Of a DNA stretch of 6,100 nt, positions 1 to 6,100 are shown in pieces. The notes below the pieces were generated by a model. The model did no database searches. It had not been told where the DNA came from and worked only from the letters and a program-made list of their open reading frames with translations. Origin of the DNA: Halomonas sp. (GTDB lineage: Bacteria; Pseudomonadota; Gammaproteobacteria; Pseudomonadales; Halomonadaceae); the NCBI GenBank assembly GCA_007116835.1, contig SKHS01000123.1, positions 1 to 6,100 of the forward strand. The letters are read 5' to 3'. Numbering within the stretch: position 1 is the stretch's first letter; every line of letters starts with the position of its first letter. A program made the translations under genes and the position numbers.

Positions 1-507
1 TGTCGTGATGGTGTCCGTAATGTATTTGAGTGTGGGCTTGGAACAAACAATCCAGAACTGCCGTCTTCTATGGGCATTTCAGGAAAGCCCGGCGCTTCGT
101 TGCGGGTATGGAGAGATTTTTTTCCGAATGCGATGATTTACGGTGCCGATATCGACAGAGATGTATTGTTCGAAGAGGATCGCATTAAGACTTTCTATAT
201 TGATCAACTCAATCCCGATGCTATAAAAAGCTTTTGGCGGATTGTAGATACGAGCGAGTTCGATTTTATGGTGGACGATGGCTTACATACTTTTGAAGCT
301 GGATCGACTTTATTTTTACATTCGATAGATCGACTGGCTCAAAACGGGATCTATGTCATAGAAGATGTTGGGCCAGCAGACTTACTGCGGTATAAAGAAT
401 TTTTTCAAAACAAAGACTACACAGTTGAGTATGTGTGTTTGTATAGACCGTCTACACTGTTAGGCGATAACAGCTTGGTTGTCATAAGAAAAAACGGTAA
501 ACGCTGA
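1..507 (+). CDS. class I SAM-dependent methyltransferase (C-terminal part; 5' end lies upstream of the window)
   Basis: Frame 1 is open from base 1: CRDGVRNVFECGLGTNNPELPSS precedes the first ATG at 70, so the gene very probably starts outside the window. Motifs read by eye: ECGLGT (glycine-rich SAM loop), IYGADID (acidic residue after beta-2), FDFMVDDGLH, GIYVIEDV. Stop TGA at 505-507. Its composition differs from the insert to its right. Confidence 0.75.
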   Translation, partial: CRDGVRNVFECGLGTNNPELPSSMGISGKPGASLRVWRDFFPNAMIYGADIDRDVLFEEDRIKTFYIDQLNPDAIKSFWRIVDTSEFDFMVDDGLHTFEAGSTLFLHSIDRLAQNGIYVIEDVGPADLLRYKEFFQNKDYTVEYVCLYRPSTLLGDNSLVVIRKNGKR

Positions 508-520
508 TCCGTTTTATTTC
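491..520 (+). terminator. weak candidate intrinsic terminator overlapping the methyltransferase stop codon
   Basis: AAAACGG (491-497) pairs with CCGTTTT (509-515). The 11-nt loop contains the TGA stop and is followed by TTTTATTTC. The stem is mostly A:T, so support is weak. Confidence 0.3.
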
Positions 521-540
521 TTACACACTTTGCTACACAC
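520..540. repeat. two adjacent CT(T)ACACAC motif copies
   Basis: CTTACACAC at 520-528 and GCTACACAC at 532-540. These are degenerate copies of the exact 10-mer at 681-690 and 925-934. Confidence 0.4.
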
Positions 541-680
541 CAAAATTTATCACGCTGTAGGGCGCATAAATGCTGGGTTTTGTTTGAGTGTCTGCTCTCA
601 TAATCCAATCACTCTGGTAAGCTGTTGGGCAGGAACCCAGTAAAATAGCGGCTTGTAGCGTGTTTTTGGTGCTGTATTTT

Positions 681-701
681 GCTTACACACCGCTCACACA
701 C
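681..701. repeat. GCTTACACAC motif copy (upstream of tRNA), followed by CGCTCACACAC
   Basis: The exact 10-mer GCTTACACAC at 681-690 recurs at 925-934. Both copies are followed within 0-2 nt by CTCAC. Confidence 0.5.
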
Positions 702-799
702 TTTGGACGTTGTTTTTAGTGTTTTTTTTGCTGTTTCTACACTATGTATAGTCAGCAGCTAAGCACTAAGTTGTGAAAAAATAAGTTGTAAAAGTTATA

Positions 800-876
800 G
801 GGCCCATAGCTCAGTTGGTTAGAGCAGAGAACTCATAATTCTTTGGTCACAGGTTCAAGTCCTGTTGGGCCCACCA
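800..876 (+). tRNA. tRNA with CAT anticodon; features favour tRNA-Ile2 (lysidine-modified CAU) over elongator tRNA-Met
   Basis: A 77-nt cloverleaf folds by hand. Acceptor stem GGGCCCA (800-806) pairs with TGGGCCC (866-872), then discriminator A873 and encoded CCA 874-876. The D arm is TAGCTCAGTTGGTTAGAGCA. Anticodon stem GAGAA/TTCTT (827-831/839-843) carries loop CTCATAA with anticodon CAT at 834-836. T arm is ACAGG-TTCAAGT-CCTGT. C4:G69, C5:G68 and G27:U43 match the E. coli tRNA-Ile2 pattern as I recall it. Confidence 0.95.
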
Positions 877-883
877 AAACTTA

Positions 884-917
884 AATGAGACTGCTGTAAT
901 GGCAGTCTCATTTTTTT
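884..917 (+). terminator. rho-independent terminator downstream of the tRNA
   Basis: TGAGACTGC (886-894) pairs perfectly with GCAGTCTCA (902-910), with extra A:T pairs at the base, a 7-nt loop (895-901) and seven T residues at 911-917. Confidence 0.8.
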
Positions 918-924
918 ATCTGCT

Positions 925-938
925 GCTTACACACTCAC
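925..938. repeat. GCTTACACAC motif copy between the tRNA terminator and the integrase gene
   Basis: Exact 10-mer GCTTACACAC at 925-934, identical to 681-690, followed by TCAC. It lies 40 nt upstream of the integrase ATG and may be an arm-type or att-related site. Confidence 0.5.
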
Positions 939-977
939 TTCGTTGCTCTTTTAACTTGCTGACATTAAAGTGTTGCT

Positions 978-2315
978 ATGGCTGAAAAGAATGAAACAAC
1001 GCACACGCTGTTAGACAGAGAGTTGATTGTTTACAGACGTGAACGCAGCAACATTTGGCAATGTCGTTTTAAGGTTGACGGCATTTGGCAACGTGCGTCA
1101 ACAAAAGAACGCGACTTAAAAAAAGCAAAGACAAAAGCAAACGAGTTGCGTATTGAAGCTGAAATACGCAAGCGTTCTAACTTGCCTGTAATCACACGCA
1201 AGTTTAGAGACGTTGCCAAACTTGCTGTTGAACGTATGGAACACGAAATACGAAGCGGCAATGGCAAAGTGTCATACGCAGACTACATACGTGTGATTGA
1301 AGAATATTTGATACCTGCGTTAGGCAAACGTAGCATTACAAACATTGATTACACAGCGTTAGACGAGTTGGACGCCAAGCGCATTGAACAAATGGGCAAA
1401 GCGCCAAGTCAAAGCACTATGCTGACGCACAACGCTGCGTTAAACAGAGTGTTTGACGAAGCAGTCATACGCAACTTTTTAACAGAAGCAAATCGCCCAA
1501 AACTTGAAGCTAAAGGAAAAGCAAGTGATAGAAGGCCTGCTTTTGATATGGCTGAAATACGTGCGTTAGTTGGAAGCTTTGACGAATGGATTGAAAGAGC
1601 GCGAAACGCAAAGAGTAAAGAAATGCGAACGTTGCTGCGCGACTACGTTGACGTATTGCTTGACACAGGCGCAAGGCCAGGCGACGAGTTGCTGAACTTA
1701 AAGTGGAAGCAAATAAAGTTTGTGATGAAACCAATCACAATAAAAACAGGTGTGATTGACAACACAGACGACGGACACGAAGAGATAACGCTGTCAAACT
1801 TAAACAGAAGTTTGGAACTAACGATAAGCGGAAAAACAGGCACACGCACTATTGTTGCTATGCTGCGAACGGTTAAAGCGTTGGAACGCATAGCAAAGCG
1901 CAACTACGAGATTGACGACGACATTACTGAGCCGTTCAAGCAGCTGACATTGCCGACGAACAAAGACTATGTGTTTCGAACACGTGACAAGCAAGCGCCG
2001 ACAAGTTGGCAAAAGATGTTTGAGAACTATTTGACTGAACACAACTTATTAGAAGATCCAAGCAGCGGACAGAAGCGTGTGTTTTACAGTTTGCGGCACA
2101 CGTATGCGACGTTGGCGCTGACAAATGACAAAGTGCCGATACACACGTTGTCAAAGCAGATGGGAACAAGTGTGCTGATGATAGAAAAACACTACAGTCA
2201 TTTACAAGTCATCAAAGCAATTGACCAGTTGCGTGGTGAAGAAACACGCAGGCTGATTGATGCGGGTGGTGTAGTGGATGAGATTTACACGAGCAAGAAA
2301 AAGCGCAAAAAGTGA
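978..2315 (+). CDS. int: tyrosine-type site-specific integrase (445 aa)
   Basis: Long ORF with ATG at 978. Catalytic-domain motifs: LLDTGARPGDEL (box I Arg), YSLRHTYATLAL (box II Arg-His), MIEKHYSHL (candidate nucleophile Tyr). The N-terminal segment IWQCRFKVDGIWQRAST resembles integrase arm-binding N-domains. The position just downstream of a tRNA is typical of genomic-island integrases. No clear Shine-Dalgarno sequence precedes the ATG. Confidence 0.9.
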   Translation: MAEKNETTHTLLDRELIVYRRERSNIWQCRFKVDGIWQRASTKERDLKKAKTKANELRIEAEIRKRSNLPVITRKFRDVAKLAVERMEHEIRSGNGKVSYADYIRVIEEYLIPALGKRSITNIDYTALDELDAKRIEQMGKAPSQSTMLTHNAALNRVFDEAVIRNFLTEANRPKLEAKGKASDRRPAFDMAEIRALVGSFDEWIERARNAKSKEMRTLLRDYVDVLLDTGARPGDELLNLKWKQIKFVMKPITIKTGVIDNTDDGHEEITLSNLNRSLELTISGKTGTRTIVAMLRTVKALERIAKRNYEIDDDITEPFKQLTLPTNKDYVFRTRDKQAPTSWQKMFENYLTEHNLLEDPSSGQKRVFYSLRHTYATLALTNDKVPIHTLSKQMGTSVLMIEKHYSHLQVIKAIDQLRGEETRRLIDAGGVVDEIYTSKKKRKK

Positions 2316-2413
2316 TGCGCAGCAAGTGAGACGCAACAGGGGCGGAGGAAAGTATTTTTACTATGCCTGTCGTGCGTTCAAGCGTCGTGTTTATAGACGC
2401 TGGTTTAATCACC

Positions 2414-2432
2414 AAAAAACCGCTCTTTAGCG
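2414..2432 (-). terminator. weak candidate terminator for the leftward operon
   Basis: On the minus strand, a 4-bp stem CGCT/AGCG (2421-2424/2429-2432 in plus coordinates) with a tetraloop is followed by TTTTTT (plus-strand A run 2414-2419). It lies 15-33 nt downstream of the sORF stop. The stem is short, so confidence is low. Confidence 0.3.
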
Positions 2433-2446
2433 CCAAACGACGGGTT

Positions 2447-2620
2447 TTACTGAGTGGCAAGTTGTGACAACTGCTGCTGCGTTTTGCGCAGTTTGAGTTG
2501 TAGAGCAGCACGGCGAGCAGATTTTGTGGCAGCTTTGGCAGCACTCTGTTGCGCTTTGACACGCTGGGTGTCGGCGTTGAGATGATTGTTTTGTTGGCTG
2601 ACGACTTCTGCGATACGCAC
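2447..2620 (-). CDS. 57-aa basic, probably helical small protein (GTG start); not listed in the ORF track
   Basis: My hand translation of the minus strand gives VRIAEVVSQQNNHLNADTQRVKAQQSAAKAATKSARRAALQLKLRKTQQQLSQLATQ*. GTG is at 2620-2618, preceded by GAGGAG (2633-2628) with a 7-nt spacer. The start lies 27 nt downstream of the stop of the 146-aa gene (operon-like spacing). Stop TAA at 2449-2447. There are 10 K/R versus 2 D/E. The gene is real only if translated, and no homology was recognised. Confidence 0.4.
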   Translation of the reverse strand: MRIAEVVSQQNNHLNADTQRVKAQQSAAKAATKSARRAALQLKLRKTQQQLSQLATQ

Positions 2621-2647
2621 TGTGCTGCTCCTCGTGTGTAGCAGTAT

Positions 2648-3088
2648 TTAATCGTTTGTAAAACCTTTGCGTAGCGCAACACTGGCAGCATCTAAATGCG
2701 CATCGAGTTCGCCGTTCATAACAGCCTGTTTAATCAACTCAAATGTCGATACAAGTTCTTTGGCGCTGCTGACTTCGACGGCAGCTTTGCCTCGTGCTAA
2801 CTCCAGCACACGTGAGCCGTATTTGATTTGGACACACAGTTTGCCGTTGTCCGCAACAAATGTCCAAGCTTTGACAACTTTAGGAACTTCGACAGTTTTA
2901 CGCAGTCCGGTTTCTGCGTCCGTGTAGCTGCGCAAGCGTGTAGCAGTGTAGGTAGTGCCGTTTTGTTGTGCTGTGATGAATGCGATTTGTTCATCGATTC
3001 TGCGCAGCAACTTATGACGACGCAGCAGAGCAGGGCTGATGTGCGTGGGTTTTTTGGCGGCTGTGAGTTTGAGTTGTGCGAGGGTCAT
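2648..3088 (-). CDS. conserved hypothetical protein, 146 aa
   Basis: I place the start at the internal Met (M81 of the 226-aa track ORF), ATG at 3088-3086. It is preceded by AAGGAA (3100-3095) with a 6-nt spacer. The product is MTLAQLKLTAAKKPTHISPALLRRHKLLRRIDEQIAF...GELDAHLDAASVALRKGFTND. From memory it resembles small proteins of unknown function (possibly the DUF6641 type) found on proteobacterial islands; this is unverified. Confidence 0.7.
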   Translation of the reverse strand: MTLAQLKLTAAKKPTHISPALLRRHKLLRRIDEQIAFITAQQNGTTYTATRLRSYTDAETGLRKTVEVPKVVKAWTFVADNGKLCVQIKYGSRVLELARGKAAVEVSSAKELVSTFELIKQAVMNGELDAHLDAASVALRKGFTND

Positions 3089-3252
3089 TTTGAGTTCCTT
3101 TTGTGCTGTGTTGAGAAGGTGTCGTTCAAAACGACAAACAGCACGATATGTTCTGACAAGCACGTAGGACAACGGGTTTAGGCAAGAAAACAGGGCTATG
3201 AACAGGACAGGTAAAAAAATATTGGTTTTTCTGTTCAAAGCTAAATAACTGT
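3089..3252. promoter_or_regulatory. divergent intergenic control region between the 146-aa gene and the rep-like gene
   Basis: A 164-bp gap separates two divergent starts. It contains palindrome GTCGT-N5-ACGAC (3121-3135) and the composite inverted repeat TATGAACAGGA (3197-3207) ... CTGTTCAAA (3231-3239), which ends 13 nt before the rep ATG. I could not identify convincing -35/-10 hexamers by eye. Confidence 0.5.
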
Positions 3253-3819
3253 ATGAATACATCACATACAGCACACAACAAAGCAGCCTACGCAGCAGCG
3301 CAGCAGGGCTATTTACAGCACATCGCACAGCACTGCGATTACGCCGTCACGCTACAAACCAGTTTGCGCACGTGTGGCATTAAGGCAAAAACAATGGAAG
3401 ACAGGCTGTACAGGACGCAGGGAAGTTTGAGGCAGCTGCGCAACAGGTTAAACAGGCTACTGACAGGCAACGGCTACAAGCGCAACAACAGGTATCTGCC
3501 GATATTTGTTGCGGCTATAGAGGGCACGACAAACAGCTACGACTTAAACAGAACGCTACACATACACGTGGCACTAGGCAACACAGGGCACACAGCAAAC
3601 GAACAAACACGCAGGCTGATAGAAGACGGCATTAGGCAAATATGGGCAGCAACAGACGTAGGCACAGCTGACGTAAAAGTGGATAGGCTGACACAGGGAA
3701 CAGAACACAGATGGATGGACTACATAGGTAAAGAGTCACACGCAGGGCGAACAGGCAACATAGACGTCATCGACTACAGCAACACACAAATACCCGAACA
3801 CTTACTACAGCGCACTTAA
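3253..3819 (+). CDS. HUH-superfamily rolling-circle Rep-like protein (188 aa), possibly of the YagK/YfjJ or inovirus Gp2-like type
   Basis: The ORF is the first possible start after an in-frame stop at 3199-3201. Three motifs occur in canonical order: Y30-AVTLQT (motif I-like), E90 then L-H103-I-H105-VAL (HUH motif II, codons at 3559-3567), and D-Y157-IG-K160 (YxxK motif III). No Shine-Dalgarno sequence is visible. The coding call is good, but the functional call rests on motifs only. Confidence 0.6.
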   Translation: MNTSHTAHNKAAYAAAQQGYLQHIAQHCDYAVTLQTSLRTCGIKAKTMEDRLYRTQGSLRQLRNRLNRLLTGNGYKRNNRYLPIFVAAIEGTTNSYDLNRTLHIHVALGNTGHTANEQTRRLIEDGIRQIWAATDVGTADVKVDRLTQGTEHRWMDYIGKESHAGRTGNIDVIDYSNTQIPEHLLQRT

Positions 3820-4071
3820 CAGGCGAACAACACATTAGGCAAGCGTGTGATTTGACGAAGCGTTGATTACACAAATAGAGAGACAACAAGACAAGAGGGA
3901 TACTGACACTGTGAAGCGGTGGTTAGTTGTATGAGTGTGTTCGAGACATTTTCAAACAAAGTCAAACACTGTGATGAAAAACACAACGAACAAAATCCGA
4001 CAAAGAACGACACGATGAACAAACGAACAGTGATGACACAGAGAACACACGCAGAAACACACAGTAGGGGT

Positions 4072-4082
4072 CATAAATCAAC
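4072..4082. repeat. left arm of perfect 11-bp inverted repeat (CATAAATCAAC)
   Basis: CATAAATCAAC at 4072-4082 is the exact reverse complement of GTTGATTTATG at 4404-4414. Confidence 0.85.
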
Positions 4083-4190
4083 ACGTGGCAGAAAAACAGG
4101 CAGACGCTGAAAAACGCACGGTGGATTTTTGTGGGCTAAAGATGAAAATTGGCTGAGCACATACACAGCAGAACAAACAGCAAAACGCAC

Positions 4191-4233
4191 AGCGCATAGC
4201 AAGCACTCAAAACGCTTCTATGCGCTTTTTTTT
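4191..4233 (+). terminator. strong rho-independent terminator
   Basis: AGCGCATAG (4191-4199) pairs perfectly with CTATGCGCT (4218-4226). After a bulged C4200 the stem extends with AAGC (4201-4204) pairing GCTT (4214-4217), leaving a 9-nt loop. A run of eight T residues follows (4226-4233, the first shared with the stem). Confidence 0.8.
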
Positions 4234-4360
4234 GGCTGTGCGAATAGCAACACAGCACAGCATCAAAAAACGCAGCGTGTAGGGCGTTTTAAAGCGTCGA
4301 TAAATGTGGCTTATTGACTACGAACATACGTACAGCACGAGCAAAGCAGCGGTAAATACA

Positions 4361-4392
4361 TATGAACAGGAAATACGCAAAAACTGTTCAAA
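4361..4392. promoter_or_regulatory. second copy of the composite TATGAACAGGA ... CTGTTCAAA inverted-repeat motif, upstream of the small recombinase
   Basis: TATGAACAGGA at 4361-4371 is identical to 3197-3207. CTGTTCAAA at 4384-4392 is identical to 3231-3239. TGAACAG and CTGTTCA are reverse complements. An extra half-site ATGTTCAAA lies at 4484-4492. Confidence 0.55.
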
Positions 4393-4403
4393 TGCTGTAA
4401 GTC

Positions 4404-4414
4404 GTTGATTTATG
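4404..4414. repeat. right arm of perfect 11-bp inverted repeat (GTTGATTTATG)
   Basis: Exact reverse complement of 4072-4082. A related direct copy CGTTGATT occurs at 3861-3868 (compare 4403-4410). Confidence 0.85.
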
Positions 4415-4511
4415 GAAGGCTTTTGCGTGTCAAAAATAGGTAGGAAAAACGATGAAAAGAAAACACACTATACGCAGCAAACAATGTTCAAACGCAAACA
4501 GGAGCAGCACA

Positions 4512-5078
4512 ATGGCGCAAGCAGCAACATTAGACACGCAACAGCTACAGCGGGTGTTGGACTACTTAAAAACACGCAGACACTATCAACGCAACAGAGT
4601 GATGCTGCTGCTGACACACTGGTCAATGCTGCGTGTGGGCGAAGTGGCAGCGCTGCGCTACTGTGATGTGTTGGACAGCAACGGACAGATATTAAGTGAG
4701 ACTGTGCTGGCGGCAACACAGACGAAGGGTGAAAAGAGCAGACGCATTTGGTTTAACGAGCGTATGCGTGCGGAGTTGGCAGCGTATGTGGCAGCACACA
4801 AACCGAAACACAAAGCGCAGAAACTTTTTTACACACAGCGCAGTGAAGGTTTTACAGCAAACACGCTGACACACATCATCAACAGCTTCTATCAAAAAGC
4901 GGGCATCGCAAACGCATCATCACATTCGGGCAGACGCAGTGGTTTAACTGCGTTGGCAGATAAAGGAGTGAGTGTGCGTGTGCTGATGGCGATTGCGGGG
5001 CACAGCCAGTTAGCGACAACACAGCGGTATATTGATTTACGGCCCAGTGTTGTTAAGGCTGCGGTGGAGTTGGTTTAG
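4512..5078 (+). CDS. small tyrosine recombinase consisting of the catalytic domain only (188 aa from ATG 4512; 208 aa if ATG 4452 is used), FimB/FimE-like in size
   Basis: All canonical catalytic motifs are present: MLRVGEVAAL (Arg), HSGRRSGLTALA (H-x-x-R), AGHSQLATTQRYIDL (His ... nucleophile Tyr). ATG 4512 is preceded by AGGAG (4500-4504) with a 7-nt spacer. ATG 4452 has only a weak GGA upstream and would add a basic low-complexity leader. Stop TAG at 5076-5078. Confidence 0.85.
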   Translation: MAQAATLDTQQLQRVLDYLKTRRHYQRNRVMLLLTHWSMLRVGEVAALRYCDVLDSNGQILSETVLAATQTKGEKSRRIWFNERMRAELAAYVAAHKPKHKAQKLFYTQRSEGFTANTLTHIINSFYQKAGIANASSHSGRRSGLTALADKGVSVRVLMAIAGHSQLATTQRYIDLRPSVVKAAVELV

Positions 5079-6064
5079 ATTTTTTCAGCTACACAATGGA
5101 TTTCTGAGCAAAAGTGATTTCTATCAAAAATAGACTGAATCTCATCTATTTTTTGTCCAAATCCTGTATGTAAGTAATCCATTAGCTTTTGCGAAGATTT
5201 GTTCTTTTGTAGTGTCGTAAGTGTTTGTCGGTATAAATCCATCGCATCAGTTCCGAATCGCCATTCAGCTAATGATTTGACGCCGATTAGTTCGTTCATT
5301 TCTTTGATCGAGTTTTCTGTGAACAAGTGCGTATGGCCGCCTGACAACTGACGAGGGAAAACTTCTGTGAATATATTTTCTAAAATAACAGAAAATGAAA
5401 ACATAGGCACTGAGTAATAAAGATATTGAGCGTTGCTTTTTTTGAAGGCCTCAAAAAACTTGCGAGGCTCTCGCAAATGCTCAAAGACTCCTATTGCTGA
5501 AATCACATTTGCGTTACTTTTTATTATTGAGTTATAAAAACCTTGTTCGTTTTCGAAGCTAAGAGGCTCTATATTTGAATGATGTGAGATTTGATTATTT
5601 CCAAAATCGACCATAGTCTTGCTTACATCTAATCCTGTGGCGCTTAAGTTTCTTAGCAATGCTGCCAAAACAAAATATCCGCTGCCACAGCCGACATCTA
5701 ATATTTCATATTTTTTAGGCGGTAGACTTGCTATAAGGAAATCAACTTTTGGGATATAAATATCAGTAGTTCTTTTGTGAAAATCTTTATCAATGTAGTT
5801 ATTTGAGTAATCGCTGCCAGCGTCTAAAATGTAAAGTTTCTCAATGAAATCTTGAGTATCTTCAAACTTGCCGTTTAAGTGAGAGCATTTGGAACAGAAA
5901 ACATAGTCAACACCGTGCGAATGAAAGTCTAATGAGTTTGGAAGCGGAGATTCGCAAACCTTACATAAATCTCGTTTGGGTTGACTTGCGTATAGGGTAT
6001 TTTGTTTTATTGATTTTTCAAGAAGCTCTTGATTGGCAGTAAAGAAATCTTTTTTTGTGTTCAA
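5075..6064 (-). CDS. class I SAM-dependent methyltransferase with N-terminal Cys4 zinc-ribbon-like motif (329 aa from TTG)
   Basis: ILDVGCGSGYF is SAM-binding motif I, followed by ATGLDVS and ISAIGVFEHL. The N-terminal CKVCES...CSKCSHL resembles the zinc-binding domain of sugar C-methyltransferase-like enzymes. The track start is TTG (6064-6062) with no Shine-Dalgarno sequence, and the frame stays open to base 6100, so the true start may lie beyond the window. The gene is AT-rich, unlike the insert. Confidence 0.85.
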   Translation of the reverse strand: MNTKKDFFTANQELLEKSIKQNTLYASQPKRDLCKVCESPLPNSLDFHSHGVDYVFCSKCSHLNGKFEDTQDFIEKLYILDAGSDYSNNYIDKDFHKRTTDIYIPKVDFLIASLPPKKYEILDVGCGSGYFVLAALLRNLSATGLDVSKTMVDFGNNQISHHSNIEPLSFENEQGFYNSIIKSNANVISAIGVFEHLREPRKFFEAFKKSNAQYLYYSVPMFSFSVILENIFTEVFPRQLSGGHTHLFTENSIKEMNELIGVKSLAEWRFGTDAMDLYRQTLTTLQKNKSSQKLMDYLHTGFGQKIDEIQSIFDRNHFCSEIHCVAEKI

Positions 6065-6100
6065 ATAAAACGAAGAGGATTTTGAGTATTTGAGACTAAC

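Follow-up and report, generated by a model that had tools for sequence, protein, structure and literature searches.

We have found that a short repeated motif in a 6,100-nt stretch of Halomonas sp. DNA (the whole of it hereafter called the window) forms real and conserved hairpins, with their pairing kept, adjacent to a gene whose 188-aa product has HUH and Y-x-x-K motifs and a modelled fold like that of replication initiators. The window holds an integrative element of roughly 4.2 kb at tRNA-Met (Table 1), and the base pairing of its hairpins is under selection, being kept via compensatory substitutions. The explanation that we prefer, tentatively, is that these hairpins are origin or nick sites recognised by the Rep-like protein, which might also control the expression of rep and of the small recombinase.

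Results

The coordinates in the initial annotation were exact: TATGAACAGGA lies at 3197-3207 and 4361-4371, CTGTTCAAA at 3231-3239 and 4384-4392, and the half-site ATGTTCAAA at 4484-4492. TGAACAG and CTGTTCA are reverse complements, so the inverted repeat ascribed to each copy is there, and the right arm of copy 1 ends, as described, 13 nt before the rep ATG. In the case of copy 2, which had been placed 60-120 nt before the recombinase, the distance from its end is 119 nt, because the conserved start is ATG 4512. The chance expectation of 1e-3 attached to the 11+9 composite was too low, as 241 of 2000 dinucleotide-preserving shuffles (12%) carried a linked direct repeat of this kind with flexible gaps up to 40 nt; exact repeats of at least 11 nt amounted to 18 pairs in the window against a mean of 8.3 pairs per shuffle. 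By contrast, 0/2000 shuffles held a composite in which 7 nt or more of the first block recur reverse-complemented in the second, and the pattern TGAACAG-N5-35-CTGTTCA, present twice in the window, was found in 0/200. Comparative conservation is stronger evidence for the motif than these statistics: in an alignment of homologous elements it is kept at the same positions in dozens of them. The exact match between the copies is peculiar to the window's lineage: of 65 loci, just 2 have the same 7-nt arms in both. We also considered the 3' end of the tRNA as a source of the GTTCAA words and rejected it for lack of any meaningful similarity.

Table 1. Features of the integrative element, in coordinates of the window
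Feature	Position	Strand	Description
tRNA-Met and 445-aa tyrosine integrase (element left end)	800-876 and 978-2315	+	
DUF6641 protein, 146 aa	2648..3088	-	Pfam PF20346, PHROG 31551; divergent from rep
Stem-loop copy 1	3195..3241	+	stem GCT.TGAACAG / CTGTTCA.AGC
TAAATA box	3242..3247	+	directly 3' of copy 1, 5 nt before rep ATG
Rep-like protein, 188 aa	3253..3819	+	putative divergent HUH rolling-circle initiator (motifs, fold, distant family members)
Rho-independent terminator of the rep transcription unit	4191..4232	+	GCGCATAG...CTATGCGC then T8
Second TAAATA box	4353..4358	+	5' side of copy 2
Stem-loop copy 2	4359..4394	+	stem CAT.TGAACAG / CTGTTCA.ATG
Copy 3, degenerate in the window	4453..4492	+	TGAAAAG...N25...TGTTCAAA
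Small tyrosine recombinase, 188 aa	4512..5078	+	Pfam Phage_integrase 2e-24; NCBIfam partial Xer-type matches

The stem of copy 1 consists of 3 bp, an A-A mismatch and 7 bp, and it encloses a 25-nt A/T-rich loop with AAATATT inside (ssDNA fold -8.5 kcal/mol, z -4.2). Copy 2 has a 14-nt loop, GAAATACGCAAAAA, with an invariant AAATAC core (-6.3 kcal/mol, z -5.3). The distance from copy 3 to the recombinase ATG is about 60 nt, and the Shine-Dalgarno sequence (AGGAG at 4500-4504) follows soon after this copy. In the window it gave no fold as ssDNA; the relatives L001, L027, L036, and L044 have, at -61 from the recombinase ATG, an inverted repeat with one mismatch. The TAAATA box beside copy 1 has the same sequence and ATG spacing in almost all aligned relatives, the most distant included. 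The rep ATG has no Shine-Dalgarno sequence, and this box could serve a leaderless rep mRNA as its -10 element, or could belong to the Rep target; it was not called in the sigma-70 scan. The second box, (near) invariant in 49 distinct sequences, abuts the outer CAT of the copy 2 stem, 4 nt ahead of the TGAACAG core. Neither the sigma-70 nor the terminator scan called anything at the hairpins, and the tRNA was the only match in an Rfam scan of the window. Remnants of TAAATA and AAATATT survive in the L096 lineage, which has no Rep, and the L003 group has extra direct half-sites (ATGAACAATGAACAG) at the start of rep.

Across about 50 distinct relatives of the element, in which Rep identity is only 50-85%, the motif keeps constant positions: copy 1 at -56 relative to the rep ATG, with 92% of cells paired in 56 distinct sequences, copy 2 at -151 from the recombinase ATG and copy 3 at -61. 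Within one copy the arms change together, from A-T through G-T to G-C and from G-C to C-G. Pair 21-57 of copy 1, for example, is AU in 37 sequences, GU in 8, GC in 8, and CG in 3, with none unpaired, and 0/500 shuffles reached the observed pairing score of this copy. In copy 2, of which 83% is paired, there are switches between GC and CG and between AU and GC, and pairs 19-42 (AU 41, GC 5, GU 1) and 23-38 (GC 23, CG 12) co-vary. Changes on a single side are mostly G-T on the plus strand, the sense strand of rep, an asymmetry to A-C that rests on few independent events (about 5 versus 2). Longer stems occur in L088, L040, and L090; the copy 2 stem reaches about 14 bp in the L040/L088 group, and in L090 the loop is 4 nt longer and the stem measures 11 bp. 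Centre-to-centre spacings of the arms are 32 and 21 bp in the window, and about 36 bp is also found. Furthermore, the arms of copy 1 and those of copy 2 of the same element drift independently, which fits intramolecular pairing rather than one duplex-binding specificity. Taken with the co-varying arms and the variable loop length, this independence points to stem-loops and not to duplex operators or iterons of fixed spacing. The loop cores AAATATT (copy 1) and AAATAC (copy 2) are conserved, so that, as in a rolling-circle origin, a stem-loop with compensatory pairing and a conserved loop sequence adjoins rep.

The 188-aa neighbour of copy 1 is predicted, from its motifs and its modelled fold, to be a divergent HUH initiator. 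Its candidate active site comprises E90, H103-I-H105, and Y157-x-x-K160; in the AF2 model (pLDDT 79.5) the HUH motif, T-L-H103-I-H105, is on strand 101-109 and Y157-I-G-K160 on helix 151-158, C-terminal to it. Among 88 diverse family members H103 (consensus TLHxHxxxGN) and Y157 are invariant, and K160 is at least 90% conserved. The modelled fold appears to resemble those of microvirus and inovirus replication proteins: Foldseek gave a best E of 9e-5 (probability 1.0) in a viral library, where the named matches were microvirus replication initiators and a V. cholerae phage replication protein (E about 1e-4), and in the PDB it returned RAYT, parvovirus NS1, and AAV Rep nuclease domains (E 0.016-0.1, TM 0.34-0.40), all of these matches being modest overall (TM 0.35-0.5). 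The window protein had no direct match in Pfam, PHROG, NCBIfam or PDB sequences, and a search of PDB sequences with the Rep profile yielded noise only. PF23343 (REP_ORF2-G2P) was matched by 21 of the 88 family members (best E 2.5e-8) and Rep_1 by 2 of them, and three members checked singly were below the curated cut-off. The tie of the window Rep to curated Rep families is thus only transitive. At 50% identity, the family falls into about 166 clusters among 1.8 billion representative proteins.

The tRNA-Met was identified with ARAGORN and Rfam and the integrase with Pfam and PHROG, and related elements were found in Polynucleobacter, Limnohabitans, and other freshwater Betaproteobacteria. The core of this family consists of the integrase, DUF6641, an orphan HUH Rep, three hairpins, and the truncated tyrosine recombinase, after which comes a single cargo gene, different in almost every locus. 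Cargo swaps start exactly at the stop codon of the small recombinase. The rep gene adjoins DUF6641 or int in all loci with a readable upstream flank, and the recombinase follows rep in every locus with enough downstream sequence, L011 excepted; as most loci were collected by way of rep, the sample is poor in rep-less products. The islands are located at tRNA-Met or guaA, not at dif, and form tandem arrays in which the tRNA is partially repeated and the distal cargo varies. BLAST searches of phage and plasmid collections gave no match to the element, no structural genes, helicase or extrachromosomal form were detected for it, and circular contigs or circle junctions were absent from the fetched loci and from two short Rep contigs, which are collinear fragments.

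The small recombinase has the catalytic domain only, without the N-terminal core-binding domain, and its start was set from homologues of 188 aa beginning M[AT]Q[AS]ATL. The terminator of the rep unit folds as RNA at -18.1 kcal/mol (z -3.65); it has a long loop, was missed by the terminator scan and was confirmed by folding. In the case of DUF6641, the AF2 model (pLDDT 85) showed no significant match to PDB folds, and neither this protein nor the 57-aa ORF matched any HTH or RHH family in Pfam, PHROG or NCBIfam. We rejected DUF6641 as a classical repressor, since its model is confident and yet matches no fold, and the protein belongs to no DNA-binding family. L084 and L085 have no DUF6641 and retain copy 1.

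Discussion

The initial annotation had proposed a functional, element-encoded cis-motif common to the control regions of the rep-like gene and of the small recombinase, and our data support this proposal. Among the roles suggested for it, the best-supported reading is that of Rep sites, because the neighbouring gene appears to be truly Rep-like, coding for a probable HUH initiator; duplex operators and iterons are not supported in the form proposed. HUH enzymes characteristically recognise hairpins, as in CRESS/geminivirus origins, the pMV158 double-strand origin, RAYT with REP hairpins, and IS608. We propose that the same-strand DNA stem-loops would be the cognate recognition sites of the element's own 188-aa HUH Rep. 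Copy 1 would be the best candidate for a double-strand origin or nick hairpin, used in replication or in mobilisation of the excised island, and Rep probably controls its own expression through it because copy 1 overlaps the rep start region. Copies 2 and 3, in the small-recombinase leader, may be secondary sites for Rep; there they could couple recombinase expression to Rep or serve as a site of termination or re-initiation. Binding or nicking by Rep, the strand and position of a cut, and any ensuing replication are all inferred. The loop cores seem to resemble the ATAY located after the nick at origins of the pC194 and phiX174 types. Against recognition by Rep, the loops of copies 1 and 2 are otherwise unlike, AAATAY aside, and in copy 2 of the L040 group this core has been pulled into the stem. 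In L096-L099, the one Rep-less lineage found, the equivalent regions no longer have a significant fold; this favours Rep sites, but as weak evidence since the lineage is distant.

A possible, if rather unlikely, alternative is that the hairpins have a regulatory role only. As palindromic operators, or as inverted repeats embedded in a promoter, they would bring rep and the recombinase under joint control with no nicking, and they would be bound as DNA by an element or host protein, possibly by Rep as a repressor only, by DUF6641 or by the 57-aa protein. The fixed distances to both start codons and the conserved TAAATA boxes fit such a role equally well. One of these boxes stands beside copy 1 in the intergenic region between the divergent DUF6641 and rep genes, the spacings of 32 and 21 bp in the window equal about 3 and 2 helical turns, and the extra half-sites of the L003 group and the remnants in the Rep-less lineage also speak for it. 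However, the spacing shifts by 4 nt in L090, the half-sites of the two copies diverge independently while each copy stays paired, and copy 1 is retained in the elements that have no DUF6641. Furthermore, there is no recognisable DNA-binding regulator (HTH or RHH) among the element proteins searched, and no sigma-70 promoter was called at the hairpins. We consider it improbable that the stem-loops act instead as RNA in 5' leaders, controlling the stability or translation of the recombinase mRNA, a transcript that would begin at copy 2 and have copy 3 shortly ahead of its Shine-Dalgarno sequence. The G-T intermediates on the sense strand and the TAAATA 4 nt before the core stem of copy 2 would agree with this, a new transcript must start between the terminator and the recombinase gene, and folding of the region as RNA gives a second, wobble-rich hairpin after copy 2. 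Nevertheless, the whole leader folds no better than shuffles (z -0.14), no Rfam family matches it, and copy 1 is probably not transcribed with rep because it lies upstream of TAAATA and of an ATG without Shine-Dalgarno sequence.

The initial annotation had also considered directly repeated recombination sites around a 1.16-kb rep module that could be excised or resolved. That they are sites of the small tyrosine recombinase, res-like or folded as attC, we regard as very improbable. Direct repeats do adjoin the recombinase gene, and integron integrases, as well as XerCD with CTX phage, act on folded hairpins. L036, the one natural deletion found, has the recombinase module with copies 2 and 3 and has lost int and rep; one of its junctions, however, is at the int ATG and the other about 50 nt ahead of copy 2, both outside the hairpins. 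The arms are 14-25 nt apart instead of the 6-8 bp of tyrosine-recombinase core sites, the stems measure only 7-11 bp, there are no GTTRRRY-type boxes, and none of the fetched loci, most of them chosen by way of rep, had a copy 1-copy 2 fusion, a deletion or circle junction of this module, or a variant lacking exactly the 1.16 kb. Finally, a chance event or a recent functionless local duplication has a negligible probability. The frequency of generic 11+9 composites in shuffles would favour it, but not one shuffle had the internal inverted repeat, and the fixed positions and compensatory changes in about 50 distinct elements of several genera effectively refute it.

Among known systems, the element can be compared with rolling-circle double-strand origins (pMV158/pC194-type plasmids, Microviridae gene A, Inoviridae gene II, CRESS/geminivirus), in which a small HUH initiator gene is likewise preceded by a co-varying stem-loop on the rep sense strand, with an A/T-rich loop and a conserved core; the nearby extra half-sites are comparable to f1 gpII repeats or geminivirus iterons. 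It differs from them in being chromosomally integrated with its own tyrosine integrase, in its two to three related hairpins, of which two occupy the recombinase leader, in the structural genes, helicase, and extrachromosomal form that were not detected for it, and in its orphan Rep family, linked to PF23343 and Rep_1 only by sub-threshold or transitive matches. CTX-phi/RS1 of Vibrio cholerae has the HUH initiator RstA, rolling-circle synthesis from tandem integrated copies, and Xer recombination of folded ssDNA. The element recalls it in what we take to be equivalent parts, namely an HUH initiator, a regulator-like gene divergent from rep, directly repeated origin-like sites in an integrated array, and an Xer-like tyrosine recombinase, whereas its hairpins are far too short to mimic a dif site and it carries its own integrase at tRNA-Met or guaA. 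With IS200/IS605 TnpA and RAYT/REP it shares an HUH gene between two similar same-strand hairpins, and the best PDB fold match of Rep is a RAYT bound to its hairpin. In contrast to these, rep and its hairpins diverge together with the DUF6641-rep-recombinase context and were never found outside it, and the TAAATA boxes on the inner sides of the hairpins are the opposite of the IS608 cleavage-site geometry. We rejected an independently mobile unit of IS200/IS605 or RAYT type because of this constant context.

Small genomic islands drive the strain diversity of Polynucleobacter and Limnohabitans, which belong to the most abundant bacteria of fresh water. If the hairpins were Rep origins, these islands would replicate or be mobilised by a rolling-circle route, one not described for tRNA-linked islands of planktonic bacteria, and the Rep family would gain a function and a defined DNA target. 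tRNA-Met tycheposons have been described in freshwater Methylophilaceae (PMC10872708). The element resembles tycheposons, integrative mobilisable elements, and minimal satellites in being a tRNA-Met-linked integrase island of streamlined aquatic bacteria, with tandem arrays, partial tRNA repeats, and variable distal cargo, although it is much smaller (a core of about 4.2 kb plus one cargo gene) and its Rep/DUF6641/small-recombinase core with hairpins was not found in the literature that we searched on DUF6641, Polynucleobacter islands, and tycheposons with rolling circle.

A further and highly speculative possibility, to which we give little credence, is that the hairpins form an origin/terminus pair from which the integrated island, like tandem CTX prophages, would be copied in situ by rolling-circle synthesis. 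The ssDNA released (a 1.16-kb rep minicircle or island-length strands) would feed the small recombinase, which would make the single-gene cargo swaps in an integron-like capture of ssDNA cassettes. We also considered an invertible switch between copies 2 and 3 and rejected it, as no active switching was seen; a stretch of about 32 nt between these copies is inverted between two lineages, each orientation being fixed in its lineage.

Organization of the element and its relatives

The window carries a small integrative element (see the table), in which the terminator had been overlooked by a pattern scan because of its long loop and was detected by folding. No relatives were found when phage and plasmid collections were searched with the element; a search with the Rep-like protein retrieved 14 chromosomal loci (in Polynucleobacter, Limnohabitans, Hydrogenophaga, Chromobacterium, Macromonas and uncultured Burkholderiales) and 80 freshwater metagenome contigs. 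The order DUF6641–rep–recombinase is kept across related elements and the integrase is modular, one type adjoining tRNA-Met and the other, of 429 aa, the 3' end of a GMP-synthase-like gene. Loci L003, L004, L008, L010 and L013 on one side, and the window, L001, L002, L005 and L007 on the other, have a common DUF6641/rep/recombinase core and two unrelated integrase types with different targets, indicating modular exchange of the integration module.

Features of the element and of the repeated motif in the window
Feature	Position	Remarks
tRNA-Met	800-876	
Tyrosine integrase (int), 445 aa	978-2315	
57-aa ORF	2447-2620	leftward
DUF6641 protein gene	2648-3088	leftward
TATGAACAGGA	3197-3207 and 4361-4371	exact sequence match
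CTGTTCAAA	3231-3239 and 4384-4392	exact sequence match
Copies 1, 2 and 3 of the motif	3195-3241, 4359-4394, 4453-4492	+ strand
rep-like gene, 188 aa	3253-3819	
~690 nt without conserved ORF	between rep-like gene and small recombinase	includes terminator 4191-4232
Rho-independent terminator, strong	4191-4232	-18.1 kcal/mol, T8; ~370 nt past rep stop
ATGTTCAAA	4484-4492	exact sequence match
Tyrosine recombinase, 188 aa	4512-5078	catalytic domain only
Methyltransferase gene	5075-6064	convergent, AT-rich

The repeated motif as a set of stem-loops

The initial annotation had described a duplicated 11+9-nt composite, and all its coordinates proved exact. Its view that such a linked repeat would hardly arise by chance was too optimistic: 2000 dinucleotide-preserving shuffles hold a mean of 8.3 pairs of exact repeats of at least 11 nt, and 241 of them contain a generic composite with gaps up to 40 nt. 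None of the 2000 contains it when an internal reverse complement is required, and the explicit pattern TGAACAG-N5-35-CTGTTCA, observed twice in the window, was absent from 200 shuffles. The proposed shuffle test thus failed for the linked repeat as such and held for the internal reverse complement, which is the unusual feature of the motif.

The proposed alignment of homologous elements did reveal conservation. The exact pattern occurs in 9 of the 14 genome loci, and in the 70 nt upstream of rep (56 distinct sequences) an inverted repeat keeps a constant place, with its left arm at -54 and its right arm at -22 relative to the rep ATG in all 56, followed by a TAAATA box 5 nt before the ATG. In this alignment the copy 1 arms change jointly across relatives: TGAACAG/CTGTTCA in the window and the L003 group, TGAGCAG/CTGTTCA (a G-T state on the + strand), TGAGCAG/CTGCTCA, AACATAG/CTATGTT, AACAC/GTGTT, and TTGACCAAA/TTTGGTCAA in the L090 group, whose loop is 4 nt longer and whose stem has 11 bp. 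In a formal count 92% of cells were paired (33-47% in slid registers), pair 21-57 being AU in 37 sequences, GU in 8, GC in 8, CG in 3 and unpaired in none, and the observed covariation was reached by 0 of 500 shuffles. The single-strand fold has a z of -4.2, and the loop core AAATATT is conserved irrespective of the arms.

The rep start codon lies inside a hairpin of its own (window 3249-3271, CTGTATG/CATACAG in the window group). The rep gene of the L003 group opens with tandem half-sites, ATGAACAATGAACAG, able to pair with the copy 1 right arm and, among the rep starts of L011, L012 and L014, that of L014 shows a 12-bp hairpin enclosing TAAATAC and the ATG.

Copy 2, preceded by a TAAATA box, lies at -151 upstream of the recombinase in 49 distinct sequences. 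Its pairing reaches 83% and includes AU/GC and GC/CG switches, its single-strand fold in the window has a z of -5.3, and its loop core AAATAC is conserved irrespective of the arms. In the L040/L088 group AAAA in the loop is replaced by TTTT, giving a longer stem of ~14 bp, and the Macromonas locus (L014) has wholly different arms, AGAATCAAAGC/GCTTTGATTCT, around an unchanged AATACGCAAAA loop. Copy 3 is found at -61 from the recombinase ATG in relatives; in the window it is degenerate and without fold.

According to these comparisons, the motif is a set of conserved stem-loops, and three observations argue for intramolecular pairing over a duplex operator: within one element the arms of copies 1 and 2 diverge independently, each copy remaining self-paired; the L090 group combines a loop longer by 4 nt with a stem of 11 bp; and most of the single-side changes are G-T on the + strand, a pattern with few independent events behind it. 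The earlier reading as duplex operator sites does not fit arms that co-vary within each copy and diverge between copies, nor loops of changing length. As both copies have identical arms in only 2 of 65 loci, the exact duplication first noticed is lineage-specific.

Between copies 2 and 3, a ~32-nt stretch (window 4405-4435, L003 ~7080-7112) aligns inverted between the window group and the L003/L004/L085 group (local score 16-18, background 7-9), an ancient small inversion beside a recombinase gene of invertase-like size.

The Rep-like protein

The 188-aa protein had no direct match in Pfam, PHROGs, NCBIfam or PDB sequences, and a profile run against 1.84 billion representative proteins recovered only 166 clusters, each of about 170-210 aa. 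The family conserves T-L-H-x-H-x-x-x-G-N and W-x-x-Y-I-x-K-E; in an alignment of 88 diverse members H103 and Y157 never vary, and E90, W131 and K160 hardly do. Pfam PF23343 (Replication-associated protein ORF2/G2P) is matched by 21 of the 88 (best E 2.5e-8) and Rep_1 by 2; three members checked singly fell below the curated cut-off. In an AlphaFold model (pLDDT 79.5) H-I-H falls on a strand and the Tyr on a helix; the best matches of the model are, among viral models, microvirus replication initiators and a replication protein of a Vibrio phage (E about 1e-4) and, in the PDB, a hairpin-bound RAYT and the nuclease domains of parvovirus NS1 and AAV Rep (E 0.016-0.1). We therefore treat it as a putative divergent HUH rolling-circle initiator on the basis of motifs and transitive homology, the fold evidence being supportive but modest; the HUH-type motifs and PF23343 matches bear out the original rep-like label.

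Possible role of the hairpins

A hairpin is the typical target of HUH enzymes, which cut within or beside it, and small rolling-circle replicons usually have their origin immediately before rep. Copy 1 matches this pattern and is taken as a candidate Rep target. The hairpins could thus be target sites of the element's HUH Rep, a reading that we hold at slightly less than even odds because no circular form was found in the fetched loci and two short contigs, and because the fixed distances to two start codons would also fit purely regulatory sites, a role that we consider possible though rather unlikely. As a Rep target, copy 1 would serve as origin or nick site when the excised island is replicated or mobilised and, since it overlaps the rep start, would probably be autoregulatory too. 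Copies 2 and 3, which lie between the rep terminator and the recombinase gene, would most simply be further Rep sites tying recombinase expression or strand termination to Rep. In the L096-L099 lineage (metagenome contigs chosen through DUF6641), which has DUF6641 and the small recombinase (46% identity), a different 459-aa integrase is found and ~1 kb without any ORF over ~70 aa takes the place of rep, with no trace of a rep gene or remnant, profile searches included. The equivalent regions keep AAATATT and TAAATA remnants and have lost significant folding, which would agree, if weakly, with stems that depend on Rep.

That copies 2 and 3 act in RNA leaders seems improbable, as this leaves unexplained copy 1, which is upstream of an ATG without Shine-Dalgarno. 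That the hairpins are recombination sites, bounding an excisable rep module as the initial annotation had also proposed, is very improbable: spacers of 14-25 nt give the wrong geometry, no product was found in the fetched loci, and L036, the sole natural deletion seen, has its junctions outside the hairpins. DUF6641 finds no support as the binding protein, having no DNA-binding family or fold match and being absent from L084/L085, which keep copy 1.

In L036 a second recombinase module (4225-5176; copy 2, copy 3 and recombinase), 96% identical to the window, directly follows a tRNA-Met; the whole int-to-rep segment is deleted there, with junctions at the int ATG and at a conserved box, GTGGCTT(A/T)TTGACTACG, ~50 nt upstream of copy 2.

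Novelty, cargo and tandem arrangement

HUH initiators with an origin hairpin and tRNA-linked integrase islands are already known kinds. Their combination here, in which an orphan Rep family and three related same-strand hairpins, common to rep and to a truncated recombinase, occur in a mini-island integrated in abundant freshwater bacteria, had no description in the searched literature.

More unusual than the hairpins is the variable cargo. Across ~45 related loci, homology ends exactly at the small recombinase stop codon (...GGTGGAGTTGGTTTAG, window 5075-5078), and the DNA past it differs in almost every locus (e.g. L001 7858-8990, L036 2892-3900). The cargo typically consists of one convergent gene (methyltransferase, acetyltransferase, others) with a stop codon that abuts or overlaps that of the recombinase, and in L001 and L036 this gene is directly followed by the attR-type arm. 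From these comparisons, the stop codon looks like a one-cassette swap site.

Upstream of tRNA-Met, window 516-606 (and 634-704) corresponds to the attR-type arm found in related islands; it has CTTACACAC repeats first, GTAGGGCG..ATAAATGCTGG after them and, at its end, CTCATAATCC, the crossover in the anticodon loop. The window thus sits in a tandem array of islands, and the gene at 70-507 is probably cargo of the preceding one. A box upstream of copy 2 (4272-4322), GTAGGGCG...ATAAATG(T/C)GG, resembles part of this arm (553-580); after it comes a conserved GGCTTATTGACTACG box, whose distance from the TAAATA box is 33 nt in both of two divergent groups. L001 and L036 also have a small conserved ORF (MYKAQYKA...) before the tRNA.

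Follow-up and report, generated by a model that had tools for sequence, protein, structure and literature searches.

Positions 3820-4233 of the 6,100-nt stretch of DNA analyzed here (the window) were found to be a conserved non-coding region. By sequence prediction, it is transcribed together with the rep gene, whose tail it forms, in a small integrative rolling-circle element. Our best reading, held tentatively, is that this tail represents an origin region linked to rep and co-transcribed as the rep 3' UTR. The non-coding module offers the best handle on replication or movement of the element, and no other sizeable cis-acting candidate exists for its Rep family.

Architecture of the Element

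The element is approximately 5.6-6 kb long and continues past the window, and is therefore larger than the 4.5 kb originally predicted. Its features are listed in Table 1. The integrase Int445 adjoins tRNA-Met in relatives. In other loci a 5' tRNA half is located upstream of the full tRNA, and the 3' half is found at the right ends. Insertion is in the anticodon loop of tRNA-Met, and the element brings its own tRNA-Met. The 90-nt right-arm block was also found approximately 1 kb downstream of Rec208 in L002, L003, L020, L030, L037, L033, L047, and other loci, where the tRNA 3' half comes next. The window thus begins within a tandem array of elements. The synteny of orf57 and the DUF6641 protein with HUH188 was found in nearly all loci, and the DUF6641 protein matched PF20346 (2.7e-12) and phrog_31551 (5.9e-22).

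The hosts are Polynucleobacter, Limnohabitans, and other freshwater Burkholderiales, with further copies in lake metagenomes. Our literature search found no paper mentioning DUF6641 and no description of this element.

Table 1. Features of the window, with their positions, strands, and the basis or details of each assignment.
Feature	Position	Strand	Basis or details
Right arm of preceding element copy	515-606	+	Recurs in other loci
Left end: crossover core CTCATAATCC (597-606), left arm (607-799), own complete tRNA-Met (800-876)	597-876	+	ARAGORN, Rfam, left-end alignment
Int445, element integrase (tyrosine recombinase)	978-2315	+	PF00589; phrog_1 3.9e-33
orf57 (2447-2620) and DUF6641 protein (2648-3088), divergent from rep	2447-3088	-	Synteny; profiles
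HUH188 promoter/operator: TGAACAG (3199-3205), CTGTTCA (3231-3237), TAAATA (3242-3247)	3199-3247	+	Alignment of 35 non-redundant upstream regions
HUH188 (rep), small HUH rolling-circle replication initiator, 188 aa	3253-3819	+	Motifs, family profiles, fold model
HP1 hairpin, 26 nt past the rep stop	3845-3872	+	Covariation in relatives
HP2 hairpin, CTGACACTG-loop-CAGTGTTAG type, conserved 3' flank TAGTTGTAT	3902-3927	+	MFE folds of relatives
Hypervariable A/C-rich low-complexity spacer	3940-4065		Clade alignments
Block C, conserved A-tract block	4068-4156	+	Cross-clade alignment, motif counts
HP3, predicted intrinsic terminator closing the rep transcription unit	4191-4233	+	13-bp bulged stem, 9-nt loop, T8
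Blocks E and F (CAGCGTGTAGGGCG..., TGTGGCTTATTGACTACG), conserved, downstream of the terminator	4274-4323	+	Motif counts in gaps
Rec208 promoter/operator (probable): TAAATA (4353-4358), inverted repeat TGAACAG-N16-CTGTTCA (4362-4368/4385-4391)	4353-4394	+	Inverted repeat I6
Rec208, tyrosine recombinase, only the C-terminal catalytic part of Xer type	4452-5078	+	PF00589 2e-24
Variable cargo gene, SAM-dependent methyltransferase, single cargo slot	5075-6064	-	Methyltransferase Pfam domains

HUH188 Is a Divergent Rolling-Circle Initiator

The gene upstream of the region had been taken to encode a rolling-circle Rep, and this was borne out. HUH188 contains the motifs FVAAIEG, TLHIHVALGN, and RWMDYIGKE, with the HUH metal-binding motif (TLHIHVALGN) and the catalytic Tyr of YxxK (YIGKE) following each other in Rep order. 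Among 68 diverse members of the HUH188 family H103 and Y157 were invariant, and E90, W131, and K160 nearly so. The Pfam family PF23343 (REP_ORF2-G2P) was matched by 20 of the 68 members and Rep_1 by two. When ten members were scanned individually, P0195 was the sole one above the curated cut-off (28.2 bits vs. 27.8). HUH188 of the window itself had no match in Pfam, PHROG, or NCBIfam, no relative in IMG/VR, and the family sequence profile had no match in PDB. An AF2 model of HUH188 (pLDDT 81.7) had HUH nucleases as its top PDB folds, with weak E-values of 0.016-0.2, and E-values down to 1.8e-4 in BFVD, where microvirus replication initiators were included among the matches. The family is nearly unannotated, with 159 cluster representatives in 1.84 billion proteins. 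An exact-protein look-up returned solely an identical 1.5-kb contig. Based on motifs, family profile matches, and the fold model, HUH188 is a divergent HUH rolling-circle initiator.

The TAAATA sequence upstream of HUH188 lies 5 nt ahead of the ATG at 3253 and there is no RBS, which suggests a leaderless rep mRNA.

Since HUH188 is a rolling-circle initiator, a cis site is needed. The other non-coding stretches of the window are the att arms, a 131-nt gap between the convergent Int445 and orf57 genes, and a 164-nt divergent promoter/operator region, which leaves the 632-nt gap downstream of rep as the remaining origin candidate.

The Region Downstream of rep Is Non-coding and Conserved

The region 3820-4233 was free of credible open reading frames, as originally predicted. 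Stop codons interrupt all frames on both strands (3, 7, and 11 stops in the plus-strand frames), and the longest listed ORF has 63 codons (3919-4110). Comparison of relatives revealed no excess of third-position substitutions in orf63 or orf62. The tblastn matches of orf62 cover conserved DNA, and the alignments contain 1-nt and 10-nt indels that break this frame. In pairwise comparisons of the gap 17% of indels were divisible by three in clade 1 and 37% in clade 2. Both orf62 and orf63 were therefore rejected as coding sequences, as indels ignore the frame and third positions show no excess.

In all 66 distinct relatives, drawn from lake metagenomes and freshwater Burkholderiales genomes, HUH188 and Rec208 are separated by a non-coding gap, 300-740 nt in length, and blocks of its sequence were kept across clades. 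The conservation among relatives on which the original prediction depended was thus observed. The layout of the gap is constant, and from 5' to 3' it consists of HP1, HP2, a hypervariable A/C-rich spacer, a block of CTGAAAA repeats, and a terminator hairpin with a T-run. The intergenic region extends past 4233 to 4451 (632 nt in all), and this continuation is a separate control region linked to Rec208. Two loci with shorter gaps, L011 and L014, represent deletion variants: tblastn recovers HUH of L014 in three pieces, and the gap of L011 leads straight into a Rec208 shortened at its N-terminus.

The base composition of 3820-4233 is 163 A, 83 C, 96 G, and 72 T, and the count of 28 A and 6 T in 4021-4080 given previously is exact. 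The excess of A over T is present as predicted, but it is not special to the region, since it tracks the sense strand of every gene of the element on both strands. The 66 gaps had an A over T skew of 0.07-0.39.

Of the original suggestions, a structured non-coding RNA is not supported in the sense of a global structure. The RNA fold of the whole region (3820-4240) was not more stable than that of shuffled sequences (z = -1.06), and neither was that of the 5' module (3836-3935, z = -0.93). No Rfam 15 covariance model matched 3820-4451 even at E-values up to 10, and the central approximately 125 nt are hypervariable and of low complexity. By scan and inspection we found no convincing promoter inside 3820-4233, no processing site was identified there, and blastn against a phage DNA collection gave no match.

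We consider it very improbable that the region is a decayed gene or a neutral spacer that, except for the terminator, has no function. The low-complexity, hypervariable middle third and a composition like that of coding sequence would fit such a reading. However, none of the relatives carries an intact ORF in the gap, which had been named as the sign of a decayed gene, and their indels ignore the reading frame. Moreover, HP1 covaries (see below), HP1, HP2, and AAAAATCA motifs persist at 32-41% Rep protein identity, and the gap itself is kept in every distinct relative, the two short ones being deletion variants.

Two Hairpins Follow rep in All Clades

The lower stem of HP1 is variable and covarying, with T3853 bulged, and the bulged T is nearly invariant among variants. 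The upper stem, GACG/CGTT, is invariant and includes one invariant G·T pair. The triloop is AAG in the window and CAG in most relatives. In 37 distinct sequences 90.2% of the HP1 cells were paired, compared to 25-51% in slid controls, and both sides had changed in 9 of 14 pairs. The covariation score was 0.394 vs. at most 0.114 in controls and was reached by none of 500 shuffles. Free exchange between U·A and U·G was found at four stem positions. The covariation in homologous regions that had been proposed as a test was thus found for HP1, and pairing was specific to the plus strand, with 100 G·T cells and 10 A·C cells.

MFE folding predicted HP2 in nearly all relatives. Its stem is mostly conserved in sequence, with alternative complementary stems in L094, L013, L095, L041, L089, L012, and L015, and a G·T pair in 26 of 34 variants. 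Compensatory base-pair changes were accordingly observed for HP1 and in part for HP2. The plus strand folded more stably than the minus strand in 36 of 37 variants of HP1 and 31 of 33 of HP2.

HP1 is under strong structural selection, and its invariant upper stem with the invariant G·T pair, together with the near-invariant bulged T, suggests recognition by a protein.

Both hairpins are found directly after HUH in all clades. The HP1 core TTGACG(C/A)AGCGTT follows HUH directly in relatives down to 41% protein identity; HP1, HP2, and AAAAATCA together trail HUH to the same 41%, and HP2 with AAAATCA to 32%. This linkage also holds in L012, for which a tblastn search returned no homologue of Rec208. 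HP1 and HP2 are thus located in cis and co-inherited with Rep in all clades, L012 included. That the two hairpins persist in this locus weakens the original suggestion of an RNA partnering the recombinase.

A closing stem around HP1 and HP2 was rejected, as cognate flanks (-8.4 kcal/mol) differed little from non-cognate flanks (-7.8 kcal/mol). A search for a second HP1 copy, as in an ori/ter pair, gave a lone minus-strand match within the integrase gene, probably by chance.

Spacer and Block C

Clade alignments of the spacer contained large indels, not in multiples of three, and no conserved columns. Some relatives carry short tandem units here, such as four copies of CAGACAACAT in L034, and TRF identified a 12-13-nt unit at 4039-4062 of the window.

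Block C contains a motif of the AAAAATCA type, with the window version CATAAATCAAC at 4072-4082, three (C/G)(T/A)GAAAA repeats at about 4089, 4107, and 4140, and GATTTTT at 4124-4130. The CTGAAAA repeats are not phased, a point against an origin (see below). At conserved relative positions AAAAATCA was found in 55 and GCTGAAAA in 53 of the 66 gaps, and the former is kept in L012 and L015. A long-range pairing of 4072-4082 with 4404-4414 is perfect in the window and was rejected, since it is lost in L088, L028, and clade 2.

The Terminator Is Conserved in Predicted Function but Not in Sequence

The 13-bp stem and T8 terminator reported previously was found again, with a predicted RNA stability of -18.1 kcal/mol and a position that is kept across clades. 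It pairs 4191-4199 with 4218-4226 (9 bp) and 4201-4204 with 4214-4217 (4 bp), with C4200 as a 1-nt bulge and T8 at 4226-4233. Our terminator scan had a loop limit of 8 nt and therefore missed HP3.

HP3 is almost identical throughout clade 1. In clade 2 its place is taken by a 15-bp hairpin of another sequence (AACACGCTGAC.CAGC/GCTG.GTTAGCGTGTT) followed by TTTT, and the clade of L041, L044, and L089 has a third variant followed by GTTTTT. Three clades therefore have three different solutions of hairpin and T-run at one position, and the predicted terminator function appears to be conserved across clades while the sequence is not. In its GC-rich stem-loop followed by T8 HP3 resembles intrinsic (Rho-independent) terminators, and it is ordinary except for its 9-nt loop, the sequence of which is conserved within clade 1 and in the L041/L044/L089 clade. 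The original alternative of a long 3' UTR is well supported, because the predicted terminator function is conserved across clades.

An Origin Region or a Functional 3' UTR

If the region is an origin, Int445 would excise the element, and HUH188 would then nick the plus strand in the HP1-HP2 module or recognize these hairpins. The plus strand would be displaced by host helicase and polymerase. HP1 and HP2 could refold on the displaced strand and serve as landmarks for Rep termination and re-ligation, for lagging-strand priming, or both, and the plus-strand-specific pairing fits a structure formed on a displaced strand. The CTGAAAA/A-tract block may be an accessory region, either an enhancer or iteron-like, and the A/C-rich middle a spacer tolerant of length change. 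HP3 would halt rep transcription ahead of the separately promoted recombinase gene. The origin of pKYM consists of a core and an enhancer (PMC4439123).

Several observations count against the origin reading. As single-stranded DNA the hairpins are weak; the medians for HP1 and HP2 were -6.5 and -3.7 kcal/mol, those of the window were -2.8 and -2.1 kcal/mol, and the DNA fold of 3836-3935 had a z-score of 0.09. Free exchange of U·A to U·G is typical of RNA. Known rolling-circle origins are usually located upstream of or inside rep, whereas the candidate is located downstream. The triloop of HP1 is short and variable and would make a poor nick site, and inspection of the alignments by eye revealed no known nick-site consensus. 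Finally, the terminator always comes after the module and not directly after the stop codon, which indicates that the RNA is made and may be the functional molecule.

A possible alternative, which we consider less probable than an origin, is a functional rep 3' UTR, in which HP1 and HP2 govern stability, processing, or translation of the rep mRNA, for instance by providing a site for RNase III or for a binding protein, or from which block C and HP3 are released as a small RNA of approximately 160 nt. The transcription unit is always closed by a terminator of conserved function and divergent sequence, and the hairpins are about twice as stable in RNA (-12.6 and -11.6 kcal/mol for HP1 and HP2) as in DNA. 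G·U pairs are freely tolerated, one of them being invariant, and pairing is specific to the sense strand. The composition is purine-rich and T-poor like that of the mRNAs of the element, and an A-rich block stands immediately before a terminator with a U-tail. On the other hand, neither the whole region nor the 5' module folds better than shuffles, there is no match to an Rfam family, the central third is hypervariable, and neither an internal promoter nor a processing site was identified. An invariant upper stem with a variable loop suits protein recognition of either nucleic acid, and Rep still needs an origin, for which no better candidate is present.

It is doubtful, but conceivable, that the rep tail is a new class of structured module specific to an undescribed family of mini-Rep integrative elements, in which the plus-strand HP1-HP2 structure with its invariant G·U/G·T pair is made as RNA and is a dedicated partner of the replication or recombination machinery. 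Such an RNA could be a primer or initiator, an autoregulatory switch bound by Rep, or a packaging signal for a helper, and not merely a DNA origin.

The evidence for a cis site of an HUH protein applies equally to a transfer origin, where HUH188 would be a Rep-like relaxase and HP1/HP2 the oriT hairpin and nick site for mobilization of the excised element by a conjugative helper. Relaxases recognize a hairpin on the transferred strand and nick a few bases 3' of it, and clade 2 carries ATTGTCTA, a sequence similar to the nic region of R388, at a distance of 12-15 nt on the 3' side of HP2. This motif is, however, missing from the window, the detectable relatives of the HUH188 family are replication initiators of phages and plasmids and not MOB relaxases, and no genes for a coupling protein or for mating-pair formation were seen in the vicinity. 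We therefore find a transfer origin unlikely.

We return to the origin reading for comparison with known systems. Filamentous phages and their satellites (the ori(+) of CTXphi/RS1, and Ff) share with the element a G2P-type HUH Rep and a non-coding region with several stem-loops, and the divergent small gene beside rep recalls rstR/rstA. The intergenic hairpins of Ff, one of which also serves as a terminator, act on the plus strand only. Unlike these phages the element lacks morphogenesis genes in the window, uses its own tyrosine integrase at a tRNA and not XerCD at dif, and has a Rep of just 188 aa with the candidate origin downstream of rep. No nick-site similarity was recognized, and the A-rich, T-poor plus strand contrasts with the T-rich Ff.

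The single-strand origins (sso) of rolling-circle plasmids are non-coding, with imperfect hairpins that are specific to strand and orientation and tolerate G·T, and the replicon carries an HUH Rep. Precisely this asymmetry between strands is seen in HP1 and HP2, both in the ratio of G·T to A·C cells and in the higher stability of the plus strand. However, the sso types known so far have been defined in plasmids of Gram-positive bacteria, none of their conserved boxes was recognized in the element, and stabilities by DNA parameters are low.

HP1 and HP2 are precise targets for mutation, and one host, Polynucleobacter sp. MWH-Loch1C5 (locus L002), is in culture, which brings the question within reach of experiment.

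Rec208, the Cargo Slot, and Tycheposons

Downstream of the terminator TGTAGGGC was found in 55 and TGTGGCTT in 49 of the 66 gaps. The half-sites and TAAATA that precede Rec208 recur ahead of HUH188, where they are kept across clades. Rec208 has the RBS AGGTAGGA at 4438-4445, which was present in 57-62 of the 66 gaps. The NCBIfam models XerA, XerD, and XerC match Rec208 by its C-terminal part only, and a structure search returned the XerC-like PDB entry 4a8e (1e-12).

The stop codon of Rec208 is the exact end of homology between all loci, which suggests site-specific exchange of cargo nearby. This break, the position of the region directly upstream of a recombinase with only the Xer-type catalytic part, and the blocks E-G that accompany Rec208 would be expected if the region were a substrate of Rec208, for multimer resolution, cargo exchange, or inversion, or an RNA guiding a recombinase. 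We nevertheless regard this as improbable. HP1, HP2, and block C are retained in L012, which yielded no Rec208 homologue by tblastn and is missing blocks E-G, and the blocks that travel with Rec208 are located past the terminator, outside 3820-4233. Neither a flanking pair of inverted or direct repeats nor a core-type site, with a 6-8-bp spacer between two arms, was seen. The HUH-gap-Rec module is also shuffled independently of the Int/att module; for this reason the gap does not specify the integration site.

Three related candidates were rejected. An invertible promoter switch of a small FimB/E-like recombinase was dismissed because flanking inverted repeats are absent. A bridge-type guide RNA (IS110-type) was dismissed since the neighbors are tyrosine recombinases and an HUH protein and the gap module is independent of att. 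attP or arm sites in the gap were dismissed as the CTYACACAC arm repeats are confined to 520-934. A motif resembling TGTAGGGC had six matches vs. 1.3 expected, which was reached by 2 of 200 shuffles and is not significant.

Tycheposons are small elements that carry cargo in aquatic bacteria with streamlined genomes (Hackl et al., bioRxiv 10.1101/2020.12.28.424599). They have an inward-facing, site-specific tyrosine integrase beside a tRNA, tRNA-Met being one target, and a small replication module, and form tandem arrays separated by partial tRNAs, with degenerate copies. Their replication modules contain polymerases, primases, and helicases, and an HUH Rep is not in the list of that paper (10.1101/2020.12.28.424599). 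The architecture of the present element agrees with this layout, including its site-specific end integrase adjacent to a tRNA, its tandem arrays with partial tRNAs, its degenerate copies, and its cargo. It differs in having a replication module of HUH Rep and DUF6641, freshwater Burkholderiales as hosts, a complete tRNA-Met with insertion in the anticodon loop, and a second, catalytic-domain-only recombinase with a one-gene cargo slot.

Because the elements are recurrent and found in tandem at tRNA-Met with one exchangeable cargo gene each, we propose them as candidate vectors of strain-level variation, as tycheposons have been proposed to be in the ocean. Past the Rec208 stop the DNA is unrelated in most loci, and the methyltransferase cargo of the window recurs in L065 and L082.

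Gene Content and the Putative HUH Rep

The order DUF6641(-), HUH(+), gap, Rec208(+) was nearly universal in relatives. These came from genomes of freshwater Burkholderiales (Polynucleobacter, Limnohabitans, Hydrogenophaga, and others) and from many contigs of lake metagenomes; none were found in IMG/VR or phage records.

Features of the window and common layout of the gap in relatives
Feature	Position	Remarks
tRNA-Met	800-876	
Tyrosine integrase (Int), 445 aa	978-2315	
orf57	2447-2620	minus strand
DUF6641 protein	2648-3088	minus strand
188-aa ORF (rep, HUH)	3253-3819	no family match
Gap, 632 nt	between 188-aa ORF and Rec208	
Hairpin HP1	~25-30 nt past stop codon	core TTGACGCAGCGTT
Hairpin HP2	~30 nt beyond HP1	CTGACACTG...CAGTGTTAG, then TAGTTGTAT
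Spacer	after HP2	hypervariable, A/C-rich, short tandem units
Repeat block	after spacer	AAAAATCA and repeated (C/G)TGAAAA motifs
Strong hairpin, then T-run	after repeat block	
Blocks E-G and Rec208 ribosome-binding site	downstream of terminator	
Rec208, tyrosine recombinase, 208 aa	4452-5078	matches C-terminal catalytic part of Xer-type recombinases only
Methyltransferase gene	5075-6064	convergent

Homologues of the 188-aa protein have the motifs FVAAIEG, TLH-I-H-IALGN, and RW..YIGKE in common. In an alignment of 68 diverse family members H103 and Y157 were invariant, and E90, W131, and K160 nearly so. Pfam PF23343 (REP_ORF2-G2P) was matched by 20 of the 68 members and Rep_1 by two, and one of ten members scanned individually scored above the curated PF23343 cut-off; no curated family model matched the window protein itself. 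The AlphaFold model of this protein (pLDDT 81.7) had HUH nucleases as its best, weak PDB matches (E 0.016-0.2), and matched a viral structure library down to E 1.8e-4, with microvirus replication initiators among the matches. The family is small (159 representatives in 1.84 billion proteins). Motifs, family matches, and predicted fold identify the 188-aa protein as a putative HUH Rep, in agreement with the original prediction of a rep gene, despite the lack of a curated-model match.

The Stretch After rep Is Non-coding

Base counts for the stretch from the rep stop codon to the terminator (3820-4233) are 163 A, 83 C, 96 G, and 72 T, and an exact count of 4021-4080 gave 28 A and 6 T. All six frames are broken, the longest listed ORF having 63 codons (3919-4110). 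The stretch had been described as ORF-free, A>>T, and ending in a terminator, and this was accurate with respect to counts, broken frames, and the hairpin with its T8. The A>T skew is no peculiarity of the stretch: in every element gene it tracks the sense strand, also in the two on the minus strand, and it is missing from the flanking methyltransferase genes. The skew was strong (0.2-0.55) in every element gene within 978-5078, reversed its sign in the two minus-strand genes and was absent from the cargo genes (1-507 and 5075-6064); T avoidance in codons and purine loading are possible causes.

No ORF was found in the gap of any relative examined. Only 17% and 37% of gap indels had a length that was a multiple of three, and codon periodicity of substitutions was absent from the gap. 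Junk or a decayed gene is extremely improbable here. Long spurious ORFs occur on the antisense strand of the gap in relatives (e.g., L002 6676-6996), because this strand is poor in A.

Predicted Transcription of the Stretch and of Rec208

The T8 at 4226-4233 directly continues a hairpin at 4191-4226, whose stem of 9 + 4 bp has a single bulged C and whose loop is 9 nt long (RNA dG -18.1 kcal/mol). A consensus terminator scan missed this hairpin only because it allowed loops of at most 8 nt. This hairpin is near-invariant in clade 1; clade 2 has a different 15-bp hairpin with TTTT at the equivalent place, and the clade of L041, L044, and L089 has a third version. Sequence turnover at a fixed position would be expected of an intrinsic terminator, and this combination argues for transcription of the whole stretch together with rep.

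Two conserved features are located upstream of rep (3199-3247): the inverted repeat TGAACAG...CTGTTCA and, 5 nt ahead of the ATG, a TAAATA box. No ribosome-binding site precedes the rep ATG, and this together with the position of the box suggests a leaderless rep mRNA. The half-sites and TAAATA recur upstream of Rec208 (4353-4391) and are conserved across clades, so that Rec208 seems to have its own putative promoter downstream of the terminator, co-regulated with rep. This points to one repressor for both genes, possibly DUF6641 or orf57. Given the terminator and the separate Rec208 promoter, the region from stop codon to terminator would be a natural unit.

A Double-Hairpin Module Linked to rep

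The common gap layout was derived from two within-clade alignments and from motif counts over all clades. In all 66 distinct loci carrying both flanking genes, the gap measured 300-740 nt and showed A>T skew. The short gaps of L011 and L014 are deletion variants; in L014 the HUH gene is split into three tblastn segments, and in L011 the gap leads straight into an N-terminally shortened Rec208.

Pairing in HP1 was tested on 37 distinct sequences in register, with a slid 3' partner and 500 shuffles as controls. Paired cells amounted to 90.2%, compared to 25-51% with the slid partner, nine of 14 pairs were changed on both sides, and the covariation score was 0.394 (at most 0.114 in controls). None of the 500 shuffles reached the observed values, with one exception: a single shuffle attained the number of pairs with changes on both sides. 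These substitutions argue that HP1 is a real structure under selection. The lower stem is wholly different between clades (GCGTGTGAT/GTCGCACGC, CTTGTCGT/ACGACAAG, GCTTAGA/TCTAAGC, CTTTTG/CAAAAG, and GCGTG/CACGC vs. GTGTG/CACAC). Almost no change affects the upper stem GACG/CGTT, a single G·T pair, and a bulged T, and the triloop varies. There were 100 G·T cells versus 10 A·C cells, and the structure is therefore confined to the plus strand. The sequence of HP2 is mostly conserved, and at least seven divergent loci have alternative stems that are still complementary. A closing stem enclosing HP1 and HP2 was tested and found no support.

The HP1 core TGACGCAGCG is also present in the divergent promoter region upstream of rep in clade 2 (e.g., L004 ~5900-5960) and absent from the region upstream of rep in clade 1 and the window. 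Perfect 11-nt complementarity exists between 4072-4082 in the A-tract repeat block (CATAAATCAAC) and 4404-4414 in the Rec208 leader (GTTGATTTATG); it is kept with a matching A/T change in part of clade 1, and not kept in L088, L028-type sequences, and clade 2.

L012, a contig from a gammaproteobacterial MAG, has a Rep of 41% identity, and tblastn found no Rec208 homologue in it. Directly after rep it carries HP1 with the AAG loop of the window, HP2 with a different stem, and AAAAATCA, and it is without the conserved blocks E-G. L015 (Rep 32% identical) has kept HP2 and AAAATCA. From these two patterns the module goes with rep, not with the recombinase; that it is a site or guide of the recombinase is very unlikely.

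Origin or RNA

The stretch is functional. It is the conserved, non-coding, and probably co-transcribed tail of the mini-Rep gene, with a plus-strand module of two hairpins that shows covariation, a putative accessory block of A-tract repeats, and the terminator. Tentatively, a small integrative element that replicates by rolling circle may have its rep-linked origin region here, since an HUH Rep needs a cis site, since the gap is the only sizeable non-coding DNA left after att arms, convergent ends, and promoter/operator, and since related Reps act on multi-hairpin origins. In CTXphi, ori(+) measures 167 bp, and the nick falls in the apical loop of its second hairpin (PMC4439123). Use of the stretch as an oriT for mobilization is improbable.

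The hairpins have medians of -12.6 and -11.6 kcal/mol with RNA parameters and are thus about twice as stable as with DNA parameters (medians -6.5 and -3.7; -2.8 and -2.1 for those of the window). The DNA fold of the 5' module does not surpass that of shuffles (z = 0.09). Exchanges of U·A for U·G appear neutral, and the terminator sits after the hairpin module, not before it. These points favor a purely RNA-level regulatory 3' UTR or derived sRNA, an explanation that we nevertheless find somewhat doubtful. A globally structured RNA is disfavored by the whole-region fold (z = -1.06; 5' module z = -0.93), the lack of an Rfam match, and the hypervariable middle of the stretch; of the three options first proposed, the long 3' UTR gained support and a structured ncRNA, taken as a global fold, did not. 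The origin and RNA readings are compatible, as an origin can lie inside a 3' UTR. The question is directly testable in a cultured Polynucleobacter strain.

Integration, Shuffling, and Cargo

Element ends were set by blastn of the window against relative loci. In other loci, window 515-606 reappears ~1 kb beyond Rec208, with the tRNA-Met 3' half next to follow, and the tRNA 5' half reappears upstream of the complete element-borne tRNA. These positions place the insertion point in the host tRNA-Met, at CTCATAATCC of its anticodon loop, with a complete replacement tRNA-Met brought along. The element is ~5.6-6 kb long and reads left arm, tRNA, Int, orf57, DUF6641, HUH, gap, Rec208, one cargo gene, right arm. 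The insertion separates the host tRNA 5' and 3' halves (window 597-876; L006 2988-3299; L030 3610-3731; L065 6087-6133), and the complete replacement tRNA-Met sits ~200 nt inside the left end. Elements usually restore the tRNA 3' part only. Differences from L006/L008 in the anticodon-stem and T-stem of the replacement tRNA-Met are compensatory.

The first part of the window belongs to the cargo and right arm of a preceding element copy, and the window stops short of the right arm of its own element. The preceding copy has its cargo in the methyltransferase fragment at 70-507 and its right arm at 515-606. Since window 1-606 lies inside a preceding copy, the arrangement is a tandem array. L037 holds a tandem pair whose second copy is without Int, DUF6641, and HUH. 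CTYACACAC occurs four times in the att arms (520-528, 682-690, 693-701, and 926-934; variant at 533), with 0.22 expected and the observed count reached by none of 200 shuffles. The copies are probably arm-type integrase binding sites flanking core and tRNA.

Int of the window is 92-93% identical to that of L006/L008, and HUH only 63-64%; the Int/tRNA and HUH-gap-Rec modules have been shuffled against each other. In L004, L007, L009, and L011 (~3500-4800 each) DUF6641-HUH-gap-Rec208 is also located behind an unrelated ~429-aa ORF, which is presumably an integrase of a second type, together with a 162-aa minus-strand gene, and no tRNA occurs within 6 kb; the replication module therefore pairs with different integration modules.

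In more than 50 loci, the shared sequence breaks off precisely at the Rec208 stop codon (GAGTTGGTTTAG; window 5076-5078). The DNA beyond holds a different low-GC gene in most loci, convergent in the genomic loci with listed ORFs, and this point has the appearance of a slot for one-gene cassettes, but a recombination site was not found. Methyltransferase cargo of identical type adjoins Rec208 of different clades (window, L065, and L082).

No description of the module or element family was found in the literature or Rfam, and DUF6641 was mentioned in no paper found. The parts are of familiar kinds, namely an HUH Rep accompanied by a cis region rich in hairpins, an integrase that targets a tRNA, and a slot for cargo. 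Tycheposons are described as having a matching lifestyle, in which the integrase targets a tRNA, the replication module is small, and cargo and tandem arrays occur, whereas the replication gene of the window element is of another kind. L080 (JACCDG011062774.1) contains a self-repeat with a period of 5414 nt (1-95 vs. 5415-5509, 94/95 identical), which covers a complete element of the type with the ~429-aa ORF (Int429) and reflects either a tandem duplication or the assembly of a circular form.
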